From contig OZ038378.1 in NCBI GenBank assembly GCA_964036045.1, positions 7,130,001 to 7,194,000 on the forward strand: a stretch of 64,000 nucleotides of DNA, in the 5' to 3' direction. Source of the DNA: Eutreptiella sp. 'Long Island Sound 2002' (Eukaryota > Protista > Euglenida). Positions within the stretch are counted from its first letter, which is position 1. Every line of letters begins with the position of its first letter. Both the position numbers and the translations under genes were made by a program. Positions 1 to 64,000 of this stretch are shown piece after piece. The notes under the pieces were generated by a model. That model was not told where the DNA came from and made no database searches. It worked only from the letters and a program-made list of their open reading frames with translations.

Positions 1-1570
1 GGTGACCAACCCGCTCAATGTCCTTGATGAGGTCAAAGACACCATGCATTACCGGCAGGCCGCAAGAGCTTCTACCTGCTGGGAGAGGGCTGTTGTTGTT
101 GTTGGGGAGATGTTGCGTTGGCCCGAAGAATTCAGTACATTTCAATTTTTTCACGCTAGACAACTTCATGTCGTTGCGTGTGCGGGCATCGAGATGCAAT
201 TTATTCTGTTCAAGCTTGCTGGTCCTCCTGATCCTTTTGACTGGATCATGTCCGACAAATCCTACCCGCGAGTACCGGAATCAAGGAAAGCAATGCTTCC
301 AATACGAAGGATGCCGGGCAGGCCAAAGATCCGAGAAAAGTCGCGCAGAACCCCGGAAGCGCCCTGCAGTGTGGAGCTCAGACAATGCTCCGGAAGCCAG
401 TGTTGCACCTGTAGGCGCAGAAGTGCACCGCCGCACTCCTTCTATGGGATGCATAAAGCTGCGTGGTTCAATCCCCTTCTGAAACCTGGAAAGAAGGAAG
501 TATGTTCTGGGAAGCAGTACGCACTGAGCATCACCAGTCAGGTGATTGGGCGAACAACAGTGCATTACCCACAGTCAGACTGCTCTTCGACGGGAGGTGC
601 GAGTAGGCCGTGCAGTGCTGCAACGCGCTCCCCCAAAGGGCTGATTCCTTTTCTTTTTTGTTTTGACTTGAACAACGCCAACGACCAGCGACCAGCGTAA
701 TAGCAAGAAGGGAGTCCAAAGCGACCCTGAAGAAGGGAGCACCCGTTGAGCGAGGGCTTGACTGTCATTGGTCTCTTGGTCTGTTTGACTGCGGGATGGT
801 CTGTGGACAGCAGAAGTATGAAAGGGAACCTGAAAGACGAGTGTAATTGCACAAGTCACTTTGCGGCACACAGTCGCAGGTAGTACACCGATACGGCCAA
901 TATTTTATTTATTTATGGCCTGGAACTGTCCAATGTAGCTAATATTCTCAAACAGCATATCCCTGTCTGTCGCGCCCCAGTCTGCAGACCTTTACGTACA
1001 CGCAAGGATTCTACCACGCACGTCCACCACGCACGTCACGAGGTGACCAATGTCCCCTCAAGAGCAAGTTGAGCGACTCTTCAAGTTTCTTTGTGGCAAA
1101 AGGGGCTAGGCTCGCAGAGTCTCTATTTGGTGGCAAAACACTGTCGGATGACGGCCGTCGACGCTGGTGTGCAAGCATACCTGTGTGGTCCCACGGTCTG
1201 AGGAGAAAAGGAAACCACAAGCCGAAATTCGACCACAGTGTCGAGCATAATTATCGCCCTCCTGTACTAAACTTGCACAGTCACGGACAGCATGCATATG
1301 AAGACAAAACACATACGCTCCGACTGGCCGCACTGTTCTCGCAGGCCTTTGTTCGCGGCGTAAGTAGACACCATAACCGCGGTCCTTGGGCACCATTGGG
1401 TGCCCAGTGCACGAGGTTTCTTAATAGACCATTTTCTAACAAGCAGCACAACATTTGAAGTGCTTGGAAAGTGTGTGAGTGCAACCGTGACATCCTGTGG
1501 GCTAACTTGGCTTTTCCAGTGATTTTGACGGGGTACACAGCTTCTGCCCCCTAGTATAATGGATGACATT
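1..1570 (-). pseudogene. Highly degenerate hAT-like transposase remnant
   Basis: Minus-strand frame fragments occur in hAT order: RLCEPS..LALEGTL..W (~1030-1110), a CxxH-like TCAITLVFQ (~850) and SYWKHCFP*..KRIRRTSKLEQ (dimerisation-like, ~200-310). Many stops and frameshifts. Confidence 0.33.
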
Positions 1571-3730
1571 TATGCTCAAAAATCCAGTACCAAAAGCCAG
1601 GTTGCCAGTAGCCGAAACCTAACTTTTTCTTGGAGCGAAAAATGTTGCCATAGGCACGTTGCATAGATGATAAAGGACCAGCAAATCAGGATGAGATATT
1701 CTAGAAACATGTGCAAAATATCTCTCATATATCTCACTGTGCGAAATACAACGACAAATCTGGTTCGGAAACCATTGACCTTTCCCTCGTTTTTTCTAGA
1801 GTTTTGTAAATTTCTTGAAAATTTTGGCAGATTGAATGGGAATGAAAATCTCGGCAATCGATAGGCCTACACGCGATGTGCGCCTCACGCGCACATTCTG
1901 GGGTTGTCGTGGGATAGCGGGATCTCAAAAAAAATTAGCTTGCCGCGGAGCTGGAAATATTTTATCAAGTGTTGATCAAAATGATGCACCATTTAGATTC
2001 TGGAAGCAGGTGGCCATTTTTTGGTCCAACTTGGGTTGCTTCGAGTCGTGTTTTTGGGGGGTGTGCGTCAGCAAATGAGACGGGGTGTCAAAACCTCATG
2101 TTCAACATCTCCTTCCCACTGTTTTGTTTTTCAATGACGTTTGTTGTTTGAGGCTTATGAACCTGCTTTAGCGATTGGCAAAGCGCCAAGCATTGTCCTT
2201 AGTCTTTGTCGCTTGTTTATTTATTTTTGGGGGGTTACAACATAACTTATCTTTTTCATACAAGTTAGGTGTGTGTGCACTGGCCATTTGGGGCTTGAGG
2301 CCATTTTGGAAGTGAAGTGACAAGGAGCGTAATTGCGTGTTAACATGGTTTTTGGTCTTCATCTTGAGTTTACACGTGTTCAACAGCAGTTTGTTTTCTT
2401 TGGGCTGTCCTTGCATCTTACAGCCACGCCATCTTGATGGGACACGGCGTTCCCGAGTCAAGTTGGGAAATGTTTGCCAAAAGGCATTGCCCAAACCACT
2501 TTACTTGTGCACGGAACCAACTTTTAGGTTCAAGCTGCTTCGAACGTTGCAACGTTGAACTTCGCTTCTTTTTGAGAGGTTTTGGGTTGCCATAGTGAGT
2601 TGATCATGTACCTTCTTCATGACGAACCACGTTGGTATGGGCCTAATATTACTTTTGGCGACATTTTGTAGGCCCTTGACATTTTCCGGAAAAGGATAGA
2701 AATGCCTTGAAGGGTATGCGTTGACACCACACTTTGGTGACACTTTGGCCATTTGGGGCGCACTTTTACACGACTGCACACCACCTCAAAAACAGCCACC
2801 CATACAAACCCCAACCACTAGTAGGTGGTGTCTAGCTACCGTGACACAGCTGTAAGTTGCACACCTTGTTTAGCAAGGAAAGGTATTTTAGTTAGGAACC
2901 AACGTGAAACTCAACCATAGACCCAAGATGAAACACTATTACCAAATATGACTTTTTTCAACCCCCCAACACAAAACGCTTATGTGGCCGTGCCGTGGTC
3001 CATGACGGATATTGGTTCTTGTTGTCGTCATGGAAAGGGATTTCGAACGAAAAAGCCCTATCCAAAAACTCAGTGTCCCACGGGTGTCAGTCACGCGCCA
3101 CTCTCACCGGTGAGGTAGTCTTAGGAGTGAGGTCTTGAACAAGTAGGGGGAAGAGGAGGCGAAGGAAAGGCACAAGATGAGTCTAGAGTGCCCCGAGTGC
3201 GCCTTCTAAATTACCGTGCATTATCGTTTTGTGAGGAGCAACGGCCTTCCCTTTGCCTTCGGCTTCGCCTGCGCAAGGCTTTTCGCTGTGATTCAACGTT
3301 AAGTCATTTCAACCTTCAATGTTCATGAGCGTATGGTTTGCCATCTTGTGTTTTCATGTACGATGAACATGGATCCCAATTGATCCTCCAAACACGCATC
3401 CTTTTAGCCTCTCTCCTTGCAACATCATCCCATTCATCCCATTTAGAATGAACACATTTCCTCTCATTCTTCCCTACCATATCGGATCCCTACCACAGGC
3501 ACACACCTTGTATGGAGAATTTACCGGTGTATAATGTTAAGTTGTGTCCGTATTTGTGCGCTAAGGAGGCACGCAGTGCGTAATGAAAGGCACCGAGACA
3601 CTTAGAACAAACGTTTTCTTGCTCATGTAGCGCTCGCCGTAATGACAAACGCGGGGTTAAAATTAGGTACATGTGGTGGGCACAAGGGTACAAGCGACAC
3701 CCCAATGGCCGAATTGTATTCCTCGCTTAG

Positions 3731-4918
3731 ATGGCGGACCAAATTCCGTTGTTCCGGCCTTTCATGGCGAAAGAGATCGACGGTCCACTACTTCAAGTGT
3801 TGCACTCAGGATACATTGCACAAGGACCGAAAGTCGAAGAATTTGAGCGTGATCTCAAAGCATTTTTGCACTATGAACGGGTGTTGTCATTGAATTCCGG
3901 CACGTCGGGTTTGCATTTGGCGCTTCGATTGATACAGAAGCCCCATGACGGTTGGCCAGGGCTTGGCCCCAATGACGAGGTGTTGACAACTGCGCTCACT
4001 TGCACCGCCACAAACTGGCCCATCCTCGCCAATGGGCTACGGATCAAATGGGTTGATGTGGACCCCAACACCGCCAACATCAACTTGGATGATTTGGAGC
4101 AAAAGTTGTCTCCAACCACCAAGGTGATTATGTTTGTCCATTGGGGCGGTTGCCCAGTGGACCTTGATCAAGTCGAGAGAGTGAAACAAACGTGCAAGAA
4201 CAAGTATGGATTCAAGCCCTATGTTATAGAGGATTGCTGCCACGCTTTTGGCGCGGACTACAAGGGGAAGAAGCTCGGCACCCACGGCAATTTTTGTGTC
4301 TTTAGTTTCCAAGCCATCAAACACTTGACATCCATCGATGGAGGGTTGCTCACCGTTCCGAACCAAGATATGTACTCGCGGGGCAAGCTGCTACGTTGGT
4401 TTGGGATCAATAGAGAGCAGCGCTCTGGAGGAGGTGATTTCCGCATGGAGCCCGACGTCCCTGAGTGGGGCTACAAATTCCATATGAATGATGTTTCCGC
4501 CACGGTAGGGATAGTGAATTTGAAACACGTGCCAGAGATCTTGGCCAAATGCCGAGACAACGCCAAGTTCTATGATGAGGCTCTAGGGGCGTTGCAAGGG
4601 GTGAAGATTTTGGACACCAAGCCGGGTTCAAATCCAAGCTATTGGTTGTATTCCATCAAGATTGAACGCAAGGCCCAATTTTTGCAATTCATGAGCGCCC
4701 ACGGTGTCATGGTTAGCCAAGTGCATGGTCGAAATGACAAGCACTCGACCGTGCGTGCGTTCTCCGCGCCATTGCCCTTGTTGGACAAACTGGAGGAGTC
4801 ATTGGTATGCATTCCCGTCGGGTGGTGGGTAACCGAGTCCGACAGAGAGCATGTGGTGCGTTGTATCAACAATTTCTTAACCCTTGCATCACCACCTACA
4901 CGGCAAGCTAAGTTGTAG
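3731..4918 (+). CDS. DegT/DnrJ/EryC1/StrS-family PLP-dependent nucleotide-sugar aminotransferase, 395 aa, intronless, C-terminal PTS1 (-AKL)
   Basis: Family motifs GPKVEEFE, NSGTSGLHLAL, WVDVDP, VHWGG, IEDCCHA (PLP-binding Asp), SFQAIKHLTSIDGG (Schiff-base Lys), GYKFHM and IPVG are all present. The ORF ends CAA GCT AAG TTG TAG (Q-A-K-L-stop). Confidence 0.95.
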   Translation: MADQIPLFRPFMAKEIDGPLLQVLHSGYIAQGPKVEEFERDLKAFLHYERVLSLNSGTSGLHLALRLIQKPHDGWPGLGPNDEVLTTALTCTATNWPILANGLRIKWVDVDPNTANINLDDLEQKLSPTTKVIMFVHWGGCPVDLDQVERVKQTCKNKYGFKPYVIEDCCHAFGADYKGKKLGTHGNFCVFSFQAIKHLTSIDGGLLTVPNQDMYSRGKLLRWFGINREQRSGGGDFRMEPDVPEWGYKFHMNDVSATVGIVNLKHVPEILAKCRDNAKFYDEALGALQGVKILDTKPGSNPSYWLYSIKIERKAQFLQFMSAHGVMVSQVHGRNDKHSTVRAFSAPLPLLDKLEESLVCIPVGWWVTESDREHVVRCINNFLTLASPPTRQAKL

Positions 4919-5449
4919 GTGCATGAAGACCGCACACGAACTGAAAGGGTGTGCCCAGTCGGCATAGGATCCCATACATTCCCACATCCCAAAACCACAA
5001 AATTCCCCCAAAACCTCTTTCAAAGGATTCCATTGGAACCTTCCATTGGTTCGAAAACAATGACCAAATCAAAGGACACCCCTCTTGGATGGGGCAAGGA
5101 CGGATAATTCGCTGCTCGGAGCATGCAACCATATGACACTTTCGTGAGGACCTTGTAGCTTGGGCCGATTGAGCAATCACTTTATCGATCAAGGGGGTGC
5201 TATGTTTGCATTTAGCATGTTGTCACGTGATTTGGGGAAGTGTTGGTGCTCCATCAAACCTCCCAAGGTGGCTTTACTAACCCTTCAAAAAAGCGTTGTC
5301 AAGTAGCAAGCGTAGCATCCCCCCTTGTATGCTGCGCATGACGCGTGTAGTAATTGTCAATACCATGCGTCGTTGTGGCAATATTGGCTCGGCCTCCCTT
5401 TGTTTCGAAGCGTGTGTGTACGCCTCACCAGCTTCATAGTCATTGCTCA

Positions 5450-7860
5450 AAATCGAAAGAAGATCGTTTAAGAAGGCCGCCTACCATCTCACATCCGCAT
5501 GTGCAATCTGCTGCAGCGTTAACGTGAGATTTCAAATATCAAAGGGTGTTTTTCATCGGTATTACCAAAATGAAATATTTTCCTTGGTTGTATTATGTGT
5601 GCAGTGGGACGAAGGATTCTGTCCCACCTTTGTCTACCAACACTACGTTCCTTTTAGGCACTTGTTGTTTGAGGAGGAAGTTGAGTGGCCTTACAAAGAG
5701 TGTGAGCATTTCCACACCAACGTGTTGGACACCGGGAAGTACTCAGCGATGTGCACGGCTTTGGCTTTGTATGGGTCGCCTTTTTCGACATGGAATGACG
5801 AATCTTCTTGAGATTTGGAAATTCCAGCTCACCTCTAATCTTGTGATTCTTAACCCCATCTTCTGACCTCCTCCCCAAAAGGTTCATCCGTCCATGTACA
5901 AAATGATGCCCCAGGGTGGTACCTTTTGCGTATGTGGTGACAGCTGTTTGTGCATTACAAAGGATGTCCCACACTGTACCCTTCTTTCTGTGCACATTTT
6001 GGGTGCCCACGTCTCCATGTGTACGTCTATATCACATCTCCTATGTGCTATGCCGTGTGGAACATTTTTGATACATGTGTGGCAAGCAAACGGCATCCAC
6101 ACAATTGCTAGGTGCTGGGTGGCTTTCGAGGACACACAGTAGAGTAGAGCTCGCATGTGTGCTATCCATGCTTGACATGAAGCCCAAGGGCACGCCATGC
6201 AAGGGGACAAGAAGTACGATGCCCAATGACAATCCAAACTATATTGGAAAGTGCACCCCGCCTTTGCTCAACCAATTTAGGGCAACTTTGTACACGGAAG
6301 TCCTTGTCCCAAATAGCATATCACGATTTTGTTGTTGATGATGAAAGACAAAGCTTGCTCTAGAGCGTTTGGCACACCATTTTGGACAGGAGAATATGTC
6401 ACTGATCGTTGACAGGCAAGACGGGTAGATCAAGGGCAAGGTGGTGAGAGGCCAATGGGCACCACGACCTATGGAGGGAAAGGGACAAGGGTTTTCAAAC
6501 AAACAACTATGCACCGATGCATCATGCACCCATCATGCCACCCCCCCTCCCCCTAGGTCCAACCATATATCGCACGAAGTCACCCCCCCCTACCTTGGAG
6601 GTAGGGGGGGTGGGGGGGGGTAAGGGGGGGAGGTAGGGGGGGTAGGGGGGGAGGTAGGGGGGGGTCGAGAAGGTAGGGGGGGGGTAGGGGGGGGATGGGG
6701 TGGGTTCGGGGGGAGGGGGGGGGGTAGGATCATACACACAGAAGGCGGTGCACACACAAGGCGGGGCATACACAAGGCGGAACACACAAAAGGCGGCCTG
6801 TGGCCACCGCAGGAGTCATGTTATGTAAGGGGCCACAGGCAAGGCGGTACATACAGAAGGCGGTGCACACACAAGGCGGTACACACAGAAGGCGGCCTGT
6901 GGCCACCGCAGGAGTCTTGTTATATAAGGGGCCACAGGCAAGGCGGTACACACAGAAGGCGGTGCACACACAAGGCGGTGCACACAAAAGGCGGACTGTA
7001 GCCACCGCAGGAGTCTTGTTATTTAAGGGGCCACAGGCAAGGCGGTGCATACAGAAGGCGGTGCACACACAAGGCGGAACACACAAAAGGCGGACTGTAG
7101 CCACTGCAGGAGTCTTGTTATTTAAGGGGCCACAGGCAAGGCGGTGCATACAGAAGGCGGTGCACACACAAGGTGGAACACACAAAAGGCGGCCTGTGGC
7201 CACCGCAGGAGTCATGTTATATAAGGGGCCACAGGCAAGGCGGTACACACAGAAGGCGGTGCACACACAAGGCGGTGCACACAAAAGGCGGTCTATGGCC
7301 ACCGCAGGAGTCATGTTATTTAAGGGGGGTGCGGGGCTGGCCCCCGCGTCGAGCGAAGCGAGCCGAAGGTAGGGGGGGGAGGTAGGGGGGGGAGGTAGGG
7401 GGGGGTAGGGGGGGGGGTAGGGGGGGGGGGTAGGGGGGGGCGACTTCGTGCATACTATCGTCCAACCCCCCATCGTTCCGATTTGTGACAACTTTCTTGG
7501 TGCTTTGTGGCTTCCCAAGGAGGTTGCTGAACTGAGCTTGTAGTAGTGAGGAAATGTGGTCACATGCTGTCACTTGGTCAGGTGAGTACTGGGTGAGGTG
7601 AAGTTTTTGTTTGAGTAGATTGTGTGGGCAGTGTGAAGAAGATTGCCTTGTGGGAAGGCCTTGCAAGCTTCTAGCTCAACTTGTGTGTGGTTTCCCTGGA
7701 ATTGGTCGACGTGTACCCCCTCACAAAATGCCCCCTTAGCAGAGCAAATCCTTGGGTACCAAACGTGTGTAAACATCCCTTCTTCTTGCACTATCCGGCG
7801 CCTCCCAAAGTGAAAATGCATAAGATGGCCCCCTGGGAGCAACCACCGCCCTAACTAGGG
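5450..7860 (-). pseudogene. Degenerate Ty3/gypsy-like pol remnant (linker, RT, RNase H), interrupted by a MITE
   Basis: Minus-strand fragments in pol order: LLQAQFSNLLGKPQST (~7500), NGVPNALEQAL..IVICYLG (RT PFGLxNAP/YLDD-like, ~6300-6390), GVPLGFMSS and QHLAIVW (RNase H-like, ~6090-6200). Multiple stops. Confidence 0.45.
6572..7451. mobile_element. 880-bp MITE-like element with TIRs, G-tract ends and an internal 99-bp minisatellite
   Basis: Termini GCACGAAGTCACCCCCCC ... GGGGGGGCGACTTCGTGC are inverted. (GTAGGGGGGG)n tracts lie inside both ends. About 5.5 copies of a 99-bp unit (TGGCCACCGCAGGAGTC...) span ~6800-7320. No clean TSD seen. Confidence 0.75.
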
Positions 7861-8415
7861 CGTCTTTGCTGGATTGTTGATTTTTCCTGCCCTTGTCCAA
7901 ACAACATAGGGAAATGGCGCAGTGTGCATGCGCTTACAGAAAATCAAGAATGAGGAGGATGCAGGGATGCTTGCTTCCAAAACATCCTCAACTTCGCGTG
8001 GTGGAGGCGCAGTCAGGCTGAAAATGCCCCTGTCCATTGGTTTCACAAGGATGAGACACAAATTCACACTTTTGAGTGGGCTGTGATGTTGGAAGTGCCC
8101 ACCATGGGGCGTCGATTCATCACGAGTTTGGCTGGGGTTATGCGAGAGTGTTACCATGTGTGGTTTTGCGAACAAGCACCATTTCTTTTTCCTTTTATGC
8201 AAGATCCTTCGGTAGGAGGCCCCGGAGGATGGGGATGCAGTCCCATGCATGTCCACGCTTTTGTGTGTGGCGCCACAGGAGAGACGTTGTACATAATTTT
8301 GGTGTCCGCACCGTGAGCAGGTTTTTCTTTTTCAGCAACGGTAGAGTACAAGACATGATAGGAGAAGTCTCCAATGAGGTGTGTGCGGTACACAGTGATG
8401 GGGGATGGGTAATTA

Positions 8416-9014
8416 ACCGTGACGGACCGTGACGGACCGTGACGGACCGTGACCGACCAGCTGAAAAAGATCGTGGTTTCCCTGAAGGCCATGGGGCATG
8501 TAACAGGGCACATGACCTCCTCTGTAAGGCCCCGGAAGTTGGCATCTTGTTTTGCTGCTTGCCGTTTCGCTTTTTGTTTGGCCCGCTTACGTTGAATAGC
8601 TTCCTCCGATTCAGCCTTGCGTTTGGGTTGCATGGGAAACAAATTCCTAAATCAAAATAATTGGAAAAAATTAAAAATTAAAAACAAAAAAAAGAAACAA
8701 ACGGAAACAAAGAGAAATAAATGCACAAAAAATATGACATTTTGATCTTCTTCGAAACCGCAAGAAAACAAAGAGAAATGCTAATCACCTTTTTCATAGC
8801 TATGCCTATGAAACAGTTACTTTCGCGTAAAAAACCGGTTTTTTCGGTTAAACCAAAAATGTGGTCACAAGTGCCTTCATGTCAAAGTGCACAAGAAAAT
8901 ATGTCCCTAGAGGGGTCACAACCCATAGTAGCTTACATAGAACCCCCAAAAGGGGGTTTTTGCCAAATAGCCCTTCGGCGGTCGGTACCGTGACGGACCG
9001 TGACGGACCGTGAC
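8416..9014. repeat. Two short (ACCGTGACGG)n 10-bp tandem arrays (8416-8453 and 8987-9014)
   Basis: Directly visible tandem decamers. Confidence 0.85.
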
Positions 9015-9229
9015 TTGACCCACCCCCATGGCACACGAATTGTACATAAGCAGTGTGAACACTTTGAACTCAGTCTGCAGTCCGTTGGATGCTCAGTCTA
9101 TAGTCCGGTGGATGCTGGAGGATGACGACCGTCATACATGGCCATCGACACTTCCAGCGGAACTCAGATTGGCTTTGATCCTAGCTGTGGGGAGTGTTGA
9201 AAACCTTGTGTATGACCCCATGCACACAA

Positions 9230-9700
9230 TGCACACATACACTCTATGGCCTTTGCACATGGAGTGCAACGTAGCGCATGGTGCACTCTACGCCTAATAC
9301 ACACGGTGCAAAGTGCACTCTATGCCTCCTACGGATGGTCCCAAGCACGTAATACACAATGCACTCTATGCCTCTTGCGCACAGTGCACTCCAGTCTCTG
9401 TGCTTCATACACACAATGCACAATGTGCACCACACCATGTGCAGGGGGCATGAAAGGCACAGTGCACTGTGTGCATAGGACCAGAGTGTAATGTGCATTG
9501 TGTGCAAGAAGCATGGAGTGCACTGTGCACTGTGTGCATGAGGTACAGAGTGCATTGTGCATGGTGTGCTTGAGGCACCACATGCGCTACGCACTGTGCA
9601 CACCACGCACAGAGGGCATGGTGCATCGTGTGCACAAGGCATGGCATGCACCCTGGAGTGCATGTATGAGGTACAAAGTGCACTACAGGCTGTGTGCATG
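9230..9700. repeat. TGCAC/GTGCA-rich degenerate low-complexity repeat (continues at 12519-13400)
   Basis: Dense imperfect TGCAC/GTGCAT motifs; the same sequence type resumes on the far side of the Mutator-like insertion. Confidence 0.8.
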
Positions 9701-9883
9701 GTGTAAAGCGTAAGTCGCTTATTTATTTATTTTTTTGGCGTAAGTCGCGTTTTTTTTTTTGGCGTAAGTCGCGCGTGGAAAAAAAAAACTGAAAAATGTA
9801 GGATACGCGACTTACGCTTTTTTTGCGACGCGACCTACACCAAAAAAAAAAAAGTTACGCGACTTACGCTTTTTTTTTATATA

Positions 9884-10152
9884 AAAAAGCGAGTTACGCC
9901 TTTTTTTTTTATAAAAAAGCGAGGTACGCTTTTTTTTTATATAAAAAAGCGAGTTACGCTTTTTTTTTATAAAAAAGCGAGGTACGCTTTTTTTTATATA
10001 AAAAAGCGAGTTACGCTTTTTTTATATATAAAAAAGCGAGTTACGCTTTTTTTTTATATAAAAAAGCGAGTTACGCTTTTTTTTTATAAAAAAGCGAGTT
10101 ACGCTTTTTTTATATATAAAAAAGCGAGTTACGCTTTTTTTTATAAAAAAGC
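9884..10152. repeat. Tandem array of ~9 self-complementary ~30-bp units (A6-GCG-agtta-CGC-T7-10-ATA)
   Basis: Directly visible; each unit is an imperfect palindrome bounded by A and T tracts. Confidence 0.92.
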
Positions 10153-10250
10153 GGGATTTTTTTTTTATTGTTAAGGACAGCCCTTAAGGAAAGCCCCTAG
10201 AGGCTATTTGCCCCGGCCGAACGTGGGCCATGTCTACCCCCCCCCCTTTT

Positions 10251-10470
10251 GGGGATCGCCGAGACGGCAGGGGTTACGCAGCAATTCCGGCCCTCTTTTG
10301 GGCACCACTTCTGATTTTGCCCCCCGCTCTGAAGCGGTGGGGATCCCCGATACGGCAGGGGTGAGGTAGCCACTTTGCCCACTTGTGGGCCACTTCTGAT
10401 TTTGCCCCCTGCTCTGAAGCGGTGGGGATCCCCGATACGGCAGGGGTGAGGTAGCCACTTTGCCCACTTG
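10251..10470. repeat. ~85-bp tandem repeat (about 2.6 copies), probably a nested insertion
   Basis: GGGGATCCCCGATACGGCAGGGGTGAGGTAGCCACTTTGCCCACTTG is repeated; CCACTTCTGATTTTGCCCC occurs at 10305 and 10390. Confidence 0.8.
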
Positions 10471-10490
10471 GCGAAGGCTGTGGTTTTTGC

Positions 10491-11951
10491 TTGACCACAG
10501 TGGGGTGCCCCATGCGAGGCCGCATCCCTCCTGATGAGGATGCGTGGTTGTACCGCAAGTGGCAAACAGAGGTGGACGTGGATTCCCTCTTGCAAGCTAC
10601 CTTGCCCCCTGGTCCTGTTGAGGATGAGGGGGACTCGTACGAGGCGCTCGTACTAGCTGGTAGGGTGAGCGAGCTTTCAAATACCGCCACTCCAGAGCAA
10701 GATGCTGTGGTGCCTGTCCTTGCCCCTCCCTCCAACGTAGCCAAGCCGTTGATGGCCGGCATTTCCGAGGAGGAGGATACTGCTATCCCTGTGGCTCCAG
10801 CACGGATGGCGACCCGCCGGACGCCTGTCGATGAAACCAAGCCTCTTGTTGTGGGAGATTGGTTAAGCGACAAGGACATTGTTGCGTGGCAGAACGACAA
10901 GTTGTACCACAATGAGGTCGAGGAGCCACGGGCATGGACTATGGCGGTGACATACATTGCGTCCTGCTTGAATAGGATGAGGAAGTACGAAGACAGTAAG
11001 GGCAACAACCATAAAACAGTTCGTTTGGCTTGGAGGCGGCGCCACATATTTATTGTTAATAGTGACGCTCGCGAAGGGCTCCATTGGTTTCTTTGTGCCA
11101 TCGACTGCAAAGTCCCAGTATGGGCCTTCAAAGTCCACATTTGGGAGCCACTTTGTGGTACTTGTTTGGTCCGGCCAATGTTGAAGCGCCTCCAGTCAAA
11201 GGGTGTTGCCGCACATACTCGGGCTTTGGGTTTTCAAGAGGATGGTTGGTCATGTGGCTATCAATCGCTGCATCTTTGTGATGAGGTGGCCAACCAAAGG
11301 GGAAGCCTGGACGATGTTGTTGTTACACGTTTGCCGAAAGGATTCTTCAAGGAAGCACTGCGCATCATCAATGCAGATCGCTCCGTCCGAGTCCCCGGCA
11401 CCATCCCGGAGAATGGGTGGGAAAAGGAGTTGACTTGCTGGAAGCCCGGAGAATCTCCTTCTCCTCCAGCCTCCAACCCTAAGTCCCTGCCCCCATCTTC
11501 TTCCCCCCTCCTTTTCGATGAAGAGGATCCTCTTTCGGAACCCGAGGGCAACATTGCTGCCTCCTCCTCGGAACCAACGGTGGAAGAATTCCCTGCCTTC
11601 CCGGCCTCCAACCCCGAGGACGTGCCCCAAGATGGGAAGTCAGTGAAGGGCAATGTTAAGGCCCCTCCACAAACCCCGCAGTCCACTTCCTCTTCTAACC
11701 CCCCCACAAGTGATGATGCCCGTCCATCCGTGTTCATCTGTCGGAAGTTTTTCAAGGTGCCCGAGGCGTACCCAAAGGGCGCAGAGGGTCGGTTGGTGAA
11801 CGACAAACGGTTTATTCGAGAGCTGGAAGAGATGCTTGTGAAGGACATCCATAACGCTTGTGCGCGGAACACAAATCCGCGTGCAAAGCCGAAGGCATCG
11901 GACACAAAGTCTGATTTGATCTACAAGCGTGTGTTTGGCGACTTCTTGTAG
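10491..11951 (+). CDS. Ulp1/C48-like (clan CE) cysteine protease with a C-terminal SAP/Rho-N-like helical motif; true start uncertain (first in-frame ATG 10512)
   Basis: WLSDKDI, FIVNS..GLHWFL (catalytic His), IWEPL (acid residue), QEDGWSCG (oxyanion Gln and catalytic Cys). Pro/Ser-rich linker, then LEEMLVKDIHNAC..K..DTKSDLI. Confidence 0.8.
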   Translation: MTTVGCPMRGRIPPDEDAWLYRKWQTEVDVDSLLQATLPPGPVEDEGDSYEALVLAGRVSELSNTATPEQDAVVPVLAPPSNVAKPLMAGISEEEDTAIPVAPARMATRRTPVDETKPLVVGDWLSDKDIVAWQNDKLYHNEVEEPRAWTMAVTYIASCLNRMRKYEDSKGNNHKTVRLAWRRRHIFIVNSDAREGLHWFLCAIDCKVPVWAFKVHIWEPLCGTCLVRPMLKRLQSKGVAAHTRALGFQEDGWSCGYQSLHLCDEVANQRGSLDDVVVTRLPKGFFKEALRIINADRSVRVPGTIPENGWEKELTCWKPGESPSPPASNPKSLPPSSSPLLFDEEDPLSEPEGNIAASSSEPTVEEFPAFPASNPEDVPQDGKSVKGNVKAPPQTPQSTSSSNPPTSDDARPSVFICRKFFKVPEAYPKGAEGRLVNDKRFIRELEEMLVKDIHNACARNTNPRAKPKASDTKSDLIYKRVFGDFL

Positions 11952-14472
11952 TTGGCCCCAAGCCATTATGGTTGCATGCGAAGAATGTAGTTTGCCCCAG
12001 GTGACCGGACTCAGGTGGTATCACTGGCTTGAGCTTCGTAGCCGGTGGCGCCGGCAGCAATATAGTCATTTTGATACCGCTTGCCAAAGGCCGAAGGGCA
12101 AATTGCATTTTTTGTTCGCGGTCATGATTCCGCCATCTGCCGCACGTTATTTCCGCCGCCATTTGCCGGCGATGAGTATAAAAACCACCCTTCACGCCAC
12201 GGCTCCATTGCTTTACCCGTGCCGGAGGTACCCAAAATGTCCGTGGGGGCTATATGCTTCACCTCCTCCGGTAGCAATGGCGGTTGTTGGGTGGTTCTTG
12301 TGTTTCCCCGCCTTTTTTTTGGAAAAATGGGTTTTTTTTTCCCATACGCGACTTACGCCAAAAAAAAAAAGTTTACGCGACTTACACCAAAAAAAAAAAA
12401 TTTCCGTCGAAAAAAAAAACGCGACTTACGCCAAAAAAAAAAAGTTACGCGACTTACGCCAAAAAAAAAATGAAAAAGTGACTTACGCTTATTTCCACAA
12501 TCGAGTTACGCTTTCCTCGTGTGCATGGGGCACAGAGTGCACTATGCACCGTCCACATGGAGTGTGGGGCGTGCTGTGCATTGCAAGCCTGGGGCATGGC
12601 GCTCCTTGTGCATTGTGTGCTCCATGTAGGAAGCACCCTATGCACTGCATGCACGAGGCACAAAATGCACTGTGCACTGTGGGCATGAGGCATCAAGTGC
12701 ACTGTAGTCCGTGTGCACCGGCCACCGGTGCACACGGACTACAGTGCACTTGATGTACTGTGGGCATCAGGCATGGGAGGCACTTGCTTTGCACGTATGA
12801 GGTAGACATCGCACCATGCAGGCACGGGGTGTACTATGCATGGTGTGCATCCTATGCACTAAAAGTTACTAAGGCATCTTGCGAGTTGCCGTCCCGCGGC
12901 TTGACACCAAGCCCGCAGAGAGTCAACGGACACGCCTCCACTACTTAGGCAGCATAAGAATCACCGGTTCCAATGGCACATGCTTTGCATGTATGAGATA
13001 GAAAGTGCACCATGCAGTATGTGCATTCAGCACGGAGTGTACTATGCGTGGTGTGTATGGGGCTCAGTGAGCACCACAATCCGTGCATAAGGCATGGAGT
13101 GCACTTACTCTGCAATGTGCGCATGAGGCATGGAGCACTGCCCTGCACAGTGCACTTCTTGCCCCATGTACATAGTGCGCAATACACTACATGCCTCATG
13201 CACACTTTGCACCATGCACACCATGCCTTGTGCACATGGTACATAGTGCACACCATGCCTTATGCATGCACCGTGCACTCCGTGCTTCCTGCACTCCATG
13301 CTTGGTGCATGCAGTGCACAATGCATTCTCTGCCTTGTGCACACAATGCAAAGTTCGTTCTGTGCCTGATGCACCCTATGCCTGGTGGGGAGGGGAGTTG
13401 GTCCCTCTGTACGCAAGGGTGGGAATTCATCTTCCAGTCTAGCCCAGGTATGCACAGGGGTGGAGAAATTGTTCCTATGCCCAATGCCAGAGTGCGTAGA
13501 TGCCGACCCGACCGCTTTCCTGCGTCCCACCGCCCTGGCTCAATGGCTGCCTTCCCCCCTGCCACCCACCCACAGCAATTGCAACCACTGACCTCATGAT
13601 CTTGAAGCACCAATGGCGCTCTGGATCCCCATCCCTTGGCGACATCAGTGGGGCAAGGTGGAGAAGACGGCATCCACAGAGCCCATGGAAATGACCTGCA
13701 CCTCACAGCCATGCATGCAGATGTACTCCCAGGGCCCTTGACAGCTCCTGGGCAGAGGGTCCTCAACTTGCCCTCCCTGTCTCCCCACTGCAGCTGCCTC
13801 CTCTGGCTCTCCCCCATCTTTGTCCATCCCTGTACACACCAGCACAGGGCTAGGGGATGCTGACCCTGTGCTCTGCAACATGTGGCAGAGAGATTATAGC
13901 CACATCTGGGTGCAGGCCAACAGACAAAATCACCACCTCTGCACATGCATGCCCATACCGGGCAGGGAAAGGGTAGCTGCATTCCCAGAGCTCTCGGTGG
14001 CCCCTAGGAGGGGGGGGGGGGTGCTTTCCACGCGGACAACCACACCGGAATGGGGCTCTCCAACAGCACTCCCGTACCGAAAATTCTCGACATGTCTGCT
14101 GGGCTGGAGGAAGAGGACGAGGAGGAGGAGATGCACTCCGATTCTTCATATGGGTATCTCCACGCGTTCTGTGTGGCCGCCCAAAATCGCTGTTTGTGAT
14201 GGGGGAAAACCAACGAGGGAAACACAGCCACAACCCACCCCCTTGGTTTGGGCGTGCACGGCAGAGAATACACAGCAACACCAAAATCAAACACCACCAC
14301 CAAAGAAAATATTTCTCCTGGGTCCCTTCCCCACACTTCAGGCGTTTTCTCTCATTTCTGGAGCTTTCGGCAATTTTGGAGCTGTAGATGTGTAGAGCAC
14401 CGCAAGTGCCTTTCTCACTCGCTGTGTTTCTTGCTCACCAGCATTAATTCTTCTTCTGCCTGCTGGTGTTCC

Positions 14473-14777
14473 ATGGCAGCCACTGGAGCTCCATGCCTGC
14501 GGCCATGCTCAGAATTTTTCCAGAACTACTCAGTGGCTGAGAAAGTCGGGACTGGTCATTTTGCAGAGGTCAAGCGATGTATCGAGCGCAACACACAGCA
14601 GTCTTTTGCGGTGAAACACTGCAAGAAGGTCAAGGATTGGGAAAGCGAGGTACATACAATGAGGCATCTGAAGCATGAACATATCATCACATTGGAAGAC
14701 GTCTTCGACGGGCAGGATGACCTGTACCTCGTCATGGAGCTCGTGCATGGTGGCAACCTCTATGATTTGATCACCAG
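14473..14777 (+). CDS. CaMK-family Ser/Thr protein kinase, exon 1
   Basis: Gly-loop VGTGHFAEVK, FAVKH, HEHIITLEDVF, LYLVMELVHGGNLYDLIT. Donor AG|GT at 14777/14778. Confidence 0.88.
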
Positions 14778-16379
14778 GTTCATCCCTAACTAAACCGCCC
14801 ATTTCTCCTGACCCCCGCTCTCTCTTGTGTTGATTGGTGACCCCACAATCGTGCACTTGTGACACTGCACTTCTGAGTATCTACCCAGACCGTTGTTCAT
14901 GTACCCAGTTGTGGCGAGCGCCCTTAGAACCTCATGCCTTTGGGTGAGGTCCGAGCTGGTGTACTGGTGCCACCAGTGGCCGAACATCGCATATGTCGTC
15001 AGTGGTATCACCCTTCCAGTCTCACCAACAAATGCTGGAATCGGATGATCTGCAACCCCTAGCATACGCTGCATACAAGCAACCGCAGAACCGAACATGA
15101 CAGTGGGTATGCGCCAGTGCAGTCGCTATGTAGCTATGTTGATTGGTGCAAGGGCGCTCTGAAATGACGAGGAGGTGAAGGGCTGTGTCGTTGTATGACA
15201 GGCTATTGTCACACTGTTCACCCCCACACGTTTCATGTGGGATCCATATCAGATTTGGAACATTGTCTTCCAGGCCAGGTTGTATCAAATTCTACGCACC
15301 AAACTCCTGCTTCCTCAGGTCTTCTTGATACGCTCTACATCCTTTTGCAGGTGCGTCCTAGATAGACAGCAAATCCTTGGAGCCAAGTCAAGAAAGCCAT
15401 TCACGCCCCTTATGGCGAGAATTCGTGCAGTTGAGATAAATTCCATTGACAGCAAGGAGCGTGTGGTACCACAGGCACCACTCAGCCTCAGTCCCAACAG
15501 CACCACAGGAGCAACGTGCTGTGTTGAGGACTTGGTCACCATCCCCACATGTGAGGTTGGGAGTATGCATGGAACTGGTGAGACCATTTCCGACCACGGG
15601 GTTCAAAACGACCCACCCTGACTGGTGCCCATTGATCTGCTGAGCCAAACAGTGCAGTGAGCATGAGCGCCATGTAATCAACAGCTGCCCAGGGGCTGCC
15701 CTTGTGAAGGGCCCAAACCTCACTACAGGCCAAATCAACAGGAATCAAGCCAGGGAGCTGGTACTGGCGGATTGATTGAAAGTCCAATCTGTTGTTGCAG
15801 AGGGAATTGCATGTCCCCCTGTGTGGCAGCTTTGGTCTCATCTGTAGCAGCCTGAACAGCATGCAACAAACAATGCACTGAAGTAGGAAGAAGAGCAGCC
15901 AGTGGTAGCATACACTGCAGGCACATGAGCAAAGGCATAGCAGCAGCCAGGCGAACGGGAAGTGGCCACAGCGACTAATGTGCCAAGTTGCCGAGAGAGG
16001 AATGGAGTGGACGAAGGGACAAAGGTGGAAGGGTATGAGGGGCGCTCCAGTACTCCCTCTAGTTTGTTTATGGGGCCAGGGGGCGCCCCATGCCCCCTCT
16101 CACCCCCCTTCTCTGGGCTCAGAGATGCCCAGGGCTTCCCCGAGGGTGTTTTTCGGGTCAAACGACGCCCCGGTACTCCCTCTTGTTCCTTCCTGGGGCA
16201 AGAGGATTGTTCTTGGGGCTAAGTCACGTCCTGATACCACCATCAGCCAGTTCTGGGGCTAGATGCTACCGCCTCCCACCCTGCACAACATGCTGCAGCC
16301 CCCATACGTACACCTCGCTCGTACCCCACCACTGCGTCCCTCCTTTCTCAGCCAAGGGCAATATTGCCATGTGGTGTCT

Positions 16380-16830
16380 CATGGGGCCCACTGACCAACA
16401 GATGTCACATCGCCATTTGACTCCTCACTTTGGGGACCTTAGACGGCATGGGTCACGCAGCCATGTTCATTGCTCCCTACTTTGGGGACACTCAGGAAGG
16501 TTATGCAGCCATTTTGACTCCTCCGTGCCTTGGAGACCCCATGTGGCAGGGGTTATTTAGCCATGTTTATTGCTCCCCACTTTGGGGAACCCCAATAGGC
16601 ACACACTTTCCCCCGTGATTTCTCATGCAGGAGTTTCTACCTGACTGCAGTGGCGGCTGGCAGCTAAGACAATGTCTCCTGCCCCTCCCTCCTAAGACGA
16701 TAACTCCTCCCTGTCTTGGAGACCCCTGCAATGTTTCATTACTTCTGCTTTGGGGACCCCAGACTGCCTGGTTGTGAAGCCATTTTGACCACCCCGTGCT
16801 ATGAGGACCCCATACAGGTTATGTAGCCAT
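16380..16830. repeat. Degenerate tandem repeat with TTTGGGGAC / GCCATGTT cores inside the kinase intron
   Basis: Recurring CTTTGGGGAC, GCCATGTT and CATTTTGAC motifs at irregular ~50-60 bp spacing. Confidence 0.6.
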
Positions 16831-17163
16831 GTTGATACAAAACAATGGTCTAATTCAGGCATCCCAGCACATAGTCAAGCTGACGTGTCTGTCAGTCCAA
16901 AGGACCGCTTTCAGAGTCTGAATTGGTGGAAACATGGAAAAAAAAGAACGCAACAGCTCAACATAATTTTCTGAGTATGCCAGTGAACTGTGCAAGACCG
17001 CTGCAAAAACCCATTTCTAGGGCCATTGAAGTGGCACGGCAGTGTCACCTGGGCAAAAATATCACATTCAGCGAGAAGGCGACAAAGTTATGGTGACGTT
17101 GTAGAATTGGTGGAATGGGCTCTGCACAAGATTCGTTTGGGGTGTGTGGAGACCTTAGTAGGG

Positions 17164-17165
<2 letters not shown>

Positions 17166-17197
<32 letters not shown>
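17166..17197. repeat. (TG)16 microsatellite near the intron 3' end
   Basis: Directly visible. Confidence 0.95.
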
Positions 17198-17198
<1 letters not shown>

Positions 17199-17259
17199 CA
17201 GTAGTGACTGCAGGACGGGTTTGCTGTTGAAGCAGATTGTCACCCTGGGTCTTTTTCAG

Positions 17260-18349
17260 GTCCATCCACTACTCGGAACATGTGGCTGCGCAACTGCTAC
17301 GCAACCTACTGTCGGCTGTGGCGTACATGCATGCAAACCGCGTCGTCCACTGCGACATCAAGCCAGAAAATATCCTCCTGGCGCACGCACTGCCTCAGTC
17401 CCGGCCTGACATCAAGAACAACCCGCGCCTGATGACGGCCATCAAGGTGGCCGATTTCGGGTTTGCTAGAGTTGTGGGTGACCGAGACAGCCTGACACGA
17501 TGCTGCGGGACTCCGTATTACGTCGCACCTGAGGTTCTCAGATGCGGGTACTACAGGGACGGCCCTGCCTATGGCAAAGGCTGCGACGTGTGGTCCGTGG
17601 GGGTCCTGGGGTTTGTGATCCTCACCGGAGTACCGCCTTTCCAGGCCCAGAAGCAGAAGGACCTGTTTGCCTCCATTGTAAAGGGCAAGTGGAGTTTCCC
17701 AAAGTCTTGCGCACTGTCCGATCAGGGTCGCGATTTCTTCCGCAGGCTTCTGGTGCCCGATCCCAGGGCACGCGTAACTGCTGCCGAGGCATTGCAGCAC
17801 CCCTGGATCCATGACAAGTGTGCGAGCAACACCACACATTTGCCGGCGGTACAGGCGGCTGTCGCCAGTTTTCGGCAGTCGTTGGAAATCACGTCAAGGC
17901 ATTCGAAGCACAATGCTTCATGGGTGTACAAAGACTGTGCAGCTGCAAACCGTGGCCAGCAACGAGCGCCTGCTGCACCGAAGCCCCCGCTGGCCACTGA
18001 GCTTATGGGGGGCAAAAGGCGTGAAAGGAAGCTGGTGGTGCAGCGCAAGGACCTCCGTGCTGATGTGAGGTCCGTGTTGGGGATCCTGCAGAGCCACCCG
18101 AGTGTGACCCAGTTGGACTTGAGCCAGGACTCTTGGTGCCCTGAGACTGCCAAGAAGATCCTCCAAGTGCTGGACGGAACCCCAAGTATCCGCGCCGTTG
18201 AAGTTGCTCATGGCACGCTCGTACAGCCCTCGCAACTGAAGTCTATCGAATCAATTGTCGCAGTCAATCGTTCTGCCACAGACCCCTCACATGAGGCAGC
18301 ATCCGGCATACTACCTCCCTTGCCTGCGCCCTTGCGGTGTGCTTCATGA
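17260..18349 (+). CDS. CaMK-family Ser/Thr protein kinase, exon 2 (spliced product ~464 aa)
   Basis: VVHCDIKPENILL, KVADFGFA, CGTPYYVAPEVL, CDVWSVGV, GVPPF, ALQHPW. C-terminal extension contains VTQLDLS (LRR-like). Confidence 0.92.
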
Positions 18350-21029
18350 TGGAGAGTGTCGTCAGCGTCTACCAGATCAGAAATGATCAAGAGGAGGAGC
18401 TGGGTCCAACTGGCTTGTGCCGAACGCTGCACAGCTTGTTGCTTTTGACTTTCAGCAGTGGGTAGAACTGACATGGTCCGGGACTGCTCATGAAACTCAC
18501 TCCTTCCGGACAGTAGTCGCATATCTGGTCAGGGTTTTCCTGATTTTCCGGAACCTTCTTCGAGGAACAGATGCTTCCTGACGTTCCCTCTGGTCCCATC
18601 ATCATGGTGGTGCATTAACACAGAACAAATGTTTGCCAGACCATGTATCGGTATGTCGCAGTTCTGTAATTCGCATATTTGTGTCCCCTTCCGCATTCCC
18701 TCTCTCTGTCAATACTGCCAACCCAGACCACTGTTAATACGTGCAGTTTCCTCTCCGTTTCTCCTTCGCTCTTTCGCTCCTTCTCTCCACTTCTCTCCCT
18801 CCGCCTTCCTCTCCTTATTCATCCCGTTGTGCGCATGCGTGTGCTGCATTCGTGCGATGATGGACGGTCCCTGCAAGCTCATCCGAGGGTGTTCTTTCAC
18901 ACAACACGTTGGAAAACATGATCTCGGGTTGAATGTGCACATGCATACCGTCAGGCCCACACTCAGCGAGTTGCGGTGCTGGTTCTGCGTCCACGGAGTT
19001 GCAGCATCTGATCTCACCAGCACGGGTATCCTCCCCCCCCCCCTGCCACCCCACTCTTCCTTCGGATGTGCCTTCAGTCCGCCCCCGCGGAAGACATTTA
19101 TGATGGCGGGCATGTCCAGTGGATCCTCAGTCCCAGTCTCATCCACCTTCGGATGGGAGCCATCCGCTTCGAGTGCGCCCCCTGCTTTCACACAGTATCG
19201 CTCCCCGTATGCCATGCATCTTCATGTGCATCAGGCCGTGCACAACTGGGTGTCCCCTCAGTGGGTGTTGCATTCCTTGATATGTCGCCTGTTCGCAAAT
19301 CGAGCTCCCTTTTCGAGGAGGTTGAAGTTTACCATTTCTCATATTTCAAGTCCCACTGCCCCATGATTTTGTTCGGGGCCGGCAGGCCTGTTCTGGTCCC
19401 CTCATGGCCCCCGCAAAACTGGTCTGCGCTGGCCCGTATCCCCAAGCGGCACAAGCCAACGGCTCAACTCTGACTTGAGCACAATCATGTCAGAAAGCTC
19501 ACGCTCAAATGCAGGATACTGGCTGGAAGATCTCCAGACAGACATTCGCGTTGCTTTGCTTGGCACCTTCTTCTTTTCTTCTCCTTTTGCCTTGGGCTCC
19601 CATGGCCCCTGATGATCCTTGTAGCTCGTTGAATGGCGACCCCTCGGACTGTTGAACGACCGTCATGCGATCATGTAGTGCTGCAGTAGCCTGGTTCATT
19701 TGATAAGCATTTTGCAATGTTTGGTTTCCTTTTGTCTGGGCACTTGCACTGCAGATTTTGCACTGCCCCTCAAGCTCGTGGCTCACCCCTCGGCTTCAAA
19801 AACCAACAAGTGCGACCAAGCCATAAGGATCTGTACACAATTTGCATATCCAGCAGCTGTAGGCTGTTTATTCTCACACAGCTGTCAACATGTGCAATTT
19901 TCAATGCTGTTCGGATTCGGCTCCCTCCATTTGCATTGATGACCCCTCATGTGATGCCATGGGAGCCTGCATTACCCTCATTGAGAGGCAGTGTGTGTGA
20001 GGCCATGGCATCTGGCAGGTACAACCTGGAGGCTTTGTCTGGACACTTGAACACAAAACTAGAAAGCCTCCTCTGATATCCCCACAGTGATAGCAGCAAT
20101 GGCATCAGCCAATAAAGAAAAAAAGTAAATAATGGTGTGCACCACGCTGCATAAGGATTGAGGGCCTTGGGGACACAGCAGTCTCGGTCGTTATTGATAA
20201 TGCGGTCTGTTCACGTTGTTCCCAATTCTGCTTTGGCATGCACCCATAAATTCTTCGTGATCGTTCTTCCTCTCCTGACCCTTCCATTTACTATTCCATA
20301 GCAGGTTGGTGTGCACCTGTGTTGTGTTCCACCCCTGCCCCCTCTTTCTGTTGCCAAGGTGGCTGGCAGTCGAAATTAAAAAAAACCTCAGTTTGTTGGT
20401 TGCCATTTGCACAAAAGAGTGTGCAGCAGGAGTGTAACGGAGTTTTGTTGCGGCATGTTGGTGCATACAATCGAAAATTTTGATCTGACTTTTTCTTAGT
20501 TGCCGATTTAGGACTCAAGTGTATGCTGTTTCCTTCGCTACATGAGCACCGCAACCAAGAGGGACACGAGAGTTTGCATTGCATTTGAGGGCTAATGGCT
20601 CAAATTATCTGTTGCAGGGACATTCAGTCTATCAGAACTGTCCAGGGAGTACAATGAGGGAGCGTTAGTGCGCAGGGCGCGCGCAGGGCATGTGCAGGGC
20701 AACTTGTTGGGCTATTTCTGATTCCTACCCCTGTTTTTTGGGTGGATTCTGCCACTCAGATGGGTTAGTGGGTGGGTGTGATGGGGCAATTTGGGATGCT
20801 TCCTCTTTGTGGACTTGCCCGTTTTCCACATGAGTGAACGTACAGCCCCTACGCCTGTAGCCTAGGCCAGCACACAAGCAGCAGGACATTGTGAAAGGTG
20901 GCCACTGACGTGACTCGTCTTCCTCCGGGCTGCACATTGCAATGCATGGCTCAATATCCTGCCTGTAGATGTTCTGAATTTTGCCATGCCCCAGCCCTCG
21001 TACACTTGGGCGACCGCCATGCTGGGGCA

Positions 21030-21385
21030 GTGTTGAGGAGATGCCGCACCGGGGGGGCAACACCCGACATCGGGTTATCCTGCAGCGTCCTGAACCTTCA
21101 TGTTGCAAAACCAGCAACAAGGAGAGCTTCAAGGCATGGGGTACGATACCAGCTTGGTAGAAATATTTGGTTGGAGCTTAGCCAGCATAGTGGGCGATAA
21201 CACAGCGGCCATTGCCAGTGTCAAAAAGCTCTCCGCCACCCCGAGGGGAGTCACCCAGAACAAGATCCTACGCAGGATCTTCAACAGGCTCTGGTGGTCT
21301 AGGACCCTTCTACACTTGTTCTGGGTCAAGTCAGAGATGATGCTGGCAGACGCGCTATTCAGGTTGAGTGACACCGGCGAGTGAT
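21030..21385 (+). pseudogene. DIRS/tyrosine-recombinase retrotransposon RNase H remnant
   Basis: GDNTAAIASVKK..LRRIFNRLWW..LHLFWVKSEMMLADALFRL matches the DIRS1-type RNase H pattern DNxxAVxY..W(V/I)P..N.AD.LSR. Confidence 0.65.
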
Positions 21386-21466
21386 GGGCCTGAGTTTGTG
21401 TTGTGCTTGTGAGACCAGAATTCAAGGAGGGAAATCTTGCGAATGTGCAGTTTTTTTTTAAATATA

Positions 21467-21858
21467 CCCCCCCCCCCCCTTGTAATAGCTACGCCCTTGT
21501 AATAGCTACAGTAGGCGTAGGGACCGTATTAATTTGGTACCTAATTTTAATTCGGTACAAATGTAGTGCAGCCGCATAACACATGGGCTTGGTGACAATT
21601 TTGCCAGCTACATAGGGTCATGGACACATTTGTTGTGAGTGTTTGCCCACTTGAACCCACATAGCTCTGATTTGGGGGATATTTGTGTACTATACGTGGG
21701 CTGAGGTTAAGGTGCACACATACCATGCACTCACTCACGTGTATGTCGGTAGTTGTATGTGTTGTGCGCAAGCCACGCCCTTGTAATAGCTACAGTAGGC
21801 GTAGGGACCGTATTAATTCCGTACTTTGGCGTAGCTATTACAAAGGGGGGGGGGGGGG
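21467..21858. mobile_element. TA-flanked MITE with poly-C/poly-G TIRs (long copy, 392 bp)
   Basis: TA|CnTTGTAATAGCTACGCC ... GGCGTAGCTATTACAAAGn|TA. Internal 43-bp direct repeat at 21492-21534 and 21776-21818. Confidence 0.85.
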
Positions 21859-22069
21859 TAAGTCGGCTGAAAAAGTAGCCTTAATTGTCAACATGGATCA
21901 CTTTAGCCATCATTGTAAGTATGAAGCATTCGGACTTCCCACTTAGGAGGGATTAGCAACCATGATGCGGACCTTTTCGTTGGGCGGTGACACCCCACCA
22001 ATAAAATATCATCAAGGTACTGCACAATGATGACAAATTCACGATTCACAGACTCAAGCACGCGGGAGA

Positions 22070-23040
22070 TACCATGTTGCACCGGGCTAGGGGCCTAGTG
22101 CCATTCGAATGGTACCTGGATGATTGCATGCCGATCAGTGCTAGCCGCCACAGGAATGGTATTCACAAGATCGGGGGGCAAATGTACTTACCAACAGCAA
22201 TTTTTGAGATCTAGCTTACAACCTTGAGCACGGTTACTGAGCGAACCATGGAACCATGGGAGCGCTGCAACGTGAAGGCTATATCAGTAGCCCAAAAAGT
22301 CAGTTAGAACCAACTTAGTCTATAAGTTGGATGGGCAAAACCAAAAAGTGTCGGCCAACGACAACAGGTCCAAGTACCCACAATTGATTACTTTTGTACC
22401 CCCCCCCCCCTCTTTGTATAAGCTACGCCCTTGTCCAAGCTACAGTAGGCGTAGGGACCGTATTAATTCGGGGCTTTGGCGTAGCTTATACAAGGGGGGG
22501 GGGTAACCTCCGAAAAGGTTTTGCCATTTAGGCGTGGCGGTTGCCTACCGCACTAGAGACCTCCTCCTCTTTCCTTGTATATGAGCTGTGGGTGCACGCC
22601 CTGTGCCCTATCTAACATGTCTAACAGGGATCCAGTGTATCATATACTTGAGTCGCCCAATTTCCAAGAACTATCTTGAGTACCCGTGAACGCTCTGAGT
22701 CAGCCCCAAAAAAAATTGGATGGCCAAAAATATTGACCTCTCAAGTCCACGCTTAGCCCCCACCACGCCCTTTTTCGCCGATGTTGTCGCCAAGTGGCAA
22801 TTACAATCACAAGAATTTGGGTAGACTTTTAGGTAAAATCATCTGGCTTGGCCGCCCATGCGCGCTCGTGGGGTCCTACTTGGCGGGGCCCCGAGCATGG
22901 CTCAATAGGGGGCCATTTCGTCTCGCGCTACCCCCTTTGCTGCAATTAGGTCTTTGTCAGAGGCTATCGCACACTCATTTCGAGGATGGGAAACCCCCCC
23001 CTGCTACAGATGCACAACTGAATGGCACCGCATCCTGTAT
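22070..23040 (+). pseudogene. Second DIRS-like RT/RNase H remnant
   Basis: WYLDDC (~22110), LGRLLGKIIWL (thumb-like, ~22815) and ATDAQLNG (RNase H N-terminal TDA-like, ~23003) occur in the expected order, with stops between them. Confidence 0.35.
22399..22503. mobile_element. Short (105-bp) copy of the same TA-flanked MITE family
   Basis: TA|Cn..TTGTATAAGCTACGCC..TACAGTAGGCGTAGGGACCGTATTAATT..GGCGTAGCTTATACAAGn|TA. Confidence 0.85.
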
Positions 23041-23159
23041 GTCATGACCAGTTCATCATTGGTTGGTGATCCAGATTTGGCCCCCAATTCACAGAGCGCT
23101 TGTATGGGTCAATAACCAACAAGCAGCCGAATTGTACATTGCCATAGCGGCCACGGATG

Positions 23160-23577
23160 AGACATTTTGAGCTCATTTCCACCACATCCACTCCTTTCTA
23201 GGTTGATTTCTCCCCACCATGGGGACGCCGAGAAGGCAAGGGTTATGTAGCCATATTGACACATATTCCATCAGTCCCTTCACTGATGAACAAACAAGGA
23301 TTTGGAGAGAAGATGAAGAGTATGTGGCATGTTTGACATCTTATGTGTGATGTTGATGCCACATGTCTGACATGATTGTGTGATATTGTGACATGATTAT
23401 GTGATATTGTGTCAGTACACAATGGTAAGGTACAAAGCATTCCAACTCACACAAGTTTTAGTAGAGTAAAACCCATCAATTTTGGATGCCAGATTTTTCA
23501 GTAAAAAACATGAAAAAAAGATTTTCCATGCCGGATTGCAATTTCTACACCCCTTGGCTACTTTGCACCCCCAAGGC
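23160..23577 (+). repeat. Dispersed repeat copy; an inverted, diverged homolog lies at 30265-31075
   Basis: Shared blocks CTCATTTCCACCACATCCACTCCTT, GTTGATTTCTCCCCACCATGG, GATTGCAATTTC and TTGCACCCCCAAG occur in opposite orientation. Confidence 0.75.
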
Positions 23578-24599
23578 CAGGGTAGTAGGGGTCGCCCAAT
23601 TTGCCTTTGGAAAGGGCGTGCCTGGGGCCTCTTTGCGGGGGATCTAATCTAATCTAAAAGTAGCGCGCAGTGCGCGTGCAGTGCGTGTGCAGTGCAAAGA
23701 TTCTCCCCATAGCAGCCGTCTGGGGATTGTGGGGGTGGGTCGGAGGGTGTTCATACACCCGCATGGTGTGCGGGCACCTGACGCCTGGGAGGGATAGATG
23801 GACCTGGGGCCCAAGGTGACCCGCACCCCCTCCTCTTGCGGTATTGTCTGTATCTGTCGAATGGCATGAGTTTTTGTCCATATGGATTGACTGGATCTAA
23901 AGCAAATAACTTTAGTTTTGCCACAGCAGTGACAGGACCAGAACCAGATGGCAGAGGGAGGGGTGACGGGACACCCTCAGGTGTGAGGGGGCAAGAGCTC
24001 TCTGTGTCTGTCAACAGTTTGGTGATTTGCGTTATGCTGCCAGTCAGCTACCATTGGCCCGCGCGGCGCCAATCACTGTCTAGCGCCAACAAAATAGGCA
24101 CCGGTTGCCCAGGCGCAGAGCCATCTTTATTGGCTCCATCATGCTCTACTTGAGCCAGAACAATCCCATCAGTGTTGAAGTGTATTGCTTTTTGTGTTTT
24201 GCTGTGCAAGTCCTGTGTTGTTTTGTGTCACTTGGAATGTTTCAGGCAGGCGGGCCACAAGCAAAACTTTGTGTTGTGCTGGTGTACAGTGCTGACCTTG
24301 TGCAGTTCTGGGCATGACCATTCTTGTGTATCCCAGAGTTGGTGACAGTCTCGGGGGGGGGGGGTCGGAGGACACACACTAGACCCTCCGCAAATATTGT
24401 TTCCCCTGAACCAACCAGGCAGACAGGGATTTGGTACTTGTTTCGCTACTGGTGGATTTCACCATGGGTGATTTCAGCATCTGCATTGCTCACTGTTTCC
24501 CCTTTGTTTTTCCCATTTGCAGTTTTCGATTCTGTGCTGTACTTTCAGGTGCTCGTTGAGCACGTGTCTCTTCTGTGGCCAAGCCCCGTGGGCACTCTC

Positions 24600-26500
24600 T
24601 GTGGTGCGAAATGAAGATTGCTGGTGCTGGTACTGTTGCTTCAATGTGTACAGACCTTGGTTGCAGAACTGATATGTGAGAGGATTTCAGGGTGTCCTTT
24701 CCCACTTTTGGGGATGTTTCACTGACCCCATTCCTCCAAACAACCAAGGCGGGGATGAACACCGTCCTAACAGACGTAATCTCCTGGCGACCTGCTCAGG
24801 GATTCTGGGGTTCCAGGAACTTGTTTTTTTGTACGTTGAAGATTGCATCAGGGGCTGTTGGTCTCATACACTGGCAACTTGCAGTGTGTGTGGTTCCAGC
24901 AAGGACGTGCAAATCCAATCTGTTGGGAGCACAAATTGCAAGTCATCTCTAAGAGTGGTTGTTAGATTAAGGGTAGGTGTGAGCGATATTTGCTCCCAGT
25001 TTGCAGGGTTTTCTCACACGGACCTAGGTCCCATGCAATTTTTTGCTTTTCTGTGTACCTCCTGATCAATGGCACCGGTCCTGGGTCCTATTTCTGGGTA
25101 CCCCTTACCAGGTCTCCTGATGACTTAGGTTGGCTGAAAAATCGTTGCTTTGAGTAGTATCGTGAAAAATAGGAGCTAACAAAACCTATTGGGAACTGTT
25201 TAGCGCCAGTTAGGCCACTTATTATTGTGCATGTGCCCCTTGCACCTTGTCTGGGCTGCATCAGCCCATTGGTGTAGATTCAGGCAACTGGGCCCACTTT
25301 TGGGCGGACGTGCAAAAAAAAAAAGCGACTGTCTGCCAAAGGGAACAGAATGGAAGTTTTTTTGAGGCATGCTTCTACTTCTTATCATATCATATCATAT
25401 TATTCATTATTTTTCTGAAAAGAATTAACATTTACCCCCCTTAGGGTATGTGATATCAACCCATGCCACATTTTTCCCCCCAACTTTTGCCTGCGCACAG
25501 GGCTGCTTTGGGGTTTGGTGCTCAGGGATGCATCGCGGCCAAATGAGCCCTCCAAATTGCTTCCCATTGGCTGCCTAAAAGGGCTGTGTTGCGTCCCTTT
25601 TGCACCATCTTAGGCAAATTTGATTCTTTGTGGCCTTTGTGGCCACGATGTGTCCCCACACCCGGGTCCTGTTCAACTTTATTCTTCTACATGGGCCTTC
25701 TAGCCATGGGTGGAGGTCCTGGGTCCCATCTACACGAAACACCCAATTGGCTGTTCAATGGGCCTGAAAACGGCACAGTGCTTATAGGTAGGCTAAGTTA
25801 GGTGGGCTCACAGCTGCATCGGGCAGGGCATCAGGGGTACCCAGAGATTGGACCCTGGAACCCTGCCATTTGTTTGGAGGTCAATATACAAGAAAACTAG
25901 GACTGGGACCTGGGTCTTGATCGACGCATAATGGCCAAAGTAGGCCAACTACTTCTGTTGCCTCTGGCAATTTCATTTGGCAGAGAGTTGCATGCCCTGT
26001 GTTTTGCATCAATCAAGGCAAACAGGCCCCAACTGGTAAGACGTTTTGGGCAACCCCTCATGAATCTCCAGGCAACCTTGTGCCATGCTTGCGCCATATT
26101 TGGTGACAATGAGAGTGCATATGAATCCATGGGCCAAATAGCACCAATCAGGCCCCTGTGAAGGGATGTTTTGAGGTTTTGTTGGCCAGCATGGGTTTGC
26201 TGAAAAATCTCTTTTTGGGGGTGACCAGTAATGACCCTTGGAGGAGGGCTTAGGCCAGGCATGGTTCGTAATTTGGTGGCAATGGTAGAACAATACACAA
26301 CAACATTTACACCCACCAGGAGCTGTGTCGCACCAATCAGGCCCAATTGCCAGGTGTCCATGATATAGCCCCCAAGGGTGCTATTCATGTACCATAGACC
26401 AAGAGGCTCAGTTCGGAAATGAACCCTTTATAGCATCCTTATTGGTACAACCAAAGAATCGCCTGCTGAGTTTTTGATTGGGGACCATTCAACCACCTGG
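24600..26500 (-). pseudogene. Degenerate non-LTR (LINE-like) retrotransposon, post-RT region
   Basis: Minus-strand remnants EPLGLWY..YIMDTWQLG and KTSLHRGLIGAIW..QAWHKVAWRFMRG. Many stops; no complete domain. Confidence 0.35.
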
Positions 26501-28843
26501 AACTGAAAAACTCATTTCAGGTGCGCAATGGCCGCAATAGCCCAGCCCAGTTTGGGCCCCCAGGTTGAGCCATACATGTCGGGGTGCCTCAACCCCCTGC
26601 CCCCCACCCTCCCCCGTTGGCCTGTCAGTGTCCCCGTCACGGGAGTCTGGATAAGGGGCTTGAACGACCCCCCCCTGCAAGCCAATTTTCCCCCACCCCA
26701 GGGCCCACATTGACTGTAAAGAATTCATTGGTTTGGCTGAATGGAATGAGGTGCCATCTGCACACAGTCAGTGTGGATTGAATTGACGGCACTTGATTTG
26801 CAATGGATATGTGTTGTTTGTTGTGTGTATGCATACCGGTATGTATGTGGTGTAGTTACTGAGGTTGTTGCTGTCCTTCAGTGGTGGTCAGCAGAGCTCC
26901 CTTTGGTGGTGCTGCTCCCCAGAAAGAATCAGCATTGTTGCAGTTGTCTCAGTCTTCTGCATTGCACATTTTGTCCAGTGAGTGCTGGAATCACAAGAGA
27001 TTCTTCTGGAAAGCCTCATTGTCTCATCAAATGAATTTTATTGTGTGTTGATGCATCTGTGTGTGGCCAGTTGTTTTGTTGCATGATGACCTTGTGTGAC
27101 CTTCTGTGAACAGATATTATTTTTCTGAGCCTTTGTTCTGTGCTTGCATGCTAATGTTGGAACTGTTGTTTCCGTAATGTTGGGATGTAGTTTTGTTGTC
27201 CTGTACACCGCAGTGGGTGAGGTATGCATTGGCACACCTGAAAGCATGTCTTGAAAGCATGTGTGGGTACTTGGGGAACATTTTTTCCTTCCTGCAAAAT
27301 ATTTTCAGTGAGCCAAAAAGCCAATGAGCCGAGAGAAGAAATCTGATTGTCTGTTTCTAGCTTGGGTCAGGAAGAATGACTGATTTTCAGATGCTACAAG
27401 AACATCCAGCATGCTTGTCGTAGTCAATGATACAAAGACAGTGGTTTTTTTTTTGTTTGGAGGGGGCGATGGCTGTGTTGCATGGGCTTTTCTTTGGAAC
27501 AGCCATTTTTGTGTTCAATTTTTCTGTTCCTTGCAGTCTCTCGTCATATGTAGCTCCAAGTCACTTGAGCAGCGATGGCACAGATGACTGTAGCAATGAC
27601 AGCACTGAAGAATCTATCATTGATTGAAGCCTATTAGGATAATAGGTTCATAAATAGCATAGTTGCACAAGGATAGAGCAAATAAAAGGAAAGAGTTGAA
27701 TCTCAACACCTCAAGACAGAGCATCCAATGAACGAGTAGTATGTGCACATACAGATTCAACCGCACGAGTGCCAACGCCCCTCTTGTTCAAGGCATTTGT
27801 AGAGCATACACGAATGCATAAAATTGAATGTTTCACCCGCTGTAAAATCATCATTTTGGGAGACCAAATCATCCGCCAATGAATTTTCCAGTCAACTATA
27901 GACTCTTATAGCCGGATTCTATTTTTTTTCCTGAGTGTGGGTGGATGTCAAAGTGGAAAAGTGCGCCCTCAGTTTTTCTTCGTGCCAAAGCTGTGAAATT
28001 TTGGAATTCCCCAATTTTGAACCTAATCAGTTTTGTTCGTGAGTCACTGTTGGTGTTTTGATTTTGGTGATGAAAATTTTGTAGGCCATGCAATTATTTA
28101 AAGTTTTTTCAAATTTGAAAATTTTTGAAACTCTTTGGGCAAGTTGGGATTAGGTTGGGGCCGCTATTTGGTAACAATGTCGGCACTCTAGACTCATGTA
28201 GCAAGGGCCATCCCCCCCCCCCCTCCCCGCATACCAAGAGACCCAAATTCTGATTTGTAGACAATTTAGTGGGATTCACAAACACACCATACTAATCTAG
28301 AGCACAACACTACACACCACACTAATAGACACAAGGGCGTGATGAGGAGACAAAGAGAGAGAATAATGTGAAAGAAACACCATTTTGGGTTGTTCACGGC
28401 ACTGAGAGAAATGTGGTGTATGGTGTTGTGCGGTGTGATATTATGTAGTGTGTGGGGCCTCGTGCTTGTCTTTGTACTTGAGCGACACAATTATGCTTAC
28501 TCAATGTTTCTCTTCTACACTCTCCCTACACCTATCCCTTGGTAGACCTAAGACACCAAGTTAGGACTGACCTCAAAAACACCATGTGCTCCCTAGGCTC
28601 GCCGCTAGGCGCACCTTCTTTACTTATCTCTACTCATACCTGTCGAGGTTGGGGCTTGGCTTAGGCCTCGTTATAAACTTAGGATTAGCAAATACATGTA
28701 GCATGCATGGCAACCACCAAATGTAGGTTCCTCTTAGGAACCCATAAGATTAGATTTGTGGTTGTGTTAGTTTGGGGTGAAAGTGGGGTTTTAGGTTAGA
28801 ATGTGAAAAACACATGCTTGGGCGCCAACATGTCATGATGCAG

Positions 28844-28878
28844 GACACATGACACATGACACATGACACATGACACAT
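28844..28878. repeat. (GACACAT)5 heptamer microsatellite
   Basis: Directly visible. Confidence 0.9.
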
Positions 28879-30264
28879 GATGATCAATGATGAATGAGGC
28901 ATGATGATGAATGATGGATGTGGGTCTGAACATAAGGCGCCGAAGACAGGCATTGGACTTGGAAACAAGTGAAAAATATATTACCTGTGGCTTGATCTTA
29001 CTCATCTTCAACGGAAAAGGAAATTTTGAAAGATTTAGAAGCGCAGACAAAAGCGATAGGAGTGGACAAAAATCATTTGGACCATTTGAGGAGATGAAAG
29101 ATGAAAAGCCAAGAGCACCAAACGAAAGTACCGTCGCGTGGATTGCTCTATAGACTATCCGTGCCGAGCGACTATCTTAGAACTTTGCGCCGAAACACCG
29201 GAAACAACACGAAAAATTGATGAACTACAATTTTGACTTGGTTTCAAGATTGGACAGAATCTTGAACAAATTGGAGGACATTCAGCTCGAAATTTGCGGG
29301 ATACGAAAATCCAAGAAAGGCCAGAAAACCTGTTCCCTCTCAAAAGACACAGATCTCGGCGAAGATGAAAATGATCTAGGAGATTTTGAGACGAAAAGCA
29401 ATGTCGGTGCTGTTCTTTTCACTTGGTTCAGTTTGGAAAAAGGAAATATTCCGCCATTTTTAGAGCTTGTGGCAGGTCGATAAAGAAAGCCCACAAAGAA
29501 TGTCAGAGATTGTGAATCTATAAGTCGCCGTAGCCGTCCAAAGAAACAATGACACTTTGCAAACCAAGACAACCGCAAGTTCATTGTAGCAGCCTAGATA
29601 GCTGCCAAAGTGGGAGGTGCAATTCGTGGTGGTAATATTGCAGAAATTCACCCTTCATCATACGCTCTGGTGGGCACTCAGCGGATTGCAAAGACTTGCT
29701 TCGATCTGCGTACTTGCCACTACGTATACAGGCATAGGTGTATTTAGCATATGGCCATTGAAGAACCATTGCCAAGAGATCAAATACAAGTTAACAATGT
29801 GTTCATGGTTGCGCTATTAAGCTGGGTACAGGATGGGAAGTAAAGAACAAAGTTGCTGAAATGATTGAGTAGCACTGCAAAGCATGGATAAAAGATGGAC
29901 CCAAAGTCGGAGAGTGTTCAAAAACACGTGTACCGAAGTGTTGGGGCGGTCCTTCATCGATTTTGTGTGAAACATGCGTGGTGTGAATGACGTTGACGTC
30001 CTGAAAACGCAGCCGAAGACACCCAAATACGTTCATGGGCTGATCTTGGGCCTGCTTTTGCTTGCGTCCTGTTATCTTTGCGACTAAAACGATGACTTGT
30101 GTCGCCGCCACAACTGAAAACGTCGGAGTTACAAGAAAATTACAAAACACTAGTTGTAAATTCCTTTTTGGAGCCACTGAGGGCGTGCAGCAAAGCTTAG
30201 CAGCGCACCTCCATCATTCCAAAATGCCGTGGACAAAACTAAACTAGGCGAGCTCAATTACCGT

Positions 30265-31075
30265 ACTCTTGGGGGTGCAAGAGAGCCAAAGGGTGTTATT
30301 ACAATTATTATTATTGAAATTGCAATCTGACATAGAAAATCTTTTTTCATTTTTTTTTCACTGAAAAATATTGCAACACAAATGTCAATGGGTTTGCTCT
30401 GCTGAAATTTGTGTGTGCTCGAATTCCTTGTACTTGAACGTTGTGTACCGACACAATATCACACAATCATGTCACACATCTGGGCGGGAAGAAAATTGCT
30501 TTGCGGGGGGGGGGGGGTGGCACGGAAACCTATTTGCCCCCCCCCCCCTCCTTTGTCGCCGTGCCAGGAAAAGGGTTTGGGCTGGGGCTGCCCTACCTCC
30601 CATGCTGGGGGGGGGGGGGGGTTCCGACCCCAACATATATGGCTCAAAATGATCCCCACGTCGCGCCGATTATTTTGACTACATGTATGTGGGGGAAAAA
30701 ATTTTCGTGAAAAAACTTTTCCGGGCCAGAATTTGTGTTCGGGCGCCTTTGGTGGCAACATCCGTCCTTACACAAAACAAAGGGCCCGGCACGGAAACCC
30801 ATTTCTGGAACCCCCCCCCCCCTTTCCTCCTTCGCCGGGCGGCCATGCTATCCCCCCCCCGCAAAGCAATTTTCGGGTCGCCTTGACATCAACATCACAC
30901 GTAAGATGCCGAACATGCCACATAGGGTTCATCTTCTATGCGTCAATATGGCTAAACAACCCCTGCCTTCTGAACGTTCCCATGGTGGGGAGAAATCAAC
31001 CTACCATGATAGGGAGAAATCAACCTACCAAGGAGTGGATGTGGTGGAAATGAGCACAAAATGTGTGAAAAGAGG
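30265..31075 (-). repeat. Inverted homolog of 23160-23577, interrupted by a MITE
   Basis: Homology resumes on both sides of 30481-30880. Confidence 0.72.
30481..30880. mobile_element. ~400-bp G/C-run MITE
   Basis: Inverted ends GAAAATTGCTTTGCGGGGGGGGG (30491) and CCCCCCCCCGCAAAGCAATTTTC (~30851-30873). It interrupts the host repeat. Confidence 0.78.
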
Positions 31076-31549
31076 TGGAAATGGAAGAAAATGCCGCATG
31101 GGGGGGGGGGGCAACTACAATTGGTCATGATGCGACCCACCCCCCAGCTATCTGTCTAAACTTGCGGGGGGGGGGGGGGTTGCGCGCGACCCACTACCTC
31201 GCATGCATACCTCAAGGCGGTGTGTGTGTTTGGGGGCATGGGGGTATAGAGTAAGGTTCGGAATTGGTTTCAAAAAAAATAATCAGTTTTTTCCGATCGT
31301 TTTTCAAAAAATAACCGATTGTTCCGATTATGGCCCCTTCAAATAATCAGTTTTTTCCGATGGTGAAACCAGACCGGGTGGTCAGGAGCAGAGGTCGCAG
31401 TGGCATGGGCAGCAACATTGCTTGGCACCGAAGACATAACGATAGTGTTGACTGAATAGTATCCTGCAAACAGATATGGTACACATAGCCAATGAAATAC
31501 CTGATATGCACATATGAGAAATCCACCCTATCATCCACTAATTGATATA

Positions 31550-32223
31550 ACTACTAAACATCCATGATTGCCTTATCTATCCCACATCCTATGTTCCTAA
31601 CAAGGAAATGGAATATGATATACCCTATCCCACATATATCCCATATATAGGGCCAAATAATGCTCCCTTAGGGGTAAAATGCCAGGGTAGGGTTGTGACC
31701 TGCTTCACCCCCCCACTTAAAACGACTGCCACGGGCAGGAAGTACATGCCCAAGAGGAACGTAGCAGTCACAAACAGCAGCAAATCACAGGTTAGCAGAT
31801 TCCCTCCCATAGGGAATCGAACCTACGCAGGCAATGTCGGAGCCGGCCGCACGGCCGCTGAAGTAGCTCCGATCGCTGGGAATCGAACCACCGCCAAAAT
31901 ACAGAAATTGACGGACGGGATCCCGCAGGTCCCGCAATAAGTAGTAGGCGAAATCGCGAGCTGTTGCGCGTAGAGTCTGGTCCCTGCGTGTCGCATGAGG
32001 CATGTGGGGTCCAGCAGGTAAGGGCAGGTAGTTCCTGCCCTCGGCAGTCGTTTTAAGTGGGGGGGTGAAGCAGGTCACAACCCTACCCTGGCATTTTACC
32101 CCTAAGGGAGCATTATTTGGCCCTATATATGGGATATATGTGGGATAGGGTATATCATATTCCATTTCCTTGTTAGGAACATAGGATGTGGGATAGATAA
32201 GGCAATCATGGATGTTTAGTAGT
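31550..32223. mobile_element. Foldback-type insertion inside the hAT 5' region: two ~181-bp inverted arms around a ~310-bp core
   Basis: 31550-31730 is the reverse complement of 32043-32223 (no mismatch seen by eye). The core contains two GGGAATCGAACC motifs (B-box on the minus strand). Confidence 0.88.
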
Positions 32224-32460
32224 AGTAGTAGTAGTTGCAAAAAATAACCGATTGTTCCGATTATTGCCCCCCCTTTTTTTTTGCCTTCTTGTCCACACCC
32301 GGAGGTACCCATCTGCTTGGTTGCATGGGTTATTTCCCACAGTGTGTTTTTTTTCATTTTTGGATCTTTCATTTTCCAACAAAATTTTTATCTCACATAA
32401 AAAGTTCACTAGGATTTTCAGTGATGATGTCATCTTTGCTTATCATCATGCAATCACTGA

Positions 32461-32519
32461 TGACGTCACCACGATGACGTCATCACGGTATCACTGATGA
32501 CGTCATCACGATGACCTCA
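32461..32519. promoter_or_regulatory. Cluster of palindromic TGACGTCA (CRE-like) motifs upstream of the transposase
   Basis: TGACGTCA at 32461, 32475 and 32498; TGACCTCA at 32512; TGATGTCA at 32425. Function is inferred only. Confidence 0.5.
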
Positions 32520-32727
32520 TCACGGTACCATAATTCCAAACACTTTACATCTAATCAGCCGTCAGGGCCAGGCCATCAGAGCCATGCTAGCTTCCACACT
32601 CGGTGGCTTGCCAAACTCACTTATTGGTGGCAGGCCACCAGGGGACGCATGGTCCGACTTTCTAGACACCCAGTCAGGCTACACTACTTGTTGTACTACC
32701 TATTTTTGTCTCCTTGCAGGCAAAATC

Positions 32728-35055
32728 ATGGGAAACCGTGGTGTGAAACCAAAGCCAAAGGCACCTGCAACCAGACTGCCAGCCAAAGGAAAACCGGGGC
32801 GCCCTCGCCGCACTCCACAACACATTGCAGACCCTGCGGGCCTGTGTGATACCTACGATGTTGAAGATATTATTGCAGAACGCATGGCAAAGAACGACAA
32901 AGGCAACAGTGAAAAGCAATGGCTGGTCCATTGGAAGGGTTTTCCTGCCTCCGCCCAAACATGGGAGCCGCTTGAGAATCTCAATGGCTGTGAGGCCTTC
33001 ATCGCGCGGTTCAACGAGGAGCGTGAAGCAAATGAACGGGCTGACCTCGAGAAGCGCAAGAGAACAAAAGATGCGCAGGAAGAAGAGCGCCAGAAGAAGC
33101 AAAAATCAGAGTCTGGGACTGCCTTATTAGATTCTGCCACGTCAGCACCACTGCACGCTCAAACAGGTCGGCGAACTTCGGTTGTCTGGACAGCTTTCAC
33201 AGAAGACGGTGAGGACCCAGGGTTTGCCAGATGTGTCCTGCACAGAGGAAATGGAGTCTGCGGCATTCGAATCAAACACTGCAGTGGCACTACGAATCTG
33301 CGTGCGCATCTGATGGCACATCACAAGGAGTGGTTCATTCAGGAGACGGAAAAAAAGTGTGACATGCAGGACACATTGGTGGCAAATGGCACTGGTGCTA
33401 TCGAATTACAAACAACACCAAAGTGGACTGCGCAGAAGATACATCTGTCCAATAGAAAACTGAGCTACTGGCTGTGTCGCCGGAAGTGTGCACCACACTT
33501 GGTCACTGACGAAGAGTTCAAGGATTTTTGTGATGAAATTTCATGCAGCAAGTATCAGCCCTGTTCTGAGAAGGAGGTACTGAAGCAAACTTTGGAGATG
33601 GTTGCAGCTGGCAGGGTCAACAATCGCAAAATCATCACACAGTTGAAGGAGCAGACAGTGAAGCCGAGCATGGCCTCTGACATTTGGAGTGACAGCGATG
33701 TATCACTGATGGGTACCTTTTTATACTACATTGACGAAGACTGGGAGAACCTGCACGCCATGCTCATTGGCTGTACAGGTTTCACTGGTGAATGGCATAC
33801 TGGCGAAAACATTCGAAAGCAAACCATGGGGGATCTTCTTACTGTTGGACTGACGTTTGAGGACATTCACGCCAAAGTTTCCGATCAAGGAAGTAATATT
33901 AAAAAGGCCTGGGGTGGATTGCCGGGTGGTTACTGCGTCGGTCACACCATCGAACTGGCAGTGAAGGAATACCTGCAAAGTGAAGGAATTTCTGATGTCG
34001 TGCAGAAGGCCAAAGGGATGACGACATATTTTCATAGATCAGGGAACCGTCTTGACCGGCTGGCGGACTTACAGAAACGGTTTGACATGCCTCAAAGGAA
34101 GCCACCACAAACAGGCAACTCCGTTCGATGGCACTACACACATGACTCCATGAATTGGTTCCGGGAGCAGAAAGTGATTGTTCAGAACTATGATATCAAC
34201 TACGGTGCTGAAGCGCGACATGAAGATGGACCCTATGCTGACAGTCACATGGACTACAATGATTGCAAGGTGAATGAGCACTCTGTGGCAGTACTTTATC
34301 CAGCAGCCACAGTGGTGAATGACATTGAAGGTACTCAGTATGTGACAGCATCGCTTGTATTACCCAGTGTGTACATGCTCATCCACAAGGTTCGCAAAGG
34401 TGAGATAGTGTGCAATTGGGACGACTCAATTGTTCAACCACAACAAACTACACCAGAGGTCAGAGCAGCACGTGCAAACCTGCGAACAGCTTTGGAGGAT
34501 CGCTTCATTAAGGCTCTGCCAGACCATGTCTTTGAACAATATAGTATTGCCACACTTCTTGATCTTCGATTGAAGTCCTTCAGTTTTCTTTCACAGGGAC
34601 AGAGGGACACTGCTGTTGAAGCCTTCAGGGCGCAATGGACACAGAAGTGGCAGCCTCAGCATGCTGAACGCCCTCAACCAAAACCTGCAACACAAAAGAA
34701 GACAGGACTGTCAGCTCTTCTTCCGGATGAATTCGAAGAGGCAGCAGGTCCACGTGTTCATGTTCCAGATTTGCAACCTGACGACGAACTGTCAGCATAT
34801 ATGGCACTGCCAGTAGAAGGCATGCAGACGAATGTCATAGAATGGTGGCGTCGACACCGAACTGTTTTTCCCAACCTGAGTAGGATGGCGCGACAGTACC
34901 TTGCGACGCCTGCCACTTCTGCTGGAGTAGAACGGCTCTTCAGCGCAGCTGGTTTGACGTTCGGTGATCTCGCGCACGCTATGAAAGAGGAAACGCTCGG
35001 CTGCAGGTTGCTCGCCGCATACAACTACACGCACGCTTTGTATTGTTATCCTTAA
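32728..35055 (+). CDS. hAT transposase with N-terminal AT-hook and chromodomain, BED zinc finger, DDE domain and hATC dimerisation domain (775 aa from ATG 32728)
   Basis: KPGRPRR; YDVEDIIAER..QWLVHWKGFPASAQTWEPLENL (chromodomain, 32854-33012); SVVWTAF..C..C..SGTTNLRAHLMAHH (BED); MASDIWS (D1); VSDQGSNI (D2); CVGHTIEL (CxxH); RW; WW..FPNLSRMARQYLATPATSAGVERLFSAAG (E). The ATG follows TTTTTGTCTCCTTGCAG. Confidence 0.95.
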   Translation: MGNRGVKPKPKAPATRLPAKGKPGRPRRTPQHIADPAGLCDTYDVEDIIAERMAKNDKGNSEKQWLVHWKGFPASAQTWEPLENLNGCEAFIARFNEEREANERADLEKRKRTKDAQEEERQKKQKSESGTALLDSATSAPLHAQTGRRTSVVWTAFTEDGEDPGFARCVLHRGNGVCGIRIKHCSGTTNLRAHLMAHHKEWFIQETEKKCDMQDTLVANGTGAIELQTTPKWTAQKIHLSNRKLSYWLCRRKCAPHLVTDEEFKDFCDEISCSKYQPCSEKEVLKQTLEMVAAGRVNNRKIITQLKEQTVKPSMASDIWSDSDVSLMGTFLYYIDEDWENLHAMLIGCTGFTGEWHTGENIRKQTMGDLLTVGLTFEDIHAKVSDQGSNIKKAWGGLPGGYCVGHTIELAVKEYLQSEGISDVVQKAKGMTTYFHRSGNRLDRLADLQKRFDMPQRKPPQTGNSVRWHYTHDSMNWFREQKVIVQNYDINYGAEARHEDGPYADSHMDYNDCKVNEHSVAVLYPAATVVNDIEGTQYVTASLVLPSVYMLIHKVRKGEIVCNWDDSIVQPQQTTPEVRAARANLRTALEDRFIKALPDHVFEQYSIATLLDLRLKSFSFLSQGQRDTAVEAFRAQWTQKWQPQHAERPQPKPATQKKTGLSALLPDEFEEAAGPRVHVPDLQPDDELSAYMALPVEGMQTNVIEWWRRHRTVFPNLSRMARQYLATPATSAGVERLFSAAGLTFGDLAHAMKEETLGCRLLAAYNYTHALYCYP

Positions 35056-35097
35056 GCGTGCGTATTTGTTGTTCAGATTCTGATCATTACAATCACC

Positions 35098-35235
35098 ACT
35101 TTTCCCAACCTGAGTAGAAAGGCGCGACAGTACCTTGCGACGCCTGCCACTTCTGCTGGAGTGGAAAGTCTCCTCAGTGCTGCTGCTTTGACGTTCAGTG
35201 ATCTCGTTGTCGTTCAGATTCTGATCATTATAATC
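35098..35235 (+). repeat. Diverged tandem duplicate of the transposase 3' coding end within the 3' UTR
   Basis: TTTTCCCAACCTGAGTAG..GCGCGACAGTACCTTGCGACGCCTGCCACTTCTGCTGGAGT repeats ~34865-34971. TTCAGATTCTGATCATTA occurs twice. Confidence 0.85.
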
Positions 35236-38200
35236 AGGATGATCATGCATCAGGTTCAGGTTCGCGATGGCGGTTGTACGCACTGTTTCATGCTGCAACC
35301 ATCGTCCATGTAACAGTCGTGGTGTCGTACCACACCGGCACTGCTCAGAAGCTGACTTTCAGACTCGTTTTTGCAACCTGTGTTTATTGCGATTTGCCTG
35401 GTGCTCATTAAACCCCGGTGCCTTTAAAAAGAAAAACCACAGTGGTGTGCATCATACGTTTTCGCTTCTTCTGCAGTTCAGCGACAGCTTGCCATTTTTG
35501 ATTCCTTGCTGATTGCACTGGCGGCTCAACTGTGGTGTGCCGCTGCGCGCCGAAATAATCGATTTGATTTCAATGCAGGTAGCAAAATAATCGGTAGATT
35601 GCAATTATTTTGTTTGGCTTGCCAATCATTGCCGATTAATCGATTAATCGCCAAAATCGATTCCAAACCTTAGTATAGAGGTATGTATGCGATTGTAGCG
35701 ATTTCTCGTCTTTGCCAGGAACAAAGTCTCAAGGGTCTTAAAGACCAAAAGCATAGTACCCCCTTCAACTAAGCATGGGACAAAAATTTTGGCGCCGTTG
35801 GCACCATGACCCCCGCACCGCTATCTTGCAAAACTCGGGGGGGGGGGGGGAGCAGGTCATAAAGCGCTCGCAGCAATATTCGGCAGTTCTTCTTCGGGGG
35901 GGCATACAAGGACAGGGCCCGGCCGCCCCCCCCATGTGTGGAAGACGGATGAAAACTTGCGGATCACAAAATATGGGTTTCTACTGTGGCAGACGCCCAA
36001 ATAAACGCACTGCGCACACACTGCGCTTAAGGGCCTCCCCCCATGGCTGGACAGAAAAATCTCACATAACATTTGAATGAAGCAAGAAAATTCCAGTACG
36101 GTGAGTAAACTGACAGCATCACTCAACAGTGGCACAAAACAGGCACAAATAAGAAATAGAAATGGCCCTGACCTGCACAATATGTGCAGACATGTCTGGC
36201 AAACCAAACCTTTCCCAGCTAAATGAATGCAAGAGACAAGTGTAGCCAGTTTTGGCCATGCTTCCACCATTGCATGCAAGAATTCCAGTTTGCATGCTTT
36301 CGGTCGCAATGTTCTGTTTTCCCATTCTGTTCTCCGACGGCAAACGCGGTTCAATCTGCCTTTTCCATACATGGTTGATCTGTTGATGCCAGTAAAAAGG
36401 CAGTGAACACCATTTTCTTCCACAGGATCACATGGCACAAATACATGGATAACATACATTTGGATGTGTTGTTTCAGCACTGCTGACAGATTCCATGAGC
36501 TTCCCAGGGATGGCCACAACCCTGGTATGACGGCAACCATGGCAGCAAATGAGACTGAATGGCCCATGCCCATGGGGAAACTAACAACCAGGATTCTCAT
36601 CCAGAAACCAATCCTGCCAGTTCACACAAACACTATGCACCACCTCGCAGGCACAGAAAACTGCTGCACATGAACAAATTTATCAAGCCAACCATCAACT
36701 GCAGCCAATTAATGGCAAAAAGGTAATTACATACCTGCCAATACATCACCTTTTTTTGGGGGGGGGGGGTCCTGTCATTCCGGGCCACGAACCATTCCCT
36801 GAATTGCTCGAATTCATCCTATGAGGTGACCAAAAACAGCTCTGGCCAGTAGTGAAAGCTGTTGCTCATAAAAGATGGCATCAACAACACACAACAATCT
36901 GCAAATCCAACGTCACGCATCCATCACCACACAACACCATGCATCTGGATACAATCACAAAAAATCCAAGCTGTTGATACATTCCGCAATCGTAGGTGTG
37001 CAAATGCATGGAAAATGGGATTCTGTGAGATCTGCATTTGACAGTATTTGACAATGACAACAAACAAAGACCAACATAGCTGTGTTGGGCACCATCATAT
37101 ATGGATTATGTAGGGAAATCAGGGCGACTCATGGTGCATGCATATGATGTGGGATATTCGATGGGGACGGTGGTGATGGGTGACTATTTCCGTGGCATGT
37201 GTGCACATGCATGTATTTACAGAATAACACAATGTATTTCATACAAAGGCCTGATGCAAATATGAATATACCACAGATGTACCTGACGGGCATCTGTGTG
37301 TTGCACTGGTGAAAAAGAGCAGTTTGCGACAGGATGATTGATAAGGTTAGCATGCCTGGGGAGCACTTCCAGTAGTGATCACCATGAATCAGCCGATTGA
37401 GATGGTTCGCTCCTTTGTTCATTGTGCCCCATCACAGGAATGGCATACAAAAGCATGCTGTCCCAACCATGCCCTGTATTGCAACAGCCACAAAAATCCA
37501 AATTGGTGAAAACATTTCAAGCAGGGCAGAGACCTATTCGGGTCCAAATTGCTGTAATATAGGCGTGTTGCAGTGGGGCGCTTACATGGTGGCGGCAACT
37601 GCAAAGGAAGCGGGAGGGGGAATGCCAAAAAAAAAAAAAAAACTACAGACAAAAAAACCTGGCAGCACCCTTGAGAGGCTTGCAAACCAATGGCAGGGTG
37701 GCTGGGAACTGGCCGCGTCATTGCCTCCTGATTCCATCGAACTTGAGACCAGCTGCTCCTCGTGTAGCATAAATTCAACACAACTTACTTCAAAACACTC
37801 CTACTTGGGCATCACTGAAAAAAATAATAAAGGGGTTATCCAGAAAAAGGATTCAGAGACAACATGCACAACCTTACAAAAATTGGTTTCCAAAGGGTGA
37901 GCAAATGTACTCAAAAAATGGAGCTCCTTGGCAGGGCCTCCCACACAGTCAATCAAACACTGGTTCCACAAAAGCGCAGCAGACACATGTGTCACATGTG
38001 CTATAGCTATAGCTAAACGCCTAACCTGTCTTTGAGCCCTGGAAACCCAGGATGGTATAAAACGCCTCCAAGCAGCTGCCGCAATACCAAAATTTTGCAC
38101 TGCGTATACACTGCATGAGTAGCAAAGCAGACATATGCTGGAAGAAGGAATGGCTTTGAAAACTGGGAGCAAAAGAAAGGGGGGGAACATCATGTAAATT

Positions 38201-41200
38201 CAGGATTCAGGGTCCAACACCTGCCCCTGCCCCTGCCCCCATGTACCCCCTCTCCGTGCCTTATGGATGCATACACAGTGCACCCTCAGAGTCAGCCTTG
38301 GCCACCCACCATACAATCATATGAGATGTGCAAAATAGGACGAAATGGTATGCATGACCAGGTGCAGGTGTGCACCCCTTTACTTGGAAGTGTCAACTTT
38401 CATGCAGTGTCATATTCGGTTACTAGGCGAGTTGCAGGTAAAAAGGGTCAAAACAGCATTAACTCTGTCGATGGTGAGCTGGCACACTGTCATGTACATC
38501 ATTCAGCTTATTGGCTGAACATCGGCCAACTTGGGTTTCGAGTGAACATGGACCCTCTGCAGCACATTGCTTCAGCAATTAGTGCACTACCAAACACTCA
38601 GTTTTACAGGAGAAAAACAAAAAAACTCGCTCAGCAAAAATGCAGGACAAAACAGTTGTCAATTTGGAGGTCAGCAGGTCACCGGGGCATTTGGCGGTTG
38701 ACGGAAGGCCATTCGCCAATCACCAGTCACAGTGGGGTTCACTGTCCACAAAAGCTGCCTTTTCTTGGGGGGAAAAAAAGGATAACGGTCCTTGTACCTC
38801 CATCATCCTGAAGCCAGGAATGTGAACCAGGTATAGAAAGAAAACATGGGTTATCAGAAACAGAATCCTGCAGACGGATATCAAAATAGCCATTTCCTTT
38901 GCGACTGAATCATTGGCTGACGTTGCGTTGTACCAATCAGGCTGCATACTGACTTCAGCGATGGAATTCCTGCACACATGTCAGGATTCGCAAGCAAAGA
39001 AGACACGCTGAACAAATCTATCACCCCAGACCACTGTTCATCAATCAAATAATTCATTCAAAAAGAACAGTATTTGTACAACCGCTGCATCTGTGCGTAC
39101 ATGCGCTATGCAGGCGGCTTCGGTGTCAAAAAAAAAAAAAAGCACTCTGCACTAACCAGCAGCATTTTGACAACCCTCATGCATCAGCTGCGCGCTGGAG
39201 CTTCAGTGAAACCACCATCATCCCAGACAGCGCGTCTCATTCACTTGATTGGACTTGACTGCACAACGGATACGCGTGTGTGCTTGCATGTGTGTGTAGG
39301 TGTAGGCACGTGCGGGGGGATGAACTGAAATGTCCCTGCACAAAGCCCGCCCCCAAAAAAGTGCTGTGCACCAGGCGCCACAACACTTGCCCTCCAAAGC
39401 AACACAAGCAGAGGCGTCTCCCAAATGTGCAATTTGACCGCCAACAGTGCAATCCACTTCTGATATCCTATGATATGCATTCACCCTTTGAGGCTACCAC
39501 AATGTGTCCCGCCAAAATCCCCTCCCAGTCATTCCCCCAGCCATGCATAAAAAGACACAGTCACTTCAATGACCATCTGTGGAACACATTTTGCGGGTGG
39601 TTGCTGGTGGCAGCCGCACATTCACGCTTGCCACTGACTGTGCAATAGACAAGTGGATTTCTCGGCAACTCCAGCGCACCACAGGCAAATTCTGACAGGA
39701 CCGCTTTTCATCGCGAGATGAACTGTTGGTCTGCTTTGACTGACCAAGCGTGCTCAGGTGCAAGCAAAAAAGTACCGGTGAAATACAGCCAAAGAGGATG
39801 AAGATATAAATCAACTTGACACACACACACAACATAGCAAACGCAACATCATCAGAATGCAGATGCAATGTTGACGAGTCCTCGCGGGCTCAAAACATGA
39901 AACCATGAAGAATCGCTACATTGGAGAAAAATACTGCAATGAGAAGCATTCCAACAAGAGAGGCATATGCACTGTTTCTTAGACAAGCATACTCCAATCC
40001 CAGCCCGCAAAAATCCAACGTTGAAGCGTTGGGCTTCATGGAGTGTGCCCCTTCCGAGCAACCATTTGTGCATTCAAAGGCAAACGCATCTTCGAGGCGA
40101 AGTAGTCCGCACAACAATGTCGTTTATGCCAAGGGTGCAGAACTGAGGGGTGAACACCATAGCAATGCTCCTGTGGCCCCAGGGGTACAACAAATCTCAA
40201 TGAGACTGGACCTGTTGGCCCTGATATGATTTCGTTTTGCCTCAACAGCCCAACCAGGAGATCGCTTTTGTGCTCAGGAAGCCAGTAGCAAAGAGTGCAT
40301 ACACATTTACACATTGACAAATTGACAAATCCTTTTCAAGGAGGCATGCACCTGAAAGACATAAACACTGCTGCGCACAACCAGGAGGACCCAATCGTCA
40401 CACCTTGGCTGTCAGTCTGTAGTTGCTGGCAGACTGTATATCTTCGAAAATCTGCCACAGCAGGTAGACGCGTAAAATGCCTCTTAAGATCCTGACGAGT
40501 CACGATCTGCCGCTGTCCTCCACTGTGGTTTGTTTCCTGGTTGGGCTGCCTTGAAATTCGTTGCGCTTGTGAAAATCGAATTCCGGTCAAATCGCGTCCC
40601 TCCTGCGAGAGGGTGCTGGGGAGGGGTTACGCATTGTGTCACCCTGTGTCACGCCCTCCAACGCTATGCATCAAAATCAACAGATGAGCTCGAGCTCATA
40701 TTCAAGTGTGAATCCATGACCACTGCAAGAGATCATAAAACCCACAATCGCCAACATGACCACTGCAATGAGCACGAGGGTGCCAACCAGCAGAAAACAA
40801 CATGTGAGAAAAATGATACCAACAGAATCGAAGGCGGCAGGTGACTTTACAATGCGTGCAGTGTGCTTGCAGCAGGAGCAGAGAAGAGAGGAGAGGAACA
40901 CGACAGGCAAAGTGGGGGATCGGCAGAAGGAAATGCGACCATTGGTTGCAACGGCCTGGGAGTCCTCCGTCCGAAGCGACACTTCTACAAGATTACGTAC
41001 AATGTTATCCACAAAATTTAGGCAGCAATAAACCCCGTTGCCAAGTGTAGCAACCTGGATTCAGTGATAAGACCATCCGGGAGCCGCTACTCCGCAGGAC
41101 TGATCAGGTGGATACCTCATTAGTGCCCACTTCGAGCAAGCAGGCTTGGACCGCCAAAATCTTGGGAACAGCCAGCCAACCCCATCAAGAGGCCGGCATC

Positions 41201-41201
41201 T

Positions 41202-44200
41202 TTACATCCGGGGGTATACAACTCCCGGATTGTGGCTGCCGATGACCTTCTTCAATTTGTCGTTCTCCATTTGCAGCAGCAGGAGCTTCTGCTGCATTTC
41301 CGGGAACGCGCTCGGTTTGAGGGCATATTCCTTTGTGAAGGGGTCCTGGCGGAACAGGCTTCGCAACTTCGTGCAAGCCTCTAACAGCGCCACTTCGTGC
41401 GGCTGGAATTGCCAGGTCTCGCCTACCATTTGGGCATCTGTGATCATCTGCAGAGACTCGATGCTGGACATTTCTGGGCGTGAACCCACCTCCATGCTCC
41501 CACCGGGTGGGAGCATCAAGCTCCTTCGACGTTCCGCTGGCTTGTTCATCCGAGCAATCATCTTCTGGACCTTGTCATGCTTTTGCAGGAATCTCTGAGC
41601 TGCCATTTCAGGCGTGAACTTCTGGGAGCTCGAGAGGCCAAGCCGCCTTCTCAGGCTCTTCCCCATCTTGTTCTTGTTTTGGGTGAGGTACGCGATCACC
41701 CGTGCCTTGGCCTCGGCCTTGGCCCTCTCGTTCCCCACACGCCGCCGGTAGCAGAGGACAATGCTCATGATAATCAACAGCACCGCGACTAAAACAGCCC
41801 CCACGCTGAAGTAAACCCACCAGGGGAAGGTGTCACTGACCTTCACGAACAAAGAGAACTGCATTTCGTCCTCAAGCCTGCAGATCGTGGTTTGCAGCAG
41901 TTGGCTGATCATTTTGTCGGCCTCTGGTGTTTTACATGTGTCATGCGCTGGAGTCCAACCGTCGGGGCTTCGCCACAACAGAACCGGAGGGTGAACCGCG
42001 TAATCAATCTTCAGGGCATCCAACCAGGAAGCACCTGCCTTTGCCACACTGACATCGGGGTATGGGACCTTAAGCTGAAGTGTCACGTCAGTGAGAGCCT
42101 GCAGCGCAAACTTGCCATGTTGAGGGGCCGTTTGGTCCGGGGTGAGTGACCGCAAATAGAACGCCGAGGGGCCAACGTATATTTGGGCCATGGGCGCACT
42201 CTTTGAAGGGTGCAACACCTGGTCTAAGGTCACGGGCTGGATCTGGAAGGAAGTTGAAACTGGCCCCAGAGCCCCTGCCTTATAATCCACGTACACAGAT
42301 AGGTTGCCCTCGTCCAGTGCAAACGAGATCGGGGTATCGGGTGTGGGATACGCCTTCGTGGGATCATATGCCACAGAGTAGCAGTTTGCGCCACGACAGA
42401 GACACTTGGTGTTTGGGTCGTGGCCAGTATAACCTGGCAGGCATGCATCACAGTCTGAGCTGAGACCTGTCGTCATGTCGTAGCCACTTCCCGGGATCGA
42501 ACTGTTGTAAAAGAACCGGCCCTTGATCGTGTTGTTGTGACACAGACATCCGTTGTCTTCGCACACCCCAGCATACCCGCCGCATTTTTCGTAGCAATTA
42601 CACTTGGTGCCCGACCATCCGGGGGCACACTGTTCGCAATTCGCCCCGGTCCAATGCCCTCGCGCGAAGTCAGCATAGCATTCGCATCCTGTGTCCTTGC
42701 AGGTGCCATGCCCGCTGCAGAGCCGTGCACCCACAGCAGCATTGGTTTCCCAGTTTTGAGAATCATCCAAGGTCCATGACTGCGGGGTTTGGCAGGCGCA
42801 TCCTGACTGTAGACCATTCTTAACGGGCCCGACCCAGCCGTCTTTACACAAGGTACACGCCTTGTTTGTTCCCACCGCCCCAGAAGGGATTTTCCAGTAT
42901 CCAAGCACCCCATCGGCATGGCACTGGCAGCCATCTACAGTACAGGTCCCATGGCCACACGTGTTTTCTGGCGTCGATTGTTGAGCGTAAATCTTCACTT
43001 TGGGGCAGGTGCAGCCAAGGTTCGGCTGAGCCCACCCGAGGACACACGTGCTACAGTCACTGCCGTCCCAGTATCCCATGGTGTCGTTTTGGAAACAGGT
43101 ACAGCCGGCCCACCCACAGGACCCATGGCCGCTGCAAACGGTGCCCGCGGTTTCGGCACAGAAGCAGCCTAGACCAACAAACCCTGCCTCGCACTCGCAT
43201 GTGCCGTCCGCTTGGCATCCGTAGCGCAGGACCCCGGCCACCATCGTCCTCTTAGGACATTCCTTGTAGCATTTACAGGCAGGGTACGACGCTGCAGAGA
43301 AATCAGCGTGGCACTGGTTGCACTCCACGCCACCGTATCGAGGATCGCAGACACAGTGCTGTCCATTGAATGTACCATGGCCTGAACAGCTCATGTTGTA
43401 CTTGCATTCTGGACCAAACCAGCCGTCAGCACATTGACATTGGCTCCTGTCACCCTTTCGTACCCAGTAACCAGCAGTGGGGCTGGACAAACAGTCGCAC
43501 CCGTCGGCTTCACATATCCCATGGCCATTGCACGCGGTGATATTGCAGTCGCAATTGGATCCTGCCCAGCCATCGGCACACTTGTTACAGCTGGGCCCCG
43601 ACCATTGTCCTGTACCTGCTGCGTGATCGTAGGTGTGGCAGGTGCAAGCGCCATTTGCAAATGCCCCATGTGAAGAGCACGTCACATTCACTGTACATAC
43701 GCCAGGTGGGTAAAAATTGGTCTTGCAAATATCACAGGTCCCTCCACTTGAGCTGCTGAAGTGTCCGTTGATGTCATCATCAAAGCAAGTCGTCCCACAA
43801 CCCCCTGCGATTGTGCATTCATTCGGCTTCGTGGTGACGTAAAAATTTGGGATCACTGGGTCCCCAACAAAAGTTCCACAATCGGCCCCAAAATAGTTGC
43901 TGTTGCAATTACAGCTTCCGCTGTAGCAGACACCGGCCCCAGAGCAGGGGAATCCATTGACAGTTGGACAGGACGGAGGGCAATCGCTTGCGCTGGGTGG
44001 AGAGGCAAAGTGGCCCATAATGGCGACAACAAACGGGAGATTATTGATGGCCCCAGTCGTTCCCTCCAACGTAACGGTGACCTGATACCTGTCCTCTTGC
44101 GCCGCTGCCAGATCGATGACTTCAATATTGTGCATCTTGTCGTACTCAGCCTGCAGATTGCCGTGCCACACAGAAACCCCACTGTGGAGCGTAAGGTCTA

Positions 44201-46211
44201 AATCGTTCATGACGAGCGATGTGACATTGGTGTCGGCCGTGGTAGAGGACTGAGGGTCATGCCAGTACAACACCACCTTCAGCCTGCCAGGTCTTGACAG
44301 ACGAAAACAGTAAGTTGTGCTCATACGGGAGCCAGCCGATGAGAACTGGGACGTGGTGCTACCCTGAGGAACGTACTGCGTGCTGAACCACAGGCTTCCA
44401 TTGGTTGGGAACAGGATGTTGTCTAGGTTGATGCGACCCCAGCCCTGTCTTTGAGATGGTGGATGCCCCCCCTTGTCTTCTGGAGTCTGCATGAAATCAG
44501 CCGACAAGATCATCAGTGCCTTCAGCAACACCCCAGATGGTGCAGCTATGCCATATTGCTGCTGCTGAGTCCCGTCCACATACCGGCCCTCCTGCAAATA
44601 CTGCCGAACCAGGGCAACTGCCCCTGCAGCAGTCGGAGCAGCCATACTCGTACCATATTTCTCCACGGTCTCGGGAGTCGTCACGCCCTGTCGGTTGCCA
44701 TTGCTATTCGCTGCAAAAATCCCGTGTCCTGGGGCCACCAGATCCGGTTTGACCCGACCATCATACGTCGGGCCGTACGAGGAAAAGTAGGCCATCGCAT
44801 CTTTTCCTTTCTCAGAGGCGCCAATGGCGATTACATTTTTGGCATTGGCAGGGGCTGCGATAGTTCCAGCCCCATGCTCACCGTCGTTTCCAGCTGAGAA
44901 GATGATGACGCTCTCCGCGTTGTTGAAAAGGTAATCGTCGGCGAAATTAGACTGCGAATTGTAACTGATGGCACGCACCCCAAATTGACAACTAGGGTCC
45001 GCCAGACAGTTCGTTCCCCATGAATGGGTGTGGATCCTGACTTGAGAGTCCACATTTTCCATCTTCTGCAACATATCCGTCTTGAGGGCGGCGGGGGCCA
45101 GGAATAATCCCGGATTGTTCTGGTCGTTGGGGGAAATGTCCATGAAGACCAACTTTGCCATCGGCGCCGATCCGGCGAGGGGCACAGCTGTGGGCACGGA
45201 GCCCTGCTTGTGCCCTGTCGCACACCCCGCCACATGTGTACCATGTCCAGCAACCTCATCGGTGTCGTCGCCATTGAACGTGCAGGAGTCCACACGGGAT
45301 CCGTCAACCCTACTGAGGTATGCCTGGCCTGTGTTGCACTTGAATTTGAATAACGTCAAGATCTTCCTGTGCGCGGCATTTACAGTGCCGTCGAACGTGA
45401 CGGCCTGTGCCGCATCGTGAAAATACAGACTGTAGTAATCCAATCCGGAATCTGCAACAGCAATGACTTGGTTGTTGCCAAGAATCCCTTGCTGCCAGAC
45501 GGGAAATTGGTCCGCCTTGTTCCCCTGGATCACGTAGTTGGAGGTCGCCATGTGCATGTGGTTCACTACGGGTGGTGCTACAACATAGACCTCAGGCTGA
45601 TTGGCGAGGAATTCGATAACCTCGTCCCACAGCGACTCATCTATCTTCGTCATTATCTGTCCGTCAGGGATAGCATGGAATTCCACAGCGGTGGGCCATG
45701 GGCAATTCTGCCTCCACGCATGTGCCAACTGCTCGGTCTCGTCGATGTTGTTTGTACTTACCCGTGCCACTAAGTGCCCGGTGAGCTGGCCCGTGGATTG
45801 ATACGGTTGCTGCTGTCCCTGAGTCCCAAATTTTGCGTGTCCCCGTTGCTTCAGGGCGTTCAGGTACTTTGCCTGCGTGGGTAAAACGCCGACCCATTTC
45901 AGTTGCTTGCTCGCCGTGCTGAAGCGGTGCACTTCATCGCCACTGGAAAAAACCAAGAAGGTATTCATGGGGATGTATTGGCCAGCGGTTCCAAAGAATT
46001 CCAGGAGTTCCTGCTCCACCTGTTTCGCTCCCGTTGGCTCAAAGTGCAGCAGGTAGTGGTTCTTCATGTCGTTTATGCTCAGCAGCTCGAACTTACTCAA
46101 AGTTGGTTGCGTGCGTGTGTCGAATGTCATGCCTGCCAAGTGGATTGAACGCTTGTCCAACCCGTGCACGACACTTGTCAACAGAAACATCACGATGCTG
46201 GCGAGCCGCAT
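41202..46211 (-). CDS. Type-I membrane subtilisin (S8, Kp43/TagC-like) with EGF/laminin-like repeats, 1669 aa, intronless
   Basis: Signal peptide MRLASIVMFLLTSVVHG. Catalytic VIAVADSG (D), GHGTHVAG (H), SAGNDG (N), GTSMAAP (S), plus QGWGRINL. About 10 or more CSGHGxC..CxC units, TM segment WWVYFSVGAVLVAVLLIIMSIVLCY, then a basic cytosolic tail. Confidence 0.95.
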   Translation of the reverse strand: MRLASIVMFLLTSVVHGLDKRSIHLAGMTFDTRTQPTLSKFELLSINDMKNHYLLHFEPTGAKQVEQELLEFFGTAGQYIPMNTFLVFSSGDEVHRFSTASKQLKWVGVLPTQAKYLNALKQRGHAKFGTQGQQQPYQSTGQLTGHLVARVSTNNIDETEQLAHAWRQNCPWPTAVEFHAIPDGQIMTKIDESLWDEVIEFLANQPEVYVVAPPVVNHMHMATSNYVIQGNKADQFPVWQQGILGNNQVIAVADSGLDYYSLYFHDAAQAVTFDGTVNAAHRKILTLFKFKCNTGQAYLSRVDGSRVDSCTFNGDDTDEVAGHGTHVAGCATGHKQGSVPTAVPLAGSAPMAKLVFMDISPNDQNNPGLFLAPAALKTDMLQKMENVDSQVRIHTHSWGTNCLADPSCQFGVRAISYNSQSNFADDYLFNNAESVIIFSAGNDGEHGAGTIAAPANAKNVIAIGASEKGKDAMAYFSSYGPTYDGRVKPDLVAPGHGIFAANSNGNRQGVTTPETVEKYGTSMAAPTAAGAVALVRQYLQEGRYVDGTQQQQYGIAAPSGVLLKALMILSADFMQTPEDKGGHPPSQRQGWGRINLDNILFPTNGSLWFSTQYVPQGSTTSQFSSAGSRMSTTYCFRLSRPGRLKVVLYWHDPQSSTTADTNVTSLVMNDLDLTLHSGVSVWHGNLQAEYDKMHNIEVIDLAAAQEDRYQVTVTLEGTTGAINNLPFVVAIMGHFASPPSASDCPPSCPTVNGFPCSGAGVCYSGSCNCNSNYFGADCGTFVGDPVIPNFYVTTKPNECTIAGGCGTTCFDDDINGHFSSSSGGTCDICKTNFYPPGVCTVNVTCSSHGAFANGACTCHTYDHAAGTGQWSGPSCNKCADGWAGSNCDCNITACNGHGICEADGCDCLSSPTAGYWVRKGDRSQCQCADGWFGPECKYNMSCSGHGTFNGQHCVCDPRYGGVECNQCHADFSAASYPACKCYKECPKRTMVAGVLRYGCQADGTCECEAGFVGLGCFCAETAGTVCSGHGSCGWAGCTCFQNDTMGYWDGSDCSTCVLGWAQPNLGCTCPKVKIYAQQSTPENTCGHGTCTVDGCQCHADGVLGYWKIPSGAVGTNKACTLCKDGWVGPVKNGLQSGCACQTPQSWTLDDSQNWETNAAVGARLCSGHGTCKDTGCECYADFARGHWTGANCEQCAPGWSGTKCNCYEKCGGYAGVCEDNGCLCHNNTIKGRFFYNSSIPGSGYDMTTGLSSDCDACLPGYTGHDPNTKCLCRGANCYSVAYDPTKAYPTPDTPISFALDEGNLSVYVDYKAGALGPVSTSFQIQPVTLDQVLHPSKSAPMAQIYVGPSAFYLRSLTPDQTAPQHGKFALQALTDVTLQLKVPYPDVSVAKAGASWLDALKIDYAVHPPVLLWRSPDGWTPAHDTCKTPEADKMISQLLQTTICRLEDEMQFSLFVKVSDTFPWWVYFSVGAVLVAVLLIIMSIVLCYRRRVGNERAKAEAKARVIAYLTQNKNKMGKSLRRRLGLSSSQKFTPEMAAQRFLQKHDKVQKMIARMNKPAERRRSLMLPPGGSMEVGSRPEMSSIESLQMITDAQMVGETWQFQPHEVALLEACTKLRSLFRQDPFTKEYALKPSAFPEMQQKLLLLQMENDKLKKVIGSHNPGVVYPRM

Positions 46212-47149
46212 TTAGAATGAGCCACCAGGCAGTGTGAAGTGCGAGTTAGCAAGTGAACAAAATATCTTGAAAGGGGAGTGGCCAGAAAAGTGTGCTCGCC
46301 CTTGCCTTCTCTTACGCAAGCTCCGTTTACAACAGCGGCGGTTTCCCGTGATCGCTTGGTGCAAAATTGACGGAAGACAGGGGGTTGGGAGGGATTCGAC
46401 CTGTTTTCAGCACCCAGCACGATATGGTGATGTTGGAGTCAGCTATTCTTCCATGAAATACCGCCTAAGGTTTTCGAGCTCGCACCGTTTCCCTGTTTCT
46501 CCTCGCCCCGTCAAGGGAATGTTAACACTCGCTCGCCGAGAACACAACATACACAGTTAGAGGTTGAGCATGGAGAAAGTGCCACAGGTCACATTAGATA
46601 ATCACCCTAGTGACCCGAAAACCTTCGCATGCCAAATGCATAAAACAAAGACCAAACGCCCTACATGCGGTGTGTTTTCGTAAAAGATCGACCACGCAAA
46701 GATACACGCCTACAAGGCTTCATAGGCCTGGTGATGTCGACAAAATAAAATTACGATGCACGTCGTCGTGAACGTGCTGGGGAATCTCGTACTTTGCCTT
46801 TTCCAAACACTTTCGAAGAAGGTACTCAGAAAAAGCACCGCTTACAAATTCTTCACTTCGGTCCAAATAACAGCGATGCAATCAAAATCGGACACTGCTC
46901 CATGTAACTTGCAGATAAATTCAAAGATTCTTGGGCATTCCCCTTCGTTCGGTTTTTTGTCTTGTTTTCTTCGAAGTTCACTCACCAGTACTATTGCACG
47001 CGCGATGGGGCACATTTGACTTGAACGCTTCAACTTGATTACGGCATTACCTCCACCTGGGGGGGGCCGTCGCCCTAAGGCGACCTACGAAATCATTGCG
47101 TCGCCTTAAGGCGCCTTAGGGCGACTTAAGGCGCCGCGGCGCCGGAATA

Positions 47150-47350
47150 AGGGCGCTGACAGCGCGCGCGCCGCCGCCGCAAAACAATAAGCCGCCAGCA
47201 GGGTTCGAACCACCGCTCTCTCCCATCGCCGGCGACTGTGCCAAGGAAGCGCCGCCGCCGCAAAACGAGCAGTCGCCGGCAGGGTTCGAACCAACGCTTT
47301 CTCCCTTCGCAGGCAACTGTGCTGACCGCTCGACCAATCAGGCTGCTGAC
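47150..47350 (-). mobile_element. Dimeric tRNA-derived (SINE-like) element
   Basis: Minus strand carries A-box-like TGGTCGAGCGG and B-box GGTTCGAACCC at tRNA spacing, followed by a second unit with its own B-box. Both units end TTTTGCGGCGGCGGCG. The acceptor stem is imperfect, so this is not a true tRNA. Confidence 0.6.
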
Positions 47351-47592
47351 AAATGCATATTTGAATTTCATAAGGCTTGGACCTCACAGAGAAAAAATTT
47401 TAAAAAAAGCGACCGAGGCGAATGCACAGATTCGCCCCTGTCCAACGTACAAAGACCAAATCACCTTGGTTTTCATTGCAAGACATGCATGCAGAGGTAC
47501 AGAGTGACAGATGAGTAGATGTAACCATGTAGCCACCCCAAAACACCAAGAATGCACCCGACCCAATGAAAAATGGCGAAAAATGGTTTGAC

Positions 47593-47648
47593 AACCCTAA
47601 CCCTAGCCCCAACCCTAGCCCTAACCCTAGCCCTAACCCTACCCTAAC
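47593..47648 (-). repeat. Interstitial telomere-like repeat (CCCTAA/CCCTAG mix, ~9 units)
   Basis: AACCCTAACCCTAGCCCCAACCCTAGCCCTAACCCTAGCCCTAACCCTACCCTAAC. Confidence 0.85.
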
Positions 47649-48168
47649 GTGGAGGGGACACCTCCAAGTTGATTGGAAGACTTGAATCTATGCATAAGAT
47701 GAATAAGGCACCTATGAAGAGCCCATGTTTTGGAGTTGAGCATGCAACAACACGGAACGCTCCACCAAGCCATTCCAATGTTGCAGCTGCTGCGGAGAAA
47801 GCACGGCAAAGGTTGCATGTTGGGTATATTGTTGAATATCGGCATTCACTTGTTGTAATTCATACCGAAGACGTTGTGCCACCATGTCATTTACATTGAG
47901 CATTGGAGGCACTTGGCCAAAAGAGCTGAACCCAGACAGAGAAGGGGCCACATGTGGGGCCATTGGAGGAGGTCTGGCAGAAGCAGGAGAAGCTGTAAAG
48001 GTGGGTTGAGGACCAGGATTACACTTAAATTTTTGCACATAGCTACAAGCAAAGTCAACAGGTGGTTGACAGTTTTGCTGTAGTTTTGATGGTGGTATTG
48101 AGCCTGGCGTAGGTTCGATTCCTGATTTGAGCATCAGTGCTGGATCGCTCGCCGCCGATCGCAGCGAT

Positions 48169-48398
48169 CGGCGCCGATCGCTGCCATCAGTGGAGCGATC
48201 GCTGCCATCAGCAGAGCGATCTGACAATTGTTCCCAGAGGGATTCGAACCTTAAGTTATAAAATCGCAGCGCCGACTGTGACGCGGCGCCGATCGCTGCC
48301 ATCAGTGGAGCGATCGCTGCCATCAGCAGAGCGATCTGACAATTGTTCCCAGAGGGATTCGAACCTTAAGTTATAAAATCGCAGCGCCGACTGTGACG
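48169..48398. repeat. 115-bp perfect tandem duplication containing GGGATTCGAACC
   Basis: CGGCGCCGATCGCTGCCATCAGTGGAGCG...GCCGACTGTGACG occurs at 48169 and 48284. Confidence 0.88.
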
Positions 48399-48685
48399 CC
48401 CTTCAGCGCCGGCGCCTCATCGACTGTCCAGTCATCCCAAAAATTCCGGTGACGGTATGCAGACTGCGGCCCTAGCAGACTGCGAAAGACTGCGCGCGAA
48501 CATGCGACACGCGCATTTACGACAACCGAAAAAACGACTGCAACTGATCTACTGCAACTGATCTTCTGCTAAAAGGCGACAAGGATGTTTTGAACCGTTC
48601 TGCAGCCCAAATTTATAAAATTATTTTACTCTACTGCAACAGATTATTTTATCGCCAGATAAGGGAACGATACCTTACTGGTAAA

Positions 48686-49605
48686 TCCACTCCCTCCTAC
48701 TCATTTTCAACTCCCTCCTACTCATTTTCAACTCCCTCCAAGTCAAAATCCACTCCCTCCTACTCATTTTCAACTCCCCCCTGCTCATTTTCAACTCCCT
48801 CCAAGTGAAAATCCACTCCCTCCTACTCATTTTCAACTCCCCCCTGCTCATTTTCAACTCCCTCCAAGTGAAAATCCACTCCCTCCTACTCATTTTCAAC
48901 TCCCTCCTACTCAGTTTCAACTCCCTCCAAGTGAAAATCCACTCCCTCCTACTCATTTTCAACTCCCTCCTACTCATTTTCAACTCCCCCCTGCTCATTT
49001 TCAACTCCCTCCAAGTGAAAATCCACTCCCTCCTACTCATTTTCAACTCCCTCCTACTCATTTTCAACTCCCTCCAAGTGAAAATCCACTCCCTCCTACT
49101 CATTTTCAACTCCCTCCTACTCATTTTCAACTCCCCCCTGCTCATTTTCAACTCCCTCCAAGTGAAAATCCACTCCCTCCTACTCATTTTCAACTCCCTC
49201 CTACTCATTTTCAACTCCCCCCTGCTCATTTCCAACCCCCTCCAAGTGAAAATCCACTCCCTCCTACTCATTTTCAACTCCCTCCTACTCATTTTCAACT
49301 CCCCCCTGCTCATTTCCAACCCCCTCCAAGTGAAAATCCACTCCCTCCTACTCATTTTCAACTCCCTCCTACTCATTTTCAACTCCCCCCTGCTCATTTT
49401 CAACCCCCTCCAAGTGAAAATCCACTCCCTCCTACTCATTTTCAACTCCCTCCTACTCATTTTCAACTCCCTCCAAGTGAAAATCCACTCCCTCCTACTC
49501 ATTTTCATCTCCCTGCTGCTCATTTTCAACTCCCCCCTGCTCATTTTCAACTCCCTCCAAGTGAAAATCCACTCCCTCCTACTCATTTTCAACTCCCTCC
49601 TACTC
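48686..49605. repeat. Subterminal array of ~44 21-bp units with an ACTCCC(T)CC core; inverted partial arrays at ~51880-52625
   Basis: Alternating ACTCCCTCCTACTCATTTTCA and ACTCCCTCCAAGTGAAAATCC units; GGAGGGAGT copies near the right TIR. Confidence 0.93.
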
Positions 49606-49908
49606 ACACACAAGTGTCCCCCCACCGATCCAACCATCGACTTGCACACTATTGTTGTCACTGGAAATTCCGTCCCTCACCTGCCCTTGCACACTTGGCA
49701 CGAAGAAAGCATTGTTCCATCTTTTTTTGTGCAATGTGCAAAAGAATGTGTAAAACAATGTGCAAGAGATGTGCTTCCCGATGATGAAAGTAGTATACAT
49801 TGTGGAGCCGTAGCTCAAAACTGGGGGCCATGGAGGCATAACCCAACCTTACACAGGCGAACCGTGAAGGCATGGAACATAAACTCAGACTTGAAATTTG
49901 AAATGTCC

Positions 49909-51444
49909 TTAGTTCTTCGACACTTGAGCCCGCCACTCCCAAAGCTGCTTACACTGATGCAACTCAGCTGGCGAAAGTTGTTCCCCACATGCAGCCCGAG
50001 CATACAACTGAGCCAAGCGAGTATCAACCGAGTCAGCCGAGTCAACCATATTGTGAATGTGTGCATGCAATTGATCATTATACGCGGCCTGCTGCGCACT
50101 CAGGCCCCCAGGAGCCTGATTCACGGTGGTTAGCGCATCTGAAAGCTCAAGGGCAGCATTCAGCTCTTCCTTCAGCGGCGGACCGCTACCCCTACCCTGA
50201 CCCCTACCTCTTCCCTTTGTAGCACCCTTTGGACCATCCCCTCGCTTAGCGGCCTTCCTGACAGTTGGCTGCACGGTTCGCTTGGCGGCCACCGGCGGGG
50301 GAACAGGTCGTGGTGCTTGTGCACCTGCCACATGGACCTGTGTGGAGGAGGCTCGCATGTCCACAAATTGGTTCAGTAGCCTCTCCTCTTCTTCGAGAAA
50401 GGCCCCTGCATCCTGTCCCTGGTCGGAAAGATGAGTTGCCACTCGATCCACATTATTTATATATTGACGCATCCGGGACTGCAGGTTCCCAAGGGAGCGG
50501 ACAATCTGCTCGCGTTTCGTTCTGGCTGGCAAATCAGCCCACGAGGAGATGTCGGTCAATATAATGTCATCGTCTGTAGCATGGATTGCCACGGGTACCT
50601 GCACTGTGGGTAGGGGGAGGCGTTGGCTGCTGCATTTGGCACTGACAAGGACCTGAGTTGCAGTCTGAAATTGTTTTAAAATAAAAATTGGATTGAACAA
50701 CCCAAGATGGAAGCCGACTGAAGATGACCGATGATGCAAAACAGCAAAATAGTGACGACATGGATGCCCGACTCGGACAGCAAGTCCACAACTACACCAA
50801 AACTTCGTATAGGCACCATCCTCAGCCAATGGCTCGAACAGACAAACATAATGTGGACAGTTCATGTAACGCGAAGTGCAGCTGGATTCACTTCGCTTTA
50901 CCTCATAAACTATATTTTTGCCTTGGATTTGGTGCACACGATTGGAGATCGCACAGAATCTAGGTAGGTCTACCAACTCCGTCTCAAGTGAATCGTGACA
51001 CTGTCGATCATAGTTCCATAAGGGTGCCGCCCTGTTAGCAACTATATATTGGGCCTCCCTGGACATGTCATACTCATACACGAGGTACGCAGTTGAAGCA
51101 TTCATCTGCTGGAGCATTCTATCAAACGCCCAGCTTGTCACCTTGCCTGAAACGAACTTGACATAGAATGGGTCAGGCTTCGCGCTTTGGGACTCAGGTT
51201 TGGGTGTGGAGATGGGCGCAGAGGTTAGTACTTGGTGCCCACCCTCGGGCGTGAGTGTTTGTACCTCGGCTTGCGAGGCAAAGGAGACGCGCCGCTTCCT
51301 GTGCTTTTGTGGGCCAGGCACGCTCCCCATTAAATCCATCAGAGATGGCCCTTCCGCTGCCCTGGCTGCAGCAAATGCCGTTGCCTTGGCCTTCTTTTCA
51401 TCGGAGATTGGTGTCTTCGGTGGCATTCTGGAAGTGCACGTCAT
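49909..51444 (-). CDS. SWIM zinc-finger protein resembling the C-terminal half of a MULE/FAR1-type transposase, 511 aa, no DDE domain recognised
   Basis: FWCSCGLAVRVGHPCRHYFAV (SWIM CxC..CxH); KVTSWAFDRMLQQMNAS (FAR1-like helix); NLS-like KHRKRR; GRGRG basic tail. Confidence 0.75.
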   Translation of the reverse strand: MTCTSRMPPKTPISDEKKAKATAFAAARAAEGPSLMDLMGSVPGPQKHRKRRVSFASQAEVQTLTPEGGHQVLTSAPISTPKPESQSAKPDPFYVKFVSGKVTSWAFDRMLQQMNASTAYLVYEYDMSREAQYIVANRAAPLWNYDRQCHDSLETELVDLPRFCAISNRVHQIQGKNIVYEVKRSESSCTSRYMNCPHYVCLFEPLAEDGAYTKFWCSCGLAVRVGHPCRHYFAVLHHRSSSVGFHLGLFNPIFILKQFQTATQVLVSAKCSSQRLPLPTVQVPVAIHATDDDIILTDISSWADLPARTKREQIVRSLGNLQSRMRQYINNVDRVATHLSDQGQDAGAFLEEEERLLNQFVDMRASSTQVHVAGAQAPRPVPPPVAAKRTVQPTVRKAAKRGDGPKGATKGRGRGQGRGSGPPLKEELNAALELSDALTTVNQAPGGLSAQQAAYNDQLHAHIHNMVDSADSVDTRLAQLYARAACGEQLSPAELHQCKQLWEWRAQVSKN

Positions 51445-51579
51445 GATCCAGGCGATTGGGGTTGAAAGCCGGTGCGTGCATCACAACTGAGGGCTTGGGT
51501 TGTCACACACGGAACGCAAAACGTGTCAACCTGTACCAACTCCCTTCAAGCGGAAGTCCACACCCTCCTTCTCAATATG

Positions 51580-52545
<966 letters not shown>

Positions 52546-53199
52546 ATTTCACTTGGAGGGAGTAGAAATTGAGTAGAAGGGAGTGGATATTCACTTGGAG
52601 GGAGTTGAAATTGAGGGGGAGGGAGTCGATTTGCGCACAGCGCTAAACGCGTTCAAAACAGCGAAGTAAAGGGCAACGCTGGCCAATCACACATCTGTCA
52701 GTAATTAATAATAAGTGACAGAGTGATCAGAAGGTGAAATTCGAACTAATTAGAACAGGAACATAAAATTCATACCTTTCTGTCAGTTGCGGTGGTTTTT
52801 TCAGTTACGCGTGTCGCATGTTCGTGCGCAGTCTTTCGCAGTCTGCTAGGGCCGCAGTCTGCATACCGTCACCGCAAAAATTCCCCCACCCAGCTGTTCC
52901 GCCGGGAGCCCCACCCAGCGCTTCATCATCATTCACCCCCTCCAGGTGGAGGCCTTGCCTTGATTACAGTGTCCGACCCCCCTCCCCCCCTTGGGACCCC
53001 CCCCTTCCCTCCCTGTTTCAGCTCCATCCCACCCGCCCTCGGCTCCCTCCTCCGTTGGCTGAAGTTGAGCCCCCCCCACCCCATCCTTCTTCCCCATCTA
53101 CTTTACCTCTATTCCTCCCTCCTTTGCAATGCGATGCATAAAAAACAAAGAGCAAATGAATTCTCCAATGAGGGCATGTCACAATGGTTGCTCGGCAAG

Positions 53200-53900
53200 A
53201 AATGTTTACTCATCAAGAAGCTGGCAACTTGCACGATGCCGCAACCTGTTGTGGTGTGCCCGATCACCTTTGCTGGTGAACACCCATCGGCATTGTGGAC
53301 ATGCACCATGGCCATTCAACAGGGCCATGGGTTGGTGCTCATCGGCCTTTGCCCGCAACCATCATATGCCATTTGAGGGACTGGGCTCGGCAACACGTCA
53401 CCCATCTGTGGCATACGGGCAACAAACATGGTGGACAACAGCGAAACAGGCATATTCTTCATGCAAAGGCAGGAGGCAACACGGAACCGTTTGAAAGAAA
53501 GAAGATGGTAGCGCTTGTCACAATGTTCCAAGAAAAACTTGAATTCACCATAAACCTCCTTGAGCTCCACCTTCTTGCGGATGGTACTATTTGACCTTGC
53601 ACAAAAAGTAGCAATAGTATCATAATCCGACCACCGTCCGGCATCAGCCGGCAGGTGGTATTGTACAAGAAAACTGTTGCGAACACCTTCCACCACAGGA
53701 TTACAAAGGAGTAGAACATACCTTGAACGTTAGGGCGAAGTCTTGACCAAAAGTGTCGCAATGATTCCTACAATTGTCTTATGGTTCCAAGCCCATTCAG
53801 TTCCCATTTGCAATTTTTTAACCTTGTTTTTTGTGTTTCGGTTCCCATTTGCAAAATGTTTTTGTAGTTTTAGTCCCCATAAGGGAAAAACGACCACACC
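53200..53900 (-). pseudogene. Degenerate DNA-transposase C-terminal remnant (possibly Zator-like) with a C2H2-like finger
   Basis: FKFFLEHCDKRYHLLSFKR..C.C..LPSPVP, and in another frame CPQCRWVFTSKGDRAHHNRLRH. The family assignment is from memory of motif pattern only. Confidence 0.33.
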
Positions 53901-55152
53901 TAACAAAATTCATACCGCTCGGAAACAAAGAGATAAATTTCTTCTTAGCCACAGATTGGTCGCCCGGTCTATTGCGCGACAGCTCACTTGATTGTGGACC
54001 GCGACCCCCCCCCCCCCTTGTGCCGAAGCGTTCAAGTCGCCCAGTTGTGCCCCTCCTAAGTGAGATGGGGAGGATGTAGGTTGTAGCGGGGACTCCAAGA
54101 CCACTTCCTCAACAACTCTCCCAGGTCAAGTTGAGTGTGGGGCGGTGCGGCCGCTGTGGTGTTTGATTTTCAATTATGATCGCGCACAAACCCATATTTT
54201 GATAGGTGAATTCATTGCCAGAAGTAGGGATCACATCCCAGTAAAGGGAAAGATTTGGGGTGATTTTTTGGGTTCCACGTGTTCAGAGGCACTAAGCCAC
54301 ATTTTTGTAGATCCCTCCTTGCTTCCATGATGCATGTCACTAGACATTGCATGCCAGTGAATTGTAGGATGCCGCCCCCACGATCTAAGCACACGTCAAG
54401 GAATGTTTCAGAGAAAGTTGAAACATTGGAGCTTACACAACCACGGAGGTGGGGGGGGGGCTGTGTCATGTCACGGGGCCGCCACTTGAGCTGTGTCGTG
54501 GCACGGTGGGCAATGCTTCGTGTACTCGGATGAGTGGCACTTGTGTCATCCGTGTCACCTGCGCTGGCTGTGCCACCATGACACGGGGGGGGGGGGGTCC
54601 AGGACACGGAGGGGGGGGGGGTCATTAGGTGTGACCGCACCCATGACAATCACCCTCAACCCCTCCCCCCTTCCGTGTCAAGAATGGGCACCTTTTAAAA
54701 AGTGTTGTTGAAGAGCTAGTTTGAAACCCCCGAGCCCCCAAAATGTGTTACTGTACGTGCTTAGAAATCTGCAATACCTTCCCCCTTAATGAGTTCTTTT
54801 CCGGCTATGTGTAGGTACACACGTCAATCCCTAAGGCCCCGAACGCTCATGCCACCGACGGCGATTGGCACTGGGCAAGGTTCGCGGGTCCCAAGCAACG
54901 ACATATGTAGCCCCGAATTTCAATCGCAAGTGCTCGGGCCCATTGCACAACGGATGATGGCAAAGGCCTCTCGTAAGCGCCCCGTTGCGGTGGCACCGGG
55001 CATTGTGCCGCCACAACCAAAGCGCCAGAAGGTGCATCTTGTGCTCAACGAGCCGTTGTGGGATTTCGGCATGCTGCTCTTTAGTTGCATTTAATAGCGG
55101 TAATTCACTTCGTGTCCGTATCAACCGGCCTATCGCTCTCGGAGACTCTTCG

Positions 55153-56217
55153 AGACCGCATGAAGTGTTTGAAAGTGTGGGAGGAGTTGGCGTTTTGTGG
55201 CTGGACAACCGAAGTTTTGCAAGGTTGAAACGAGTATTTGCCCGCCAATCGATTGGCCAATCATCCACCACTCCAGGTGCCAACACCCCCGGCCGACAAC
55301 CCGCAGTTTGAGGATGTATTGAATGATATTGCTTTATCAATCGCAGAAAAGCAGGTGTCCCATATGCAACCGAGGTTGCGAGCAGTTAGACCGCATAAAG
55401 TGTTTGAAAGTGTGGGAGGAGTTGGCGTTTTGTTTTGGCGTGGAGCATTTGCTTGCCCAACGGACTCGCCAACCATCCGCCACTCTAGGTGCCAACACCC
55501 CCGGCCGACAATCCGCAGTTTGAGGATGTGTTGAATGATATTGCTTTATCAATCGCAGAAAAGCAGGTGTCCCATATGCAACCGAGGTTGCGAGCAGTTA
55601 GACCGCATAAAGTGTTTGAAAGTGTGGGAGGAGTTGGCGTTTTGTTTTGGCGTGGAGCATTTGCTTGCCCAACGGACTCGCCAATCATCCACCACTCCAG
55701 GTGCCAACACCCCCGGCCGACGATCCGCAGTTTGAGGATGTGTTGAGTGATATTGCTTTATCAATCGCAGAAAAGCAGGTGCCCCATATGCAACCGAGGT
55801 TGCGAGCAGTTAGACCGCATAAAGTGTTTGAAAGTGTGGGAGGAGTTGGCGTTTTGTTTTGGCGTGGAGCATTTGCTTGCCCAATGGACTCGCCAATCAT
55901 CCACCACTCCAGGTGCCAACACCCCCGGCCGACAATCCGCAGTTTGAGGATGTGTTGAGTGATATTGCTTTATCAATCGCAGAAAAGCAGGTGTCCCATA
56001 TGCAACCGAGGTTGCGAGCAGTTAGACCGCATAAAGTGTTTGAAAGTGTGGGAGGAGTTGGCGTTTTGTTTTGGCGTGGAGCATTTGCTTGCCCAACGGA
56101 CTCGCCAATCATCCACCACTCTAGGTGCCAACACCCCCAGCCGATAATCCGCAGTTTGAGGATGTGTTGAGTGATATTGCTTTATCAATCGCAGAAAAGC
56201 AGGTGTCCCATGTGCAA
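55153..56217. repeat. 212-bp tandem satellite, ~5 copies, highly similar
   Basis: GACCGCATAAAG at 55389, 55601, 55813 and 56025 (exact 212 spacing); variant first unit at 55153. Confidence 0.95.
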
Positions 56218-56289
56218 CTCTAGCCCTTTCCCCCCCTCGACTATTGGCCAAATTGGTGTTGCGCATTCCTTTGACTTGAGAGACCCTAA

Positions 56290-57770
56290 ACCCTACCCCT
56301 TGGTGAAGGATATAGGGTATTGTTGCATTTGGTCACTTTTGCACACCCACCCATGAACTTCAGGACCTTCTTAGGCTCCACAACACTCTGCTGAATAATG
56401 AGGAAACTTGCAGATTTGAACTTACCCACTACCAAGAAGCCCCGCTTTGTTGCTTTATTTGTGCCCACCGTGTGTCCCGTAGGGGGCGTTGTGTGGGGTA
56501 TATTCACAAAGCCCTTGAAAAGGGCTATTTGGAACACCCTGGGTCTGCATGCTGCACTGACAGTATGTTTGAGATTTTCGTCCTTTTTGGAGGGTGTGTG
56601 TGCTGCCTCCTCCCTCTTTTTGTCAACCAGGAGCCGCCATGTCTTCACACAAATTCAAACCACATGTTGTGGCTTCCCCTGATGCATGACAACAGCCTCT
56701 GGTGCGCACAAGAGCGCGCCGTGAGGGTGCAAATTGGGTGCGGGTGACCAGGCATCCTAAGAAGGAGGCCAAGAAGCCTCGTACGGTTGGTTCTCAACGG
56801 CGTGCAAGCACCCACAAGGAACACCAGATTCTGTCCACCACAAAGGCTGTTTCTTTTGCACGTCAATTTTGGGATGGTAAAGTGCACCCCACAAAGGCTT
56901 CATAGCATGAGTAGCTGGCCACATGCATTGACGTTGATTTGGAGAAAACTGTGAAGCATGCATAGTGCCACAAGTACACTAGAAAGAGGGGCATCAGACA
57001 ACTTATTTGGTACTGCACCGTGGGGAATAGTCAGTGGGTCCCTCTGCATTACTCCGCCCCATGCATCGTCGAGTTTCCAGCTTTGTACTCAAAAATGTGA
57101 ACACCTACCCCGCCCCCCCTCCCATACATTTATGAAATGGCCTTTTCTCATAGATTTCAGAAAAACATACACATACCCCCCCCCCCCCCAAGGAACGATA
57201 TTTTGGAGCATTCGACGGAAAGTTCAGAACATTTGGGACCAATGCCAAACCCACCGAGTTGGCACATTTTGAAAGAGGCTAAGAGATACGGTTTGTACCC
57301 CTATGGCGGTACAACGGCTTTAACGGCAATTGCACACCAAGCAACACATAATCTGCCATTGTGACCCTGGAATAAGTTGGCTCATTCCCTTTTGGTGACC
57401 CTTTCGTAGTCCATACTTCATCCCTGTAGTCCCATCCCCCCCATCGTCATTTGACTCTTTAATGCGATGTTGCCGAGCTGTCTGATGGAAAGTGAATGGT
57501 CGTGGGTTGTTTAGTTGCCTCAAGGTGGCATTCGTTCGTTTTGGTACCCCTGATAGGTGCGCTCCCTTCAAGGTGCAGAAATGTATGTTGTAGTTGAGAG
57601 TTTCAAGATAGCAACATACATGGGTTGCTCAAGGGCAATGCCTGGGTGACGGATAAAGATACAACGGACAATCAACTCGGTGGGGTTTGCCGGGCTCATA
57701 CGCTTGGTGACCCTGAAAACCCCATGGACGAGGACGTCCACCGTCAAAACCAAAAAAGCCCAGCGCAATA
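56290..57770 (-). pseudogene. Degenerate LINE-like reverse transcriptase remnant
   Basis: YGLRKGHQKG (QG-motif-like) followed downstream by GHTVGTNKAT..VEPKKVLKFMG (RT domain 6/7-like). Many disruptions. Confidence 0.35.
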
Positions 57771-57852
57771 GCCTCTATTCATTCATTCATTCATTCATTC
57801 ATTCATTCATTCATTGTCTGGCAATGCACGCCCCTGCCCGGCGCAACAGCCT
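57763..57852 (-). mobile_element. 66-bp 5'-truncated retroposon with a (TGAA)9 tail and 12-bp TSD
   Basis: GCGCAATAGCCT (57763-57774) and GCGCAACAGCCT (57841-57852) flank (ATTC)n plus ~28 bp of unique sequence. Confidence 0.6.
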
Positions 57853-60800
57853 GGCGCTTCGCGTAGGAGGGTCCACTGCAAAAGCGTGCCGGGTGGCATG
57901 CTGCTAACACCCTCGCCGACAATGGAAAGTGTTGTTCCTTGGTCCCCCCAAAAGACATCTACTTTGTGGCATGTTGTGCAAGCAAACACATAGAGCGCAT
58001 CAGTGGCCGGCAAGGCGCTATGTACTCCCTGACCATTCCAAGGTGGTGGGTGGCTCCAACAGAAAGGTGGGGGGGGTTCCCCAAAGATGAGGAACGGCTC
58101 TTAATGGAGTCAGGGTGTTCAGAAAGGCTTGTCAGGTGGTGCTGTTGGTGGGGGCTGGGGAAGAGAGTTGGTGCAATGGTCACTAGTCCAAGGCAGGATT
58201 GTTTCTCATTTGACCACTGCTGATGAACGCGCCCTTCATTTCCAAACAGTCGAAGAATGGCTGTGCATGTTCGATGAACGGCGGACGCGGTTGGGGAACC
58301 AAACTAAGCAGACAAGACACTGGGCATGTCAAAAAGATGATTGTTTGATGGTGAAGCCCGGCACGCAACGCTTTTGTCGCAAAAAAGAGAAGGACGTGGG
58401 GTGATCTGTGGCACGGGACACCAAGAGTAATAACAATCGTAATAGCCACCTTGCAGCGGTAGGCACCTCGTGCGCTATGCGGGGACTACTGTATCCTCGG
58501 ATTGAACTTTGGAAGCTTTGGAAGACACAAACCTCTTCCCACGGGGCGAAGGCCCCGAAGTGTGCCAGGGGCTAGAGGCTGATTGGGAAGGAGTCAGGTG
58601 AGCATAGGGAGTCATATCACCAATCCATGCACAGGCTTGTACATGGAGGCGGGTGCGGCATATGCCTAGGGGTGTTGCCGACCACACAACCCGCCAACCA
58701 CGCATTCAGAAACGATCCTCTGCGGTGGATCACAAATACGCTAAACAAGAGAGTTGAGTCACTCTAGATCGTGTTAATGGCTCCACAGATACCAGGGATT
58801 TTGGCTGTAAATTAGGGTAAAGACCCCATTCCCCTCCATGTCACATATTTCCGCCTTGCTTCATGGAGAGCTGGTTTCATAGTTTGGTTGGCAAGGCTCA
58901 GAGTACCTCTTTGAGGGTAGCAAGTGTGCTATCCGACGCGTTGCGTCCGAAAGTGCCAGGCCAAGAAAAGGAAGTGGGAAGATGACACACCTGAAGAGTA
59001 CACCATGCAGTACACCAGCGTGTCCTGCATTCAGGCCTCACAGGCGATTGTCGGGACGATTGACAACAAGGAACCGCCGTTCGATGACGTGCTGCTGCAA
59101 ATTGCTCAAAGGGCCCAGCAGGTGTGGAGATAGAAGACCAGAAGCCCCTGAACCTCTCCCAAATTTGGTTTTGTATTGCTGTCTTCTGCGTTTCCCCCGT
59201 TGGGGATCAGAATCTTTACCCAGGCACACCTGTGCAAACACACCGTGTGCATACGCCATACACGCGTTTACACATGCCTACACCTTCTCCACCTCCTGAC
59301 TCGCCGCACACACCTTCACGCTGTACACATCGTATACATACCCTGTACACACCGTTGTCGCCCGAAACACACCACATACCCTGTATACACACCGTTTACA
59401 CACTGCGCACATTCTACCCATCCAGCCCACACCTTCTCGCCATCCTGGCACCCGGTGCACACCTGAAACACATGTGTGCACCTGATCCACCCTACACACC
59501 CGTTTTACCACCTGCTGGACTATCTGGACTCTGTGTCGGGGTGTTGCAACAAGTACAAACGTCATCATATCATGTCACCGCATGGTCCTGCCCCCCTATC
59601 AAGACTTAGGCCAGCCTGTACTCTACAGTGTCCATTGCCAGTCAGCCCATGTTGACGAATAATTCAGAACATGTCACTGAAAACCAAGCTGAATGGTGGA
59701 TGAGAGCGGATGCCATTCCTCATCAATCCAACACGAAGTCGCAAACAGATCACTGAAGAAGGAGGTGCAACTTACAAGTCGCATAAGTAGGTATATCATC
59801 ATGTCAATGAGGTGCTAAATAGAACACTTGACTGGCGAGTTAAGCCCATATGTCGCTTGCATGGGGGATGCATGTCCTCTGTGTGCGACCAGGCGAAGAA
59901 GCAGGGGCTGCACTGCACCAACGAGCACCAGACTCTAGAGAATTAGTCGGGTTTGCATGCATGGCGACGGTCGCCACCCTGTCACTCTGATGTCGTGTAC
60001 GAGTCACGTGCTTCATTTGAATGGTTGGCAGGCATCATCGCACAAGCAGCCGGGAGCCAGCCCCGGCCATGCCGCCCCTTGGGCGCTGGTGTGGTCCTGC
60101 ACTTTGTACACCCGTGTCACGTTGCAGCACATGGCCAAATGGACACGAGTGCTAGCACGTGCAATCTTCACAGAACCCGCAGGCCGGCACGGTCTTGCAG
60201 GGTCGTCGCTGACTGCTATGCCTGCATCGTTGCTCTGGCTTCCCGGCTGGGAGACGTGTGCCCGAGCATGGCGTGTGGTCGCGCTGTGCGTCCGACAAAT
60301 ATAGCCCTGATGCCCCCCCCTGGTCCGACCAGTAGTGGTGGCAGTGAAACGCCCTGCTGGCTCTGCGCCAACTAGTTCCACTCAGAAACAATTGTCGCAG
60401 GGGGGGTCGTGGCCCCCCAACACCTCCAGGGGCCCTGCGCTAATTGGTTTTACTGGTAAACAGGTAGCGCCGCGGAAAATGTTTGTCCTCAACAATGGGA
60501 ATCGCCGTGCCTCAAAACAGTTACCTCCTTTTACTCCTGGATTTGTCTGGCAGTGGATGTGGATGTGGTCGAAGGTGCGGTTTGGATGTGCAGACGAGAG
60601 TGGGTGACTCGTCGATTTGGGTGTGGGTGATCTGCACTGCACCGACCATAGAGGCTGGCGCATGATCAGGGCACTAGAGCACCCTTCGCGGAGATGCATG
60701 AGCTCAAGCCGCATGCTGTCCTTGCGGCGCGCCCTGCTGTGCGAAGTTTGGGCAATTGATTTGCCTGGAAGACATTTTTAGGGGTGAACGTTTGGAGGTC

Positions 60801-61329
60801 GTTGCTGAAGATGATCGTCCATGAGTGGTGCGCACTGCGAGCGCGACATGTTTCCCCATATGTCCCAGCAATAGTCCTAGGCTTTGGTGGCAACGCCACC
60901 CCTCACACACCAAACCATTTGTGCCGCAGGCATCTGCCGATATACCGCACGCCGTCACATCTTCGCCAGCGTCGACAACATCACAGCCTAGCCCAACGTT
61001 TTCAGAGGTGCTCGCGGATATACAAAGGCTGGTATGCTTCGATTCCCGGGTGAATAGTAGGCGTTGTGCAATGGCAAGTGCGAGTGGGAGGGCGAGGGCA
61101 AGCGTAGAGGTACCACGTGTTCATGCGGACGAATGATTCACAACACGAATGGATTTTTTTTGTGAATGCGGATAGTCCTTCAGTGGCTCTTTGGTGCGGA
61201 CGCTTCATTCGCACTGAGTGTATATGCTTGAGTGTGCTTGCTGTTACATGTTGCTACCACAAGGGGGCGCTGCAACCCACACCCTAATCAACACGAGGTA
61301 TTGGGGCTGGGCTGGTGGGGAAGGGAACA

Positions 61330-63495
61330 TTGCACAAGGTACAAAGCGCACTCCGCTCACTGCACAACACGCACCTTGTACGCTGCACAGTATCCAGCTG
61401 TTCCAAACTGCATTGCACACGTTGAACATTGTGAACAGCACAGTGCATGCTGCTTTTTATACATTGCTGAGGACAAATTCTTCAAACACAGTGCACTCTG
61501 CACACCGCACAGCGGTGCCCATTGCGCAAACACCACATTTTGGACATTGCACACTGTGGCACTACGCACCCATCACCCTGCAGCATTTATCCAGGAGCAT
61601 CTCTAACTCGGTCGCATTTATGTTTTGTACTACTTCTTCCTCCTTCCTGTGGTTTCACCATGAAGGGCATGAGCTGCCTTTCAGCTTGCTTGCGCCTTTC
61701 TTGGCACTTTGCCCTATTTGTCTTCACGGGCTTCACGGGCTTCACGGGCTTCACAGGCTTCACTTCTTCTCTCAAGCTTCCTGATCTGTGTGTTCACCTT
61801 CTGTTTTGTGACCACCAAATATGTTTTATTCATTTGAGCCAGTTTCGGCCTTCGGTCCTAGATCGTTCTGTTGGTGAGGTTCTCTCAGGCTTCTTCCTCC
61901 ACTATGCACTGCTTGCACGCACGCACGCACGATGCACCGCCTTCCCTTGCCTTGCACTTGTCTTCCATCGCCCATGCAGTTAAGGTTCGCTTCTGTGTTC
62001 TGTTCATATGTTGTCCTCTTAGGTTGCTGGTTCCTATAGACTGCAAACACACGACCTTTGCACAGCACTACAGAGTTGGGGGAAGACGGCAAACAAGAAA
62101 TTTTCGTGGCAAGGGGCCGCAAGCATGAGCCACCAGGGGGGGGGGGGGGGCATCATGCCCTGAGGGATGGTGCCACAGGTAAATTTGGAGGGCTGCGCCC
62201 CCGGTTCGTAGCTTGGGTGATTTCCATCAACCGGGGGCGACACCCTGCAGGGCAGGGCCCCAAGGTGCGTGTCGCACCAACAAGCCCTCAAGCAACTGCA
62301 CGAGTCAGGTACGCTATTGTAAACTACCTGGCCCCTTAGATCAGCCCTAATTTTCCGTCACTCATGATTCATTCACCTTGGGGTCAGCCCACACCCTCTG
62401 TGTAGCTCACCACCTATCTCTCTCCGAGGTGATTGACAACAGAAACGTACTAAACTGCGGTCTGCCACCCTACAAGGCCTGAGAGCGAGGTGTTGGTCCT
62501 GTGCAGGCCCGAGGGCACCGCAGCACGCGGGGGGGGGGGGGGGGTCAGGTTGGCCGCCCCTGCACAGGGCCTGCACGCCGCAGCAACGTAAAGTGGGAAA
62601 GTCAAGGGAGCCGCCACAGCGGTGGCTGGGTCCCATGCACTATTGTAGGTTTTTCCGGAAGGTGCCTCCTCCTCGGCCCCTTTTCACCTACCGTGTTGGT
62701 CGCCAAAAGATTTGGATTTATTGTTGTGCAATAGTTCTCAGTTCTTAGCACGCAGGCACTTCAATTTTTGTTTTATCTGTTGTGATACTTTGTTTCACTT
62801 GTGGTATACCCATCTCCATATTTTCCTTATGCTTTCTGCATGCTAGTTGGATTGCACAACAAAAGACTGCTTTCCATCCTTTTCCATGTTCCTTGCCATC
62901 TTTGCAGAGGAGGGCTCGGTTAAGGAAAGACAAGTGTGGGTATTGGCATGAGTATGGACATGGGTATGGGTATGGGTATGGCAACGGGTTGGGGTAGGAG
63001 TACGGATTTAGGTATGGCTATGGCTATGGGTATGGGTATGGATACGGGGATGCTTTGGGAGTCGAGAAAGTTGCAATCGATTTTGGAAATACCAAGAGCA
63101 AGGTGCAGTGATTCGAGCGTGCAGGCTGAAGTGTGCAACGTGTGTAATGTGCAAAGTGTGGAGTGCTCGAAATGCAAAGTGCCCAGTGTGGAATGCACCA
63201 AGTATGTATTATACCGTGTGCCAAGTGCAAAAAGTGCAGTCAGTAGAGTGCATGGTATGCAGTATCCAAACTCGTATCATGCAATGAGCAAAGTGTGCAG
63301 TGTGCAGTGCAGTGCACAGACTGCATAATGTGTAGAACATAGAGTGTGCGACACGTAAGACGTGTAGTGTGCACAGTGTGCACTGCATATTGCACCAGGT
63401 GCATAAAGTGAAGTGTGCGCAGTGCCGCAGTGTGCAATGTCCAAAATGTGTTGTTTGTGCAATGGGCACCGCGAAGTGTGCAATGTGCGTGACCC
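61330..63495. repeat. TGCAC-rich arms in inverted orientation (possible old foldback element)
   Basis: GCGGTGCCCATTGCGCAAACACCACATTTTGGACATTGCACACTG (~61512) is the near reverse complement of ~63425-63471. Confidence 0.5.
62950..63045. repeat. (TATGGG)n-type hexamer microsatellite
   Basis: Directly visible in two short blocks. Confidence 0.85.
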
Positions 63496-63639
63496 CCACT
63501 GCTGCCCAGGGGCGCGTGACCTCACCGTGGTGTGGGGGTGAAACCGGGGGGGGGGTCCCCCAGGCTAACACGCAATCTGGGGGGTGACCAGGTCCAGCCG
63601 CGGCGGCCTGGTCACGGGATCCCGCGCCCCACCCCTCGC

Positions 63640-64000
63640 CGGCCACCGTGGGACAGCCACGATGGCACAGGGCGGGCTCCACCGGGGGGTGGCGGTATGC
63701 AAGAGAGCCCCGGGTCTCCCTGTGGCCCAGCCCTCTCCAGGGCTCATGTGTTTCCCCCTCTCGCCCCCACCCACGGCGCCGTGTGTCTTTGCACAGGTAC
63801 ATCATGGGTGGGGACCGAGTACAGGAACGCCATACCGGGCCTGGGGTTAAACTCCATGCCTCGGACGGCTGCTACGAGGAATTTTGCGCACCGAGACCGG
63901 GGGAGGGTCCCGCGCCTACCGCTACGGTGCTCACTGCGCCGGGGCTAGGGTACCTTCCTATGGTTTCGGCTGCGACATGGAAGAAGGGGTGGCCCCCCGG
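63640..64000 (+). pseudogene. Degenerate APE-type endonuclease remnant of a non-LTR retrotransposon
   Basis: HRGVAV (GGVAIL-like) followed in another frame by RYIMGGD (IxGGDFN-like). Confidence 0.35.

What the first reader, a model, noticed from the sequence alone, without database searches (positions are those of the whole stretch)
3731..4918. Bacterial-type sugar aminotransferase with an appended peroxisomal signal (-AKL)
Seen: an intact, intronless DegT-family ORF whose fold appears to end near VVRCINNF, followed by a short tail LTLASPPTRQAKL-stop. Established: [SAC]-[KRH]-L is the canonical PTS1, DegT enzymes make amino-deoxysugars mainly in bacteria and giant viruses, and kinetoplastids place nucleotide-sugar biosynthesis in glycosomes. 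Inference: a horizontally acquired gene retargeted to a peroxisome or glycosome for synthesis of an unusual amino sugar in a eukaryote.
Basis: partly seen in the sequence, partly recalled or inferred. Interest (0 to 1): 0.72.

Follow-up and report, generated by a model that had tools for sequence, protein, structure and literature searches.

The report
Peroxisome-tagged amino-sugar enzyme in a euglenid
A euglenid alga carries an intact, expressed bacterial/giant-virus-type sugar aminotransferase with a peroxisome-import tag at its end, and relatives in several other algal groups keep such a tag on this enzyme and on the enzyme one step before it, hinting at an undescribed peroxisomal route to a rare amino sugar.

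Summary
Window 3731-4918(+) is an intact, intronless 395-aa DegT/DnrJ/EryC1 aminotransferase. The catalytic lysine K197 is present. The closest solved structures are the actinomycete 4-aminotransferases AtmS13 and CalS13 (E about 1e-112). The model's last helix ends at residue 386, leaving a flexible tail, SPPTRQAKL. The gene lies in a 911-kb euglenid contig, matches the window's GC and is covered by RNA-library contigs; a 95%-identical copy carries the euglenid spliced leader.

A strict PTS1 tripeptide ends 11 of 18 complete eukaryotic relatives, including 4 of 5 euglenids, and 0 of 333 bacterial, archaeal, viral or metagenomic homologues. Haptophyte-type relatives are fused to an RmlB-type NDP-glucose 4,6-dehydratase, the preceding step, and end in -SKL or -SRL. 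Standalone eukaryotic dehydratases of that type also end in -SKL.

This is not a recent or euglenid-specific transfer. All eukaryotic sequences form one clade (99/94). That clade's closest relatives include giant-virus glycan-cluster genes. Diplonemid orthologues and the E. gracilis model lack the tag. "Glycosome" does not apply to euglenids.

Localisation, activity and the euglenid's own dehydratase partner remain untested.

The parts
3731..4918 (+). Intact, intronless ORF of 395 aa plus stop: a PLP-dependent NDP-sugar aminotransferase (DegT/DnrJ/EryC1 family, CalS13/AtmS13-like)
   Evidence: ORF list; Pfam 1.2e-72; PDB 4xau, 4zwv and 4zas at E about 1e-112; AlphaFold2 mean pLDDT 93.7; no joints in RNA contigs
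3729..3730 (+). AG after a pyrimidine-rich stretch, directly before the first ATG: candidate spliced-leader acceptor (inferred, not shown for this copy)
   Evidence: Sequence ...CCTCGCTTAG|ATG. RNA-type runs give no depth upstream of 3756. One metatranscriptome contig, from a ~95% variant copy, carries the loose 5' end TTTTTTTCGAT at 3756. TTTTTTTTCG is the Euglena leader diagnostic (PMC6630311).
3764..3766 (+). Met12, the alternative start used by the database gene model P0001 (384 aa)
   Evidence: Residues 4-11 (IPLFRPF) align with the conserved N-terminal strand of all homologues, which favours Met1.
4319..4321 (+). Codon of Lys197 in the motif SFQAIKHLT, the predicted PLP Schiff-base lysine
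   Evidence: Invariant in alignments A1 and A2 together with D168, S192 and Q194; coordinates verified. Assigning it as the Schiff-base lysine rests on established knowledge of the DegT family.
4889..4915 (+). C-terminal extension SPPTRQAKL beyond the last helix; flexible in the model and absent from prokaryotic and viral homologues
   Evidence: AlphaFold2 coil with low confidence at the end (mean pLDDT 54 for residues 391-395). Non-eukaryotic homologues stop about 20 residues after the GWW motif, against 22-33 in most eukaryotic ones (63 in one).
4907..4915 (+). A-K-L, a canonical PTS1 tripeptide at the extreme C-terminus, followed by the TAG stop at 4916-4918
   Evidence: Conserved as -AKL or -SKL in 4 of 5 euglenid orthologues and in other eukaryotic branches.
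4919..5900 (+). Downstream stretch covered by RNA-library contigs: a long 3' UTR or read-through transcription (not resolved)
   Evidence: Contigs of runs X5, X6 and X7 lie on 4919-5900. Contigs cannot show RNA ends or strand.

Best explanation
The gene encodes a PLP-dependent nucleotide-sugar 4-aminotransferase. It most likely converts NDP-4-keto-6-deoxy-D-glucose (UDP- or dTDP-linked) into an NDP-4-amino-4,6-dideoxyhexose of the viosamine type. Its flexible C-terminal -AKL would be recognised by the PTS1 receptor PEX5 and carry the folded enzyme into the euglenid's peroxisomes (microbodies), at least in part.

It belongs to an old, patchily distributed eukaryotic clade. That clade's closest relatives are giant-virus glycan-cluster genes, and beyond them lie bacterial, archaeal and phage genes. 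In this clade both the aminotransferase and the preceding enzyme, an RmlB-type NDP-glucose 4,6-dehydratase, carry PTS1-type ends. In haptophyte-type sequences the two are fused into one PTS1-tagged protein.

Shown here: enzyme family, intact active-site residues, a free tail ending in -AKL, genomic integration, coverage by RNA-library contigs, conservation of the tag in eukaryotes, its absence elsewhere, and the fusion with the dehydratase. Inferred: the substrate and product, actual peroxisomal import, and that the euglenid runs the whole pathway there.
For: Family and chemistry:
- Pfam DegT 1.2e-72.
- Best solved relatives are AtmS13 and CalS13, E about 1e-112 over residues 4-380.
- K197, D168, S192 and Q194 are invariant.
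- The model is confident.

Substrate:
- Relatives P0132, P0380 and P0376 (760-792 aa) fuse this aminotransferase to a domain that matches dTDP-glucose 4,6-dehydratases at 8e-58.
- The virus-like contig L025 has an RmlB-type dehydratase, a DegT-GNAT fusion and a GT1. That mirrors the Mimivirus R141/L136/L142 viosamine route (PMC4691112).
- E. gracilis holds UDP-Glc and TDP-Glc and makes UDP-Rha, so the 4-keto-6-deoxy intermediate exists in euglenids (PMC6556577).

Targeting:
- -AKL sits at the extreme end of a coil tail.
- There is no N-terminal extension relative to the bacterial enzymes.
- Euglenid orthologues end -AKL, -AKL and -SKL, with otherwise variable tails.
- Micromonas (-SKL), an unnamed clade (-SKL, -SKL, -ARL) and the fusions (-SKL, -SKL, -SRL) also carry PTS1-type ends.
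- Strict PTS1: 11 of 18 eukaryotic against 0 of 333 non-eukaryotic.
- 18 of 120 dehydratase hits end in a PTS1 and are all eukaryote-like. The 13 included in a tree group together: 12 at SH-aLRT 97, and the thirteenth, P0376, joins at 83.

Real host gene:
- It lies in a 911-kb contig.
- DNA-like run X1 covers the flanks evenly at 37-40x, and its contigs bridge both ORF borders.
- GC is 50.9% against 50.3% for the window.
- RNA-library contigs cover the ORF.
- A spliced-leader tail is present on a 95% variant contig and on relative L003.

Phylogeny:
- The eukaryotic clade has support 99/94, and its union with the group that includes giant-virus genes has 94/91.
Against: - No localisation or PEX5-binding data exist for any member.
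- Having a PTS does not guarantee import: the Paradiplonema proteomics found a PTS1-bearing enzyme in the cytoplasm (PMC12697944).
- The E. gracilis model P0005 ends ...ANPGP and the diplonemid orthologues (Artemidia, Namystynia) lack a PTS1, so the tag is dispensable in some lineages or those models are incomplete.
- No euglenid dehydratase of the PTS1-tagged RmlB type appeared among the top 120 hits, so pathway-level targeting in euglenids is unproven.
- It is unclear how nucleotide sugars of about 550 Da would enter and leave peroxisomes.
- Euglena microbodies are reported to vary with growth conditions (PMC6630311).
- All NCBIfam equivalog scores (PseC, WecE, ArnB and others) fall far below their cut-offs, so the exact sugar and stereochemistry are open.
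- The spliced-leader-tagged contig is a variant copy with indels, not the window's own copy.
Confidence: 0.6

Rival explanations
1. Same enzyme, but it works in the cytosol. The -AKL end is weak, conditional or vestigial. At most it gives dual localisation, and the amino sugar is made in the cytosol like other nucleotide sugars.
For: The E. gracilis and diplonemid orthologues lack a PTS1. On the tree the tag needs at least 5 gains or losses. PTS1-bearing enzymes can be cytosolic (PMC12697944). Euglena microbodies are not always present (PMC6630311). No transport route for NDP-sugars into peroxisomes is known here.
Against: The tripeptide is kept while the rest of the tail varies, in several eukaryotic branches and on two consecutive enzymes, including fused forms. 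It never occurs in 333 non-eukaryotic homologues. That pattern is hard to explain without selection for the signal.
Confidence: 0.25
2. A recent horizontal transfer from a bacterium (the best structural matches are actinomycete enzymes) into this euglenid, with the tail added afterwards.
For: The best solved structures are actinomycete enzymes. The gene has no introns. DegT genes of bacterial origin are known in other protists (PMC2064935 and PMC7050145).
Against: Actinomycete genes sit in a distant branch of the tree. All eukaryotic sequences form one clade (99/94), with euglenids as a 5-member subclade (100/100). No prokaryotic or viral homologue exceeds 57% identity. GC equals the host's. 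Orthologues exist in E. gracilis and E. longa.
Confidence: 0.03
3. The locus is a contaminant, an assembly chimera or a recently integrated giant-virus fragment, not a working host gene.
For: The source looks like a long-read metagenome assembly, judging by the contig name. The sister group includes giant-virus genes. The Atlas's nearest feature cluster is mostly Nucleocytoviricota.
Against: The contig is 911 kb and carries euglenid features according to earlier notes. DNA contigs bridge both ORF borders at the same depth as the flanks. Kinase and subtilase genes, and no viral hallmark genes, were found among the window's long ORFs. RNA-library contigs cover the ORF and a variant copy carries the spliced leader. 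Orthologues at 70-75% identity occur in other euglenid transcriptomes, one with a spliced leader.
Confidence: 0.03
4. The enzyme acts on a different keto substrate, such as another position of a nucleotide sugar, a UDP-4-keto-pentose as for ArnB, or an inositol-type ketone. The product would then not be a 4-amino-4,6-dideoxyhexose.
For: All NCBIfam equivalog scores are below cut-off. AtmS13, one of the two best structural matches, serves an aminopentose pathway (from my own knowledge of that system, not tested). The family is chemically diverse.
Against: The enzyme is fused, or sits next, to RmlB-type 4,6-dehydratases in the nearest eukaryotic and virus-like relatives. Such a dehydratase makes the 4-keto-6-deoxyhexose.
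Confidence: 0.12

Closest known systems
CalS13 (Micromonospora echinospora, PDB 4zas) and AtmS13 (Actinomadura melliaura, PDB 4xau/4zwv), TDP-sugar 4-aminotransferases of natural-product pathways
   Same: Full-length homology over residues 4-380 (E about 1e-112), the same SFQA(I/L)KHLT lysine motif, and the same subfamily-specific insert around residues 228-245
   Different: They are bacterial enzymes that end right after the last helix and have no PTS1. They sit in antibiotic gene clusters. In the tree the actinomycete genes are not the nearest relatives.
Giant-virus UDP-viosamine pathway (Mimivirus R141 dehydratase, L136 aminotransferase, L142 N-acetyltransferase)
   Same: The same order of reactions is suggested here by the dehydratase fusions and by the virus-like contig L025 (dehydratase, DegT-GNAT, glycosyltransferase). 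The eukaryotic clade's sister group includes giant-virus MAG genes (PMC4691112).
   Different: The viral proteins have no PTS1 (0 of 80). I did not test how close L136 itself is to this protein. [quoted passage not shown]
Glycosomal sugar-nucleotide synthesis in trypanosomatids
   Same: It is a precedent within Euglenozoa for nucleotide-sugar enzymes living in a peroxisome-derived organelle through PTS signals or piggy-backing (PMC8262884)
   Different: It involves different enzymes (such as UDP-glucose pyrophosphorylase). Euglenids are not reported to have glycosomes (PMC9512073). No kinetoplastid homologue appeared among the listed top hits, and the diplonemid homologues lack the tag.
Other DegT-family genes of bacterial origin in protists (Karenia brevis WECE/MVIM-WECE; the Andalucia godoyi 'novel aminotransferase')
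   Same: Patchy eukaryotic distribution explained by old prokaryote-to-eukaryote transfer followed by eukaryote-to-eukaryote transfer (PMC2064935, PMC7050145)
   Different: They belong to different subfamilies (3-aminotransferase type in Karenia) and have different targeting: an N-terminal hydrophobic extension in Karenia and predicted mitochondrial targeting in Andalucia. Neither has a PTS1.
Haptophyte bacteria-like rhamnose pathway (Prymnesium parvum RmlCD fusion)
   Same: It shows that haptophytes use Rml-type enzymes, fused, on the same 4-keto-6-deoxyglucose intermediate. One fusion-clade fragment found here (P0147) is named Prymnesium sp. (PMC6556577).
   Different: That study left RmlB out and does not mention an aminotransferase fusion or peroxisomes.

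Membership tests
DegT/DnrJ/EryC1/StrS sugar aminotransferases (Pfam PF01041) | Full-length match to the family profile above the curated cut-off | tested here: met
   245.6 bits against a cut-off of 19.8; residues 13-379 on profile positions 4-359 of 360
DegT/DnrJ/EryC1/StrS sugar aminotransferases (Pfam PF01041) | PLP Schiff-base lysine present (the dehydrase members of the family have histidine instead), together with the conserved Asp, Ser and Gln around the cofactor | tested here: met
   K197, D168, S192 and Q194 are invariant in alignments of 18 and 50 sequences. The role assignment comes from family knowledge.
DegT/DnrJ/EryC1/StrS sugar aminotransferases (Pfam PF01041) | Transamination of an NDP-keto sugar | not testable with these tools
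   Needs an enzyme assay
NDP-4-keto-6-deoxyhexose 4-aminotransferases (CalS13/viosamine-synthase type) | Closest characterised relatives are 4-aminotransferases | tested here: met
   4zas (CalS13) and 4xau (AtmS13) at E about 1e-105 to 1e-112; the next best structure is at 1e-43
NDP-4-keto-6-deoxyhexose 4-aminotransferases (CalS13/viosamine-synthase type) | Physical coupling to an NDP-hexose 4,6-dehydratase | tested here: met
   In relatives only: the fusions P0132, P0380 and P0376 and the neighbouring gene in L025. No dehydratase was found in the window.
Named NCBIfam equivalogs (PseC, LegC family, ArnB, RfbH, WecE, DesI) | Score above the equivalog's curated cut-off | tested here: not met
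   The best is PseC at 209 bits against a cut-off of 423.5; all others are lower. It is not filed under any of these.
PTS1-bearing peroxisomal matrix proteins | [SAC]-[KRH]-[LM] at the extreme C-terminus | tested here: met
   A-K-L then TAG at 4907-4918
PTS1-bearing peroxisomal matrix proteins | The tripeptide sits on an exposed, flexible tail | tested here: met
   AlphaFold2: the last helix ends at residue 386; residues 387-395 are coil, with mean pLDDT 54 for residues 391-395
PTS1-bearing peroxisomal matrix proteins | The signal is conserved in orthologues and absent from homologues in organisms without peroxisomes | tested here: met
   4 of 5 euglenids and 11 of 18 eukaryotic sequences, against 0 of 333 non-eukaryotic. 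Exceptions: E. gracilis P0005, the diplonemids and P0008.
PTS1-bearing peroxisomal matrix proteins | PEX5 binding and import into peroxisomes | not testable with these tools
   Needs localisation or binding experiments. The literature supports peroxisomes and PTS-bearing proteins in Euglena (PMC9512073, PMC6630311), but not for this organism or this protein.
Glycosomal enzymes (kinetoplastid/diplonemid type) | The host lineage has glycosomes, and orthologues there carry the signal | tested here: not met
   The host is a euglenid, and glycolysis is not sequestered in euglenid peroxisomes (PMC9512073). The diplonemid orthologues P0025 and P0285 lack a PTS1. No kinetoplastid homologue was among the listed top hits.
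Recent, lineage-specific bacterial HGT | Nested among bacterial sequences to the exclusion of other eukaryotes; composition unlike the host's | tested here: not met
   There is a single eukaryotic clade of 22 (99/94), and its sister group includes giant-virus genes. ORF GC is 50.9% against 50.3% for the window.

The most novel reading that the evidence does not exclude
Several unrelated algal and protist lineages (euglenids, a haptophyte-type group, Micromonas and at least one unnamed group) share a two-enzyme, PTS1-tagged module: an RmlB-type 4,6-dehydratase plus a CalS13-like 4-aminotransferase. It would make a viosamine-type NDP-4-amino-4,6-dideoxyhexose inside peroxisomes. The module shares ancestry with giant-virus glycan genes. 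[quoted passage not shown]
Probability: 0.4. Interest if true: 0.75.

Novelty: new variant of a known kind. Interest (0 to 1): 0.62.

Why it matters
Nucleotide-sugar synthesis is generally treated as cytosolic (general knowledge), and the trypanosomatid glycosome is the known peroxisome-derived exception. Here two consecutive enzymes of a bacterial/giant-virus-type amino-deoxysugar pathway carry PTS1-type ends, separately or as one fused protein, in several distant algal groups. None of 333 non-eukaryotic homologues of the aminotransferase has such an end.

If the tags work, three things follow:
- Peroxisomes of ecologically important algae (euglenids, haptophytes such as Prymnesium, picoprasinophytes such as Micromonas) would host deoxy-amino-sugar biosynthesis.
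- Eukaryotic cells would make a sugar class described as bacterial and giant-virus only.
- The close relationship to giant-virus glycan genes would give a concrete case for studying gene flow between these viruses and their algal hosts.

The claim can be tested directly with reporter localisation, sugar-nucleotide profiling and a simple coupled enzyme assay.

Tried and rejected
- **Contamination or chimera: rejected.** DNA-like contigs bridge both ORF borders at flank depth, the contig is 911 kb, and the GC matches the host.
- **Recent actinomycete donor: rejected** by the trees.
- **A closer viral donor: not found.** The 80 best IMG/VR loci are 50-57% identical, no closer than bacteria, and none has a PTS1.
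- **Partner genes in the window: none.** The long ORFs gave only a kinase, a subtilase and ORFs with no Pfam match. The window has no second copy of the aminotransferase.
- **Euglenid dehydratase partner: not found.** The dehydratase-domain search returned no Euglena entry among its top 120 hits. The standalone PTS1-bearing dehydratase contigs I fetched (L087-L091) have no euglenid spliced leader.
- **Naming the second PTS1-bearing aminotransferase clade (P0007, P0011, P0016, P0034, P0054): failed.** Their sources carry no organism names and the contigs have no euglenid leader.
- **Earlier notes of this scan:** nothing on peroxisomes, PTS1 or dehydratases in this genome.
- **Literature:** no paper in the searchable library links DegT or sugar aminotransferases, or dTDP-glucose dehydratase, to peroxisomal targeting.
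- **The spliced-leader junction at 3756:** I could not reconstruct it for the window's own copy, because the tagged contig is a variant with indels.
- **Not run:** the large representative-protein search.
Full report
**1. Observation**

The window has a single uninterrupted ORF at 3731-4918 on the + strand. It encodes 395 aa and ends ...FLTLASPPTRQAKL-stop. It matches Pfam DegT_DnrJ_EryC1 end to end (245.6 bits). The closest solved structures are the actinomycete TDP-sugar aminotransferases AtmS13 (4xau/4zwv) and CalS13 (4zas), at E about 1e-105 to 1e-112 over residues 4-380. The next best structure scores only 1e-43.

All NCBIfam equivalog models (PseC, LegC family, ArnB, RfbH, WecE, DesI) score far below their cut-offs. 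The subfamily is therefore clear, but the exact sugar is not.

K197 in the motif SFQAIKHLT, together with D168, S192 and Q194, is invariant in alignments of 18 and 50 relatives. From family knowledge, a lysine at this position marks an aminotransferase rather than one of the family's dehydrases.

An AlphaFold2 model built on the 50-sequence alignment is confident (mean pLDDT 93.7). Its last helix spans 369-386, and residues 387-395 are coil with lower confidence (mean pLDDT 54 for residues 391-395). The N-terminus aligns residue for residue with the bacterial enzymes, so there is no N-terminal presequence.

**2. It is a real, expressed host gene**

Earlier notes of this scan call the genome a euglenid. 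My data agree:
- The closest named proteins are from Euglena longa (71%) and E. gracilis (70%).
- The gene lies in a 911-kb contig.
- Its GC (50.9%) equals the window's (50.3%).
- Other long ORFs in the window include a protein kinase and a subtilase.

Seventeen public runs hold the stretch, or part of it. I laid four of them on 2900-5900:
- X1 is a DNA-like run whose contigs cover the flanks evenly at 37-40x and bridge both ORF borders.
- The three RNA-type runs (two estuary metatranscriptomes and one probable RNA run) cover the ORF and at least 980 bases downstream, but nothing upstream of 3756.
- No joints were found, so the ORF has no introns.
- One metatranscriptome contig carries a loose 5' end, TTTTTTTCGAT, at 3756.

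TTTTTTTTCG is the standard diagnostic for the Euglena spliced leader (PMC6630311). However, that contig is a ~95% variant copy with small indels. The variant also appears in the DNA-like run at comparable depth. It therefore shows trans-splicing of this gene family in this organism or a close relative, not the exact junction of the window's copy.

The window has an AG at 3729-3730, after a pyrimidine-rich stretch and directly before the first ATG. The database gene model (P0001, 384 aa) starts at Met12. The conserved IPLF(K/R) strand argues for Met1. The C-terminus is the same either way.

**3. The tail across homologues**

Among the five members of the euglenid subclade the ends are as follows:

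| Sequence | C-terminal end |
|---|---|
| Window | ...TRQAKL |
| P0002 | ...QLHAKL |
| P0003 | ...LRKAKL |
| E. longa P0004 | ...GRGSKL |
| E. gracilis P0005 | ...AANPGP |

P0003's contig begins with the spliced-leader tail. The tails differ in sequence and length, but the last three residues are kept in four of the five.

The other homologues divide cleanly:
- The 80 best loci from named bacterial and archaeal genomes (45-54% identity) have no strict PTS1. Almost all stop at ...GW right after the last helix.
- The 80 best viral loci (50-57%) also have none, and 78 end in GW.
- Counting metagenomic hits as well, a strict [SAC][KRH][LM] end occurs in 11 of 18 complete eukaryotic sequences and 0 of 333 others.
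- With the relaxed pattern used in the Paradiplonema study, the figures are 14 of 18 against 3 of 333.

These counts are not phylogenetically independent. On the tree the strict tag needs at least five gains or losses.

**4. Phylogeny**

A careful maximum-likelihood tree of 82 sequences (tails excluded by column filtering) places all eukaryote-like sequences in one clade of 22, with ultrafast bootstrap/SH-aLRT support of 99/94. The clade contains:
- Micromonas pusilla XP_003057743 (-SKL) together with a 760-aa fusion (-SRL);
- an unnamed group ending -SKL, -SKL, -ARL, -GKL and -SKI;
- two single sequences (P0012, P0022);
- the diplonemids Artemidia and Namystynia plus P0008 (no PTS1);
- the euglenids (100/100);
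- a dehydratase-fusion group (100/100). One fragment from this group in the dehydratase search (P0147) is named Prymnesium sp..

Euglenids group with the fusion group (97/88), and then with the diplonemids (96/91).

The sister of the eukaryotic clade is a 17-sequence group, and the union of the two has support 94/91. This group includes a giant-virus MAG gene (L145). L145 is identical in the aligned columns, and has the same C-terminal end, as L008, a contig labelled as a Pacebacteria MAG. L145 lies among a TFIIB-like gene, GT7 and GT2 glycosyltransferases, a methyltransferase, an SDR dehydratase and a second DegT gene. The group also includes L025, labelled an Oscillochloris MAG. L025 carries a TFIIB-like gene, an RmlB-type dehydratase, a DegT-GNAT fusion and a GT1.

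I read both contigs as giant-virus DNA. That rests on TFIIB being a eukaryotic and giant-virus gene rather than a bacterial one (my own knowledge). The Atlas's nearest feature cluster is mostly Nucleocytoviricota, which I treat only as a lead.

Actinomycete genes, including the relatives of the solved structures, sit further away. The gene is therefore of non-eukaryotic type. The transfer is old, it is shared with or passed among several eukaryotic groups, and its direction relative to giant viruses is unknown.

**5. Function**

The fusion proteins P0132 (780 aa), P0380 (792 aa) and P0376 (760 aa) join this aminotransferase to a complete SDR domain. The P0132 domain matches dTDP-glucose 4,6-dehydratases at 8e-58. 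That enzyme makes NDP-4-keto-6-deoxyglucose, the substrate of a 4-aminotransferase.

The gene order in L025 (dehydratase, then aminotransferase fused to an N-acetyltransferase) mirrors the Mimivirus UDP-viosamine route of R141, L136 and L142 (PMC4691112).

E. gracilis contains UDP-Glc and TDP-Glc and makes mostly UDP-L-rhamnose with a plant-like NRS/ER enzyme, so the 4-keto-6-deoxy intermediate is available in euglenids (PMC6556577).

I infer an NDP-4-amino-4,6-dideoxyhexose product. The nucleotide and the C4 stereochemistry remain open.

**6. The partner enzyme also carries the tag**

In a search with the dehydratase domain, 18 of the 120 best hits end in a strict PTS1, and all 18 are eukaryote-like. 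They comprise fusion fragments ending -SKL or -AKL and the standalone proteins P0149, P0153, P0154, P0221 and P0230, which end -SKL. P0149 lies on a contig from an NCBI genome assembly, next to a mitochondrial-carrier gene.

The bacterial type stops at ...KWLE. In a tree of 46 sequences, 12 of the 13 PTS1-bearing ones form a clade (SH-aLRT 97) apart from the bacterial type, and the thirteenth (P0376) joins it at 83.

In the fusions the tag sits at the end of the dehydratase domain. The two enzymes thus carry the signal independently when separate and share one when fused. This is the strongest argument that the tag is functional.

I could not find the euglenid's own dehydratase. No Euglena entry appeared among the top hits, and the standalone contigs have no euglenid leader.

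**7. What is known**

- The surveys of euglenozoan peroxisomal and glycosomal proteins that I read do not mention this enzyme (PMC9512073, PMC12697944).
- They state that euglenid peroxisomes do not sequester glycolysis.
- They also show that a PTS does not guarantee import.
- DegT-family genes of bacterial origin in Karenia and Andalucia belong to other subfamilies and have other targeting.
- The rhamnose study in Prymnesium left RmlB out of its survey.
- No paper in the searchable library links sugar aminotransferases or dTDP-glucose dehydratase to peroxisomal targeting.

**8. Verdict**

The enzyme family, the genuine PTS1-type end and its conservation across eukaryotes are shown here.

Three points remain inferences:
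- peroxisomal import;
- the amino-sugar product;
- a complete pathway in the euglenid.

The case is worth following at the level of the two-enzyme PTS1-tagged module across algae, not of this single gene.

Noticed in passing
window 3756-4534 (reads laid): A second copy of the gene, about 95-97% identical, is present in the DNA-like run at depth similar to the window's copy and in the metatranscriptomes. It differs by small indels (+2 after 3862 in one RNA contig, -1 at 3941, -2 at 4131) that would shift the frame locally. It could be a paralogue, a pseudogene or another haplotype or strain.
   Followed up: partly
window 4919-5900: RNA-library contigs continue at least 980 bases past the stop codon, while nothing is seen upstream of 3756. 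This is a long 3' UTR or read-through or polycistronic transcription. Contigs cannot tell which.
   Followed up: no
L008 (CAJQIN010000007.1, 'Candidatus Pacebacteria' MAG) and L025 (CAZKTU010000017.1, 'uncultured Oscillochloris' MAG): Both contigs look like giant-virus DNA binned into bacterial MAGs. The L008 gene matches a GVMAG gene (L145) over all aligned columns and at its C-terminal end. L025 carries a TFIIB-like gene beside a dehydratase, DegT-GNAT and GT1 glycan cluster.
   Followed up: partly
P0132, P0380, P0376 (760-792 aa); fragments P0006, P0009, P0018, P0107, P0140, P0143, P0147: These are bifunctional aminotransferase plus RmlB-type 4,6-dehydratase proteins ending in -SKL or -SRL. 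One fragment is named Prymnesium sp. and one is an MMETSP transcript. This may be the RmlB step that the Prymnesium rhamnose study left out of its survey.
   Followed up: partly
P0362 (Micromonas pusilla CCMP1545 XP_003057743.1, 435 aa): This annotated 'aminotransferase' belongs to the same eukaryotic clade and ends in -RSKL. I found no literature on it.
   Followed up: partly
window 41202-46211 (-): An uninterrupted 1669-aa ORF with a subtilase (Peptidase_S8) domain and EGF-like repeats, unusually long for an intron-free gene in this window.
   Followed up: no
window 48001-50000: Strongly negative GC skew (-0.40), with overlapping long ORFs on both strands (48675-49661 -, 48805-50133 +) that have no Pfam match. 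This is probably strand-biased repeat sequence.
   Followed up: no
window 17237-18349 (+): The ORF holds the C-terminal two thirds of a protein-kinase domain (profile positions 92-263). It is probably one exon of a larger, intron-containing gene.
   Followed up: no

Follow-up and report, generated by a model that had tools for sequence, protein, structure and literature searches.

A hAT transposon with an N-terminal chromodomain on its transposase in the euglenid Eutreptiella

The 64,000-nucleotide stretch of Eutreptiella sp. 'Long Island Sound 2002' analyzed here (the window) contains, at positions 31252-35672, a chromo-hAT transposon, delimited by a perfect 8-bp target duplication and 13-bp inverted ends and encoding an open 775-aa transposase gene in which a chromodomain precedes the hAT enzyme. 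The pairing of Chromo and hAT domains is already known from sponge gene models; new are a complete, mobile chromo-hAT element in a discobid protist and a deep clade of such elements in microbial eukaryotes. As a whole, the observations are best explained by an autonomous hAT transposon with an old N-terminal chromodomain of the CDY/HP1 type, through which tethering to methylated histone H3 would steer insertion, and we favor this explanation with moderate confidence.

Boundaries and internal structure of the element

The window copy is located within a high-copy dispersed repeat, the paralogous copies of which were compared. Four of these hold a single GTATAGAG at the exact insertion point and thus represent unoccupied sites, and the boundaries of the element and the duplication of its target are therefore proven. 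The features outside the coding region, together with the gene itself, are as follows.

31244-31251 (no strand): left copy of the target-site duplication (TSD), GTATAGAG, identical to the right copy; the paralogous empty sites hold one copy
31252-31264 (+): 5' terminal inverted repeat (TIR), TAAGGTTCGGAAT, conserved in 13 two-ended copies
31265-31362 (+): 5' subterminal repeats, 64-bp unit with AATAATC and CCGAT motifs; the array resumes at 32233-32270, past the nested insertion
31363-32232 (+): nested insertion of 870 bp, foreign to the hAT family sequence
32443-32522 (+): two 37-bp tandem units with three TGACGTCA palindromes, lying 200-285 bp 5' of the ATG
32728-35055 (+): transposase gene, 775 aa plus stop codon, ATG at 32728
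35100-35206 (+): degenerate 107-nt duplicate (91%) of the coding segment 34866-34972, in the 3' untranslated region (UTR)
35553-35659 (+): 3' subterminal motifs, AATAATC with CGATTA/TAATCG repeats
35660-35672 (-): 3' TIR, reverse complement TAAGGTTTGGAAT, paired with the 5' TIR
35673-35680 (no strand): right copy of the TSD, GTATAGAG, identical to the left copy; empty sites carry one

Both terminal features described in the sequence-only reading, a perfect 8-bp TSD and 13-bp TIRs, are borne out, the former by the empty sites and the latter by conservation within the family: the two TIRs agree at 12 of 13 positions, and the identical single mismatch occurs throughout the family copies. The CCGAT and AATAATC motifs are concentrated within about 120 bp of each end of the element, and by analogy with other hAT elements the 5' subterminal repeats are likely to be transposase-binding sites. 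The tandem units with TGACGTCA palindromes are a possible promoter element, while the 3' UTR duplicate is found in all copies of the family.

The description of this copy as intact applies to its open reading frame, its ends and its TSD but not to its 5' subterminal region, which is split by the nested insertion. This insertion belongs to a young high-copy repeat of about 670 bp (copies 98-99% identical) and shows an inverted duplication of 202 nt as well as a (TAG)n end.

The transposase

The uninterrupted 775-aa frame read from the window was confirmed to be open from the ATG at 32728. The same frame is in fact open for 823 aa (32584-35055), with a further in-frame ATG at 32584; the homologues begin at a corresponding MG(K/R) that matches the ATG at 32728, and a splice-acceptor-like ctccttgcag is situated just 5' of this codon. 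The order of domains (chromodomain, charged helix, BED finger, DDE core and hATC) is common to the sister copies and to distant relatives.

32854-33018 (+): chromodomain, aa 43-97, with aromatic cage Y43, W69 and F72 (Pfam PF00385)
32992-33108 (+): long charged helix, aa 89-127, linking the chromodomain to the linker
33169-33336 (+): BED-type CCHH zinc finger, aa 148-203, SVVWTAF...C..C...GTTNLRAHLMAHH (family profile)
33463-34737 (+): RNase-H-like DDE core with an all-helical insertion domain (Hermes alignment, invariant columns, Foldseek)
34786-34959 (+): hAT C-terminal dimerization domain (hATC), which includes E735 (Pfam PF05699 and Hermes alignment)

The catalytic residues are D318 (33679-33681), D386 (33883-33885) and E735 (34930-34932, within SAGVERLFS), and these align with D180, D248 and E572 of Hermes. 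A CxxH motif (C403/H406) and R467-W468 within the DDE core are invariant or nearly so among the homologues. The predicted DDE and hATC domains are upheld by a Dimer_Tnp_hAT match (PF05699) well above the cut-off (E 2.3e-14, 53.4 bits versus 21.4), by the alignment to Hermes, and by a Foldseek match between the AlphaFold model of the transposase (pLDDT 79) and Hermes (E 6.5e-17, TM 0.70 on the target), even though the sequence identity between the two transposases is only about 15%. The charged helix is likewise supported, by the secondary structure of the model and by the retention of charge in homologues.

The BED finger is recovered through the family rather than from this copy alone. A profile of 12 homologues matches ZBED1 (2ct5; E 3e-7) and ZBED2 (E 6e-6), Pfam zf-BED matches 7 of the 12, and the CCHH pattern is conserved in the homologues, whereas the segment from the window gives only E 0.015 and 15.8 bits against zf-BED, under the cut-off of 20.6. 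The proposed AT-hook is not sustained: KPGRPRR (aa 22-28) has the GRP core, but a Pfam search at E ≤ 0.1 returned no match to this motif, and homologues lack the GRP core and instead conserve K/R-R-T-P just upstream of the chromodomain.

In common with Hermes, Ac, hobo and Tol2, the element has an 8-bp TSD, short TIRs, subterminal repeats and an N-terminal BED finger, followed by a DDE RNase-H core with a helical insertion domain, the CxxH and RW motifs and hATC. The 8-bp TSDs and short TIRs, together with a Hermes-like DDE enzyme that carries a BED finger and hATC, show that the element transposes by the hAT mechanism. Unlike these canonical transposases, that of the chromo-hAT has an extra N-terminal module of about 130 residues before the BED finger, made up of a basic stretch, the chromodomain and the long charged helix.

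Copies in the host genome and relatives elsewhere

The host genome contains at least 40 scored copies of the family, at 93-98% identity, including at least one further copy with an open frame (L003). Perfect 8-bp TSDs, each different, flank 10 of the 13 two-ended copies, and the family is shown to have been recently active in this genome. The window copy itself looks young, as had been proposed, on account of its open frame, its perfect TSD and its identity to the family (93-98%), yet it already carries the nested insertion.

The chromodomain, whose absence from sister copies had been named in advance as counting against the sequence-only reading, is kept in every sister copy that covers the N-terminus. 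A second chromo-hAT family, 45-47% identical, is present in the same genome. Furthermore, among 157 relatives retrieved, 30 combine a chromodomain with the hAT core; such relatives occur in microbial eukaryotes at 25-53% identity, the chromo-bearing sequences are spread over most deep branches of the tree of relatives, and a Pyramimonas transcript encodes chromodomain and hAT core in one mRNA. A search for TIRs in three metagenome contigs that encode relatives gave nothing convincing. The chromodomain is thus shown to be an in-frame, conserved component of the transposase throughout a deep clade, and its wide and deep distribution suggests that the Chromo and hAT fusion is a long-lived strategy and not a one-off. 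A stronger version, in which the chromo-hATs form an ancient clade spanning supergroups that descends from one early fusion, with a CDY/HP1-type reader steering integration into silent chromatin ever since, can be put forward only tentatively.

These observations also bear on whether the fusion is an accident, that is, a passenger exon with no role, a gene-calling artefact or a domesticated host gene. No sequencing run recorded as RNA was found to contain the element; the six runs that do contain it resemble DNA assemblies, with collapsed repeat contigs and joints that match deletion derivatives. In addition, dN/dS among the family copies L001, L003 and L009, whose frames are open or nearly so, is mildly below 1 (0.47-0.71 overall, the chromodomain having too few substitutions for a value of its own). 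Both points would be compatible with a fusion of no consequence, but the frame is continuous, and the chromodomain recurs in the sister copies covering the N-terminus, in the second family, in relatives down to 25% identity and in the Pyramimonas transcript, such that an accident appears extremely improbable. A chimeric gene call was rejected on the continuous frame and on the chromodomain of sister copies, second family and distant relatives.

A domesticated, ZBED-type host gene is ruled out by the TIRs, the TSDs, the copies numbering at least 40 and the empty sites. The ZBED genes, which are domesticated hAT transposases, have a BED finger, a hAT core and hATC in common with the element, and the nearest ESM Atlas clusters include ZBED1 and ZBED6; that search returned only generic hAT and ZBED clusters, with no Chromo among the large clusters. 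ZBED genes are single-copy host genes that lack TIRs and TSDs and in which the DDE is mostly not intact, whereas the chromo-hAT is present in many copies, has defined ends and retains an intact DDE.

The sequence-only reading knew of no such fusion being characterized. Gene models with the architecture 'Chromo Dimer_Tnp_hAT' are in fact listed in the survey of Grau-Bove et al., which describes hAT fused to Chromo readers of the CBX and CDY types in the sponge Ephydatia muelleri (bioRxiv 10.1101/2021.11.30.470311), and the claim is in part wrong. Our literature searches found no functional study of a Chromo and hAT fusion. This survey was the only paper found that pairs a chromodomain with a DNA transposon or hAT, a broader search being swamped by papers on histone acetyltransferase (HAT), and nothing relevant was found on hAT elements of Euglena. 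The pairing is the same in sponge and euglenid, with the sponge chromodomains falling in CDY/CDYL and CBX orthogroups and that of the window nearest to CDY/CDYL. The sponge models, however, derive from a domain survey that called them taxonomically restricted and come without TIRs, TSDs or copy structure, whereas the window holds a complete element. The deep distribution described here corrects the impression of restriction to a sponge left by this sole published mention.

The chromodomain and its possible role

The chromodomain with complete cage and TWEP..ENL motif, as originally described, is well supported. The match to PF00385 (E 2.5e-13, 50.2 bits) lies far above the gathering cut-off of 25.1, and the nearest sequences are those of CDY/CDYL, Rhino and HP1, with a match to CDYL/CDYL2 at E 1e-9 in which Y43, W69 and F72 occupy the positions of Y, W and Y and the TWEP..ENL motif is aligned as well. 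Compared with the chromodomains of CDY/CDYL/CDYL2, Rhino, HP1 and Clr4, identity is 37-44% over about 55 residues, and the cage positions and the three-strand-plus-helix fold are the same; in the model, strands span residues 45-55, 61-69 and 78-81 and the helix begins at residue 82/89. The modelled domain superposes, with an rmsd of 0.9-2.2 Å, on the structures determined for CDYL2, Rhino and HP1 together with H3K9me3 or H3K27me3. These are host chromatin proteins with other partner domains, and the chromo-hAT transposase has no chromoshadow domain; a search of the host genome for chromoshadow PF01393 gave zero matches, control genomes being equally silent. Over 63 sequences of the clade the cage is mostly retained, and in the 30 relatives with chromodomain and hAT core it is largely kept (Y/W, W, F/Y) down to 25% identity; the third position is C or L in some members of the clade.

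A suitable ligand is plausible: the H3 of Euglena differs from human H3.1 at one position within the first 40 residues, and an ARKme3 antibody stains Euglena nuclei (PMC2939574). Pre-SET open reading frames were found in the host assembly, on small unplaced contigs that are possibly contaminants. Reading of H3K9/K27 methylation for target choice or self-regulation is plausible, being consistent with the intact cage, with the CDY/HP1-like fold of the model and with the canonical H3 tail of the host.

According to the explanation that we favor, the chromodomain would already have been part of the transposase long before the family entered the host genome or diversified there. Its aromatic cage would bind the methylated lysine of ARK(S/A) in histone H3 (K9 and/or K27), and this binding would tether the complex of transposase and DNA to chromatin that is silent and rich in repeats, such that new copies would preferentially land where harm is small. 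The logic would equal that of the integrase chromodomain of chromoviruses, reached via a different enzyme. When the flanks of 30 loci were compared with one another, about half had repeats in common; this figure is uninformative about targeting, and the genome is so repetitive that landing in repeats is expected by chance.

The same Chromo match, CDYL alignment and fold matches would serve equally well if the chromodomain read methylated H3 at the donor, bringing the transposase to its own silenced copies for excision or for self-limitation, and the BED finger and local DNA set the choice of target. In keeping with this, the BED finger is the part with which hAT transposases contact subterminal repeats, such repeats are present in the element, and old copies within repeat-rich DNA are likely silenced. 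The precedent of the chromoviral integrase, however, concerns the choice of target (Gao et al., 2008, as reported in a citing paper), and action at the donor seems to us rather unlikely.

Known ligands of some chromodomains include RNA, DNA and non-histone methyl-lysines, and the domain might accordingly engage a methylated non-histone partner, nucleic acid or a transposase subunit, for example in oligomer assembly. Hermes functions as an octamer according to its structure entries, and the K/R-R-T-P motif immediately upstream of the chromodomain is conserved in the clade. Since the proteins nearest in sequence and fold all read histone methyl-lysines and possess the same three cage residues, and since this cage persists across deep divergence, a ligand of this kind is quite unlikely.

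A functional parallel to the favored tethering of insertion is offered by the chromoviruses (Ty3/gypsy LTR elements, e.g. MAGGY and Tf1), which also carry a chromodomain on a mobile-element recombinase; that of MAGGY binds H3K9me and directs integration into heterochromatin (as cited in bioRxiv 10.1101/2021.11.30.470311). The likeness is one of function, not of family: chromoviruses are reverse-transcribed, copy-and-paste elements with a C-terminal chromodomain, whereas the window element has no RT or integrase and bears its chromodomain at the N-terminus of a hAT transposase. If the ancient, chromatin-steered clade proposed above is real, the chromo-hATs would be the DNA-transposon counterpart of chromoviruses and would provide a natural, compact integrase guided by chromatin marks. 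To our knowledge, LTR retrotransposons are well documented to choose their targets by chromatin marks, and cut-and-paste transposases are not. Whether a histone reader on a DDE transposase biases the sites of DNA insertion is now directly testable, because a complete element, an open transposase gene, the open-frame copy L003 and a culturable host with a near-human H3 tail are all available. With this element, moreover, the repeat landscape of Euglena, which has been little studied, gains a defined family of DNA transposons.

Boundaries and state of the element

The element is a real hAT transposon that carries a chromodomain and was active recently. As the sequence-only reading had proposed, a perfect 8-bp target site duplication (TSD) flanks it on both sides; the proposed 13-bp terminal inverted repeats (TIRs) are also present at its ends and match at 12 of 13 positions.

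Features of the element and its flanks (window coordinates)
30480-30885: other repeat of ~400 bp, 360 bp further left; 6,085 candidates, 88-89% identical
~31166-31251 and 35681-35850: dispersed, G-run-rich repeat of ~250-320 bp holding the element; 2,241 candidates, copies 90-94% identical
31244-31251 and 35673-35680: TSD GTATAGAG, both copies identical
31252-35672: hAT element, with TIRs TAAGGTTCGGAAT (5') and TAAGGTTTGGAAT (reverse complement of the 3' end)

The 170 bp to the right of the element are part of a dispersed repeat, for which thousands of candidates were returned. An empty-site query, assembled computationally from the left and right flanks with one TSD between them, aligned unbroken over the junction to four further copies of the host repeat (82-93% identity). 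Each has a single GTATAGAG at the junction, and these paralogous empty sites prove the boundaries and the duplication. A search of the 2.28 Gb host genome gave 2,835 first-look candidates for the element (93-98% identity among the 40 scored). Both ends are present in 13 fetched loci, 10 of which have a perfect 8-bp TSD, each different; the typical family element is ~3,475 bp long, and shorter copies are internal deletions.

The description of the window's copy as intact holds for its ORF, both ends and TSD, but not for its subterminal repeats (64 bp), which are split, 111 bp from the left end, by a foreign 870-bp segment (31363-32232). This segment belongs to a very young ~670-bp family (~1,900 first-look candidates; scored copies 98-99% identical), which may be a SINE-like retroposon. 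It includes a 202-nt inverted duplication (31550-31751 / 32022-32223), a (TAG)n end and two GGGAATCGAACC motifs, the reverse complement of which, GGTTCGATTCCC, resembles the box B of a tRNA T-arm; ARAGORN found no tRNA in the segment. In L008 (C1:60144561-60144904), another hAT copy, a segment 91% identical to this one begins at the same element position (113), reflecting either a shared ancestral insertion or a hot spot. The 870-bp insertion is absent from a further copy, L003, relative to which the window's copy also shows an 83-bp indel (32270-32352).

Architecture of the transposase

A single open frame spans 32584-35055 and, as first read, runs uninterrupted for 775 aa from the ATG at 32728. 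This ATG is likely the start of the transposase, since full-length homologues begin at a matching MG(K/R) and ctccttgcag, found 8-17 nt upstream of it, resembles a splice acceptor. The proposed order of chromodomain, BED finger, DDE core and hATC is supported by Pfam, by alignment with Hermes and, for the BED finger, by a family profile. Pfam places Chromo at aa 43-97 (E 2.5e-13) and Dimer_Tnp_hAT at aa 687-744 (E 2.3e-14), both well over the cut-off. A BED finger was not detected by Pfam on the whole transposase; a profile of this region from 12 relatives matches ZBED1 (E 3e-7) and ZBED2 (E 6e-6) in their BED domains. Pfam zf-BED matches 7 of these 12 and gives the window's own segment E 0.015 across the full model, below its cut-off. 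In comparison with solved structures, Hermes aligns with the core and C-terminal part of the transposase, giving D318 (SDIWSD), D386 (VSDQGSN) and E735 (SAGVERLFS) as catalytic residues; all of 25 full-length relatives share D386, C403, H406 and R467, and nearly all of them D318 and W468. Hermes is also the best Foldseek match (E 6.5e-17, TM 0.70 on target) of an AlphaFold model built from a 25-sequence alignment (mean pLDDT 79).

For the N-terminal domain of the model, the best Foldseek matches are CDYL, CDYL2, Rhino, Oxpecker, Chp1, CBX1 and HP1 (rmsd 0.9-2.2 Å, 33-44% identity), and many of the chromodomain structures matched were solved with H3K9me3 or H3K27me3 peptides. Alignment with CDYL/CDYL2 confirms the suggested aromatic cage, with Y43, W69 and F72 at its three positions. 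W69 hardly varies among 63 chromodomains of the clade; at position 43 most have Y and some W, F, L or H, while position 72 holds F, Y or W and in a few cases C or L. TWEP..NL.GCE is conserved. The AT-hook suggested alongside the chromodomain is not supported: KPGRPRR has the GRP core but no profile match, and homologues lack this core, sharing instead K/R-R-T-P a few residues ahead of the chromodomain.

Two further features lie outside the coding frame. A 107-nt piece of the hATC-coding region (34866-34972) is duplicated in the 3' untranslated region (35100-35206, 91%); it is common to all family copies, with a second tblastn match in every locus. Upstream, 200-285 bp from the ATG, two 37-bp tandem units (32443-32522) contain three TGACGTCA palindromes of the CRE/bZIP type, which may serve the transposon as a promoter element.

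Distribution and age of the fusion

The chromodomain, the possible absence of which from sister copies had been raised, is present in every sister copy covering the N-terminus; L003 has a full open frame and L009 one stop. A second chromo-hAT family in the same genome is older and shares 45-47% identity with that of the window; its query protein P0006 matches L038 (G000:C5:122024093-122028385) at 100% and also ~25 other places, with copies 64-84% identical to it and more distant copies 38-45%. The host genome thus holds several chromo-hAT lineages. Among 1.84 billion representatives, searched exhaustively with HMMER, 80 proteins reach E <= 1e-30, and the chromodomain lies ahead of the hAT core in 30 of 157 retrieved relatives. 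These 30 are mostly metagenomic and include full-length proteins (770-830 aa, 25-53% identity). Sister copies, second family and distant relatives rule out a quirk of one copy.

One cluster of relatives is a transcript of Pyramimonas sp. CCMP2087 (proteins P0200 / P0048), and the fused frame is transcribed as one mRNA in at least this relative. Pyramimonas is a prasinophyte, from the lineage to which the euglenid plastid is usually traced; its chromo-hAT and the window's family are 29-32% identical, which gives no indication of transfer between them. No RNA run with the window's element was found. In a maximum-likelihood tree of the hAT core, which is unrooted and imperfectly labelled, chromo-bearing sequences occur in most deep branches. 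Of the sequences without the domain, most are truncated at the N-terminus, and a clade of 16 with good support has no chromodomain at all, a pattern consistent with an old fusion retained by selection.

The sequence-only reading knew of no characterisation of this fusion. The pairing itself is already catalogued: Grau-Bove et al. (bioRxiv 10.1101/2021.11.30.470311) surveyed fusions between chromatin and transposon domains, and a table of theirs lists "Chromo Dimer_Tnp_hAT" models. Euglena is absent from the searched portions of the supplementary files. In searches for literature pairing a chromodomain with a DNA transposon or hAT, this was the only relevant work (histone acetyltransferase papers dominate the broader query), and no description of element structure, clade or function was found. 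The literature understates how widespread and how old chromo-hATs are, and the element adds a member to a kind that has hardly been described.

Putative ligand and role of the chromodomain

Homology, the predicted fold and an intact cage suggest that the chromodomain would read methylated H3. Such a ligand is plausible in the host, since over the first 40 residues a single position (A28) separates Euglena H3 from human H3.1 and an antibody recognising ARKme3 (K9/K27) stains Euglena nuclei (PMC2939574), and since the assembly contains two ORFs in which Pre-SET is linked to an ADD- or PHD-like zinc finger.

Pre-SET ORFs on small unplaced contigs
L032, G000:C1654:16984-20301
L033, G000:C1042:24648-27938

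These are candidate exons of SUV39/SETDB-type H3K9 methyltransferases, and may represent contamination. By analogy with chromoviruses, a methyl-lysine reader could steer integration of the element, and a donor-side or self-regulatory role of the chromodomain is equally compatible; the location of the element inside a high-copy repeat agrees with steering, although with a genome this repetitive it would be expected in any case.

The host genome contains 5,458 matches to the 24-nt spliced-leader (SL) sequence of Euglena gracilis, dispersed on both strands (e.g. C1:29492-29515), against 0 for the reversed control, which identifies the host as Euglena or a very close relative. This number is far above that expected of a tandem SL-RNA gene array and points to numerous SL-RNA genes scattered through the genome, or to retroposed RNAs that carry the SL.
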